Notes: a model not told the origin generated them from the letters alone. A stretch of 64,000 bases of DNA from Guillardia theta CCMP2712 (GCF_000315625.1 NW_005434661.1:72956-136955); one strand, 5' to 3'. Shown: positions 1-64,000, numbered from the stretch's first letter. Numbers and translations are program-made.

Positions 1-159
1 CTCCCCCTCCCTCCCTCCTCTCTGCTTCTCCCGCCATTTTTTCAAGTTTCAGTTATCCGTAGTGTGCTTTTAGCTCAACTTGCCTCCAGTACAACATCTC
101 ACTACATCATTGAAATAGTTAACTAAATTCTGTATATTTTAAATATTACTTCAGTGTAT

Positions 160-3100
160 CAGTTGGTTAGTTCCAGTACTGAATCTTGCGGGTGAAGGCC
201 CCAACCTCGGTTTTCAAATGATCTGAGATGCGCCGGCATTTCCGTCGGCTCCGACTGCCGCGACCATGACGAGCGCGGGGGAGGAGGAGGAGGAGGACGG
301 CGAGGAGAAGGAGGACGGGGAAGGGGAGGGGAGACAAAACCTGTGGGGTTCCGCCGAGGGAGCGAATCGACTCAGCAACTTCAATCGTTCGGAGAGAGTC
401 TTCTCCGAGCTCCCAGAAGTAGATGGAGTACGCCTGCGAGGAGTGAGAGGAGGGAAGCAATTGTGAGAGTGAAGTGACAAAGTCGATGAACACTGAGGAG
501 TAGGACGAGGAGGAGTAGAAGAGAAGGAGGACGAGGAGCAGGAAGACCTAGAGCAGGAAGACGAGAATGAGGAGATTGAGGAGTAGGAGTAGGAGTGCGG
601 CAAACAAACCTTCTCCATGAGTTGCAGGGCTCGCTGATTATCCTGCGCATAGGCGTACAGGAGTGAGACGGTAAATAGTGCTTCTCCTGTGGTTATGTGA
701 TCCGGGCCCATGGTCTCTTCCCGCAACGCCACGATCTGAGAAGAAGTATGAGAGGGGGAGAGAAGAGGATGTCAGGGAGAGAGAAGGAGGCGGAGGGAGG
801 AGGGAAGGAGGCGGAGGGAGGAGGGAAGGTAGGATCTCAGTGAGGAAGAGGAGGACAAAGTGAAGGGAGGGAAAGTTGTGAAGAGAGGAGGGGAGGGGAG
901 GGCGACAGAGAGTGATGAGGCTCATGACCTTAGTGAGAGTTTGCAGCCCATCCATCAACTGACTCTCTACGAGCTGCTCTGGTGGCTCGGCTCCTTCCTG
1001 CACCTGCAACGGACTCAGCAACCTGCCGCTCCTTGTCCTCCTTGTCCTCCCGCTCCTCCTCCTTCACTGCTACTACAGTCCTCTACCCTATCTGCTATTC
1101 CTCATCATGCTCCTCCTCTTGCCTTGCTGGGATCCAGCAGACCCCTGACGTGCTTCAACCAGATCTCCACCACCTACAACAGCAGCAGCTCAGCTTGCCG
1201 AGGAGCAAGAAGAGTGAGCGGGCGCTGAGAACGAGCAGAGAGGAGGACGAGCCAAGAGTGGGAGGGGGCGAAGAGGAAAGGGGGAGAGGGAAGAGCAAGC
1301 TACCTTGTCGCACATGGCAAGCGCACAGTCGATCCTCTTCTGCTCGGCAGGACGTCAGCTGCTATTCTTGTTGCCTTCGAGCTCGAGGAGGAGAGATGAT
1401 AAGGAAGACCATGAAAGGAGGAGAAGGTGGGGCAGAGCGGAGGCCGCGAGGAAGACGGTAAGGAGGAGGCGAGGAGGAGGAGATGGAGGAGGAGGTGGTG
1501 GTGGAGGAGGCGAGGAGGAGGAGATGGAGGAGGAGGAGGCGGAAGTGGAAGAGGAGAAGAACAGTGACCAGAAGCACAAGTGAAGGGAGTAGCAGTAGTG
1601 GGCATCATCTGTAGACTGCAGGAGGGGGAGGGAGGAGGAGGACGAACCTGGAGGTAGAAGACCGTGGCCAGGAAGTAGTACCCCCCCGCTGTCTCCATAT
1701 GCTCTGGTCCAACTTGCAGGGAGGAGAAGTAAACATCATTGGCAAGCTGTCGCAGCGCCTCGTCATGCTTCCCCTGCCAGTCCACGTGATGAGACAAGCC
1801 GGCGAGAGGGTTCGAGGAAGAGAGGAGAAGGAGGAGTGAAGTGAACAGATGAGGAAGCGTGAGGAGGACAAAAGGGATACGAAGTAAGAGCTGGAGCTGG
1901 AGCTGGAGCTGGAGCTGGAGCTGGAGGAGGAGGAGGAGGAGGAGGAGGAGGAGGAGGAGGAGGAGGAGGAGGAGGAGGAGGAGGAGGAGGACGAGACCGT
2001 AACGACCTCTCCNNNNNNNNNNNNNNNNNNNNNNNNNNNNNNNNNNNNNNNNNNNNNNNNNNNNNNNNNNNNNNNNNNNNNNNNNNNNNNNNNNNNNNNN
2101 NNNNNNNNNNNNNNNNNNNNNNNNNNNNNNNNNNNNNNNNNNNNNNNNNNNNNNNGGAGTAGGGGAGTTGGTGAGTCAGGGGAGTGACCTGAGAAGCATA
2201 TAGTTTGCCAAAGTTGCGATAGAGTTGAGACTTCGTTCTGTTGCTACAGTCCGGATTCTGCACAAAAACGTCACTGATAACCTCCTCCTTCTCCCCCCTC
2301 CTCTTCCTCCTCCTCGTTCCTCTCCCCACCACTCAACTCCACATGCTTTTTTTCTTCTACTTTCATTTCTGCCCTCTTCCTCCACCCTTGCTGCTGCTGT
2401 TGATCGGACCCCCTCCTCTTCCTTTACCTTGAGGATACTCCAGTTGGCGAGCGAGAGGTATTCCTCTGCTTGTTTGTGCCTGGTCAAGGGATGAGCAGCC
2501 GCAGGCAGGAGGAAAAGAGCAAAGATACAGCTAAGAGGAGGGGAAAGTGAGGAGGGGCAGGAAGAATAGGACAAGGAAGGTCCGAATGCAAGATGGGGGG
2601 AGATCAAGGGGAGAAAGGAGGTAAGCAGAGGAGAACGGGGAAGTGGAAAACTGGCTGGATGAGAGACCAAAAGAGTAAAAGAACATTATACCTTCCCAAT
2701 CCAAGATTTGCTTCTGCCAGTAAAAGGTAACAAGGAACCTAGCGAAACAATCAGCAAGGAATCTTGCGGAATGAAATTCTCCTCCTCACCAATTCGATTT
2801 TCCCTGACCCATAGATATCTAATGAGAACCGCAGAGCTTGAACTGCTCCGGGTATAGAAAGCTCAAAGTCTCCATGCACCAGATACTGCAAAGAAATCCA
2901 ACACTCAGCCCTCCAACCTACCTCCTCCCTCCTTTCCTTCCTCCCTCCTCTCCCTCCCTCCCTTCCTCACTTTCGTCGCTTCCATCCGGCAGAGTTCGAT
3001 GAGTGCCAGCTTGCTTTTACGCACGCTCGCTTCCTGCTTCTCTCTCTCCTCGACCGTGGGGAAGACGGAAGGAGGCTGCAGGCGGAGTCAGGCTGTCATG

Positions 3101-3426
3101 TCCTGCTGTCATGCCTAAGAAAGAGCTTCACCTGTCGAAGAGGAACCAACATCTGGGCAATCTTTGACTTGATTCCGTTCCTTGTGCAATGATGAGCTGC
3201 ATGGAATCGAACAGGGGATGGGAGGAGAGAGTGGGAGGAGAGGAGCAGGAGGTGAGGACTACCAATCGAGTTCCAGTGTCGTCCTGTCATAGTAGTAGTA
3301 TGGAACCCCGTAGAAGTAGACAATAATAGATGCTTGCTTCCCTGTGAGCTCACAGATGAACCTTTGTCCCTTGGCTACCGCAAGAGGGTTCAGCTTCTGA
3401 GATGGTGGAGGTCGAGTGGTCGCCAT
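160..3426 (-). CDS. ZMYND12: ZMYND12 / inner-arm dynein p38-like TPR protein (multi-exon, spans an assembly gap)
   Basis: Spliced reading: MATTRPPPSQKLNPLAVAKGQRFICELTGK...LDWNGIKSKIAQMLVPLRQ...QAEEYLSLANWSILK-NPDCSNRTKSQLYRNFGKLYASQ-GKHDEALRQLANDVYFSSLQVGPEHMETAGGYYFLATVFY. This matches ZMYND12 blocks (PLAVPKG, QAEEYL, LANDIYF, TSGGYFHLA). The 3' end is approximate. Confidence 0.88.
2013..2155. other. Assembly gap (N run) next to a (GAG)n microsatellite
   Basis: Run of N; long (GGA)n tract at about 1923-1990. Confidence 0.99.
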
Positions 3427-3910
3427 GATCCTGAAGTAGAGAAAGATGATCGTAAGTGTTGAGGAGCTCTGCAGTTATCTTCCACCACGCAGCACACCTC
3501 TGTCTCTACTTTGTTAGGCCTACAACTCAGCAACACTTGCAAGCTCCTCAGATCTTCAACTACTTGAAAGCAACTGTTAGATACCAGTACTATCGTTTCA
3601 CCCTTTCCAATGTCACCCCTGCATCCACCTGCACTCTCCTCCCTTTCTTTCTCGTCATCGTCCTCGTCCTCGTCCTCATCCTCGTCCTCGTCCTCCCTCC
3701 CCATCCTCTTTCCTCCCTTCCCCCATCCGTGCAACCCCAACGGCTCAAGCATGACGGGCTCGCCTCAGCTGTCGCCTCAGTGCTACTTGCGGTACGAGTG
3801 GGGATGAGGGTTTCCTTGTGCAATTGGTACGAGGGGGGAAGAGGGTTGGGCCGTTACGTAGGTTCCAGTACCAGAGATTTTACTCAAACGAGACAGCCTA
3901 AGAGGCGCCT

Positions 3911-4067
3911 CCTTTTTTTTTTTCTTGGTAGAAATTTCAGGGGGGCGGGGTCGAATTTTTTCGACATGTTCATCGAAATTTCCTGGGTAACGGCCGAAAT
4001 TTTCGGGTCAAACAGGGAAAATTTGGGTGGGGACGCAGAATTTCAGAGGGGCGGGGTCCAAAAGTTG
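3911..4067. promoter_or_regulatory. Phased A/T-tract array (21-22 bp period) with two GGGGCGGGGTC boxes in a divergent intergenic region
   Basis: GAAATTTC-type tracts start at 3931, 3953, 3975, 3996, 4017, 4038 and about 4060. AATTTCAG(G/A)GGGGCGGGGTC occurs at about 3933 and about 4039. Confidence 0.55.
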
Positions 4068-4484
4068 GGAGGGGAAGCTGCACGCCTCTGCGAACATGGC
4101 GGGCTGTGGAGGAGGAGAAGAACGGGACATGCTGGCGGCCATGGCGGGAAGACCCTAAGGACAGCAGAGCTGAAGAGTTGTAGAGACCAGCAGAGAGCAA
4201 GTTCCTTGTGCGCTGTTGTTTGTTGCCCCTTGCAAAGAAGTTCTGAGCTGTGATTTTGGAAGTTGTTGGGAAAGGAAGCAGGGTTGTGGGGTTGTGAGGA
4301 GAAGATAGGGTATACAATCGATCCTTGAGGCAAGTTGAGGAAGAGAGATACTTCTGATCCTTCTGGAACTTTTGCGCCTTCTCTTGGATCAGGTTTGGAC
4401 TCCAGTAGCCTCCCCATTACAGTTTGCATCGATTTGCCTCATACGCCAGCAGGAAATCTGCTACAGGCCGACTGAACCCCACCC

Positions 4485-6513
4485 ATGTCGAAGCCTGCAA
4501 CACAGAATATGAATGCTGATAGCGAATCTGAAAAGTCGACGCCTACGGATCCTTCCAAGAGTAGAAGTGGAAGGCTCAGGAACGTTCCAAATTTCGCTGC
4601 CATGGCAGCCGGCGTATCTGGGAAGGCGGAGGGCTCCCCGACAAAGACCCCATCTAAGACTTCTAGGAGTCCAACAAGAGGAGCTCAATCTTCTCCTGAG
4701 CATGATGGTCTAGACTTTACTGAGCCGATCAAGCCCAGGAGGCTGTACACAGATGACAGCAGCCGGAGGGAGGGCGACGAAGATACTGAAGACGAGGAGC
4801 CTCCTGTGGTGAAGAGGCAGCCGCCGAAAGAGGTTCCTTCCCCAGAGCAGCTGGAGTCTTTCAAGAATTTGCCAATGTGGGTCAAGAACCTTGAGTTCCT
4901 GACAGAGCCTCTTGAAGGAAGCAAATCCAGCTACATCCTCCGCAACAGCGAGCTGCTCCGTGCTTACTTCAGGACGCAGCAAGGGCAGATGTCCGAGCTG
5001 TTTGCTGTCTACGATAGACACCCTCCCAACACTGCGCTTGATCCCAAGTCTGGGACTCTTTACTTCATCAGGACAGAAGAGGGCCTGCAGGATAAAGCCA
5101 TCAGCCTCAAGAGCGTCGCATCTGGACCCACCAAGCACACCTGGAAAATGGCGTGGGGACGGTTCGAGATCCGCGAGCTTGCTCGCCTTACCTGACATGC
5201 TGTCGGCAGAAAGACGCACCTGAAGAAATGGGGGATCTTGTATAAATCATATCGCTGTCGGCACATGTACCAGCCCAAAAACAGCCCTCCACCTTACAGG
5301 ATGCAGGTACAAGTCAAGCCTTCACTGTCTTGTTTTTGCCTCTGATCAACTCGGTGTAGATTTACGTGCTGGAGGAGCACGATGTAGATATTTCAAGGGG
5401 TGACCGTTTGTGTCCTGGGTTGGCTCTCGTGCAGGTGAGACCTCGTTTGCGGATTCTTAACCTGTTTGACGATTTGCTGTAGATCTTGTCGCTGGAGCAC
5501 GCTCCGTTAAGACATCGGTTTGTGCACTTCCTGCCCAGTCTTCATAACATCTTGATGTAGGAACAAGCCCAAGAGAAAGTACGAAGAGGAGGAAGACGAG
5601 GAGATGTCCGACGAACCTATCTCTCCTCCTCCCTACGTTCTTTCCACGCCCCGTACCCCTTTCACCCCAAATAAGTACGCGGCGATCCCTCAGGATCTGG
5701 GGCGGGTGAGACTCTCAGTATGTCTATCAGAGGAGACCTCTTACAAGGGCTGCAGGGCATGTGCACTCCCCGGAAGGTAGCGCAGAGGCTGGACTTGGAC
5801 GTCGACAGGGACCCGCTTTCACTCTCAGCAGAGGCCCTCAGAGCTCTGGAGAAGCAGTCCTTGTTCCAGGACCTTCCCAACCCTCTCTCTAAGATCTCTC
5901 CCACCGATCACTACCAGGTGCTGCCAGCCCTTGGCCTCTTGCAAGTCGCCGGTGACCTTGTGGTTGGCAGAAGCGGGTCGTGCTGGAAACCAAGTTCAAC
6001 CAGCAGCTCGTTACTGCAAGCCTTCCTGACCAGGTCACTTCCTCGCTCTCCCCCGCCCCCTCAGCTGACTGTAGCATCAGGCAAAGCTCTTAAAACTGCA
6101 ATATGGGGAAATGTCCACGGTGAATTCACAGGCCTGCCGCCTCCCGTGTGCAGGATTGACTCTCCTCTGCAGGCTGTGCTTGCCGGTATCGTAACGGGCA
6201 AGCCCTGGGGTCTGCCGGATGTACGAGGAGTCTGTGCTGCAGTTGGGAGTGATGGTTTGACTAGATCGACATCTCGTGCTCCATCGGCCTCAGTGGGAAC
6301 TCTACCCCCTGCAGCGACCTGACGGCGCTAGGGTAAATGGCTACCTGCTTGCCAGCTGATCCGACTGACGTCAACTCTGACAGCTGGGCTCACTTGATCT
6401 CCTTGTGTGCGGCCCATGAGGAGCTGGCGAAGAGCAAAGTACAGCTCGTCCCTGCTGAACCGCTCAGGGTGAGAAATCGTCTCTTCCTCTCTACTGCTCT
6501 AGCTCCTCTTTCC

Positions 6514-6559
<46 letters not shown>

Positions 6560-6816
6560 CTTCTGCTCCTCATGTCGTGGCTGAGCTGCAGCAGGCCATT
6601 GCGAAGGTTACAGATCTAGGAGGAATGTCAGGTAACGTCAAAGTAGGGGCTTTGAGAGCAGCTGACAATCCTTCAGAGTCTTGTTCGAATGAGGCGGGCA
6701 CGCGCCAGGACGCCTTCGCTACTCCTCCAACGTCAGTGAAGCCGGTTACGAGCCTCAGCTTCGAGGACTCTGCCGGGGAGCCAGCGGAGAAGGTGGCGAA
6801 AGTATTGGAGCTGTGA
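4485..6816 (+). CDS. Multi-exon protein with disordered N- and C-termini and a possible divergent CG-1 (CAMTA-type) DNA-binding domain
   Basis: ORF 4485-5195 plus GT-AG spliced exons give YILRNSELL...HPPNTALDPKSGTLYFI...KHTWKMAWGRKTHLKKWGILYKSYRCRH...YRMQIYVLEE...LALVQILSL. Downstream ORFs 5720-6322 and 6337-6816 are on the same strand. Confidence 0.5.
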
Positions 6817-6826
6817 GGGGAGGAGG

Positions 6827-6871
<45 letters not shown>

Positions 6872-7209
6872 CAGCTCAAGATAAGACGTTAAAAAGTTGC
6901 CCGAATAAAATTCCCATTAGATTGACTGCAACGTTTCCTCCTCCTCCTCCTTCTTGCCCCCCCTTCCCTCCCTCCCTTCCGGACGCCTTCCCTCTCTCCC
7001 TCCCCCCCCCCCTCCAACACCCTTTCTCCCGCCTCCTCCCACTCAGTCTCCTCTGCCCGCCTCTCTCTCTCACACGCTCCTCTCCTTCACGCTCACACCG
7101 ACCACGACTAGACCCCTGCTCTGTGCATGTCATCACTCATGTTTGAGGTATGACCGGTGCTTTTGGGTCCCTTCGAAAGCAAGGACTGGGGGTAGGGTGG
7201 GAAAACAGC

Positions 7210-7926
7210 ATGTCGGGATATGGCAAAGAGGAGACAGCGAAGCTTCGCAGCAACGTGGAGGATCAGGTGAGTGGGGAGGAGAGAGACGAGGAGGAGGAGC
7301 CGGAAGAGGAGGAAGGGGAAGTAGGTAGGTGAAGGAGAAGGAAGAAGTATGAGAGAGAAGGAGGGACAAGGAGGAGGTATTGTTGGGAGGATCAGGCGAT
7401 CAGCTCGGTTGACATGTGATGGTTCGTTACAGCTTGCACGCCTGCTGCAGCAGCTTCAAGACTGCGAGGACCTGAAAGATGGTGCCATCTCCTCTCTCCT
7501 CGCCCCTCCTCCTCCTCCCTCCTCCTCCCTCCTTTCTCTCAGTCCTCATTGTCGCACAGATCTCGACGAGGACGAGTACGAATCGACAAAGCAGGACACT
7601 CTGAACCAGCTGAGGTAGATGAGCTGCCAGCCTACGAAGAAAGATCACGATGTCCTGCAGAGAATTCGAGCAGTCGCTGCAGAAGATGATCGCGGGGGAC
7701 ATCACTCTAGTCAACGACCTTGGGGGAATGAGATTGGCGATTCAAGGTTTGATTCAAGAAGGAGAGGAGGACAGGGAGAGGACAGGGACAGCACGAGATG
7801 AGATGGAGAATACGGATTGAGAGGACCAGGACCAGGACCAGGACCAGGACCAGGACCAGGACCAGGACCAGGACCAGGACCAGGACCAGGACCAGGACCA
7901 GGAGAAGGAGAAGGAGGAGCAAGAGA

Positions 7927-7994
<68 letters not shown>

Positions 7995-8562
7995 CAGGAG
8001 TTAGCAGGATCTCTTATGCTGTTGGTGTGCAGGGGCAGTCAGTCAGGCGTTTCGCACTCCCGAGGTCATCAAAATGTTTGCCAACAAGCAGCCAGCACAG
8101 CTTCGTCTGCGCCTGGAGCAGAAGTAGGAGGAGCAGGTACGACGACATCTTCCCTGCTGATCGCTCTCATGCAGGAAGGAAGACCTGAAGCTCAAGCGCA
8201 TCACCCAAGAGTCCTACATGGCACAAGTCGTGGAGATCCTGACGGCGCTAAAGAAGCTGGGAGAGGAGGTGGCTTGCTCCTACCTCCCGCCTCCTCTTCT
8301 CGCTGACCCTTTCGCAGCTCAACGCGGAGGAGGAGGAGTTCCTGAAGAAGAATATGTCCCAGCAGCTGGCGCAGTTCGAAGCTGCCTCCTCCGGTGACAC
8401 CTGACTCGTGCTCTGCGCTGCTCCTCCTGACACACACAACAAAAGACATCTCCGGCTCCAGCATACTCTCCACGGTACCTCCAGCTACTCTCTCTCTTTC
8501 TTGCTGCTCACCCTCTCTTTCTCCCACAGGCTGCCGGTCAAGTGCGAGCTGCCAAGAACTAA
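7210..8562 (+). CDS. LZIC: LZIC (leucine zipper and ICAT-homology domain protein), multi-exon
   Basis: Spliced reading: [110 protein letters not shown]...QVVEILTALKKLGE. This is collinear with LZIC. Confidence 0.93.
7823..8000 (+). repeat. Intronic compound microsatellite (GGACCA)n + (GGAGCA)n
   Basis: Perfect hexamer runs inside an LZIC intron. Confidence 0.95.
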
Positions 8563-8996
8563 CACAAGGAGCATGTCTTGTCTGAATGAAAGAAGTTTTT
8601 TCCTCTTCGCTCGTGCTTCCTTGTTTGATCCTTTTTCTTGTGCAATCCGGAGAGACTTTGAATATCTCAGTGCAAAGCAAGAACAGCAGGAGGCGAGCAC
8701 CAGAACAAGTAAGGGTAAATAGCTTCTAAAAGCGTGATGGAGCAGAGGAGAGAGCGGTAGGAGGGTACATGGAAACAGAGACGACAGCACCTTAGTTGGA
8801 TCGTTACATTAACAGCATTTGGGCAACGAATAAATGCAGCATACAACTCGCCCAGTGCAATCGAGTCCAGTCCAGCTCAGCCCAGGTAAGACAGGTTGAA
8901 TTCAAGTCAATACAACACAAGTCTAGCTCAGCCCAGTCCAGTCAAGATATGTGAATACTAGACAAGTCAAGTCCAGTCGAGTCATGACAAGACAAG

Positions 8997-11314
8997 TCAA
9001 GTCTTCTTTGCTTCTCGCCGGGGATCAAACCGTTTGAGGATCCGATAGAAGTCAAGGCCGAAGGGCTCTGATCCCTGGAGATGCTCGACGAGGGAGAGCA
9101 ACTTGGAGTTCAAGTCGTCGACCTCAGCGTCAGCCTCCTCCTTGCAGGTGTTCAGCCTCTCCACCTCGCTCAGCAGAAACTTGTTCTTGTCCTGGGCGTC
9201 AGCGAGCGACAACCTCAAGGCAGTGACGTTCTGATCTAGACTGATCAGCCTCGCCTGCTCTCTTCTGCTGGGCGAGCCCTGGGAGCTGTCCTTGAATGCG
9301 CGAAGTCTCCTTTCGAGCTCCACGTTGTGTCTCAGAGTGTTTGCTAAGAACAAGTGCCACCCATGAGACGTGCTCAATTCTTTGATCGCTTCTTTCACCT
9401 GGTTTTCTACTGCAGCAATCAGGTCACCTTCACCTCACCAGTCACAAACTCACCCGGCGTGCGCGTTCCTGCCATGCTTGCAAAACGCGAGGACTGACCG
9501 CTGGTATCTGGCAGGAGACTCACTGAGATGTTACTGAAGAGAGCTGCCAGCTCGTTGTCGATCTCCTTGGAACGTTTGAACTCGATCTCCTCGATGCCCT
9601 CGATCACAAACCTGATGGTCTTTGAAATCGTCGACATGGTAAGTTTCAGCCTCTCCTCCTCCTCCTCCTCCTCCTCCTCCTCCTCCTCCTCCTCCTCCTC
9701 CTCCGCCTTGACTGACAGTTTCAACGACGAAGCTGCAACAATAAACGCTTTTCCGATCTCCTCCTCGACCCCTTGCACGACTTCTTCAAGGGAGGACAAG
9801 GAATCGTCGAAGCTCTTGCTCACATGCCCCTCGTCGTACGCCGACCATTCCGACAGTTCACAGGGCACGGGAGAGTTTTCAATGACATCGGAGAAGGATC
9901 TGCTCTGAGACATAAGTTTCACCTTCAAGTTCTCGTTCTCACTCTCCATGGCAAAGATTCGAGCATACAGAACGAGCTGTTCATCGATATACTTGTCTAT
10001 GGCAGACTGCTTGTCCGCTAGCTCAATCTGCAGGCGCTCATATTTCGCTTCCAGACATTGCGCGGTTGAGATGTCCAGAACTTCCGTAAAGTCTCCATTC
10101 GAGCTTGACGCGTGATGTATCTTTGCATCTTGGATACGATCATCACACGCATCCAATGAAGGTGTGTTAGTCGGCATGTTTGTTGTTCTCATCTGAGCTG
10201 ATCGCACGGCACATTGTTCTAGATGTCCACCGTCATTGAACGGATTGCTGTCGACATCACCAGCTGCTTGGCTCACGTGCTGCGACAGAGCCAACACCTG
10301 AGAGCTCAGCTGGTCATTCTCTGATTGGAGCAGCGACATCGCAGCCTCCATCTGTTCGAGCTTCTGCTGTAGAGCCTTTTTCTCCTCGACCTGCTTGTCG
10401 CTTTGCAACACGAAATGCTTCTCCACGGCCATCAAAGTCCTGATAGTGTTCATCTGACTTCTAACAACCTCCGTTATGCTCTTCTCAGAGTCCTCAAAGA
10501 GACTGTCCAACACGTCCAATCTTTGAGATGCGTCGGCAATGTCCGCAGCAAGCAGCACATTGAGCTCTTGGAATGCCTGGAAGAACTCCAGGAGGTTGTC
10601 GCCGAGGAGCTTTATCCTCTCGCTTGAGATCATGTCTCTGATCTGTGCGAAGACAGTGTCCGAGTCGTTCTTTCTCAGCCTCGCGTTCTCAGCATTCAGG
10701 TAGGTGATCTCTGTTCTCAGCAACTCGATGTGCTCCCCGGCTGCCTGTTTGTCTTGCATGGCCTCATTAAGCAGAGCATGTAGGCTGTGGAGCTCACTGA
10801 TGAGCTCTGGCATTGCTCCTGCCACCTTCTGCCTCTGCGCCTGGTCATGCTCTAACCTTGTTTCAAGCTTGGCCAGCATTGCAGCGAGACGTCTGTTGTT
10901 GTTTCTTTCCTTTTCCAGGCACGTTTGAAGCTCAGCTTGTTGATGTTTAGCCAGCACACCCGAGCTTTTATCCCTCAAGACGTTCTGGTCCTCGAGTTTG
11001 CTCTCCAACCTCTCCACTACCTTGCTCCACTCTTCATTGCTGGCCAGACGCATTGACTCTGATTCATCCAGCTTACTTTTGAGCAGGCAGACATCCTGAA
11101 AGAGCTGTTGATTCAGCATTTCCGTGTTGGTTCGAGTCTTCTTCTGTTCCACCAACTCATCACAAGTTTGCATCAGCAACCGGCGCAGGTCCATACATTC
11201 CCGTTTCCACTCTACCATCTCAGAGCATAAGCTGCAGCAGAAGTCTCTTGAGTTTGCCGTGCTATCAGCCGACATTTGATCCTGATTGTCAACTTCTTTG
11301 GTTGCTGTCAACAT
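8997..11314 (-). CDS. Hypothetical long coiled-coil protein (poly-E tract; 5' end uncertain)
   Basis: 631-aa ORF plus 133-aa ORF joined by a short intron near 9400-9435; rich in E/Q/L/K heptads. Confidence 0.7.
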
Positions 11315-11939
11315 AATTTGTTCGCACTATATGAAGCTCCTGTCCTCCGTTACCACAACCGTCTGATCATTGAGACCGATCAATCCCGGCCATGCGCATA
11401 ATCAGTTCCGCACTGACCTCTCTTCTTTCACCACCAACACATCCGCCTTGCAGTGGCTCCTCCCGACTCTCAAGTCTTCTTTGCCAGTCCGTGACTTGCT
11501 TGCCTCGTTTGAACCAGCACTGACTCTCAGTACTGTTTCTGCTGCCGCAGTTTGCTCCTTGGTGTCTGCCCCCTCGTTCAACTCCTTTACTCAGTCCCTG
11601 TCATTTCACTCTCCTTCTCTAGAGGCACCTTCCGACTACCTACTTCTTCTTCCAACTCTGCTGCTCCTGCTGCCGCTCCTCCTCCTCCTGCTCCTCCTCC
11701 TGCTCCTGCTTCTCCGACTCAAGTCTAGAGTGTGATCGCCTGCCCTTCCCTGGACTCGCCCTCGAACAACTTGTCCTCTACCCACCCCCTCCGGACCGTG
11801 ACCCTCAACAGGGCCCCTCCAAGTAGCTCCTACTACCCACCCTCCCCCTGCCAATATGGTACGGTACCCCATAACATCAGTCAAAGTTGACAGAATATCG
11901 ACGGGGTCCTCTGGCCGTCGGACCCCCACCCTGTCCGGA

Positions 11940-12340
11940 AGTTCACCGCGGGACGGTCGCCGCTCTTGGGTCCCGGTTCGTGACTGCGGCCCTACACGCA
12001 CTGTGGTCAGCCCCCGGCCCGGCAGTCGGAGGTCATCGTTACCGGGCCGGCGGCCATGGACTCAGGCTCGGACCGTCGGGCAGCCGGGCTCAATGCGCGG
12101 AAGTTTACTCACTCGGAATTAAGTTAAAAACTACTCAGTCACTAGTACCGCCGACTCGGAACGAGTCAACCGTAGTGAGTGACGCCGGCCCCGGTGATTC
12201 AACTTTGTAAACTGGCAAGTGACTCAGCCTGCCGGGCCATACTCTCAGGCTGACCGTACGGTACGGTCACTACTCAATGACGGCGGGCCGCGGGCCGCGG
12301 GCCGCGGCGCCGGCCCGGGCGCGCACCGTACGGTCAACTT
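11940..12340. promoter_or_regulatory. GC-rich, short-palindrome-rich intergenic island between divergent genes
   Basis: Dense GGCC/CCGG/CGCG/CCGTACGG/ACTC words. Similar islands occur at about 14570-14660, 22900-22970, 31410-31760, 38880-38930, 42030-42350, 46120-46540, 58070-58560 and 62760-63200. Confidence 0.5.
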
Positions 12341-12638
12341 GAACTTGGCAAGGCTTCCGTTACCCTTTGGGTCGATGATCGGTTACGCCTAAAGGTCTGC
12401 ATTCCCCTCGGCATCCCTGGATGGGCGGCCAATGGGAGGTGGTGGAAACGGAGGAGGTGGTGAGCAGCTGAGGACTCGCCTCTGACCACGTAAATGGCTG
12501 CCCTCAAGTCTGATTGATACCCTCGATATCGTCTCTTCTCAGCTTCTTTCCTATCCATCTGCACTCCAAGGGCACTAGCTGACCTTGGTTTCCTCCGATT
12601 TGATCGAGCTTTGACCCGAGGAAGCAAGGGTACACATC

Positions 12639-13676
12639 ATGGATGAGGTAGCATCGAGAGATATCTCCTGGGATGAGATCGACAAGTTCAAGTACTACTT
12701 CTATGGTCCATCGCTATCCCTTCTCGTGCGGTTCTGCCTGTATCCTTTGTCTGTCGTGAAAACAAGGTTGCAAATGCAGAAGGATCCTTACTCGATAGCA
12801 GCAAGTGCACCCTCAGTGAACCACTATAGTGGGACTCTGGACGCATTCCACAAGATCATCCGGCACGAAGGGGTACGTGGATTGTTCAAAGGCTTTGGAG
12901 TCAGTACTGTCGGAATCGTGTCGGGGCAGCTGTACATCACGACTTACGAATATGTGCGCCATCATCTGATGCACATGAACGAGAGGAACAGGTTCATCTC
13001 TCCGAAGAGGATGAACGTGGTGAGGAACGCAGTGGCCGGGGGATGCGCATCGCTGGTCTCGCAGACCATCGTGGTCCCGATCGACATCGTCTCGCAGAAG
13101 CAGATGATGAACTTTGGCACCGGTGACTCCAACGGCTCTCTGGTCCACGTCAGCAAAGAGATCCTACGGCAAGATGGGGTGAAAGGATTTTACAAAGGGT
13201 TCGGAGCTTCTTTGTGCGTCTATGCCCCATCTTCAGCGATATGGTGGGGTAGCTACGGGTACCTGAGGGAAAGGCTGCAGAGCCACTTTATGCCTACGTC
13301 GCATGCCTCCAAGCGGTTGACGGAGGCATCAGCTGGAGCATCAGCTGGATTGGTTGCAGCCGTAGCCACGAACCCGATAGACGTGGCAAGGACGCGGCTT
13401 CAGGTGCGGGATCGATTGATACTCTCAGCTCTCTGATTTACCCAGTCCTGACAAACTGTCGACCAGGTGGAGGGGCATCCGCGAGATGGCAGTAACCTGC
13501 GGACTACTCTCCGGCATCTCTGGTGTCAAGAGGGGCCAAAAAGTTTGTTGAAGGGAGTCCAAGCACGCATCATGGCATCTGTACCATCTTCAATCATGAT
13601 CGTCACAGTTTACGAGCTTGTGAAGAGGCTCAGCAAGAGGACAGACAAGCACTACCCGCATCGAACGAGCTTGTAG
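12639..13676 (+). CDS. SLC25A44: Mitochondrial carrier family protein, SLC25A44-like (one intron at about 13404-13466)
   Basis: Three carrier signatures (YPLSVVKTRLQ, VPIDIVSQKQM, NPIDVARTRLQ). The ISWDEIDKFKYY N-terminus and YAPSSAIWWGSY are typical of SLC25A44. Confidence 0.85.
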
Positions 13677-13788
13677 ATAACAGTTGTAAGGGAAGTAAGT
13701 GATTGAAACTTTGACACCAAACCAAGAAGAACAACTTATGTCAAACAATTCATGCGCATCGGGGAATTACATTCCAGCGACTCGCAAG

Positions 13789-14333
13789 TTATGCGTTTCC
13801 AAAAATGGGAACTTGCGGAGGAACCTTGCCAGATTGGATAAACCCTGGCTGCCCGGTCACCTCACCAGCCTTGTCCCAATGCCATTGTCGCCTTACGGTC
13901 ATCCTGCAATCAGATTCAGCGGCAACCCCCATGCACACTTGTCATCACACTAGTCCTTCTGCCCTCTACCTCAGTCTCACCTCCGCATCATTCGCCCGAA
14001 GTCGCTCGCAAGGTTCGAGCTCCCGTCATCGAGCCCCATCTCGGTAACGAAGTATGGATCATGCTCCCATTGATGTCCAGGTCCGTTGAGCACACTGGAG
14101 GGGAGAGAACTTCCCTTCGATCGCGAAGAAGAAGAGTGTTGAGCAGACAGAGACTTTGACCACATCCCATCGATGTTCTTCTGGATTTGCGCTGGAAGCG
14201 TCGACCCTGGGCTTTCTGACAGAGCGCTTCTGCGGGCTGACAACGAAGCCAGAAGGATGAGGTAGACACAAGATAAAGTTGCTGCAAGGAGACAGGCAAC
14301 GACCTTCCTTCTTACATTGTTGAATGGCACCAT
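13789..14333 (-). CDS. Hypothetical small single-pass membrane/secreted protein
   Basis: MVPFNNVRRKVVACLLAATLSCVYLILLASLSARRSAL... has one hydrophobic helix; a probable GT-AG intron lies near 13910-13980. Confidence 0.5.
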
Positions 14334-14673
14334 CCCTGTGAACTGTGTTCTGTTCACACTTTCTTTCACAACCCAGACTGCCAAGTACTTCTGCTCTCTT
14401 CCTCTTCCTCTTCCTCTTCCTCTTCCTCTTCCTCTTCCTCTTCCTCTTCCTCCTCTTCCTCTTCCTCTTCCTCTTCCAAGCTTACTACTGGACGCTCTGT
14501 TCACCTCGGACCATGCCCCTGCCCCTTGGTGTCCTAAAACGGTTATGATCGTTATGAACTAGTTCCAGTGCAAGCCGGCACTGCCGCGACCGGGCGGCCC
14601 GGGGGCGGGCCCATGTGTCCGTTATACCAGTAACGGAGAAGAGAGGGTTCAACGGCTGTCGGGTCAATCTGGC

Positions 14674-17600
14674 ATGGCAACGGCGTCGCTTCTGGGGCGG
14701 CTGGGGCTGGAGGAGGTGGAGGAGATGATGCCGGGAGGAACCAAGTCGCTCTTGGCGGGCTCTGCTTCAAGTTCCCATGCTCTCTCCGAGCTGGAGGCTG
14801 AGTCGCTCGACTACATCGAAGAATGCATCCTTCCCACCCTGATGCCAGCGTTGGTGGAGCTCGGGCTGCGGGTGGAGGAGAAGGGCTTTCCTCCTGTGCC
14901 AGGGACGCATGGAGTGGAGGGATCGTTCAACCCTGTTCGGTTCCTGGCGCAGCAGCTCGTTCGAATGAAGTCACAAGAGCCTGAGCTGAGGAAGGTCAAG
15001 TACTGCGAGAGGCTGCAGGAGCTAGCAGCTTTAAGGGCTGCAGACAGATCAGCGAAGCTGGAAGCGATCAGAAAGGCCCAAGAGGCCGCAAAGTCAGAGA
15101 AAGAGCTGGCAGAGGAGCTTGCGAGCAGAGCTCAGGAGGAGGAAACGATGAGAGAAAAGGCGAGGATTGAGAAGATCATCTCCGACCAAAGGGAAGCGGA
15201 GAGGAGCAAGGCGCAGGAAGTGCTGGCGGACATGCTCAAAGAGGATGCGGGCCTTCAGAGCGAGGTGATGGAGCTGTGGAAGAGATGCGATGGCAAGGTT
15301 CTAGAGGCTGACTTCTCGAGCGAGGAGAGGGTGATGGCTCTAGAGGACTCGCTCAAGTTCCTCGTGTGCGAGTGGCTGTGCATGAACTCTGTTGCGAGCT
15401 ACGTGGCGGTCGCAGAGCTGAAAGGAAACCTGCGAGACGACCTCGTTCACACAGTCGCTGCCTGCTCCAAGGACGTGGAGATTCCGGTGGAAGCTCCCCC
15501 AAAGGCTGAGGAAGAGGAAGTCGACGGAGAGGAGCCTCCTCCTCCTCCAAAGCCGATCAGGAAGCGAGTGTGTGACAGGGTGAAGCTGACACCGTACGGG
15601 GGAGAGACAGCGTACGTCCTGCACAAGGGACAGGGGCTAACGTGGCGGAGGGTGCTGCAGCGAAGGAGCCCCCTGGTGATCCTCGACACCAAGTTCACTG
15701 ACGGGCTTCTCTTCTTCGATGGGGAGAAGCGGCAAGGGACATACCTTTCAGTCCCTCTGGCAAAGAGCCGGCAAGTGGTGCAGCCATCTGAAACTTCCGA
15801 GGAGGAAGGAGAGGAGGAGGAGGAGGAGGAGGAGGAGGAGGAGGAGGAGGGCGTTCAGAAGAAGGCAGAGAAACCGGAGCTTCCCTTCCTCCATGGAGCG
15901 ATCTGCGCAGACACGTTCGAGTCGTTTGGAGAGGAAGGAGATAGGCTCGAGCTGGGTGAGAAGGACGTGATGAAGTTTCGAGCTGCAAGTTACGTGCTAG
16001 GAGAGCAGCTGCTTGCTGCTGAGGCTCGCTTCAAGTACGCAGAGCGACAGAGAGCTCTCCTACAGCTCGAAGAGTCCATCGAGGCGAGGATAACTCTCCC
16101 CGTCTTCTGCCCTGCCCTGCCCTGCCCTGCCCTGTCCTGCCCTGTCCTGCCTCCATTTGTCTTGTCTCGCCTTCAGCCTTCTCCCCATGTCTACGTTCTC
16201 CTCATGGTTCTGTCTCGGACCTCGAGCCTCTGACGCTGATCTCACAGAACCCTGACGTGGACATCGAGGCTGCAGCCTTGCAGGGCCTCCGTGCGATCAG
16301 GAGGCTACACCCCTTGAAGGAATGGCGGGTCGAGATCGGCCTCCTCGAGACGAGCAAGCGGATGTGCTGGATGGACTTCATGAAGGACGGGAAGGAGGAT
16401 TTGAAGATGATGGCGAGCAGGAGGATGGTGCTCAGCGACAAGGAGGAGGAGAAGGGGAATGAGATGGAGGAGGACAAGGACAAGCTTCGACTGAGTCTGC
16501 AGGCGATGAACAGGAGGGAGCTAGTGCTGGACAAGTCTGAGGTGCTGGGGATGGCGATCAGGGTAGCGGTTCCTGTCAGAGATCGAGGGATGCAGGAGGG
16601 AGGAGGGATGATTTTCATGAGCAGGGAGGAGCGGATGGGTCCGGACTCCACTGGGATAGAGGAGGAGGATAAAATCTTCCTCTCGAGCCTCGCGCAGATC
16701 CTTGCACGCTCCTTCCTCTGCCCGACCAAGACTGCTCATCGTCTGCTCCTCAGGACGGCGACGCGAGCGGTAGGACGAGGAGAGGAGCTGCAGGGTCTGT
16801 GCGAGGCCTCGGTGGAGATAGCTAGGAGGTTCTCGTGGGAGGCGAAGGGGGCGAAGGCGTTTGTTGCCTTCCTAGTGGAGGAAAAGCTTCGCTTCATTGC
16901 AGGCGACCCTCCTCCTGGAATCGATGTCGCACCTCGCTCCACCTCCACCACCTCCTCCTCCATCTGCTGTGGAGGACTCGAGAGCTTCCCCGAGCTCGAT
17001 AATCTTCCTGCGGCCCTCCGAGCCCTCCGGACTGGCATCGCGTCGAAGGAGGAGGCGGAGATGATCTTTCCTCTGCTGGATGGCAGCAGGAGGGGCCTGG
17101 GCATCCTCTGCCTGTTCGGAACCAGCAAGGCAGGAAAAGAGCACAACGAGGAGATGATGAGCGAGGTGGCAACGGTGCTCTCCTCTGCCCTATTGCAGGT
17201 GACGCAGACATGCTGCTGCTGCTGCTGTTCATCCTGCTCCTGCTCCTGCTCTTGCTCCTGCTTGTCTACTCCTGCTCCTGCTCCTGCTCCTGCTTGTCTA
17301 CCTCCTGCTCCTGCTCCTGCTCGTCCTCCAACTCGACCTCCTCCTCTTCTTTGTGGATCGCACTTCTTGCCCGGTCGGGACATGAGACCTGCTTCAGGTC
17401 AACTTTCGTAGGAAATTTCTCAACGCAGTGGAGGCTGCCATGACTGATGTGCTGGAGGCAACCCAAGACGTCTCTGCCCTCACACTTTCGTTCCCCAACT
17501 TCTCAGGTGCCCCCCTCCCCTCCTTCCTCTTTTTCCTTCTCCACCTCTTCTCCCCTCCCCTTCCCTGCTCTCCCCTCCCTGCTCCCCTCCCCCTCCTCCC

Positions 17601-18340
17601 CTCCCCCTCTTTGTGTCTTCTCCTCCTCTTCTTCTCCCTTTCTCCACCTCTTTCGGGTTTCTTCTTGTCTCCTTCTCCCCTCGCTAGTTTCCCTGTCGTT
17701 GTTTGTAATCCACTCCTTCCTTCGATTCCTCTCCTCCTGCCATTCTCCTGCCTCCTCTCCCTGGCACTCCTTCTTCGTTTCCGCCATGACCGATGCTCAG
17801 GGCACCACTACCTGGCCAAGTTCATGGCAAGGAGAGGAGGAGGAGGAGGAGGAGGAGGAGGAGGAGGAGGGGAGGACTTTTTGCAGCTCCGAGAGGGTCA
17901 GGCGATCTCAAGCAGCAGCAGCACCAGTCTTCTCCGCGAGTATCCGATCAGCTTGAGCAGCGGCACAGTCGCCTTCCTGGGTGTAGACGCCAAATCACAT
18001 GAGGATTCCCTCACCCACGCTTATCAGCCTTCTGTCAAAGAGGTGCCTCCTCCTCCTCCTCCTCCTCCTCCTCCTTCGGTTGGTTCTGGTGCTTGCCTTG
18101 CGCTCGTTTCTTGTGTCTGCTCTCATTCGTATCCTCCTGCTCATCTCCTCATCCTGTTCCTCTTCCTGCACCCTCCTGGCTCTTTCTCCCCTTCTACTCG
18201 TCCTCTGACGCTCATCAAAGGTGATGCTCGAGGCCAGCAGTCATTTCTCGTGGGTAGCTGAAGAGATCTGGAAGGAAGGTCTCTTCCCCAACCGCTACCA
18301 GTCTCTCTCCATAGAAGGTTACATCCTCTATGCCCAAGTT

Positions 18341-18385
<45 letters not shown>

Positions 18386-19486
18386 TCGTCCTCATGTGTA
18401 GCCCGCTGGCTCTCCTTACTCATTTCTCCCTCCTTCCCCTCTCCACACTCCTCTCCTCCTCTCCTCCTCTCCTCCTCTCCGCATTTCCTTGCTCATCACA
18501 GCATCAGACGAGTCGGAGCCCCTCCCCGTGGGCTCTTTATCCTACACCATCGCCGAGCAGATGTGGCTCAGGACTCATTACCCCGTCGCTCGCTACCTGC
18601 ATGCCAACCAGCAAGTTCAGCTGCATGTTCAGAGGTCTTCCTCCAGCCCGTTCCATCCTTCTCCTCCCTCCTCTCCCTCCTCTCCCTCCTCTCCCTCCTC
18701 TCCTGACTTCTCCCTCCTCTCCTGACTTCTCCTGACTTCTCCTTTCTCCCTGTCCTACCATTTTCATCCTCTCTTCCTCCTCTCCCCGTTGCTTCTCCTT
18801 CTCCCATTTCTCCTCCTCGTTTCTCATAACAGTCCGCAGGCCGTTCCTCGACAACATCCGCAAGCCGGACTCTCAACTCCCCAGCTCCGTCACCAAACTT
18901 GTGCAGGGCGTCATGTACATGCTAGGCCACAAGCAGAGTGAGGTCGAGCATGTCGACTGTCACGCCGGCAGCTGACGCCATGGCAGGTCACCCAGTGGAG
19001 CAGCTGCCGCAAGTTGGTGTCGCGCCATCTCATCAAGGAGATGATGATCATGGACGTGCGGCTGCGCGTCAAGAAGCACAAGTTTCTTCTCGCCGCGGAG
19101 GCAGTAGAGAGTGAGACCTTCCTTCATCTACAGCTAGAGCTGACCCCTCCTGCTCCTGCTCCTGCTCCTCCTCTCTCCCCGGCTCCCTTGCAGCATTAGA
19201 TCATCCCCATGTGGCCATGGAGGCAGGGCCAGCAGCCACCTCCCTCTTTCAGTGGCTTCTTGTCATGCGCGAGGTTCTCCTCCTCCTCTTTCTCCTCTGA
19301 GCTCCCTCAGGTGCCTTGCAGGTCAGAGAACAAGCGATTCGAGGACGCATCGACGCCCTCAAGCACGCGTACAGCCTTCACAACAAGGTTTGCAAAGGAG
19401 GAGGCGGAAAGTGACACGCTGTCATTGAGCTGACTTGCAAGCAGGGTTCCCCGCCGAGCAAGTTGCTCGAGGAAGAGAATCAGTGA
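14674..19486 (+). CDS. EFCAB5-like protein (RIIa/Dpy-30-type docking domain, GAF-like regions, C-terminal helical domain), multi-exon
   Basis: YIEECILPTLMPALVELG...FNPVRFLAQQLVR (docking domain), GQGLTWRRVLQ...GTYLSVPL...GAICADT (GAF-like) and SSVTKLVQGVMYMLGHKQSEVTQWSSCRKLV resemble the EFCAB5 architecture. Confidence 0.6.
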
Positions 19487-19539
19487 AAGGAAACATTCTT
19501 TATCAACAAATTGTAAATCGAAGCTGCTTGCTATCCCTG

Positions 19540-19965
19540 CTATCTGTGGCTGTAGTCGTTCAACAGGTGAGCAGCATCAGTGTACATAAGACCAGCTCTT
19601 GATCCAGCCCTCCTCTCCATCTCCGCATAAGACAGGTCTTCCTTCTGAGCAGCAGAGACAAGCTCCAACAGCTCCCCGTCCTTCTTCCCTTGCGCCTTGT
19701 CCTTCAACACGAAAGTATCGGGCTCTGACTTGCTCCTCGGCATGGAGGGAGCTCCAGGGGAAGAGTCGAAGGAATCTGCCCTTGACGTCGGCCGGCTGTT
19801 GGACGTGGCGAAGGGACTTGCTGCACCTGACGAGCCGCTCGACCTCTTCTTGTTCATGGACAACCATTCGTTTGCAAGCTCCACACCACCCGACGCACAG
19901 AGCTCCTCGTAGAAATACAGTTCAACTTTGCTCATTTTCTTTCCTCGAGCATGTGCTGCCGCCAT
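19540..19965 (-). CDS. Small unknown protein, family A member 1
   Basis: Shares the SKVELYFYEELCASGGVELANEWLSM and AGLMYTDAAHL blocks with the ORFs at 21003 and 22069. Confidence 0.7.
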   Translation of the reverse strand: MAAAHARGKKMSKVELYFYEELCASGGVELANEWLSMNKKRSSGSSGAASPFATSNSRPTSRADSFDSSPGAPSMPRSKSEPDTFVLKDKAQGKKDGELLELVSAAQKEDLSYAEMERRAGSRAGLMYTDAAHLLNDYSHR

Positions 19966-21002
19966 CTGGGAAGTGCAGGGGTCGTCCCTGTCAGACTCGA
20001 GGTGATTAGAGAAATGAGGTACGATATCAGCGAAACACGGCGAACTACAGAGCTTCTTGGTTTCGTGAGCAAGGTATGATTTGCGCGTGCTTCCGCTACA
20101 ATCGGGTCACAGAGAAGAGTTCGAACACTCTTCAGATCGCTCTCCTGCTGCGTCTGACTCCTTCCCTCGCTCCTCACGCTCTCACGATGCGTGCTTCACG
20201 ATTCCCCACCTCAATTTCTATAAAGCCTCCTTACACGTGATCTGCCCCCTTCTCTTGGGATGACTACCCCCTCTTTGAACCCAAAAGTACACCCTCCTTG
20301 AGGACTGTAAGGGCCAATGGTCATCAGTCATGATTTGATGACAGTCTTCACAACCTTCAGATCATTCCTGTAAGGGGTCAGCATGACCAATCTTTACTCC
20401 TTCTCCTTTGAAAACATCGTTTCGTCCGAGGGCCTCGTGATGACTGGGTCCGGGAGCAACAGGTCGCCAACACATCGTGACCTGACGCCTATGTTAGGTC
20501 AGCAGTCATGAGGGACTTCAGACTCCTCTCGATTTCCGCCGGAGCGGGCTCGGCAGCTGCGCGTAACTGGAAGGAGTAGGGAAGCTGGTGATGAGCCTCC
20601 AGGGTTTCTTTTAATGTCTGCCAATCCATCAGTGTGAGTTGAAGCATTTGAAGCAGTTGATAGAGTTGTTCGACAACGTTTCTTGTTGCTACAGCACAAA
20701 GAAGCGAACTTTTCACTGATGAGTTATTGATCACTTCTGAAGTGATATAGATGACATTGAAATGTCTGTACGCTCATCAGACGACCAACATTTGCCTTCG
20801 CAACGGATTAGTCATTCGAACGCAAGGTAGGTCATTAGTCATTCGAATGCAAGGTTGGTTCGCACTTTTGCAAATGAGTTGTTATCATTCAAAATATTGA
20901 CATGTAATAATTTCGTATTAGACATGTTTTATTCATGGTAAAGAATACATTAAGAAACAGAAAGAATACTTCTACACACTCGTCCAACTAGCTGAGACGT
21001 TC

Positions 21003-21455
21003 TCACTCATCAGAGTCAGGATGAACAAGGTGAGCAGCATCAGTGAAGAGAAGTCCAGCATTGTATCCTAATCTTAGCTTTGCGAGCTCAAAATCTACCT
21101 CGGTGGAAATCTTCTTGCTTCTGTGCGAGAATGAGTCGCTCCTGTTCGACCTCACGAACTTTTCTCTGCAGGACTCAATGCTTGAGCGCCTTGCAGGAGT
21201 TGGAGTCTGGCTGCGCGAGGTGTTGCAGGAACTTGGCAGCGAGGTAGAATGACTGAGAGTCGACCGAGGGCTGGAAGCGCCGGACCTGGAGCTTTGTAGT
21301 TTCCTCATGCTGAGCCATTCCGATGCCTCTTTTTGTCCGCCGCTCATCAGAAGCTCTTCATAGAAATACATGTCGATCTTGGAAACTCTTGGAGCATGAC
21401 GAGCATTGTTGCAATCCTGCTCGAGCATTTTGTTCGTGTCGTTGGTGGAGGGCAT
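21003..21455 (-). CDS. Small unknown protein, family A member 2
   Basis: SKIDMYFYEELLMSGGQKEASEWLSM ... NAGLLFTDAAHLV. ATG at 21455, with a TATA-like element about 35 nt upstream. Confidence 0.7.
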   Translation of the reverse strand: MPSTNDTNKMLEQDCNNARHAPRVSKIDMYFYEELLMSGGQKEASEWLSMRKLQSSRSGASSPRSTLSHSTSLPSSCNTSRSQTPTPARRSSIESCREKFVRSNRSDSFSHRSKKISTEVDFELAKLRLGYNAGLLFTDAAHLVHPDSDE

Positions 21456-22068
21456 GGGTGATGTGGAATTCACGGGGGGCGCAGTGGGATATAAAGACTG
21501 ACGGGGAAACCTGTAAACGTGTGACCTGTCAGCACCCCTCCAAACCGACTGCCTTGTGATTCCAAAAGTCATAAAATTACATCGCTTCAGAGCTTCCACA
21601 CGTCATCTCGAAGAATTTCTGTCAGTCAGATGCCTTTTTGTGAGTACAGGAAAATTCCAGAAGAGGTCACTTGCAGGGATCACAATGTCTCCGGATATTG
21701 CTTGCATAGCCCTTTCATTCCAAACGCCTTCTTTTCACACCTCACAGATCTGTCTAGAACGACTCTTTTGTCATCGGTTACAGAGTCTCAGAGTGCCTTA
21801 CAGGTTTCCTCGTGATGATCTTTACCACAGTTGAGAGTCTCCCGATCCAGTCGGTGTGACACAAACGTGCGCAAAGAAATCCCCGCCCCACTGCCAGTCT
21901 CCCTCCCCCACCTCCCTCTCTATTTCCCTCCCTCCCTCCTCTTCTTGTCTACCTCCTGCATCTTTCCCTCTGTTTCTTCTCTTTCTCCCTCAATTCTCTT
22001 CACCCTCTCACCCTCTCACCCTCCATCCTTCCCTCTTTACAACGAACATCTCATCACGTCATCATCGC

Positions 22069-22401
22069 ATGCAAAATTCACATCTTCGTTTAATGAAACC
22101 TCTCAACACCGCAGAAATGTATCTTTACCAGGAGCTTGTATCCTCGGCTGGACGTGAAAAGGCCGTGTCATGGATTCAATCTGTCAAACGAGCTGAGATG
22201 AGGGCGAGAAATTCGAACTCATTCAGCACTTCAACGAATTCAAGTGGATTTTCCTCAAGGACATCCTCTACATGCAGTCAACAACACCTGGCAATGGTGA
22301 TTTCCGCTGCAGATTATCGCAAGAAGCATGCAGATGGAACTTGCACAAAAACTGAACAACACTGCTGCACCGATGATCACCTTTTGGTGTCATTGCGATG
22401 A
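22069..22401 (+). CDS. Small unknown protein, family A member 3 (divergent)
   Basis: NTAEMYLYQELVSSAGREKAVSWIQSV, a Ser-rich linker and a C-terminal TDDHLLV. Confidence 0.6.
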   Translation: MQNSHLRLMKPLNTAEMYLYQELVSSAGREKAVSWIQSVKRAEMRARNSNSFSTSTNSSGFSSRTSSTCSQQHLAMVISAADYRKKHADGTCTKTEQHCCTDDHLLVSLR

Positions 22402-23087
22402 ACGTATCAAGCTGCAATTATTTACGCGATTTACAATTCGAGCGATTGAAATGATATCAGCTTTGAGAAAGTCCTTTCTACTTGAATCTACTTTGCCTTC
22501 AAAGCGTTGTAGTCTATCCTTCACTAGGTTCAGAAATCAACTTGTAAATTAAACACAGTCAATGAAATTGAGGAGGAAAAGAAGCTTTACAAGTTTCACG
22601 AATCAAGCTCTCAGGTTTTCACCATTTTTATTAGCATCGATGATTCAATACAATGTCCAAACAAGCATCTCGTTTCAAGAGCGTTTCCCTTGTATTCGTC
22701 CTCGTCAACCAGATGTTTCCTCCAATATCTTGACACTTTCCGAGCGATTCACATCACAACGGTGCCCAAAACTCTACCAATGCTCAGCGACTGTCTTAAA
22801 CGTATTATAAATCTCTTCCCTGTAAGGCTCGCCTGTAAGCCTTGTCAGCATTTTAAGACTTATTAGTTCAGGCAGCTGCTGACATTCGCTTGCAAACCCT
22901 AGTGGGTCCCGGACTCCAGGTGTCCGGGGACCGGTGATTTCGTAGCAGCCCGGCCCGGCCCGGCCTATGAGTAACGATTTTGTAACGGAACAGGATAGCA
23001 AACGAAGGTTGGCTATGCCGGGGACGCAGAAAGAGGGGAAGGAGGGGTTGGAAGGAGGGCAGCGCCAGATTGATCGATAGGAAGAGG

Positions 23088-24781
23088 ATGAAAGCCTTAT
23101 ACTTGATCTTGCTCTTGCTGTGTTCGGTGTGCTCTACACGCTCTGAGCTCGTATGGAGCAACATCTCACAGAGCAACCCGCTGGCTAGCGCGTCCAACTT
23201 CATCTCAGTAGCCTTGAAGTTCAACCAGACAATCGTTGGCGACGACACAAAGGCTGATATAAATTTTGTTCTGTCAGGGTTCAACAATGCAGTTGCGAGC
23301 AGTACGGTTCAACTTTTGCCTATTTCCAGCGTATCTGCCACATTTCCTTTCTCGGAGTATCCAACATATGAGGTCGGCAACTTTCAGAACTCATCCCTTT
23401 TCTTTTCTCTGCCCTGGAACGCGAGCTTGTTGTCTGATACGGTGTATGGATTCTCTTTTGAGATCAAGAATCCTTACCTCAACAGGGATGCTTCGAGCAT
23501 TTTTCTCAGCTTTCCTGGCGAACCTGGGGGCGAGCCTGTATTGGTGAACTCGTTCCTCTCTGAAATCTTTGGGGTCCCTGGCGGCTCAGCCCCGATGCGG
23601 ATTGTGATACCGCTGTTCACTGCAGCCAACGCAAGTCAGACAAACGTCATGGCAGGAGGGCCAAACTCTATCGTAGTGCGGATAAGAAGCAATGTCCTTC
23701 TGCCGCAAAGCTCCAACTTTACGCTGTCCGGGCTTTACGGGCTTTTGCAAGAGGACGGACAATCGTTTGTTATATTGTCTGACGAAAACTCGCTGGAAAA
23801 TGTCTCAAAATGGAATGCGACCGCCGCTTTAGTCACCGTGATTTGTAAAGTTTCCATCCCTGCCGACACGGTGTTCACCTTTTCCGTGAAGGGCATGAAC
23901 AGCTATGCACAGCAGAACTCGCAAGATCTCAAGATCAGTGCGTCCCTTGCTGCAGGAAGGTATCCTGTGGTGATTCCAAGGACGAGCATGGCAAAGAGTG
24001 GCCTGTCCTTGTATGGAATCCCATCCGGCGCCAATCCTTTGAAGATTGTCGTCCCATTCTTCCTCAACGTCTCAGCATTCAACAGAATTTACATGGCAGA
24101 AAGCTTCTTCTCGATAATTCTCAATGTTTCGAGTTACGTCGATATCCTAGATGCTTCCACGTTTCTCCTTTCGGGCGTGAAGAATGTCACCAACGTGAGC
24201 AGCGTTCGAATCGAGCCAGCTGATGGAGAGTGGATACAGACAGAGCCTTCGAGCTTGACGGCGACAGGAATCATTCAGTTCTCTCCGGCAGCACTTTTGT
24301 ATGCGAACCGTTTTTACTTGATGAGCTTGAATGTCTCTGTACTCGACCTATTCAACACTTCGCTGGCCCATATGCAGCTCAGCGCGGCGTTGGCAGATGC
24401 GAGTGGAGCCTATATTGGACAGATCTCGCCGTTCTCGATCTTGGCGATCGATTTTTATGTCGCTGAGTCTTCGGAACAGAGCATATCCTCTGCAAGTCAA
24501 AACGTTTCTTCGTGCGTTGTGTGTCGGGACAAACCTGAGAACTCATACTGGGAGGACTCGTGTCAATGCCAGTGGCTGTGCAAGCATGGTTACTGGGCGA
24601 CATATAACAAGTCCATGTCGACTCTGTATGACAGTGTCAATTGTACTCTTGCATCTGAGGTCAGCTCTGACTTGCTGGTTCTTGGCGTCGGGTGGGGTTG
24701 GATCTCTTGTCCTGTTGGAGGCAGTTGAGCTTTCCACGGAAAAATTCTGCTCGAATGTGTGTAAAGTGCTTCTTGTATTAA
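23088..24781 (+). CDS. Secreted/surface glycoprotein with repeated beta-rich modules and a Cys-rich C-terminus
   Basis: Signal peptide MKALYLILLLLCSVCSTRS; many N-x-S/T sequons; repeated GVPGGSAPMRIVIPLF / GIPSGANPLKIVVPFF; CVVCRDKPENSYW...CQWLCKHGYW. Confidence 0.7.
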
Positions 24782-24811
24782 TATCATAAAGATGGTGTTA
24801 TCTATTTTGTG

Positions 24812-25676
24812 CTAGTAGCCTATCCCCGATTTCCCGTAATCTTTCAGTTTAGGACAGTCTTCGTCATCAAGCATTGAATAGTGCGCAAAGTTCTCTCCCC
24901 TAACTATCGGCAGGATGACCTCTAGCACGCACTTGTCAGAGTCCCATTTCGCATTTCCTTTATCAGGGTTGACGAGCTCCTGTCGATTCCAAGTCAAACC
25001 ACAATACCCCATTACAAAAGAAGTGCAGGAGTCTCACAGGAAGCGGCAAACCAAGAAGGTACTTAGGGGACTGAACCAGAAACTCGTTCTTGGTCACATC
25101 CAACTTGATCGTGGAGAACTTGGTGTTGGGCATCTCAACCTGAATAGAGAAAACACCCCGTGAAATTCTGGCTGCCTCTCTCGCCTTCCCTTACTTTCAC
25201 TATCATTTCTCGACAGCTCATGGTTGAATTGTCCTTGACACTCCACGGCGCACCGAGAACATCATCAGTCCCTACTTGCTGACGATACCGAATATCATGC
25301 TTGGGCCTGAAAAGTCTACTCAGAACAGACACTCGCACGGTCGATGACCGAGCCACATAAGTAGCATCCACAGGTCAAGGAGAGCGATCATGGGAAGGGG
25401 GGAGAGTAGCATGCAACAGTTGAGCAAGCATTACTTCTCTCGTTTATCCGCCTTGCTGATCTTGTCCAGAACTCTATCTTCGTTGACCTCGTCATCATCC
25501 CAGATAGCTTTTGGATCTTTCTTCTTATTTTCCTTCGGAGCAGGCGCTTGCTTCGGAGGCCCGATATCACCAGGGCCCAGCCTCGCTGTCCGATCTCGCT
25601 GAACATCCTCCTCGTCTACTTGCGTTTCAGAGAATAGGTTCGAAAGGAGCTCCAGATCTTTTCCCTGCAGTGTCAT
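24812..25676 (-). CDS. DNAAF6: Dynein axonemal assembly factor 6 (PIH1D3/Twister), multi-exon
   Basis: LGPGDIGPP...KAIWDDDEV...PKHDIRYRQQVGTDDV...KDNSTMSCREMIVKV...LDVTKNEFLVQSPKYLLGLPLP...VNPDKGNAKWDSDKCVLEVILPI. Confidence 0.9.
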
Positions 25677-26467
25677 ATCAGGGTTTCTCTATGTGCTCCT
25701 GTGTGTCTTTCTGTCTGTTACCTACCCAGACCAACAAATCTTGAGCTGAAACCTCTTCTCCATCACCATGACAACTAAGTTTCATTCCCATCTTTCTCAC
25801 GCCCATATCCCGTCCTCCCTCTCCTTCCTCCGCTCCTCCCCTCTCCTCCTGGTTCCACTCACCGACATGGCAGCCGTTGATTTGGCAGTGAGGCGGGCTC
25901 AGGTCGAAGTATTGTGGTACCAGCTGACGTGCTACTAGGTGCAAGAACTTTTATCTGCGATAAGCCATCTTTTTAGGTTTTATTTCTGTATAGATTTATT
26001 TTAAATACAGTTTTAAAGTTTAGAAAATATACTGTCAGAAAACATTTTGGAGAGATTTATAGAAGTTTAGTACAAAAATGTACCAGCTTTTAAATGTACC
26101 ATGGCGCCTCAAAGGTCATCTTAAAAATCTTACTTTTTGGCCCGCGACGCTTCGCACAACCCAACCCTTGCAATCATGTCTTGCCGGCTGGCAGCTGCGA
26201 CATGCGCTTTGTTGTTATCTCGTTGTGTTTGTTATCAGATTTCATGATGTACTTCTTGTACACATACTTTCCTCTTGTTGTGGTTGAGCTTGCTGCCCTT
26301 GTTTGATCCCTTTCACATCAAGAGTGTCTTCCTGTGCAAGGTTTGATTTCACTCCGCCCCGTGAACGTCGACGTTCGTGCTGTATACAAGCAGCTTTTAG
26401 TCCCTCGTCTCCTCACTTTGTATCTTCCTTCTGATATTTTTTGTGAATTCCCATAGATCAGATCCCC

Positions 26468-26731
26468 ATGACGCTTCTCACAATTGCCCCTGCGACTACC
26501 ATTGCTAAACTTAAATGGCAGGAGATGTTGACAGTGCTTCGTGCTTGCAATGCTCGGTTGATTGCTGTCGGCGGCATGTGCCCTGACAACTCCGATGCTC
26601 TCTACTCCAAGGACTGGAACCCCAAGTACAGCCGCAAGGAGTTGATCGAGCACGGAGTCTGGATGACCAAGAAGCAGCTCAGGAAGGAGAAGCGCGCGGA
26701 GGAGGAGAGCGTTCATCACCACTTTTCTTAA
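26468..26731 (+). CDS. Hypothetical small protein (3' exon only; upstream exons unresolved)
   Basis: Coding-like codon usage in ...DALYSKDWNPKYSRKELIEHGVWMTKKQLRKEKRAEEESVHHHFS. Confidence 0.35.
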   Translation: MTLLTIAPATTIAKLKWQEMLTVLRACNARLIAVGGMCPDNSDALYSKDWNPKYSRKELIEHGVWMTKKQLRKEKRAEEESVHHHFS

Positions 26732-28004
26732 GGTTGTTTGCTATTGCTGACATCACTGTATCTACCTTCCTCCTCTAACGTGAGTCTGCAGATTGGACAA
26801 CCTAAGACATGACTTGGTCTTTGTCGGGGTTCGTGCGCACTGGCGGAGCAAGCGTTGCTATTTTTTTCTACGATCTTGCATGTTTGTAGGAGCTTTGTGG
26901 TTGATTGATTATTAAGAATGAACATGTTTCTGTGCAATGCTGTCTTTTGTTTTTGGTGCGTTGATGTTCAAACTTGGTGATCTAGAGTTGTCCGGTTGAC
27001 GTCATGGGCAGAGTGTAGTGCAGAGGAAGTTGTCTAATGAACAGTAGGACGCAGAGGTAGATGTCTACTGGACTTTGGGACTGTCGCGAGTCGAGTGATA
27101 TCTAGCAAGCAAGGTGTTGAAGTTAGGGTGAGGGTTATTTTCTCTACAGTTCATGATCAGTCGAGCTCGTCACTGCGATCACTCACCTCCTTGACCAAGT
27201 TCTTGCCAGCTTGTTGAACACCACACCTCGTCGCGTACATGTCATTGAATGCATGCGTTTTCGTGACATTGTTTCTGATTATTCCTTGTGCTGCCGTTCG
27301 CTCTCAACTCTGCCTCCTTGCCTTCACCCACAAATGACGGTGACAACGGCACAAAACTATCAAGATCAGATTGCTGTCTGCAATTCTTCTCGCTCCTCAC
27401 GTGCACCTATCCCCTTCCATTGTCATCCCATCCCATATTTTCTCATGCCTAATACATCTCATCACATCTCATCGCATCTCATCGCATCTCATCCCTCTCA
27501 GCTACCCGGCTACAGCGGAACGATAAGTGGTAGAGTTCTTGATTAGACCTGTAAGTACCCCCAGTAGAAACTATAGACCGAGGGAATGGAGGGGGTAGGG
27601 TAATATTCGTTTTTGTGGTTTGTCTTGTTTTAATGCATCCCAAATTGCTGCACGCTATCTGCAAGAACAAGAGGAGCAAGAGGAGGGAGTAGAGTAGAAG
27701 AGCGGAGGTAGAGCAGGGGAGGAGAGCGTATCATATCAGAGAAGATATTGTGCTCTCGCAGAGACGAGGGGAGAAGATAGGATGGAGGTAGAAAGGAGAA
27801 TGGTCGCTGGAGCGAGAATGGAAGATGAACAGGCAGGTGAGGGCCCGAGGATTGAAGAGGGAGGCTAGTCAGGAGCAAGTGGACGGTGTGAACAATTTGT
27901 GTTGAGCGAAAGGGAACTATCATGAAACGAGCATGGAATTTTTATCATAGACAATCTTGTGAAAGCCTATCTAAACTGAGTTCAGTCTCAACAGGCAACA
28001 TAAC

Positions 28005-30648
28005 ATGGCTACAGCAGTGGAGAAGAGCAATGCTGGTGCTGTGCAGGGGGAAGGGGGAGGAGGAGGCAACGGCAGCATCGACGACGGAGAGAATCGAATC
28101 GAGCATCAGTATTGGACAAGATACATGGAGGGCGTGGTCAAGGAATCGCAAAAGTCGCTGGATCAGCAGTTCCTCGATCGGGACTTGGGCAAGCTCATCA
28201 AGTCAGCGGATGCGATCAGACTGCAAACACTCATGTACCACGAGTATGCATACGGGACGGAGAAGGTCTCGACCAAGTTCATGTACCTGGGGAATTACTA
28301 TGCTCTCATGTTGCGATACATCGCACTGGTGTTCGAGAAGATGAAGTGTCATCCGAGTTACAAGAACAGGTTCCCTCTCATCTGCGATCTAGGTTGAAGT
28401 TATTGAGAAGTGATGCAGTGAATTTCGCAAAGAAATTGATGCACAATTGAAACAGGGAAAATTGGCGGTACAGGTGCCAAGCCAAGTTCCCATAGTTGTC
28501 TTTTTAATAACAGATTGCTTCAGGAATTGGAGAAAGAGAAACATGAATTGAAACGACTATTCACAATCCAATACAGGGAGAAGGTTGGCTTGACCGGTGT
28601 AATTGGCTGTTCTGATCTGAAATTGAACAGAGAGCCTTGAAACAGGCTAATATCTCCAAGATCAAAGAAAAGGGTTAGTTTGACTTGAAGTGTGTGGTGG
28701 AGGTTTGTGACTCCCGTTGTCTTGTTCAGAATCAGATCTGAAGAGCCTCAAACTCATCGGAGATGCAATGGAATCTATGAAGATCAACGTTTCCACTGGT
28801 ACCTGCTGGGACCCGGCTGAGTCGGGATTGACGTCGACATTTCCAGGGAATGCGATGGAGAGGGAGGGGCTACAAGAGTTGGTATCTGCTGACCGCACTC
28901 GTATCCCAGCAAGCATGGCTGATCCTCGTGCAGATGGACAAAGATCGTCACGTCGTGCAGCCTGCGGCTGGTTGTTGTTCTTGCATGCCTGTCGATGGTT
29001 CCCATGATGCTTCCAACTTGCCATCAGATTTGCCGCCGTCAAACTCGAAGCCCTCGGTGACATCAGCTCCGTCCGTCAGCGCGCAAAGAGCTCTGGGAGA
29101 TCAGTCCGTGCGACCTCAACAGGTTGTTCACCTTTCATGTTATCTGATCATAACGAGTACACAAGGACAAGAGTACTTCGCCAGCGTCCAGGAAGGGGAT
29201 CATCGAGGAGAAAATGCAGAACGATGACGACATTTTCATTGCGTTGCCGGTGTTCGACGAGATTCCCGTCCTCCTCCCTTCGCAGAACCGCATGAAGTAT
29301 GAAGATGAGCATTGCTGGCGAGCAGCTGGCGGGGACAATGACGGATGCCTTGCAGGTTCGACACTTTCCTGCAGCACGAGAGGAGAGGATACAACGCATC
29401 CCTGATCCCACCTACCAAACCTCCTCCTACCTCTACCTCTACAGTCAGCGCTTATCCTGCTCGACAGAGCAGCAAGTACAACGAGATGTACGACAGGGAC
29501 CTTCAGCTGGTCTGAGCAAACCGCTGCTCCCCTGCAAGCTAGTCATTCTGGTTCTACAGGCACTTCGAGAATCCGCCATGCTGGCCAACACGGAGAACAT
29601 GAAGCTACAGAGGTGGCGCAAGGAGAGTAGGTGCTGTATGCTGATCCCGGGCAGGTTAAGAGAGCGATTGGAAAAGTTTACAGACTTCGAGTTGGAGGAC
29701 GTCGACAATACAGGCCACTGTCAGTTCGACGCCATCGCTCATCAGATCGCTGGACGATTTGCCGACCAATACAAAGTCTCTTCCTCCTTCCCTCCCTTCC
29801 TCTCCTTCTCCCTTCTCCCTCTTGCCCTTGCACTGCTGTGCTTTCATGTTCTCTGCTTCTTCCTTCATCCCCATGAAGCTGACTACCTGCTCTGCAGGTT
29901 CAGCCCAGTGAGGTGCACTATCGAAGGGTGAGGAGAGATGTGGCGGAGTGGCTCCGGCGCAATGCGGTATGCCCATGTCCGCATGGAGTAGATGCTGCTG
30001 ACGCGCCTGCCAGCATGTGACCCTGGACAACGGAGCTACAATCACCGACTTCCTGGACAGCGAGGACGGCGCGACGTGGGAAATCTTCTGCGACAACATC
30101 GAGGACAAGTGGTTGGCAGGAAGAGGGAGGAAGGGACGAGCGTGGCTGACGTGGACGCAGGATTAGCGCCAACCCTGTCTGGGGGAACCATCTCACATTG
30201 ATCGGTGAGCAAGATCTCGGAGTTCCTCCCTCCTCATGCTCTTTGATCAGCCGCTGCCAACTGCTACAACCGTCCCATCAGAATCTGGTCAACCGCCCCG
30301 GGAGATGACTGGTGGCTTCAAATAGAGCCCAAGCACTACAAGGTTCCCCTCCTCTCTCTCCCCCTCCCCTCCCTCCTCATAAATCTCCTTACTCCTCCCT
30401 CTCTCGTCTCCCACCCTCCGCTTCCCCTACCCTTATCGTTCTGCTGCGGTCTTGGGTGTTGACATCCTGACTTGCCGCTCACAGCCCACCCATCACATCC
30501 GTCCCTTCGAGCTTGCTCACCTCTACGAGAGACATTACCTCTCGGTGAGCGTATCACGTACAACCTGCTGCTTGCTGATGTGCCATGTTCACAGGTTCGA
30601 GAACGAAGAGGCAAGAACTCCAAGTTTTCTGGAACTCCGCGATACTGA
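28005..30648 (+). CDS. OTU-family deubiquitinase with an N-terminal USP8/AMSH-type MIT-like domain, multi-exon
   Basis: OTU motifs: DVDNTGHCQFDAIAHQI, RVRRDVAEWLRRN, WGNHLTLIAAANCYNRPIRIW, LAHLYERHYLSV. The N-terminal GNYYALMLRYIALVFEKMKCHPSYK resembles the USP8-dimerisation/AMSH MIT region. Confidence 0.8.
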
Positions 30649-30760
30649 ACAAGAAAGACATCTAATCCACGCATGCTCCTTTTCTCCTTACATGACCTCC
30701 TTCTTCCGCCAGCCAATAGATCAAAGCTTTTTAATCCTTCACGCCCTCTAAACCGACATC

Positions 30761-31247
30761 TTAGTAGAAAGGATGTCCCACAAGCCACTCGTGGCCATCA
30801 TCAGGTCCGTTGACTCCGTCATAGTGCACGTAGAGCTCTGGGCTGTCAACGGCGTTGTTGCTGTCGTATAAGTCAGACTTTCATCGTGGTAAGAGGGAGA
30901 TCTTTTGTCAAGTTTGAGTCTACGACAATGTGTGCACAACAAATAGGAACAACAATGTGCACAACAATCAGCAAAGATGTATGATTGCTACAACATTCAT
31001 GCTGTCGTCTTTCGTGTTATCATAATATAACATGAACTCTTCCAGTACAAAGAACAGAGCCGACTGTCAAGGAATATGAACTTGCGAGACTGCACAGGAG
31101 GAGAGGATCTGTCTCTAAGAGCAGAGCATGGAAGGGAGCATCAGCTTACCACACGTAGAAGGAAGAGTTCTTGAGCGTGCATGCGTTCAACGATGGGACG
31201 CCCATGGGGTCTCCAGAGAAGAGTGACTTGAAAACAGGCACCAGCAT
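30761..31247 (-). CDS. Possible small multi-exon hypothetical protein
   Basis: Exon-like stretches MLVPVFKSLFSGDPMGVPSLNACTLKNSSFYV|gtaag and ...LYDSNNAVDSPELYVHYDGVNGPDDGHEWLVGHPFY*. Confidence 0.3.
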
Positions 31248-32807
31248 TGCGCGTCCCTTCAGCTACACCACCCTAATCTGATCTGTTAAGCTTCAAATTT
31301 TATCTTTAAACTTGAAATTTAACAGAAACAATATCGATGTAGCTCTGAAATTGTTTTGTAGGAAGGCTGAAGAGCTGTCTAGCTGTTTGTCCTGGTTCCT
31401 ACAGCTACTCAGCGCACGGCCCGGCCGGCCCGGGCCGCCGCGGCCTCAGGAGTCCGAAAGTGACTCTCACTAGTTCCAGGCCGGGCCGCGGCTCGCGGCT
31501 ATCCGATCGGGCACGGCGCCGCTGTCGGGCGCCGCGGGCCGCGGCGCCGCGGGGGCCGTTCAACGGTTGCCGTACGGTACCGTGCCGTGTCTGAACTCCG
31601 GGAATGACAATACTGATATGACCTGTTCAAGTTTGCCAGAGTAAACGAATCCGGGAGTCCGGCGGATGTCGACTTGTTCGACTTTGAGGTGAACTGTGAA
31701 TGAGCTCAGTGCTGCAGTGCCCCGTACCGTACTACCGTCGCCCCGATGACTCTGGGCCGAAATAGCGCAGTGAGCAGTGAGATGGCGTTAGTGGCGTGCA
31801 AGCTTGAAGCGAAAAGATGGGCCGCAGGTGAGCATGTGGAGGAGCAGAAAGAGGCCGCTGAGGGCCGGGGAGGGGAGCCTGGAAGAAGAGAAGTTGCTTG
31901 AATAACCTCTTCTTGCACTTCACTTCTTCAGTCTTCGATCGTTTAGACTCGCGATGAGAAGAACAGGTCCACGTGTATCCTCAGAGCTCACGCGTACACT
32001 GTCACAGACGGCGATGAAGCTGCCGGGCTTACAGCAAGTTGAATGCGAACTCAGATGAAGATGAAATGGGACGACGACGACGACGACGGTGAGCAGTGCA
32101 GATGCAGAAGATAAGACATCTTAGAGGAAGAGGAAGAGACGAATAAGAGTACGAGTACGAGCAAGATACGAAAGGTTCTAAGAACAGAACCCGAGACTGT
32201 AGACTAAAAGAGGTCACCTTGTGCATGCGATGTTCGCGGTTGAAGTTTACTTTCAAGAATGGATGAAACAGGAGGGAGACCTGCAACAATCAAACAAACT
32301 CTGACATCCCACCGAGGGGCATGCTGCTGTCTTCACGAACACTGGGAATAGAGGAGAACAGCGATAAGCGAGATACAAGCACCGAGACGACAAGGCGGCT
32401 GGTCGACAGGAGGGTGACTAGTTGATCTCCTGAAGAGGAAGAGCTTGCTGCAAGATGACAGCTTCTTTCAAGAGAATGATGAGGTCAACGAAAGTGAGCC
32501 CATAGGGAGTGAAGAGGCTGAAGAGAAAAAAGAGTAGCCGTGGGAGCAGGAGGAGCAGGAGGAGCAGGAGGATGGAGCAAGACCATGTACAGAAGGTCAA
32601 AAGGGCAGGTCTGTGAAGGAAAGCACGCAGAGGTGTGAGGCAGAGGCAGGGGCAGGAGCAGCCAGCAAGAGCTCCTTCACAAAAGTTCGGCATTGTCTCA
32701 TCAACATGTCAGACCTATCACGGCCAAGGAAAGTTTCTCATCCTCCTCCTACTCGTCTGTCTCCTCAAAAGCCTCGTACTGCCTCTACCGTGAAAACGGA
32801 GACTCGA

Positions 32808-32883
<76 letters not shown>

Positions 32884-32885
32884 CC
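32808..32885 (+). repeat. (CCTG)n microsatellite
   Basis: Perfect tetranucleotide run. Confidence 0.95.
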
Positions 32886-33255
32886 CTCCCCTCTTCCTCC
32901 CTCGCTTACCCCTTCCCCGCGAGGATAACAGTCCACTTATTCGAGCTCTTCCCTCCTCCAGTCCCCAACTTGCTCCCTCCACCGTGGCATGGTGAGGGAG
33001 CCATTCTCGTGCCTCCTCCTCAGCTGTGTAGTGCTACTGACCCTCTCCTCCTCCTCCCCTCCCTCCCCCTCCCTGCCCCCCTGCCCCCCTCCCCCCCCGC
33101 ATTCCCTAGGAGGGACCCTAGGAAGGGTTTGCGGCTTTGAGGGGGTCGCAAGTGCGGCAGGCTCAATGCCAAGAGAAAGATGAAGGCACGGGGCAGGGGC
33201 AGTGCACATACCGGCCATGCAGACAGCAGGAGGAGGAGGATGAGGAGGAGGAGGA

Positions 33256-33355
33256 NNNNNNNNNNNNNNNNNNNNNNNNNNNNNNNNNNNNNNNNNNNNN
33301 NNNNNNNNNNNNNNNNNNNNNNNNNNNNNNNNNNNNNNNNNNNNNNNNNNNNNNN
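33256..33355. other. Assembly gap (100 N)
   Basis: Run of N. Confidence 0.99.
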
Positions 33356-33479
33356 CCCCCCCCCCTCCCCCACCCACCCCTCCCGCTTTCCCCAGCTCCT
33401 CCGTGATCCCCTCCCCTCCCCTTTCCTTCCCTCCCCCCTCCTTTCTTCATGCCTCCTCTCCTTGTCTGACGTTCCTACA

Positions 33480-35520
33480 GGTTCTGCGGGATGGAACGGA
33501 CCGCCGGCTACGACTTCTGCGGTGTGCACATAGGAGAGGTCGAGATGATGGGAGGGGTAGCTCCCAAACCTCCCCAGCTGGGAGAAGGTGCTTGTTCTCA
33601 GCTCTGGCTGGAGGATGACGAGCTGTGGTGCAGGGGTGAGGGGGAAGGGCCACGGGGCCATGGCCTCCAAATGCTTCACGACATCAGCCACAGCGTTCGC
33701 CGACGTCGAGAGCAGGAGCAAGGAGGCTGAGGAGACGGCTAGAGCTGAGGAGGAGGTGGGCAAGAAGAGGAAGACCTCCACATGGAAGGACAAGGGAAAG
33801 AGGATTCCTTGCCCGCACGACCCCAGTCACACCATCTACGAGAAGTCGCTGGGCAAGCACGTGCAGCACTGCCCCAAGTACAAGGAGAAGCAGGAGCAGC
33901 GCTCGCTTCCCTTCTACTCGGAGAACATCAATATGAACCAGGACGCTGCTGCGAGCTCGCAGCTCCTGCGAGAGGAGGAGGAGGATCTCAACGACATGGA
34001 CGAGAGCGAGATGAGGTCCAGGAACAATTGTCAGGCATGTCAATCAATACGTCTCTCCCTACCCTCGTTCGCACCCCCTTCCTTCCCATTCTGCTCTGTT
34101 GTGCTCTGCTCTGCTCTGTTGTGCTCTGCTCTGCTCTGCTCTGCTCTGCTCTGCTCTGCTCTGCTCTTCCCTTCTGTTGTCTTGTCTTGTCTTGTCTTGT
34201 CTTGTCTTGTCTTGTCTTGTCTTGTCTTGTCTTGTCTTGTCTTGTCTTGTCTTGTCTTGTCTGATATCTCAACTTCTTCCTCATGGCACCGCTCCTCCTA
34301 CCCCTATTATCCTGGGCTGACTGTTCTGTCTACTCCTTCAGGCTTCTCTCAACCTCGAGATCCTCAAGCTCTCCAACTTCGAGCTCTTCCTCCAATGTAT
34401 CGAGCGAGTCTATCACCGTCTGGTCGGCAACATCCCCTCCCAGGTCCTCTCCTCCGCCTCCTGTCACGCCCTCCTCACCGGAGACAGCCCGGCATCAGGG
34501 CGAGGTCAGAGTCACAAGGGGCAGAAGGCAGGGAGCAGCGTGCAGCGGCACATCCAGCAGCAGGCCTCCATCGTCGGTCACCTCGAGGAGCTGAAGCTAG
34601 TCGGGGACCAGTTCACCTACGTCGAGATGGGAGCAGGACGCGGGATGCTCTCCATAGCCGTGCGGGAGGCGGCGCCGAGGAGCTCGGTGCTGCTGGTGGA
34701 GAGAGGAGCATGCAGAAACAAGGCGGACAGGCTGCTGTCCTGCAACAAGGAGGCGTTCTTCCAGCGGATTAGGATGGACATCGCGCACCTGGAGCTGAGA
34801 AAAGTCCCAGTCATGCATGACGCAGCTGTTGTCGTGCTGGGGAAGCATCTCTGTGGAGGAGCGACGGACCTAGCGGCTCGATGTGCTGTGAACACGCTGA
34901 AGGATGCAGAGAGCGATGAGGGAGGAGGAGGAGGAGGAGGAGGAGGAGGAGGAGGAGATCTTCGAGGAATAGCAATTGCGACATGCTGCCATCATCGCTG
35001 TGATCCCTCGAGCTATGTGCTCCCTGGATGGGTCGAGGAGGTAAAGAACCTGTTGGAGTACCGCGAGCTGACGGGCATGGCAGCGGCTGTGCGAGGAAGG
35101 AGTGCCTGCGCAAGAGGTTTCCTTCGACCTGGTGCTCATCTGTGCTCCCAAACTTCCTCCGCTTCCTCACCCTCTTCGCAGATCCGCCTGATGACGTCAT
35201 GGGCGTGCTGCGGATGGAGGGAGGAGGCAGGCGAGCGGATGGAGGGAGGAGGAGGAGGAGGAGAGGAGGGAGGAGGAGGAGAGGAGGGAGGAACAGCGAA
35301 TCCAGGCGCTTCAGCTCCCTCCTCTTCAATCGACAGCCACCCAGCGTCCTTCCTGCCCCGCACTCGCAAGCAAGAGCTGGGGAGGATGTGCAAGCGGATT
35401 CTCGATATGGGGAGGGTCGAGTGGCTGAGGAGGAAGGGGCTCAAGGCCAAGCTCGTGCACTACTGCGACGCCAGCTCCGTGTCACCTGAGAACTGCCTAC
35501 TGCTGGCACGGAAGGAATGA
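33480..35520 (+). CDS. TRMT13: tRNA:m(4)X 2'-O-methyltransferase Trm13 (first exon unresolved, near the gap)
   Basis: FCGMERTAGYDFCGVH (CCCH finger), RIPCPHDPSHTIYEKSLGKHVQHCP (CHHC finger), RHIQQQASIVGHL, YVEMGAGRGMLS, GKHLCGGATDLA, IATCCHHRC, CKRILDMGR, VSPENCLL. Confidence 0.93.
34101..34261 (+). repeat. Intronic pentanucleotide arrays (CTCTG)n + (CTTGT)n
   Basis: Perfect and near-perfect pentamer runs in a TRMT13 intron. Confidence 0.95.
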
Positions 35521-35635
35521 ACAGGAGCGGGCGGGAGAGCGGGGGGGGGGGGGGATCAAAAACTCGTGGAAGGAGAGAAGGAAAAGAAAAAGAGCTGAGT
35601 AGACGTGGAAGGGAATTGAAGGTACGGCCTTGTCT

Positions 35636-38302
35636 TCATTGAACCTTCAGCACCCGCACCCGCCCGAAGCGCCTGGTGTCTCTTTTGGCCCGCAGGTTCC
35701 TTTCCACGTAGTTGCACAGTGCGATGTCACCAAGAACCTCCTCGTCAAAGAGAGCGTGAGGGCCCGACGCGCCTGTCAACACACCTGTCAAGAGCAGGCC
35801 TCCTGCTGGGCACTCTCCTCACCTGCTCCAGCATCCGCTCCCTCCCTCTGCACGCACGACTCCCACACGTCACACCCCAGCTGTACTCCCTTACACCCTC
35901 TATCTCCGCCTTCCCAATCCAGCTTCCTGCACTTGAGATCAGCTTAAGATGCTCTCTCAGCAAGAGAAATGTAAGTACGCTGAAGGAGGAGGGGGAGGAG
36001 GGGGCGATGAGACAGATGGAGTAATGGGAGGAGGACGGGGAGGGGAAGGGGGAGGGAGAAGGTGGAGTTTGTGGTTGTAGTGGAGGAGAAGGAGGAGGAG
36101 AATCTGGAAGAGAAGAAATCTCACCCTCGTCGGAATGACCTTCCACTGATTCGATCGCATCGCTGAAGGAGCCTCCGGGACCGGGACACGGGCTGCTGCT
36201 GGCCTCTGAGGTGGGTCCACTCGTCGACGCTGAGATGGTCTACCGGGACGAACATCTCCTTAGCCAGCAAGTCGCTCATGGTGCCTGAAGGGATCGAACT
36301 GCCGTAGAACATGTCCTGTGAGATTTTTGTCTCCTCCACCTTTTGCTGTCATCACGTCAGAGAAGGCAAGACGAGCACAAGGCAAGGAGGAGAAGGGGCA
36401 AGGGGCGGAGAAAGAGGAGAGGGAGTGAAGGGGAGGTGGTATGAGGAGGAGAAGGAGTGTTTCATGGATGGAAGTATAAAGAGGAGGAGCTGCAGCAGCA
36501 GCTTAGGATACCTTGGGCCACACACAGAACCCGCTGGTGAACAGATAATCACTCTCCGTCGCTTGCCCTGGAACAGAATCAAAACCAAGGGGAACGCGCA
36601 TGTTGCCTCTACCCGAAGACACGGACTTTGACACGTCTGCCATGGAGCAAATGTAGAATTGAGAGTCCTCAGACACTCTCATGCCGATCTTCTGTCTCGC
36701 CAGATGTTCCGACGTGTGGATCGCTATGAGGGAAAGGTTTCCTGCCGAATATTCTCCGCCAAAACTCAGCCAGCGCCCCCCGAAGAGATCAGGAGAGAAC
36801 TTGGAGAGTTTCACAGCCTAAGGTCATGAGTCAACCTGGTGTACTGGGAGAGGAGGGAAACTCACTGAGGTTCGCATCGGTCTGTTGAGAACAACTCCAA
36901 CCGTCTGTTCTCGGTTGTCTTCAAGAATCAGCACAACCGACTTGTGCAGATACTGTCCGATACGCATCATGTCAGCACGTAAGCTGCTTCCACGACCTCA
37001 GACAAACCTCTCGAGCGAAGATGAAAGGTGCAGGGCCGTTGGCCCGGAGGAGCAAGCCAGCCTTGAGGCTCGGGAGGGTATGCTGTGGAATTCGGATCTC
37101 CTGTCACTCCCTTGTCAGCTGAAGGGTCCAGAAGAGACCTAGTACCTCGGGCCTGTCAATCAGCAGCCTCCTCGCCCACTCCTTCATCATCGCGTCCTCC
37201 AACTCTGACTGAGATTTCGCCGAGAAACTCCCAAGCCCAACAGCAGACATCCAAGTATCCCATATGTCGATCCCCGCCTCCTCCTCTGTAGAGCTGAAAC
37301 CTTTCAAATCGTCGAGTATGCGGGCCAGCAGAACGTCCGACGAGACCGTCGACTTCCTCACGCAGTTGTTGCATCTCTTGGAGTATTCCTTGCAGACTTG
37401 TTGGCAGGCCTGACAGACCTGCGACTTGGTTGACTTGCCCGCGGATGCTATGAACCAGTTCCTGTTGAGTCCGGAATCAACCTGAGCTTCAAGATCCCCA
37501 GATGCCCACCCAACATATCCCAAGAAGACGACAAAGTCTTCTTTTCTCGCATGCCCAGCTTGCACAAGGGACTCAGCTGAGTTGAGGGAGGTGAAGTAGA
37601 CGCCGTCTACTATCTTAGCTGATACTCTTTGTGCTACCTATCAACACATCATGTCACAACACAACACAACACAACAGATCTACCGTTCACCTCTCCATCT
37701 AACTTGTGCAAGCAAAGATAGTGCTTCAAGTCCCGTGGAGCAGAGAACCCTTGGATGTTGCCTCCATGCCACAGCCTCCATCCATTCTCCGTCGAGAATT
37801 GAGATGGCCTGTTGAGAATGATCCCCTGTGTGTAACGCGGGGTGTGGGACAGGACGAGCACTAAACTTTTGTGAAACTGTTGGTCGACATGTGGGCTGTG
37901 CGTGTTGATCGAAAACAGCAAGGTCCCGGCTTGCACTAATTCGCCTACATCGTACTTCCAAACATTCGACGTTGTCTGTGCTTTATCGGCCGCGTTGTTC
38001 AGCCTCTTTACTCCAGCCTTGCCTTCTTTGCCAGTGGTCAGATACTGTTCTTCCAGCTTCTCCCTGAACGTCAGCCAGTCACTGCGATCACTTCCCAAGT
38101 CGCTCTGCTGCATTCTTGGGATTCGAAGATGCTTCAGGGAGCGAGATTGCCTGACACAAATATGGTCTTGCTGTCTTGAGCCGACTGATGCATAGCGGAG
38201 CAGACCATGCTGTGTGGAGATGAAGGAGTTGCTTCCTTGAAGAGAAATGAGCAGCACAAAAAGGAGGATGTGAAGATATCCATGGCAGGGGCTCGAACCC
38301 AT
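35636..38302 (-). CDS. Plastid-targeted protein with two tandem DUF179/AlgH (YqgE) domains, multi-exon
   Basis: Signal peptide ending LQGSNS|F. Domain 1: QQFHKSLVLVLSH..YTQGIILNRP..LWHGG..FVVFLGYVGWASGDLEAQV..NWF. Domain 2: YLHKSVVLILED..TVGVVLNRP..LSFGGEY..YLFTSGFCVWPK. Confidence 0.8.
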
Positions 38303-38953
38303 TCTGACTCAAAGAAATACCAAAGGTCGTCCGATGCGCAAGGCTTCAGACAAGTCTTTTCCTGGAGGGTCGAGCGTTCGATATCGTTCTAGCCTATCTC
38401 TTATTTCAAACTCCAGGCTCCTGAAAACCATGTCACGGTCGTCACATCCTAACTACGATTTCGTCGAATGTTTGCGAAGCAAATGGTTCAGCCCGCCTCC
38501 CCTTCGTCCTCTCTATCCTGTCCTTACTGCTGCCCCACTTTCTCTCTCTCCCCCCCCTCCCCTGCATCCCTTCGCTGCATCCCTTCGCTGCATCCCTTCC
38601 ATGGGTCTCTCCCTCTCCCCCTCCTGGCTCTCCTCCCCTACCGTCCTCTTGCCATGGCTCAAAACTTCCCTGTAGGATGACTCAGATTATTGGGGCGCAT
38701 TTTAAGAAAAACCTGCAGGGGTTTACATTTGCAGAAGTTGTACTTGGCAAATTGATTCAATTCAATAAACTGAAAATAGCTGATAAAATTTGAGATTTGT
38801 TTTCGAAATATTTCATTTAGTCGAAATTTGAAGTTTTTGTGGAAATCCTGAAATCATTAGTCGCAACTCGGTTGTTGCAGTCCTCCCACCGGGGCCCGGG
38901 CCCGGCCCGGTACCCGCCAAGTTACTGAATCCGGTTCAGCACGTGAAGGCGCA

Positions 38954-41963
<3,010 letters not shown>

Positions 41964-42172
41964 CTACTCCGCCAACCACTCCCGCCGTCAACTTCCAACC
42001 ATAGCCAGACTGTTTTTGAGTAAAGAAGCCCGGGCCCGGCGACGACTCACTGGCAGCGGTGACCGGGCCTCCGGGCCGGCGGCGCGCGGGCGTCCCGGAG
42101 TGATCGGACGGTACTCACGCGGGGGACTTGTCCTGCGCGCAGTTAAGTGAAGGTATCAGTTAAGTTTGGGGG

Positions 42173-42260
42173 ACTGATTTTTAATTTCACTTTGAGTAAA
42201 GGCACGACGGTAGTTGACGGTCCTCGTACTGATTTTTAAGTTAACTTTGAGTCAGTAAAG
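42173..42260 (+). repeat. Two copies of a dispersed 29-bp element, consensus ACTGATTTTTAACTTAACTTTGAGTAAAG
   Basis: Copies at 42173 and 42228. Others at 58350, about 58378, 62896 (reverse), 63419 and, degenerate, 12104 (reverse). Confidence 0.75.
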
Positions 42261-42922
42261 GGTACGGATGGCGCAGTGGCGCGGCGGTGACCCGGCCGGC
42301 GCCGGGCGACCGTACGGCGTACCGTCCGGCCGGGCCGCGGGGTTTGACTCCAATAAAAATGACTTATATTTGAGTTCTCCAAAACATTTGGAGAAGAAAA
42401 CAAGAAATTAACTTTTGTCACGGCGAAAAAATCAGGCGGAGTCAGCCGGAATCTGGAATCTGGAATCTGGATTGAATCCGGAGGCTGGACTTGAATCTGG
42501 GAACCGGCGCTGAAACGGCCCTTATTCAAGGTGCTACAGTCAAACATCCAAATAGTTGCTACTCACGGGCGGCAAGGAACGATCCGAGACTTACAGAAGA
42601 ACTTCTTGGCTAGGACTCCTCACGGAGGCCCCCGCCCTTCCGACCGTGAGGACTGCCAAGTGCAGCAGCGCGCCTGGTACCTTTGGTAGGCTAGGGCTTG
42701 GCTAGGAGAGTACCCCTACTACAAGTAGTATAGTTGAAGCGGAGTCAACCTAGTTCTTTACTGCTATTCTTCCGACCTCCAAGTTTGATGTATTGAATAA
42801 GTTAATAAAAGGATTATACGGAAGCCCCGATCATAGAACCCTTTTGCGTATCCTCCGTTCTCCCTTGCGGTTGCCCCTACATCTCTCCTCGCCTCGTGCT
42901 CCTCGTTCATGCCGTCTAGGCT

Positions 42923-43207
42923 ATGCAGATCACCATGACGATGAACCCAGCAAGTCAGACTCGAGTCCGCGTCCCCTCCATGCGCATCACCGACCAGCAA
43001 TGGTCCTACGTGAAGGCCGCCCAGCACCTCGCCGCGAGTCGCAAGATCGAGATCCGCAGTGAAGGCAAGCAGCTCCTGCACAACATTGCGGACGCTAAAC
43101 AGAAGCATCTTGCAAAGCTCAGGCAAGCAGCCCAACAGCGCCAGGAGCTCGGCATGGATGTCGAGTCGAGAGAGACTGCGATCTCGAGCATGTTGGAGCA
43201 GGTGTAA
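42923..43207 (+). CDS. Small unknown protein, family B member 1
   Basis: RITDQQWSYVKAAQHLAASRKIEIRSEGKQLLHNIADAKQKH, a block shared with two neighbouring ORFs. Confidence 0.72.
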   Translation: MQITMTMNPASQTRVRVPSMRITDQQWSYVKAAQHLAASRKIEIRSEGKQLLHNIADAKQKHLAKLRQAAQQRQELGMDVESRETAISSMLEQV

Positions 43208-43809
43208 GAGGAAGGGCGGGGGGGGGAAGGAGAATGCAACAGACAGGCGGGGTCGGGGGCGAGGGAGGGAGGAGAAAGGCGGGAGAAACCTAGGGCTGCT
43301 TTAGTGGGATGTAGTATATCGAAATAAGGGATGTAGATACGAGAGGGAATAAAGGCGCCTTGTCATCTTACCTCCAGGATTGAAGCATGCAAAATTTTGC
43401 AAGTCGTTGTAAAAGCGATCAGTTGTGGAATTACTGCGCGTCTGTCCATCCCTTCCTCTCATGCCTTCGCATATAGTTGCCGGGTCTTCAGCAGGACAGC
43501 AACTCTTGCTCCCCTAGACATTCTTCCCTGATCCGAACCTATCCTAGAGCTTCCTCCCTCCCTTCCCCCGCGCTCTCGCGCTTTTAAATCGAACAATCTG
43601 TGACGCTGACTAGGGACTAAAGTGAAGCACAACCATTTGCGGGAGTCAGCGAAAAACCAGGACTATGCTGCTATTGCAGTAAGACCACAAGGACATGATT
43701 CTATAGCAGACTCGAAGACAGAGATAGAAAACCGCGTACTGACGTCGCCTGTGGAGTTGAAGTTTTGCTTCAGAAAGATCTGCAACGATGAAGGACAGCA
43801 GTGAATGTG

Positions 43810-43866
43810 GAGTGAGTGAGTGAGTGAGTGAGTGAGTGAGTGAGTGAGTGAGTGAGTGAGTGAGTG
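43810..43866 (+). repeat. (GAGT)n microsatellite
   Basis: Perfect tetranucleotide run. Confidence 0.95.
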
Positions 43867-44279
43867 TAACAGACAAAGTGAAGCAGTCTTTTCACAGTCT
43901 TTTCAATTTCCTCATGGTCGATGTAACATGGAGTGCACATGAAAGAGTGAAATCACTTTCATTTGCTTGTCTTTTGTCTTCAACCCATTTGTACATTCAA
44001 ATCGATCAATGTTAAATAGATCTCTCAAGCTGTGTTTGTTGCGTACGGTACGTCTTTGTGCAGTTAGTGCAAAGAAATGCCCTGTCTCTACTTCACTCAT
44101 ATCACGTCATCATGAGCTATGACACAACCAGATCTTTACATCACCACTAGAGGGCAATTTTTTTCAATGTAAAAGCAATAAAGAATCCAGATCACTTTTG
44201 TTTCTATTTACATTCTATGATACATCAATGCAATAGCGATAACAAACAACGTCTCAGCAAACTCTTTCACATTGGCAAA

Positions 44280-44630
44280 CTAATTGCCCCACGAGGGGTC
44301 CTTGATTCCCTCAGTCACGTCTCTATATGACTCCGACCTCCCGATCTCCTTCAATTGTGGAAACGCTGCCCTCCTCGTCCTCGCAGATTCCGTTCCATCC
44401 TCCCTCTCCTGCACTGCCTTCAGCTTCTCTCCGTACCTCCGCTTCGCCTCCGCTATGTTCTCCAACAGCTTCTGCCCGTCCGCCTGCACCTCGAGCTTTC
44501 GGCTGGCGGCGACATGCTGGGCTTTCGTGACGTAGGACCACTGCTCGTCGGTAAGGCGAAGAACAGGTCGATGGAGAATGGGTCGTCGTAGGGTCTTGCT
44601 GTCGAGAATGGTAGGTGCGATCGTGTGCAT
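44280..44630 (-). CDS. Small unknown protein, family B member 2
   Basis: RLTDEQWSYVTKAQHVAASRKLEVQADGQKLLENIAEAKRRYGEKL...LKEIGRSESYRDVT. Confidence 0.72.
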   Translation of the reverse strand: MHTIAPTILDSKTLRRPILHRPVLRLTDEQWSYVTKAQHVAASRKLEVQADGQKLLENIAEAKRRYGEKLKAVQEREDGTESARTRRAAFPQLKEIGRSESYRDVTEGIKDPSWGN

Positions 44631-44689
44631 GCTTGCTGTCGGGCGGGACGTGAGGGAGTTTGCAGGAGCAGAACAATTATTGAGCAAGT

Positions 44690-45397
44690 TCCCTGGTCTC
44701 CAGTCACATGGGCGAAGTTGATTTCCCCTCTATCGTCGTGTGTAAAGCTCTCAGGACCCCACCCTATAATAAGTCTGTGACCCTCCAAGGGTTCTTGGGG
44801 CTCACCTCCAATAGGCCCAAATTTGTAGATCCTAGTACCCCCACCCCTTCATTCCGACTGCCAACCCACGGTCGCCCTTGCAAAGTTCCGTTTACTCCTC
44901 AGCCTGCGGCTGTCATGGCGCTTTCGGTTGACTTGGAAGAGACCTCAAGGTTCCCTTGCGACTTTCTCGAGTCCACTGGTCACGCGTCCGGAAACTATGA
45001 ACTTGCAGACATATAGTGCGGTCATGACATCGGTATTGATAGACCCCTCCATTTGCCGGTAATACTACCCGTTCAGTCTCAATGTCGGTCACGAGGGTGT
45101 CCCTGTGACCTCCGGCTCATTGAGTCTGTGACTCCTTCAACCGCAGCGTTTCAAGCTTGTTTCGGTTTCTTGCCTCGTGACAGGCTGCCGTGGATATATG
45201 GTGAAGCTTATTTGGACGGGTTCTTTGCCCCATGAAAGGAGGGGTACATTAAAGCTTACGGGTTTGATTACATTGAAGGTGGGGTGGTGCAGTCAGCCTC
45301 GCTCATGTGACTCGAAACTAGGTTCCCCCGCCCCCCCTCCGTATATAGTTCCTCCCTCCCTGCTCTCCCTAGCCCACTGGTTGTCACTCCCACCACC
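44690..45397. promoter_or_regulatory. Bidirectional promoter rich in GTGAC/GTCAC, with TATA-like boxes
   Basis: GTGAC/GTCAC at 44703, 44777, 44979, 45088, 45105, 45128, 45177, 45307 and 45383; GTCATGAC at 45021; TATA-like elements at about 44765 and 45342. Confidence 0.5.
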
Positions 45398-45721
45398 ATG
45401 AACACGATTCGCTTTCAAGAATACGCTGCCACCAAGACCCTTCGTCGTCCTTTCATCCGCCTTACCGACGAGCAGTGGTCCTATGTCAAGAAAGCCCAGC
45501 GTGTCGCCGCCAGCCGAAAGCTCGAGGTGCAGGCGGACGGGCAGAAGCTGTTGGAGAACATAGCGGAGGCGAAGCGGAGGTACGGAGAGAAGCTGACCAA
45601 CATGCAAGGGGACGGATCTGTGGATAGAAATTCTCCTCCGCCTCATTTGAAGGAGATCGGGAGATCGGAGTCGTTCACAGATGTCACTCTTGGTTGTGAA
45701 GAGATGGTTCATTGCCCTTGA
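45398..45721 (+). CDS. Small unknown protein, family B member 3 (inverted duplicate of member 2)
   Basis: RLTDEQWSYVKKAQRVAASRKLEVQADGQKLLENIAEAKRRYGEKL...LKEIGRSESFTDVT. The core DNA is nearly identical to the reverse complement of about 44420-44557. Confidence 0.72.
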   Translation: MNTIRFQEYAATKTLRRPFIRLTDEQWSYVKKAQRVAASRKLEVQADGQKLLENIAEAKRRYGEKLTNMQGDGSVDRNSPPPHLKEIGRSESFTDVTLGCEEMVHCP

Positions 45722-47026
45722 AGAGGAGATAAACATGTCATAGATGTACACTAGGTTGTAAATAGATAAATCAATCTGAACTCACTCCTTGAAAATTTCC
45801 TTTGAACGAAAATAGCTTATGTTCAGTTTTTTTTGCGAACACTTTCGAAACTGGTCAATCATATACTCCATCTCTTCTGCCCATGCAAGGTATACCGTGT
45901 AAGGCTTTCTAGGTCCTTCAACAGATTCTAATTCAGCTCCAATCATCAGAGAAGTCGCTGACCAATCTTTCGATCTAACATCATCGTCAGGCTACCTGAA
46001 GCTTTGGAATCAACTTCGCCGACTAATTGTAACAAAATACCAGCAACAGTTCTTGTCACCAATCGCCTACTTCAAGACTGAGCATGGTCAGACTAGTTGT
46101 CCTTGGTCACACCGTTCGCGGGGCCGTGTGCTGACTGAGCATCATACTACTATGGTTGGGCTGGGCCTGGAGGTGACTAAAAGTCAGCTGGGAGCACCGT
46201 GATCGGACGGCGGGACCGTCACGCTGTGGGCGGCGGCCGGGCACAGTGACATGGTTGCCTGGTGACTCCTGGACTCCGGGACGGTCCGATCAGCGACTCG
46301 GACTCTCTGGCATAATCGGCCGCCGGGCGGCGGCGGACCGAGCCTCAGGACCGTACAACTTGTCACGCAGTGTGCCAACTGATAGTATCGCCGGAGTCGA
46401 GTGTCCCGGAGTCCACTCTTGCCAACATCGGATCTTCGTATGCACCTGCGGAGTCACCCCGCGAGTGCTCAGGACGGGCCGCCGGGCCGCCCGGTTCAAC
46501 TTCACCGCGGCGAGGCGAGTATCATAGTACTACGAGTCGCTGCACTCTCAAATAACAAGCCAACCTCAGGGTAATTATTAGACGAGATAATAGGGCAGAA
46601 AATGTCACAAGAAAGAGCAAGATAAGCGAACCTGTGGTGAAGGACGCGTGCACGATGATGGTCAAGGGGAAGGAGATGAAGGGTTGAGAACAAGCGGAGG
46701 GCGGGAAGACAGCAGAGGACGATTGCTCTGAGGAAAGAAGAGATGCGACTGGCATGCAGGATCGCAGCAGCCCTCAGATGCTAGATGTGTAGAGGACAGG
46801 ATGGAAGAAGCAGGGGTTTCGGGAGTGAGGGAGGAACGGAGGAAGGATTCTTGTTGCTGTAAGACCCATGAAAGCAAGGATGTGTGTGAGTGTTTGCTAG
46901 ATAGAATCGTTCAGAATTTCTGAATCCTGAATGTTTGAATGGTGCTCTTCAGAATGGGCAGAAACTCGTAACGCACCTCGTGACCTTTGAGCTGATTCCG
47001 AAGTCGCAGGCTCAGCCAAGGGGAGC

Positions 47027-47559
47027 ATGGCAAACCAGTCAGCAAAGAAGGCGGATCAGAGGACAAAGGACTTCAGGTGTGTACACTCACAAAGATGCTG
47101 CTAGTGGATCCCAAATAAGAAGCTGATTGCAGGCAATACCATGGGTTAGCTATTGTGGGACTAGCAGTGCTCTATGCTCTTATCAAGTTCCTCATCTTCA
47201 GTGCAACATGGCAGAGGATGCACACCGTCCTGTTCGCCGTCTCCGTCGTCATGCAGTATGCATGCTACAGCTGGATCTTCAGCCACCTGGAGTCGGGTGG
47301 ACGGCTGGATGACAAGGGAGGGATCGTCGAGAAGTGCAGGGACGTACTGTACCTCTCCATGATCGCCATGACACTCTCGCTCGTCTCCGACTATGCCTGG
47401 CTCTTGTACTCTATCTTTCCTCTCTATCTGGTCTGGAAGGTGCTGACGTGGATTGGATCGTCCGTGTTCGGGTCCAAGGAGGAGGAGCCGGTGGAGTACC
47501 AGCTCTCCAAGACCCAGCAGAAGAAAATGAAGAGGGCGGAGAAATTCGGAAGGGGCTAG
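47027..47559 (+). CDS. TMEM208: SRP-independent targeting protein SND2/TMEM208 (DUF788); one intron at about 47077-47133
   Basis: MANQSAKKA..., membrane helices, GGIVEKCRDVLYL...SDYAWLLYSIFPLYLVWK, and a basic tail SKTQQKKMKR. Confidence 0.88.
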
Positions 47560-47714
47560 AGCAGCAGTCACTGTCCCCCGCGCCTTGCCCCTGCTGTCCT
47601 ACTTTCTCCCTGTTCATTTACTCTAAAATAATAATCGACCGGACCTCACTGCAGCACTAGAACTGGGTCCCATCTTGTCAAAAACCTGCTGGGGTAGTGG
47701 CTGGGGTAGATGCT

Positions 47715-50006
47715 CAACGTTGGTCGTCTCGAACGATCTCAGAAAACTTGGTAGTGAGCATCTGCGATTCCGCAGTTACTTCACGCCCATCTGATCTCAA
47801 CCTCCCTGCCTCCCTCCCTGCCTTCCCCCTTGCACTTTTGTCTCCTCTCCCTCCTACCCCCTATGCCTCCCACCCTCCTCAATCTCGTCCGCGGCCTTTC
47901 CTTCACCTGTTTGGTTCCTCGGTTGGCAAAAGGGAAGAAGCTGGTGGGCCTCTCAGTTGTGAAGATTTCAACGGTTTTGCCTTGTATGTTGTCAGTTTCT
48001 CTCTCCCTCAAGACTCGCCATCACCTGCTGCTTGTGGAATCCCCAACGTTGTCGCAAGAGAGATCGCCAGGTCCTAGAGAGAGGTTGAGGAGGCATCGAA
48101 ACAAGTCGGAGAGAACATGGTCGCCACAAGTCAGAACGAGCAAGGCAGGGAAAGTGAGGACGAGGAGGAAGACAGGCAAATGGGGAGTAGAGCAAATGGG
48201 AGTAGCAGAACGAGAGAAGCAACCAACCTTGGGGTTGATTCTTCCAACCGCCGTGTCTCCTGTCTGGAGCTGAAAGGTTCCATCAGGATGTGTTGAATTG
48301 ATGCCGCACGATCGAAGAATGGTGTAGGGAACCCCTGCAGAACTCAATCAGCCACGTCCTTCGTCCTTGATTCATCCAGCTAATGCCCTGTTCCCTGCTC
48401 CCTGCTCCCTGCTCCCTGCTCCCTGCTCCCTCAAAGACCTTACCTGTCGCCTTCAGCTTCTCCTCCCCCTTCAGCTTGCTGCCAAGGATGTTGAGAGGGT
48501 TGAGCCTGACGATTGCGATGCCTGCTGCTTCGGGGTACTAAGGGAAAAAGGTAAGACGTGACGGCACGAGAGCAAGGGACGGATCTACCTTCTCCTTCTG
48601 CTCATCTGACCATCCAGGACGAGTGACAGCAGCGCTGGACAGCAGAACCAGCCGAGGGAGAGTCTCCTCCACTCCGTCCCCTTGCTCCTTCCTGCAGGAT
48701 TGGGGAGTCACGAACGGGGAGGAGCAGCCGCGGGCTCCTGCTTCACCTCTCAACTGTGACGGTGCCTTCTCCTTTCGCAATCAGAGGGGGAGGCTGGTCT
48801 TTGAGCATCTGCAGCACATTCAGGGGCGAAGGCTGATCATGAACTTGTTACCTCTGCCATCATGGCAGGCCCGCGGATGTCGAGAGCTCTCCTCAGTTTC
48901 TGCTCCGACGTTAAATCCCACGCTATGCCTTCCTGTCCCTTTCCCTCCTACTTCTGTTCAACTTTTCTATTAAACCTCTTCTATTCCCCTTTCCCTTCTA
49001 CTTCTGTTCTCCCGTCCCATTAAATCACTCCTATTTCCCTTTCTCTCCCTCTTCCTGTACGAACATAACTCCTCGAGCCCTTATCTGCAACCTCACCCTC
49101 CTCTTCCTTCCTTGGAACCACCACCTACTGCTAGCCCTCTTCCACCGTGTGCTCGTTCACCTGCTGCATTTTGATCTTGACGAGGTACAGCAGCCGGGAG
49201 AAAATCCCTCCTCGAGGCGGAGCGAAGCCTGAGGCGCACCAGACGGCCTGACTGACTCCTTGCGTGATGGTTCGAACGTCACTCTGAAGCGAAATCAGCA
49301 CGAGAAAGCGCACGAAATGACGAGGAGGCCCACCCGCTTGTTGAGGTCACACTGGACAAGTTCGATCCTCGAAGGGTAGTCCTTTCACCAAGACTGTCAG
49401 TCAAGTCCGCCCGTGACCTCTCACCAGCCTCCTCCACATGGGGCCTCAAGAACGCTCACCTTGGTGAGCTTCGACAAGACCTGAGAGGCTTTGGTTTCGT
49501 TTCGAAACGTAGCTCTCACTTGCGATCCTGGATATCTCAGCAAGACCTGTGCTATCGTCACCAAATTTGTGCCTCCACCTCTTTGACAGTACCTGCTCGC
49601 AGACATACCGTCCCACTCTTCCTGTTGCTCCAGCAACAAGGATAGTCCTCTTTCCGTTTCCATTCTCGGCCTCTGCCAGTGAGATGGTCTTCATCCTGAG
49701 CGATGAGATTCGCCAATTCTCCTTGTTCCTAGCACGAGCTTTCACACACAGCACGAAGAAATCAAAACAAGAATTCAACTGATGGACTTCACCTTCCAAT
49801 CATGCAAGAGTGTCTGACCGACGAAGCTATCAGAGAGACTGAAGGAGGGAGAAGAGGTCATAACGCTGCCTGTCTCCGGGACACGAGCTACCTGGCAACG
49901 CTGATGGGGATGTGAAGGAATAGGCCAGGGTAACGTTGCAGAGGAGAACAAAGAGGAAGAGAGATGAGATCCTGGAAGCATGGCAACAATCTGAACACGT
50001 TGCCAT
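47715..50006 (-). CDS. Plastid-targeted atypical SDR / NAD(P)-binding Rossmann protein (Tic62/NAD_binding_10-like), multi-exon
   Basis: Presequence ...SLFLFVLLCNVTLAYS|FTSP; TILVAGATGRVG; IELVQCDL; RLVLLSSAAVTRPGW; IVRLNPLNILGSKLKGEEKL; GVPYTILRSCG; GDTAVGRI. The 3' end is approximate. Confidence 0.82.
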
Positions 50007-50769
50007 CTTGCTGGAGACTTTCTTTCACACGCAAATGAAGAACAAACTGAGAAAAAAAATACGTGTCATGTTTGACCTTACGCCATGTCCCCCCTATCGG
50101 CACGTGCTTGAATCATGCAATATGGCACGGTCAAAGACCATAGAGGAGGACCCTGATATCAGCATTCTCTGTTTCTGACATGCTCCTGTGCATTCTGGCA
50201 TTCTCGTCCACAGCGATCTAGTTGGAATCAACCCACTTGCTTCGCACGCCTTAAAACGTTCTACCTGAAACCTCCTGCCAACAAGCCGTGCCTACTTCCT
50301 TCCGCATAGGATTCTTCTTCTTCCTCCCCCATCTCTCCTTATCACTCGATCTCTACTGCTCCTGCTCCTCGTCTCGCAGCCAGGCACCATGCCGCCTCTC
50401 CTCCCGCCCTATTCCCTGATCCCCATTGGCCTCCGGCATATCCCGAGGGGATCTTTTAAAACGTTTTAGAGAATCCCCCAGACCTCAATTACAAAATAGT
50501 TAGTACTATGGACCCTTATAATATTTATTACTTGTACTGCAATCGTTCATAGGGGTGATCGATATCTAAATACAAACAATATATATTTTATTTTTATTCC
50601 GTGACATGGACCAACTATATCAATTTTACACGAACCCCTCCTACAAAGATTTCTATCTATAATGTTTTTGAGTCCGTTTCATGTTTTTGCCAACCTATAA
50701 AACTTTAGCTGTGTGGCTCGGTGCTGCATTGTAACTGTCGGGGTAAAACCGAATATTGCCCTAACGGAC

Positions 50770-52938
50770 ATGCCGGTGGAGCAACCGGGAGGAGGGGAGG
50801 GGGAGGAGGATCGGAGGAGGGCAGGAGCGGAGCGGAGAGGAGAGGACATAGTTTCCTCCATGCCTACTAGTGAGATCGACAAGCTTGCTCTTCGGAAGGC
50901 GAAGGAAATGGCGAGCAGTGCCGTTTCCTCAGTGTTCCTGACACTTTGTGGGAAATCGGACGAAGAGGACAAGTTTACAGGGTGAGCGATGACTGTATGA
51001 TTGTTTGCATTCGCATCTGATTCATGCAGCCATGTATGTTCTCTCGTATGATGCACTTCTTTGTTCGCACTTGCAGATCTGCTTCTCTCTTCCATTCTCC
51101 TGTCTTGCAGGCTTCTTTTGACATAAAATTTGCTTGCTCAGGATTCAGAAAGAGATGGATTTCCACATGCAGAAAGTCGTGGAAGAATCTTTCTCTGCTG
51201 GTATGGAAGTAGCAGAAAGGAAGGCAGCTAAGGAGAAAGCAAACAGCAGCAAACTGTTCAAAGAGAGAACTGAGCAGATTGTGAAGGAATATGAAACGAG
51301 ACTTGCATCGCAAAAAGCTGAAGATGAGGAGGAGATGACCAAGACATGTGAATCTCTTCAATCTCAAGCTGTAGCTTGCAGTGAGCTCGTCGACATGGCG
51401 GCATCCATGATCGAGACATGGTGCCAGGCGCTGGGCTCGTCTGAGATAGCGAGAAAGGGTTTGGAAGAGGAGCGGAAGCGATTGGAGGAGGAGCTGGCCT
51501 CGAGTAGAGCAGCCTTGAGTGCAGCAGAAGCGAAGCTGAGTGAGGCGATGCAGAGGATGAGGAGGAAGGAGGAGAAGGTCAAGGAGCTCGAGGCGTCTCT
51601 CTCGGGCTGCCAGCAGTCGCTGGTGGAGGTCAAGAGCAGGTGGAGGGCAGACGCCGAGCTGGTTCAGCACCAGGTGAGCCTCTTGCTGCTTCACGACGGA
51701 GAGACGCGTGAAGGAAGGTCGCAGCTCCAGGATGAGGTCTCTGCCCGTCTCGCGGCACAGGAGGAGACGAGGGTCTGCCAGGAGGAGCTCAAGGGATTGA
51801 AGGCGTCCATCTCGCACAAGGCAGGACGCTCCGTGACTCTCCTCGGCTGTGGATGACGATGACGCAGGAGAACGTGCTTGACAACATCGACAATGGCAGC
51901 CCGGAAGACATCATCTGGAAGCTGGAGGAGGAGAGGAAACAGCTCAAGGTACCTCTGCCCTCCCTTCTTCGTGCTCGCTGAACCTGCGCTCCTCTCCCTC
52001 CCCCAACGCAGCTTCGGCTCTTGTCGTTGGAGAAGCAGGTTGCGGAGGACGAGCGAAGGCATGCCAAGGCCATGCAGCAGGTTGCTCTGCCGTTGCCCCG
52101 ACGCTCCCTCACCTCCTTTGCAGCTGCAGGAGAAGCACGTTGAAACACTGCTGGCAGAGAGGAACGCCAAGGCATTCTCAGAGCAGGTCTAGATTTATTC
52201 TCCTCTCCCTCCTCCTCCTAGCCTCTCCTCGCACTGAACTGACCTCCGCAGGTCGCACAACGACTCGAGCACGAGCTCCTCCAGCTCTCGGTCAACCAGT
52301 ACAAGAAATCCTGTGCACAGCAGGCTCGTCTCTTTCTCCCGTCCTCTCCTCCCCTTCCTCCTACCTGCTTCAGTTCCTTACTTTGAGCCCGCCATCCATT
52401 TGGCTCCTTCCTCCCTCCTTGCGTTCCGTTTTCTCTCCTCCCTCCTCACTCCCTGCCTCCTTTCCAGCCTTCCTCCGTCACTCACTCTCTCGCTCTTCAG
52501 ACCTGGGCTCTCAAGAAGCGAGGGTACGGGAAGAAGCAGATGGACTTCCAGGTGAGACTTGAGAGCCACCCACTGTCTTGAACAGCCCAGCAGGATTTCA
52601 GCTCGGAATACGAGAAGTTGATCGGCACAGAGACGCGGCAAACTGTGAAAGAGGAAGGGGTTCTCCCCAGCTTGCCGAGCATTCCCGACCTCTCAAGAGA
52701 ACTTCTGTTTGGAGGAGGAGGAGGAGGAGGAGGAGGAATATCCTTGAAGCCGCATGCGGAGCTGCAGGTCTCGACAGCAAGGGAGAACAGCTGCCCACCG
52801 CTCAACCTGTCCTTGCTGGAGGGGCGCAGGACAGCAGCAGGCGCTGCTGCTGGGACTCCGAGCACAGAGAGGCACGAGAGGAGCCGCGTGCCCCGCCCTC
52901 CTCCCCGTGCTCACTCAAAGTTGGCAACAGCTCGTTGA
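50770..52938 (+). CDS. Hypothetical coiled-coil protein, multi-exon
   Basis: E/K/A/R-rich heptad ORFs (for example 51134-51856) joined by GT-AG introns. Confidence 0.6.
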
Positions 52939-55900
52939 TCAGGGCCTCTTTCTCTCTCCCTGCTTCCTCTCCAGGTTGAGGAGAAACGCGACAGCAGCCT
53001 TGGTGCCGTACTGGAGGTAACGGAAAGTTTGCCGTGCTTCCTCGTCCATGTCCTGCCCCTCCTGGGTCCGATGGGTGAGAGGCATGACGACGAGCTGCGG
53101 TGAGATCAGGGGAAGCATGAAGCCGGCGCAGCACCTGAGAGGCAGGGAGGACTTTGGTGAGGATGGAAGGGAGAGCGCTGGAGCACCCTTCATAGATGAC
53201 CTGAGGCTCCTTGCGGTAGGCTAGCCGCATGGAATCGGAGAGAGCCTGAGGAGAGGAGGAGGATGAGAAAGGCAGAGTGAGGAGGAAGAGTCGACGCTTG
53301 CCTGGTACAAGGGCGTCTCACGATCTACTTCCCAGGCAGGCCAATGGGTCTGAGCATTGAGCTTGATCTGCCGCAGCTTCAGAGATCAACAGCGCAGAGG
53401 AAGAGGAAGCGAGAGCAGGGAGCAACGGCTGAGAGGAGGGCAGCAGGATCAGAGAATGTCGCACTTCACAAGCTGTGTTCATGATGTTGGCTCCGCGGAA
53501 GAATTGCTGCGTCACTGCCTTGCTAACCTGCACCCCAGCTCAGCTCCAGCAATTCTGTTGAGCCAGGCACCAGCTCGTGATCCACTCCAATTGGGTACCT
53601 GACGCTCAACCTCGCCAAGGGCTTGCTGGGAATCACCTGAGGTCGGCTACTCAGCGATGTCGAGCCCTCAAACTCCCCGTTTCCCCTCCATCCGTCCCTT
53701 TCTCCCCCCTCCTCCACTCCATCCTCCTTCACCTCTATCCTCTCCTCCCCCCTCCTCCCATCCCTTGTCCTCTTTGCCCTCCCCACTCCCCTCCTTCCTC
53801 ACAGTTCGCATCGCCTCGTTGTCGCAGCCGGTGGAGATGCTGTGGAAGGACAGGGAGGGCTGGAACCACGCGCGAGCCAGCATGTCCTTCTTCTCGAAGA
53901 CGCTGCTGTCGAGCTGGGGCTCTACATCTCTCCAGGACTCTGGCAGCTCCTGATCCTGGAAGAGGGGGATCAGAGACAGACAGGAAGACGGACTGAGGAC
54001 GGGGTGGGGGACGAGGGAAGACCTCTTGAAAGAAGTCCAGCTCCTGGATTATCTTCTGGTGCTTCGGATCCAATTGCCAGTCTTGCAGCTCAGGAACTTT
54101 GCGGGATCGTCAGATTCCTCCTCGTCCCCTCCTCCTTCCTCTCCTCTCTCCTTTCCTTCTCCTCCTCTTCCTTCCTCGCGGCATCCTCCCCTCCCAAGAG
54201 CACCTGCGATGGATCCATTGGGGTGGACCAGTGAGCTGCAGAACAAGTGGATCAGAGGGAAGCATCGAAACAGACAGACAGGAAGACAGACAAACACACA
54301 TACACATAGTCTTAACACGCAGCTACCTGAGCGCGTGCACGAGGGCCGCGAGCGGCTCCATCAAGACTCCGCCGAAGTAGCCGGAGTGGAGGTCAGCGAA
54401 CTGAGCCTGGCGCAAGCGAGTAAAGGAGTCAACCGCAGCAGAACTGAGAGGAGGGAGAGGAGAAGTGCGGGGAATGGGAGAGGGAGGGGTGGGGGGGCGG
54501 CAAGCAGTGGATGGAAGAGGTGATGAACATTGCGAACCTGCGCTTTTGCAAAGAATGTGGAAAGTCCGCGATAGCCATGGATGATGGCAGGCTGGAAAAG
54601 AATGAGGAGGGAGGGAGGGAGAGGAGAGGAGAGGAGAGGAGAGGAGAGGAGAGGAGAGGAGAGGAGAGGAGAGGAGAGGAGAGAAGAGGAGAGGAGAGGA
54701 GAAAACCTTGTATGACTGCAAGAAGCTCTGAAAGTCGCAGTCAAAGGAAGAGAACATGAAAGCAGACTTGCAGGTGAGAGCAGGAGAAGAGGGGTGGAAA
54801 AGAGAAGAAGGAGGGGTAGCAAAGGGAAGAACGGGGAGGAGAACGCAGTCTTACTCCATCCATGATCACGACACCAGCGTTCTTCGAGGATAGATGGCGC
54901 GACTTGACGAGGCGCTGAAGGGCTCGAGGAGAAATCATTCCTTGCCTCACATGGACCTCACTAGCTGACGTACCTTTCTCTAGTAACGTCGTATGCGCCT
55001 CCTCCAGACAGTCGATGATGATCTCAACTTTGAAGGGGAGCGGCAGCTGGAGTTCTGCAGGCAAGTCACAGTTCCCCTCCCCTCTCTCCTCCTTCAACTT
55101 CTTATCGCTGCAATCGCGACAATCCACACCAGCATCTTGGCGACATCTCCGCCATACCTGCATGGAGATGATAAGAGCACCTTCAACACGCAGACATCGC
55201 ATGCCCTTCAACCAAACACCTCTCCCTTCCTCGCCCCTCGCGCCAGCTCACCTGAGCTTCGACAAGTTCACGTCCGAGTTCTCTATCAGGGAAGCGTCGC
55301 CGTCAGCGATGATCTCAGTGTCTGCCATCCCCGAGAGAAAGAGAGGCTCTGACAGCAAGAGTCAGAGCAGCACCTTCTTACAGCTCGTCCTCACGGATAT
55401 GAGCGTACACGACGAGCGAGCTCTTGGAAGACGCCTCATCCTGCTCGAAGCTGGCAACAAGGACCTCGGGCAGGTTCTCATAGAACATCTCTGCGGGCAA
55501 CATCAGGGCCTCCAGCATTCGACCAGCAGCCACGTCGTAGTGAGATCACCGGAGGAGTTGGGGTATAAGAGAGCAGCCTTGTCAACAGCCGGCAGGCTGT
55601 TGAAGTCATCGGGGATGTGCATGTCGTGGAATTTCCTTCCAAGAGGGCATGTCAAGGGGCAACTTTGTCACTGACGTCTCGTCTCCTCACTGTGATAACT
55701 TGAGCCGTTGTCTCCCTGTCGGAGCTGAGTGAACTGTCGCTCCAACCTTGTCGAGAAACATCTTCATCGCTTCGATGGTCTGTTTGACATTGTGATTCAC
55801 TTCTTCTCTTCAATCCCTCCCCTCCCGATCCTTTCTCCTCCCTCCTCCTCTCCTCCATCATCACCATCATCACCTCCTCCTCCCCGCCCCTCAACCCTCC

Positions 55901-57920
55901 TCCTCCTCTTCCTCCTCCTCCTACTTTCTCCAAACTTCCCAGCTTCTGATTTCCTCTTATCCATCCGGCCTCGACTGCTTCTCCTCTCTTCCTCCTCCTT
56001 GGCCTCTCCACTTCTGTTTCCTCCAATCCTCCATCGATATGATCCTCTCACACCCCACGCTCCTCTCCTCCGGCACCGTAGTTCCGTTGCCCGCGCAAGA
56101 GTCTGCAAGCGTCATCCAGGTGCGGTAAATCTCACTCTCCATCTTGTCGATCTCAGACCAGGCGTCCTGCAGGCAAGGATCATTCAGACAAGCAAACTTC
56201 AACCTCCATTCCCTGTCTCTCAGTATCCTTCACTGCTTCTGCAGAACAGCTTGCACATGTTTCTCCAACACAAATACATCTTGTTTCCCATCTCTTCCCT
56301 ACTTCCCAATTTTCCTCCTCAACAAACCAGCCACCAGAAACAAGAATTCGATACTTTTACCTCCAGGTGGGGAAAGTCCTTGATCTCGTCGAGGAAATTT
56401 TTGAGGTCAAGATACTCTGCGAAGATATCAGCACAACTCAGCGTCATATCTCCAATGTGTCGCACTCTCTTCTCCATTGACTTCAAACCTGCCAGGTCTG
56501 CTCTTGTCCAACCACTGCATATCTGATCAGCACTGGCAAACTACTCCCTCCCTCCCTCCATATGTCCCTCCCCTCCCCTCCCCTCCCCTCCCCTCCTCAA
56601 CTCTCCCTCTTCCTACCAATGTCCCATCGTATGAAATGTTAGAAGCTATGAAGTGAGACTCTTGCGCCATGGCTTCATGACCTCAGTCAGCAACGAGCAG
56701 GCAGGGCTTGCAATTCGTTACCAGACGCAAACACTGCTGGGTTTCTTAGCAGAGCGCTGTCCTTCACCGTCAGCGTACATGCATCATGCATGCAGACTGC
56801 GACGAATTCGTTCTAGCACGACCCTGAGCACGGAAAAGGAGCCATGGCAGTCGTACCTCGAAGAGGAAGCAGTTGCTCACGTATGCCTTAGCCCGTCCAC
56901 CGATCCTCAGCCCTGCCGAAGAGAACAGCCCGCAGTCCTGTGCACGTCTGAGCGAGCAGCTCGTAGCACACGCCATGCTCACTTGGATGGTGCAGTCTTT
57001 CAAGGTAACGTCGGAGGAGCCCATGGCAACGACTCCATCCGTTGCCATGTCTGGCAGGAAACAACCATCTCAGTTCATCCAGAAGTCAGGACTCATCATG
57101 GTTGACCTATTCTCAAGTTGGAATCATCGCACTGCTTTCCAAAGCCCCCGATCAAACTAAATTGCAACATCACTCTCAATAAAAGACGATGGAACGCAAA
57201 CCAGTTCGAGATCTCAACCAACGAACTCTCATCGCATCTGGAAACTTCTCAAAACAGAAATCCAGGCTCACATACAAACGACAACCTGAGCACAACAAAC
57301 TCATTGCTATGCAGGATACAATTGCTCAACTTCCAGGGTCCCCCAAGAATCTTGACTCCTGCTCGTTGTCATTCACCACATTGAGGTCAGGGCCGGCCCC
57401 TCCTTGCCTGCTTCTTGACAGATGAAGGTGCTGATAACAGTCTTCCATTGAAGAGCGTGCCTGAGCAGCATGTAAACATCAGGCATGGTGCTGATAGTGG
57501 TACCAGGATCCTCTACTTCCTTCCTCGAGGCAGAGAGGTCCTGAGAGGGGGCACTCCTCTGCTCCGATAATCTTGAACTGTGCTTTCAGCGACACAACCT
57601 GATCTGCCGACCTGCATGAATGTCAAGCATGACAACAAGAGGAGAGGACGAAAGGGATTGCTCTACCACATCAGGTTCTCCTCCACCGCGTCCGGAGCTA
57701 TCCGAATCACCTGCTCCTCATCCCCCGCAGCATTCCCTGAGCGTTGGTTGGCGTATCGAACTGCTGATGCAAAGTGCTGCTCGTCAGAGGAGATGGTGAA
57801 TTCATGGTGTCCTCCTCCTCTGAGCCTCAGCCTTGCTGGGACACTGAGCGATGACATAGGAGCATGCTTCTCAGTCGTAAGGCAGCAAAGGAGGAGGATG
57901 AAGAGTCCGATCGCCTTCAT
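52939..57920 (-). CDS. Signal peptide + LRLRGG + right-handed beta-helix (pectin-lyase-like) region + degenerate M20 (CNDP2/Dug1-type) peptidase domain, multi-exon
   Basis: N-terminus MKAIGLFILLLCCL...ARLRLRGGG. Beta-helix rungs: GVKILGGPWKLSNCIL, GVVAMGSSDVTLKDCTIQDCG, GLRIGGRAKAYVSNCFL. M20 blocks: LPFKVEIIIDCLEE, ADLHSGYFGGVLMEPLAAL, MLARAWFQPSLSFHSI...RTVIPSKPLARLSVR, AYRKEPQVIYEG, YLQYGTKAAVAFL. Confidence 0.65.
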
Positions 57921-58838
57921 TGTCTGGGTACAGCCTTGCTCATGGAGGTCCGACCGAGAGAGAGATCGAGCATAGACAAGCAGCAGTCCAACATGTCAGG
58001 GTCCAGAGGAGAAGGGGAGCGGGAGCTACAAGGATGCATGTCGGGTCCTGGCCCCATCGGAACTTGCGCAGGACATGACCGGACCGGGACACCCGGCCCG
58101 GCCGGGGCCCGGGCCGTAGTCACCAGCTTCCTTTACTCCGAGTCCTCGCAGTGACCGTACTGGGGAATGGAGTCCTGCGCGCTGTTAAGTGAAGGTATCA
58201 GTTAAGTTTGGGGGACAGCAGTTGGCAGGATTAGGTTTGGTTCTCGCTGTCTTTTCTCTTCTCGCCGTTTGGCCCGGCAGTGCGATCGGACAGTGTCAGG
58301 GTTACTGAAGCCTCCTCGACTGAGAGTCTCCTACTGAAGTTGTCCTCGTACTGATCTTTAACTTAACTTTGAGTAAAGATTTTTAACCGTCTAACTTTGA
58401 GTAAAGAAGTCACACTGTAGTAAAATCATCGTAAACTTCCGTGACTCTCACAGGCTGCGCTGGTCACTGTCACCGCTTGGGGGGACTCGAACAACGGACG
58501 GGGGCTTGTCACGGACTCTGACTCACAACTTAAAAGCACACACCGCGCTCGCCACTGATGAGCCTCCGACACATTAAAAAGAAACAATTATTACCCAGAA
58601 CTTCTCACCGACTGCAAGAACTTATCCGGGTTCTTACAGGGGAGCAGCCACGATAGTACCTTCTTGGCTCACCCACCCCGAAGAGTAGGGTTCTTACACC
58701 AGCGTAATTATTAGAACTTAGAACTTATCCGGGCGTAATTATTAGTCATCATGTGCCTCCGAAACTATTCGGGGAGCAGCCACGATCAATCTCCTTGGCT
58801 GACCCATCCCGAAGAGTATCATGTTCAGATCTTGAGGG

Positions 58839-58846
58839 TATAAAAA
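58839..58846 (+). promoter_or_regulatory. TATA box of the RelA/SpoT-like gene
   Basis: GGGTATAAAAAGGGG about 60 nt upstream of the ATG, conserved in the duplicate (GGTATAAAAGGG at about 63554). Confidence 0.6.
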
Positions 58847-58900
58847 GGGGTTATATGAAGTTTACAGTAGAGTGTCGAAGTAAACATTCGTCGTAAAGCG

Positions 58901-60639
58901 ATGAGCCGCGCGATGGCGTGCGAGGGCGAGGAAGCCATGGAGCTGACGTGCGTCAGCGAGTCAAGTGAGCGAGAATCTGAAGCCCGAGGGACTCACAACA
59001 AACCTCTGGAGTTCTGCTACTTCTACACGCACTCGAAGGGCGACTTCCTCCAAAGCTGCATCCGGGAGAGGATAGTCTACAAGTACAAGCCCAGCGCCAT
59101 CTTCTTCTCGCCTGAGCCTCTGTCTGCCGTGCTGGCCTGGCCTCGAGCACAGTTAGCCCTGGCGCTGTTGAGTGCAACATGGTTGGTCTTCATCACACTG
59201 AAGCTGCAGTCAATCCAATCTGCAGGGTATTTCTCGCTGGTGAACGAGGAAGCGAGGGTGCGAGAGTTCTCGACGGCAGCTTTTGGACGGGACCGAGAGC
59301 TTGCCTGCTCGTGGGAGCTTGTCCTCGAAATGTTCATATCCTTCCTCCTGGGTGTCTCCGGGCTTCTGATCAGCATCCTTGCGCATACGAGTCGCATCGA
59401 GTTAGCTAAGCTGGTAAGTACATGGGTTAATTGACAGTCACCAAGAGACTGAGAGGATCGCAGTTGATGCTCGTCACCGGCTTTGTCGGCATCACGACCA
59501 ATTTCATCATCTTCGTCAAGCTGACGTTACAAGGCTCTGCCAGGAGTGGGCTGAGGACGCCGAGCTGGTTCTTTTTAGTGAACGTGATGACGGTAAGTTG
59601 TGTGCGAGTGCTGGGAGCGACGCTGAGGTCACCCTGCAGGACGTGCTTTTGTTTCCTATGCCGCTGGCAGTGAACGAGAGCTGGGTGGTGGAGCTAGTGC
59701 TGCTGGACAGCATAGTCCACCTGAGTGTGGAGTTTGCGGACGGACAGCTGCCATACTTGTACATGCTGATGGCAACCGTTGCCCTCAGCTTTCTGCTGGC
59801 GCGCGAGCGTATGAGATGGCGAGTGCTGCGGGAGATGCGTCAGGAACAAGAAGGAGCGTGGGAGGAAGAATGGATGAAGATGCGAGGCAGCTGGGCTCTC
59901 CGGTCTCTGACGAAGGCTCTTCGAGTTGGGCCCGACTATCGGTCGTTTGCGTTCGGGTCTTTTGGTCCGATCGTCATAGTGAGCTCAGAACGTCGTCAGG
60001 ATGAGGAGGCAGAGCTGGATTACATCCCGGCTTGCAACCCCAAGACCAACACGAAGGTGCAGACGTCACCTGACAGCCTCGACCAGCTCTACGCTCAGGC
60101 GATCCTCATCGAGCCTGTCTTCCTCCTCAAGGTCCAGGCCCTCGCCTTCGCGTCCGACGGCTACTTCCCTCTTGACAGCTGCCAGGACAGCTCCCCCGAG
60201 TACGTGCGATGGCGAGACGCGGTGAGGGACGACACGCTAGCAGACAGGGTGAGGTGGGCAGCCATCAAGAGCGCCTCTAGAGCCATCGAGAAGCTTGTGC
60301 GCGCATACAACTTTGTCAGAGCTCACGGATGTGGTGCGGCAGACGATTGTGTTTGCGGGGCTGGAGGAGCTGCTGCTGGGGGTGAAGGCGGTGCTGGACG
60401 ACCCGGAGCTGGAGGTGGTGAGGATCAAGAACAGGCTCGATCCAGGCTTCGACTCGACGCTGTCGGGGGGGTACCGGGACGTGGCGATCAACGTACGAGT
60501 AGTGAGTGACGAGACGAGGAGGAGAGGGGTAGAGGGACACGTGTGCGAGCTTCAGCTGATCCTCCAAGACTTCCATGCCCTCAAGTCCATGGACGGACAC
60601 AAGAGGTACGTGCAGTTCCGCAACATCCGGTGTGAGTGA
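58901..60639 (+). pseudogene. Multi-pass membrane protein with a C-terminal RelA/SpoT-like synthetase (Pol-beta NTase) domain; frameshift at about 60315
   Basis: Introns at 59414-59463 and 59593-59639; about 5-6 hydrophobic helices. Motifs: IKSASRAIEKLVRAY / LTDVVRQTIVF, VVRIKNRL, GGYRDVAINV, HVCELQL, GHKRYVQFR. The frame changes at TTT-G-TCA with no room for an intron. Confidence 0.75.
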
Positions 60640-60802
60640 CGTCGAGGGCGGAGCCTCTCGCCGGGCAGTGAGAGAGGAGGGGCTTAAAGTCGAGCTTAGT
60701 AAACAAGACTGAGAGGCATCAGCTGTACACTTACCTCTCCTTTCCGAGGCCTGCCCTCGGAGCCTGAGTCGCCGCAATCCGTACTCAGTCGGACGTCATC
60801 CT

Positions 60803-60965
60803 ACCGCGTCCGGAGCTATCCGAATCACCTGCGCCTCATCCCCCGCAGCATTCCCTGAGCGTTGGTTGGCGTATCGAACTGCTGATGCAAAGTGCTGCTC
60901 GTCAGAGGAGATGGTGAATTCATGGTGTCCTCCTCCTCTGAGCCTCAGCCTTGCTGGGACACTGA
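60803..60965 (-). pseudogene. Duplicated fragment of exon 1 of the beta-helix/M20 gene (no ATG or signal peptide)
   Basis: 163-bp near-identical copy of 57685-57847. Confidence 0.85.
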
Positions 60966-60985
60966 CCCGCATGATATACGAGCAT

Positions 60986-62612
60986 TGTTGTATCGATGAG
61001 GATCCGGAACCACGGATACTCGTCGGATATTTCCCACCATCGCCACCATCGCCACGGCGGCTATCTCAGATCGCCGATCCCTTGTGCGTGAAGTAGTTTA
61101 CCTCCTGGCAGTAAACTTAGAGACTTCTATCTTCTGCTTCTCTATCTTCTTCATCCTTTCTTTACTCGTGTCGTTAACAATCTCTGTGTTGTGTATGCAA
61201 CATTCTGGAAGCGAAGTGGTTGATTCATGACCTCGAAACAAGGCACTCAGCCTCGATCTAAGCAATCAGGAGCATTTCAAACTGAAATTGCTGAAGAGAG
61301 TTCTGAGGAAGACTCTGAGTCGAATGGAGCGAGCGGCAGCAGCAGCAGCAGCTTTCTCCGAGTCAGACTAGTGGATCTTTGACTCAAACTTATAGAGATG
61401 GAGATGTCCCCTGCGAAGTATTCTGCGATCAGAGGAGGCAACTCAGAGAGCAACCGCCTCCCCTGCAACATCGGTACGTCTGCCAAGCTCGGAAAAGTTT
61501 TCATCCGACCTCGTCATGTCACTCGCCAGTGGCGCAGGACCGAGCTCTTCTCCTTCTTCGTCGAATGTATGCCCTCCTGGCTGACACCACGCAGGACGAG
61601 CATTTCCACATCAGTGCTCGACGAGTTTGAGACAGCAGATGCTGCTGCAACACCGGAGCTCCCGCCTCTCGCACGGAAAGTCACCCTGCTAGATGCGAAT
61701 GCTGATATCTATTCAGCTGAGGAATCAGCTAGCGCTGAATCCTCTGATCAGGAACCAGTCCTCTCCAATCGGACTCTCGTGAATTTGCTGACGAACGGGG
61801 AGTCCAAGAGTTTCAATTCCAGTCGCATTCCGCTCTGTTGAAGAAGTGTTGAACCGCGAATTGATCGCTGATGGCAAGCGATTGCAACTCGCAAATGGGT
61901 CAAAAGCATCACGCCGCTGTTCACCAACGAAGTAATGGTGGTGGTAGAACGCAAGTACGGCAAGAGCCTCGAAGCAATCAACAGGCTCAAACGGGATGAA
62001 TTTTCAACTTATCTTAGTTCATGTCTAGCCTCGATGCGGAAAGCCAAAAAATATCCGAGACTCAGCTTGATCAGCTCAAGCAGCAGCCCAACGAATCCGC
62101 CTGGGCGTACTTGACTCGCGCCACAACGCTCTTCGCTACCGTGCGGCTCGAGTCGCAACTTGAAGTCGGGTCAGCTATCTTGTATTTCAATGATCAGCCA
62201 CTCCGGAAATTCATCAAAGGAGCCCTCTCCGAGCAAGGACTTCAGCCTCGACCGTCCCAAGTCAGCTCAAGCCGCATCCCCCTTCATCTTGAAGGAGAAC
62301 TCCAGGCTACCATCGCGTACATGCTCGATACTGCTGCGACCTTCGCCGCTTGAACCAAGCCGTTTTGAATCAGCAGACCGCCGCAACTCCTACCGTCGAT
62401 GAGATGTTGGAAAATCGGATTGCAGCGCGTTCCAGAATCTGGACGAAAAGATGGCAGCGTTGTCGCTGATAAGGACTTGAGGAAGGCTTTGGGATCGAAG
62501 CACGGTTTCGGATGAATTTTTGAGCAGCTTGTTCAGAGTGAGCCTGAGAAGTAAACTACCGGCGTACGCACAACCACCACATACTTGTCTATCTTCTTCA
62601 TCCTTACTTTAC
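60986..62612 (+). mobile_element. Degenerate LTR-retrotransposon remnant (gag-like) inside duplication unit 2
   Basis: Absent from unit 1. Broken ORFs include QLDQLKQQPNESAWAYLTR (gag Q-x3-E-S-x3-Y-x2-R motif). 60986-61179 is bounded TGTT...AACA. TCTATCTTCTTCATCCTT(T/A)CTTTAC is repeated at about 61141 and 62588. Confidence 0.6.
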
Positions 62613-63620
62613 GAGAGAGATCGAGCACAGATACTTCTTTACTAGTAAGCAGCACGCGGCAGTCCAAGATGTCAGGGTCTAGAGGAGCCTGAAGGCCCGG
62701 AGAGCTACACTGAGGATGCATGTCGTGTCTGGGCCCCATCGGAACGGGGGCCGTTGTGACTGCGGTGCAGGACATGACCGGACACAGTGCCTCAGTGGCC
62801 GCCCGGGCCGGGCCGGGCCGCCGGCGGGCTGCAGGCCGAGCTTCCTGATAGTACTCGGCATCTTTCAGTGACTCAAAGTTAAAAGGAGGACAATCCTTTA
62901 CTCAAAGTTAAGTTAAAAATCAGTTTACTGTGGCACTGGCCAAACCTTTTTTACCGTGGCTCGGACTCAGTAGTGAGATTGAGTAAAGAAGTTAAAAAGA
63001 AAGTAATAAACGTGGCCACTGTAGTAAAATCCGATGATCATCGTAAACTTCCGTGACAGGCTGCGCCATAACAACGGACGGGGGCTTGGAATTTTACTAA
63101 CTTATGAACTGCGATGCCTGAATCGCAGACAGCCGGGCCGTGCCATTAGCCGGTTCCCCAAAGCCCCCCAGGCTTCGGGGGCCCTGGCTCCGACCTCCAG
63201 GCTCGCCGATTTCCTAAGTCTCAACATAATCAATTCTATCATGCTCGCGGCAGTGAGCTTCAGCTTCGGCGTCCACTGAAGAGCCTCCCGAGTCCGACAC
63301 ATTAAAAAGAAACAATTAACCAGAACTTCTCACCGACTGCAAGAACTTATCCGGGTTCTTACCACGGCACGATATCTTGGCTCACCCATTGCCCCGTAGA
63401 GTAGGGGCTTTTATAGTTACTGATTTTTAACTCAACTTTGAGTAAAAGGTTCAACGGCTCATACACCAGCGTAATTATTATTAGAACTTGCCGGGCGTAA
63501 TTGGTCATCGGTGCCTCCGAAACCATTCGCAGGGGGAGCGGCCACGATCAATCGGTATAAAAGGGATTATATGAAGTTGACAGTAGCAGAGTATTGAAGT
63601 AAACATTCGTCGTAAAGCGG

Positions 63621-64000
63621 ATGAGCCGCGCGATGGCGTGCGAGGGCGAGGAAGCCATGGAGCTGACGTGCGTCAGCGTGGCAAGTGAGCGAGAGGCTGA
63701 AGCCCGAGGGAGTCACAACAAACCTCTGGAGTTCTGCTACTTCTACACGCACTCGAAGGGCGACTTCCTCCAAAGCTGCATCCGGGAGAGGATAGTCTAC
63801 AAGTACAAGCCCAGCGCCATCTTCTTCTCGCCTGAGCCTCTGTCTGCCGTGCTGGCCTGGCCTCGAGCACAGTTAGCCCTGGCGCTGTTGAGTGCAACAT
63901 GGTTGGTCTTCATCACTCTGAAGCTGCAGTCAATCCAATCTGCAGGGTATTTCTCGCTGGTGAACGAGGAAGCGAGGGTGCGAGAGTTCTCGACGGCAGC
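63621..64000 (+). CDS. Second copy of the membrane RelA/SpoT-like gene (truncated by window end)
   Basis: MSRAMACEGEEAMELTCVSVASEREAEARGSHNKPLEFCYFY... is in frame and about 98% identical to 58901-59280. Confidence 0.8.
   Translation, partial: MSRAMACEGEEAMELTCVSVASEREAEARGSHNKPLEFCYFYTHSKGDFLQSCIRERIVYKYKPSAIFFSPEPLSAVLAWPRAQLALALLSATWLVFITLKLQSIQSAGYFSLVNEEARVREFSTA

Follow-up and report, generated by a model that had tools for sequence, protein, structure and literature searches.

The gene at 58901-60639 of the window (by which we mean the whole 64,000-nucleotide stretch of Guillardia theta CCMP2712 DNA analysed here) is a broken or mis-assembled half copy, a signpost to a protein family that is the main interest of this work. 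We lean towards seeing the locus as a broken member of a family expanded in cryptophytes, whose intact members would be proteins of 12 membrane helices bearing two RelA/SpoT-type domains, D1 and D2, both likely cytosolic, with D2 transferring pyrophosphate. This family is real and large, made, judging from predicted structures, of membrane-anchored enzymes of the RSH type that combine an intact with a degenerate domain, and it was absent from the literature searched: no title or abstract was found that describes it, and supplementary tables of RSH surveys may list its proteins. An earlier note on this DNA had suggested a possible sensor at the locus itself; as assembled, the copy is frameshifted and of half length, and does not support that view.

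The features of the locus are collected in Table 1. Both GT-AG introns previously recognized are seen, and the same pair stands in a database gene model. Where five to six hydrophobic helices followed by a charged one had been announced, six membrane helices and the charged helix are present. Mapped from a paralogue model, they lie at about residues 81-100, 140-160, 169-191, 205-225, 228-247 and 255-271; in the window protein alone four pass a hydropathy of 1.6 and two reach 1.5. The first outer loop is about 38 residues long and the large ectodomain of the family is absent from this copy, so that the term 'receptor-like' suits the family more than the locus. The synthetase motifs K-x3-R-x2-EK, D-x2-R, GYR, E-x-Q and H-x2-Y are all present and in the expected order, and a read-through joining both frames has 12 of 12 synthetase motif residues, but they are split over two frames by a frameshift at about 60314, 3' of the first motif and 5' of the second. 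Starting from the ATG at 58901, the spliced frame is off-frame past this point and meets a stop after 503 residues, while tblastn over the gene changes from frame 3 to frame 1. As a result, the gene as assembled cannot make the enzyme. The title and reasoning of the earlier note were silent on the frameshift, although the test that it proposed did speak of a 'repaired' domain. A third intron, in the same gene model P0002, was considered as a functional rescue and rejected: it skips the frameshift but deletes the D-x2-R motif. The TATA box ascribed to the gene is in place and stands also ahead of the second copy (TATAAAA occurs four times in the window, for 0.93 expected). The tandem duplication is equally apparent, copy 2 starting 4720 nt downstream of the window gene, with 6 differences in 378 nt before the end of the window cuts it.

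Table 1. Features of the synthetase-like locus and of its surroundings in the window
Feature	Position	Strand	Remarks
TATAAAA box	58839..58845	+	56 nt 5' of ATG 58901; recurs before copy 2
Exon 1	58901..59413	+	171 codons; N-terminus hydrophilic, no signal peptide; TM1 and TM2 (with a short outer loop between them) and start of TM3
Intron 1	59414..59463	+	GT-AG, 50 nt, phase 0; identical in gene model P0002
Exon 2	59464..59592	+	43 codons; TM3 and start of TM4
Intron 2	59593..59639	+	GT-AG, 47 nt, phase 0; identical in gene model P0002
Exon 3	59640..60639	+	1000 nt, indivisible by three; encodes TM4-TM6, charged helix, linker and synthetase domain; ends in TGA, stop codon of the intact frame
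Six-helix membrane bundle, module-1 type	59141..59810	+	41% identity with first module of GUITHDRAFT_111103
Basic-then-acidic helix prolonging TM6	59802..59873	+	forms a single long helix with TM6 in paralogue model
RelA/SpoT-type synthetase domain, mostly D2 type	60075..60636	+	from motifs, profile and fold of relatives
K-x3-R-x2-EK motif	60267-60293	+	window gene
Frameshift	60310..60321	+	coincides with change from D2-like to D1-like residues
D-x2-R motif	60328-60339	+	window gene
GYRD motif	60469-60480	+	window gene
E-x-Q motif	60547-60555	+	window gene
H-x2-Y motif	60598-60609	+	window gene
Tandem copy 2	63556..64000	+	TATA box 63556-63562, ATG 63621, open up to window end; 98% identical
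Mitochondrial carrier	12615-13433		Pfam
TRM13 methyltransferase	33561-35517		Pfam
AlgH-like DUF179	37107-38308		Pfam
Ribose-5-phosphate isomerase A	39262-40053		Pfam
JmjC	40741-41676		Pfam
TMEM208/SND2	47119-47556		Pfam

The make-up of the window domain bears on the origin of the broken copy. Its identity to GUITHDRAFT_111103 is 71% with D2 and 63% with D1 of that protein, and its diagnostic residues resemble D2 as far as the frameshift, D1 just past it and D2 again at the C-terminus; GUITHDRAFT_105588 is a similar half-length D1/D2 mosaic, unbroken. Recombination within a two-module gene, between its near-identical D1 and D2, is the probable origin of the window copy and would have removed the second membrane module. 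The frameshift at the D2/D1 switch reflects either a true exchange out of register or a mixing of both repeats during assembly. A real pseudogene is probable, and somewhat likelier than an artefact of assembly, in which a two-module gene with near-identical D1 and D2 would have been collapsed or mixed, a possible but rather doubtful explanation that concerns the locus only and fits either function of the family discussed below. The position of the break, at the very switch from D2 to D1, would suit such an artefact. So would the DNA runs X1 and X2, which retain the introns: in their sole contig across 60217-60370 the frame is restored by five additional bases at 60314-60321, and depth in X1 climbs from 4.9 at the promoter to 10.7 over the membrane module and 23 over the domain, a rise from which it follows that further copies exist. 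However, the frame-restoring contig also bears a 3-base insertion at 60178 and is thus probably another copy. Minority bubbles, moreover, are lost in contigs; coverage of the junctions between the stop codon and the downstream repeat reveals no differences, and an unbroken half-length paralogue of comparable mosaic structure (P0003) is annotated elsewhere. Other X1 and X2 contigs, in records separate from those in frame at 60314-60321, are short of one base in the G run at 60465, which argues against an intact close copy of the window gene, homopolymer error being possible. As for transcription, 764 million letters of the RNA run X5 (about 6% of the run, uncontrolled by a positive) returned 8 reads, all of them 90-95% alike to the window copy and none at least 95% alike, and the contigs of X6, again with no positive control, leave the coding region of the window gene uncovered.

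The surrounding DNA shows several traits of its own. A 163-nt direct repeat (57685-57847 and 60803-60965, 99% identical) flanks the gene unit, and a contig of X6, an RNA run by guess, covers the start of this repeat at a depth of 277, with the gene itself uncovered. Between both copies, some 1.6 kb (60966-62610) hold broken open reading frames at 61383-61841, 61872-62114 and 62018-62353, for which Pfam gave nothing at E<=0.001; our impression is that they are presumably a decayed retroelement gag. An AT-rich motif of 30-50 nt, found in both orientations (58349-58402, 62871-62924, 63418-63451 and 42130-42252), sits near both promoters and 16 kb upstream, possibly marking the ends of a small non-autonomous element. 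Farther away, neighbours across 12615-47556 are ordinary genes by Pfam, and no hydrolase partner was seen with it among the 117 open reading frames of the window. Two assembly gaps (N runs) lie at 2013-2155 and 33256-33355.

Assignment of the C-terminal domain to the RSH synthetase fold, made on models of relatives, is firm. The model of the intact paralogue P0004 (pLDDT 85.5) gives 34 matches in the PDB at E<=0.001; those listed to that cut-off are all RSH-family synthetases, including RelP (1.1e-5), RelQ (1.5e-5), SaEAS (8.7e-5), CapRel (1.3e-4) and Tas1 (2.0e-4, rank 22), the top ones being ppGpp synthetases. The fold that had been proposed from motifs is thereby upheld by structure. Comparison with Pfam RelA_SpoT (PF04607, curated cut-off 27 bits), suggested in the same breath, did not match any of five pieces of the window gene at E<=10, and among relatives it gave weak, sub-threshold scores in 2 of 25 and 2 of 27 (best 18.7 and 25.5 bits). 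Neither an HD, TGS or ACT domain, whose absence had been claimed, nor a PAAR or MuF delivery domain has a Pfam match in the pieces of the window gene, and the latter two have none in 52 relatives either. At the level of sequence, Tas1 ranks first when PDB sequences are searched with the family profile (E=0.0012; with 30 sequences E=1.4e-4, followed by YwaC at 0.011), in an alignment that covers the K-x3-R-x3-K..Y..D-x2-R stretch. Among viral models, the best matches of P0004 are RelA/SpoT domains in long phage proteins (E=5e-7; 164 columns at an rmsd of 2.5), a class described in the available part of PMC5512222. Viral contigs yielded, for one of nine pattern matches, a phage-type ORF of the same domain, aligned over 166 columns with a probability of 98.5 and displaying GYRD-x3-N, E-x-Q and GH-x2-Y. 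This ORF (L001:4452-6068, on a 363-kb viral contig) codes for a 538-residue protein among repeated motif-sharing ORFs, and adjoins ClpX-like and RNase HII-like ORFs, named by reading their sequences. By name the family is missing from NCBIfam (30 members, nothing below E=0.009) and from PHROGs (1 of 30 members, at E=0.0087); tblastn of P0004 against annotated phages and plasmids found no match at E<=0.01, and a scan of prokaryote genomes with it confirmed 0 of 149 pattern matches. Unnamed eukaryotic clusters rank first in the ESM Atlas, where one set with PF04607 in 34% of its members (score 0.90) is a lead only. UniRef labels three paralogues 'RelA/SpoT domain-containing', so that the domain call is already on record as automatic annotation.

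Turning to the family, a full scan counted 691, 2965 and 6684 clusters at E<=1e-30, 1e-10 and 1e-3, respectively, the best 150 of the 6684 being listed, and word-seeded searches retained 37 of 5048, 31 of 7995 and 16 of 7991 candidates. Close matches with a named organism are cryptophytes: 15 proteins of G. theta, together with Hanusia, Rhodomonas, Chroomonas, Proteomonas and Hemiselmis (of 29 proteins traced through their clusters many are nameless, and four transcript-derived matches carry no organism). Relatives in the last three genera come from transcript sets, which is what we take MMETSP and TRINITY names to denote. The window itself is most likely cryptophyte nuclear DNA. Two adjacent pairs of locus numbers occur among the 15 named G. 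theta paralogues, and 12 of the 15 have two modules, the first with six membrane helices, a helix and D1, the second with six membrane helices and an ectodomain, a helix and D2; the proteins fetched include 42 with two domains, these 12 among them. More generally, in proteins with at least 300 residues ahead of the last domain, a hydrophobic segment precedes that domain in 105 of 112, and at least three segments do so in 78. The full-length model of P0093 (1195 residues, 35 sequences, pLDDT 79.3, pTM 0.72) shows, in module 1, six long helices of which the sixth runs on as a helix before D1 and, in module 2, a first helix followed by a beta-rich domain (residues 643-772, about 130 in all) and, beyond it, five more helices, then again a run-on helix before D2. 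This is consistent with 6+6 membrane spans, the beta-rich domain forming the first loop of module 2. Module 1 is homologous to module 2 (309 aligned columns, some of them in a brief common stretch where the domain begins, probability 98.5). Because membrane bundle and ectodomain have no PDB fold match at E<=0.001 in this full-length model, no ligand can be named. A separate subfamily (P0253, P0255, P0256, P0257 and P0034, from unnamed transcript sets) has a single module and a shorter insert in its domain, and reads GYRNL where GYRD would stand. Among distant relatives (P0117, P0259, P0260), which look eukaryotic, the domain is joined to sensor-like parts of unrelated kinds, as in a membrane protein of Aureococcus, or with ankyrin repeats, or with a Cys-rich ectodomain of ephrin-receptor type and membrane helices.

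The two domains of a protein are unequal. They were compared in a set of 40 D1, 40 D2 and 148 single domains, cluster duplicates (P0040, P0042-P0087), P0002, P0119 and domains of fewer than 120 profile positions being left out. All 12 motif residues, counted only in domains without a gap at any of the 12 positions, are kept in 33 of 35 D2 and 115 of 139 single domains, and in 1 of 39 D1. D1 (of 40) retains D97 (40), R100 (39), E170 (39), K75 (38) and K83 (40), and poorly keeps R86 (9), Y88 (24), Q172 (20) and G186 (9 of 39), whereas the metal/ATP-binding residues K75, R79, D97 and R100 are found in 187 of 187 D2 and single-domain forms. As a D2-type profile supplied the 12 residues, D1 may be specialized rather than weakened or dead. 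In seven G. theta genes, picked for their high internal identity, the core of D1 and that of D2 in the same gene agree at 531 of 539 positions, where different genes agree at 65%; in these seven genes the agreement falls to 14 of 77 positions in the R-x-Y loop and to 36 of 159 in the part that starts with E-x-Q. Such homogenization is absent from most of the 38 two-domain proteins that were compared. We infer gene conversion in the seven, under a selection that preserves the differences of D1 at the active-site motifs, and a pair homogenized everywhere except there points to the residues that matter. Prediction of a complex between D1 (243-530) and D2 (908-1195) of P0093, run twice without alignments, scored 0.00 and decided neither way.

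As to the compartment, the earlier note saw no plastid presequence and tentatively placed the enzyme domain in the host cytosol. The first point is borne out by the lack of a hydrophobic signal in the first 35 residues of the window protein (best 11-residue mean 0.37) and in all 15 N-termini checked in the family. With no signal and six spans, the domain would lie on the same side of the membrane as the N-terminus. Glycosylation sequons are unevenly spread in the same 14 proteins, with 36 in 2348 residues of the module-2 loop versus 11 in 5227 residues of the enzyme domains, which suggests, as far as sequence can tell, that the loop is luminal or outside and the enzyme domain cytosolic. An even number of helices, an absent signal peptide and sequons on the opposite face thus agree with a probably cytosolic domain. 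The positive-inside rule was tried as an arbiter and set aside, as it ends in a tie for the window protein (5 vs 5) and is mixed across module 1; the flank after the last helix of the window protein is strongly basic.

Several known systems invite comparison. Membrane adenylyl cyclases of class III (AC1-9) are built as six membrane helices, a helix and a domain, twice over, with an unequal C1/C2 pair. The family has the same layout, two modules of six membrane helices, helix and enzyme domain with unequal domains, and the analogy drawn earlier is on that account stronger than could be seen from the window, whose half-length copy does not share it. The enzyme fold is however that of an RSH pyrophosphokinase, not of a class III cyclase. 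Homology of the membrane part to adenylyl cyclases was rejected, none of them appearing among the matches listed in the fold search with the full-length model, and the likeness is therefore one of layout only, an analogy rather than membership. RelP and RelQ, SaEAS and the toxSAS CapRel and FaRel2 resemble the family in fold and in being synthetase-only, but RelP and RelQ are soluble makers of (p)ppGpp with SxH, and GYRSLH of YwaC aligns against GYRD of the family. We know of no small alarmone synthetase or toxSAS with a six-helix membrane module or a degenerate twin domain. Tas1/Apk1 and the MuF-fused Apk2 share the fold and, like the family, have no SxH, and Tas1 is the best PDB sequence match; these are exported toxins of bacteria and phages, with immunity proteins, whereas the family is eukaryotic, intron-bearing and membrane-anchored, and Apk2 has GxN at Syn3 where the family has GYRD. 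The phage polyvalent or virion RelA/SpoT domains, the best viral fold matches, with motifs shared by the ORF of the viral contig, belong to soluble multidomain proteins devoid of a membrane bundle. Nuclear-encoded algal synthetase domains are found in plastid RSH1-4 and CRSH and in scattered eukaryotic divRel proteins (PMC6881373, PMC3153485, as far as their available text goes); the word 'transmembrane' is absent from the main text of both papers. An HD domain and a presequence characterize the RSHs of plastids, and the family, for which no HD match and, in the 15 N-termini checked, no presequence emerged, was not retained as one of them. Finally, some fungal NLRs are non-plastid eukaryotic receptors with RelA_SpoT as an output domain, but, in the available part of PMC4986451, they are soluble NACHT-repeat proteins with this domain at the N-terminus and no membrane bundle.

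By analogy, the family most likely works like a pyrophosphokinase of the Tas1 or phage type set in a frame resembling that of adenylyl cyclases, while being a member of neither group. D2 would be the catalytic domain and would take pyrophosphate from ATP and place it on the 3'-hydroxyl of an acceptor, which is most likely an adenosine nucleotide. D1 would be its partner, having retained the D-x2-R and E residues but not the rest. TM6 and TM12 are predicted to run on as long helices toward D1 and D2. The membrane part would likely control D2. The weakest step is that a (p)ppApp-like product would be made on cue, at the ectodomain or in the membrane. More tentatively, synthetases of phage or toxin type may have become, in protists, membrane receptors producing a 3'-pyrophosphorylated adenosine compound as cytosolic messenger, in convergence with the 6TM-C1-6TM-C2 plan of one active and one regulatory domain.

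A different function, which we regard as unlikely though worth weighing, is that of a membrane-tethered immune or suicide effector. Infection or membrane damage would unleash D2, which would drain ATP as (p)ppApp or pyrophosphorylate tRNA and so block translation, with D1 as an intramolecular inhibitor or decoy and no messenger receptor at all. Nearest relatives by sequence and by viral fold are indeed conflict enzymes (Tas1 and the long phage proteins, after the available part of PMC5512222), and RelA_SpoT is an effector domain of fungal NLRs (PMC4986451, in part). Rapid expansion to 15 named paralogues, tandem arrays, partial and broken copies, and the ankyrin repeats or ephrin-receptor-like ectodomain of distant eukaryotic relatives point the same way. 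Yet the two-module layout and the linker motifs are kept across distant cryptophyte proteins, which looks more like a regulated enzyme than a toxin of fast turnover.

The nature of the product separates the proposed pyrophosphokinase receptor from an ordinary alarmone synthetase. SxH is the guanosine-recognizing signature of Syn3 and GxN that of Apk (available text of PMC12226406). SxH occurs in none of 227 domains of the family, 189 of which have Asp at the position of Ser, so that the product is probably not canonical ppGpp. GxN is likewise found in 0 of 227, a sequence trait that speaks against classing the family as Apk. The product cannot be read from motifs, since swapped Syn motifs gave no switch of specificity in Apk2, according to the same portion of PMC12226406. 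An adenosine product, (p)ppApp-like, is conceivable from the affinity to Tas1 and phage domains, and we would put it a little short of probable. That the family would consist of membrane-bound small alarmone synthetases making ordinary (p)ppGpp outside the plastid, in the cytosol or in the periplastid space of the complex plastid, seems improbable: RelP and RelQ are at the top of the PDB fold matches, weak PF04607 scores exist in a few relatives, and some exported synthetases accept both purines (available part of PMC12691689), but the missing SxH, with Asp in the place of Ser, and the lack of a presequence in the 15 N-termini go against it. Two-fold 6+6 topologies are common in transporters and D1 is degenerate, but domains acting as mere nucleotide sensors that gate a 12-helix transporter or channel are very improbable, given the metal/ATP-binding residues kept by D2 and single domains, the occurrence of the same domain with unrelated N-termini and the lack of a transporter fold match at E<=0.001.

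If the receptor reading of the pyrophosphokinase is true, it implies a eukaryotic signalling nucleotide not yet reported in algae, present in cryptophytes and, with other ectodomains, in other protists. To our knowledge, the eukaryotic RSH synthetases so far characterized work in plastids. According to a 2022 review (PMC10107265), plants and algae have yielded no report of either pGpp or (p)ppApp. A dozen two-module membrane synthetases in one genome, and hundreds of clusters elsewhere, would give eukaryotes a source of alarmones outside the plastid, and the soluble D2 of the family, of 190 residues, makes the idea directly testable.
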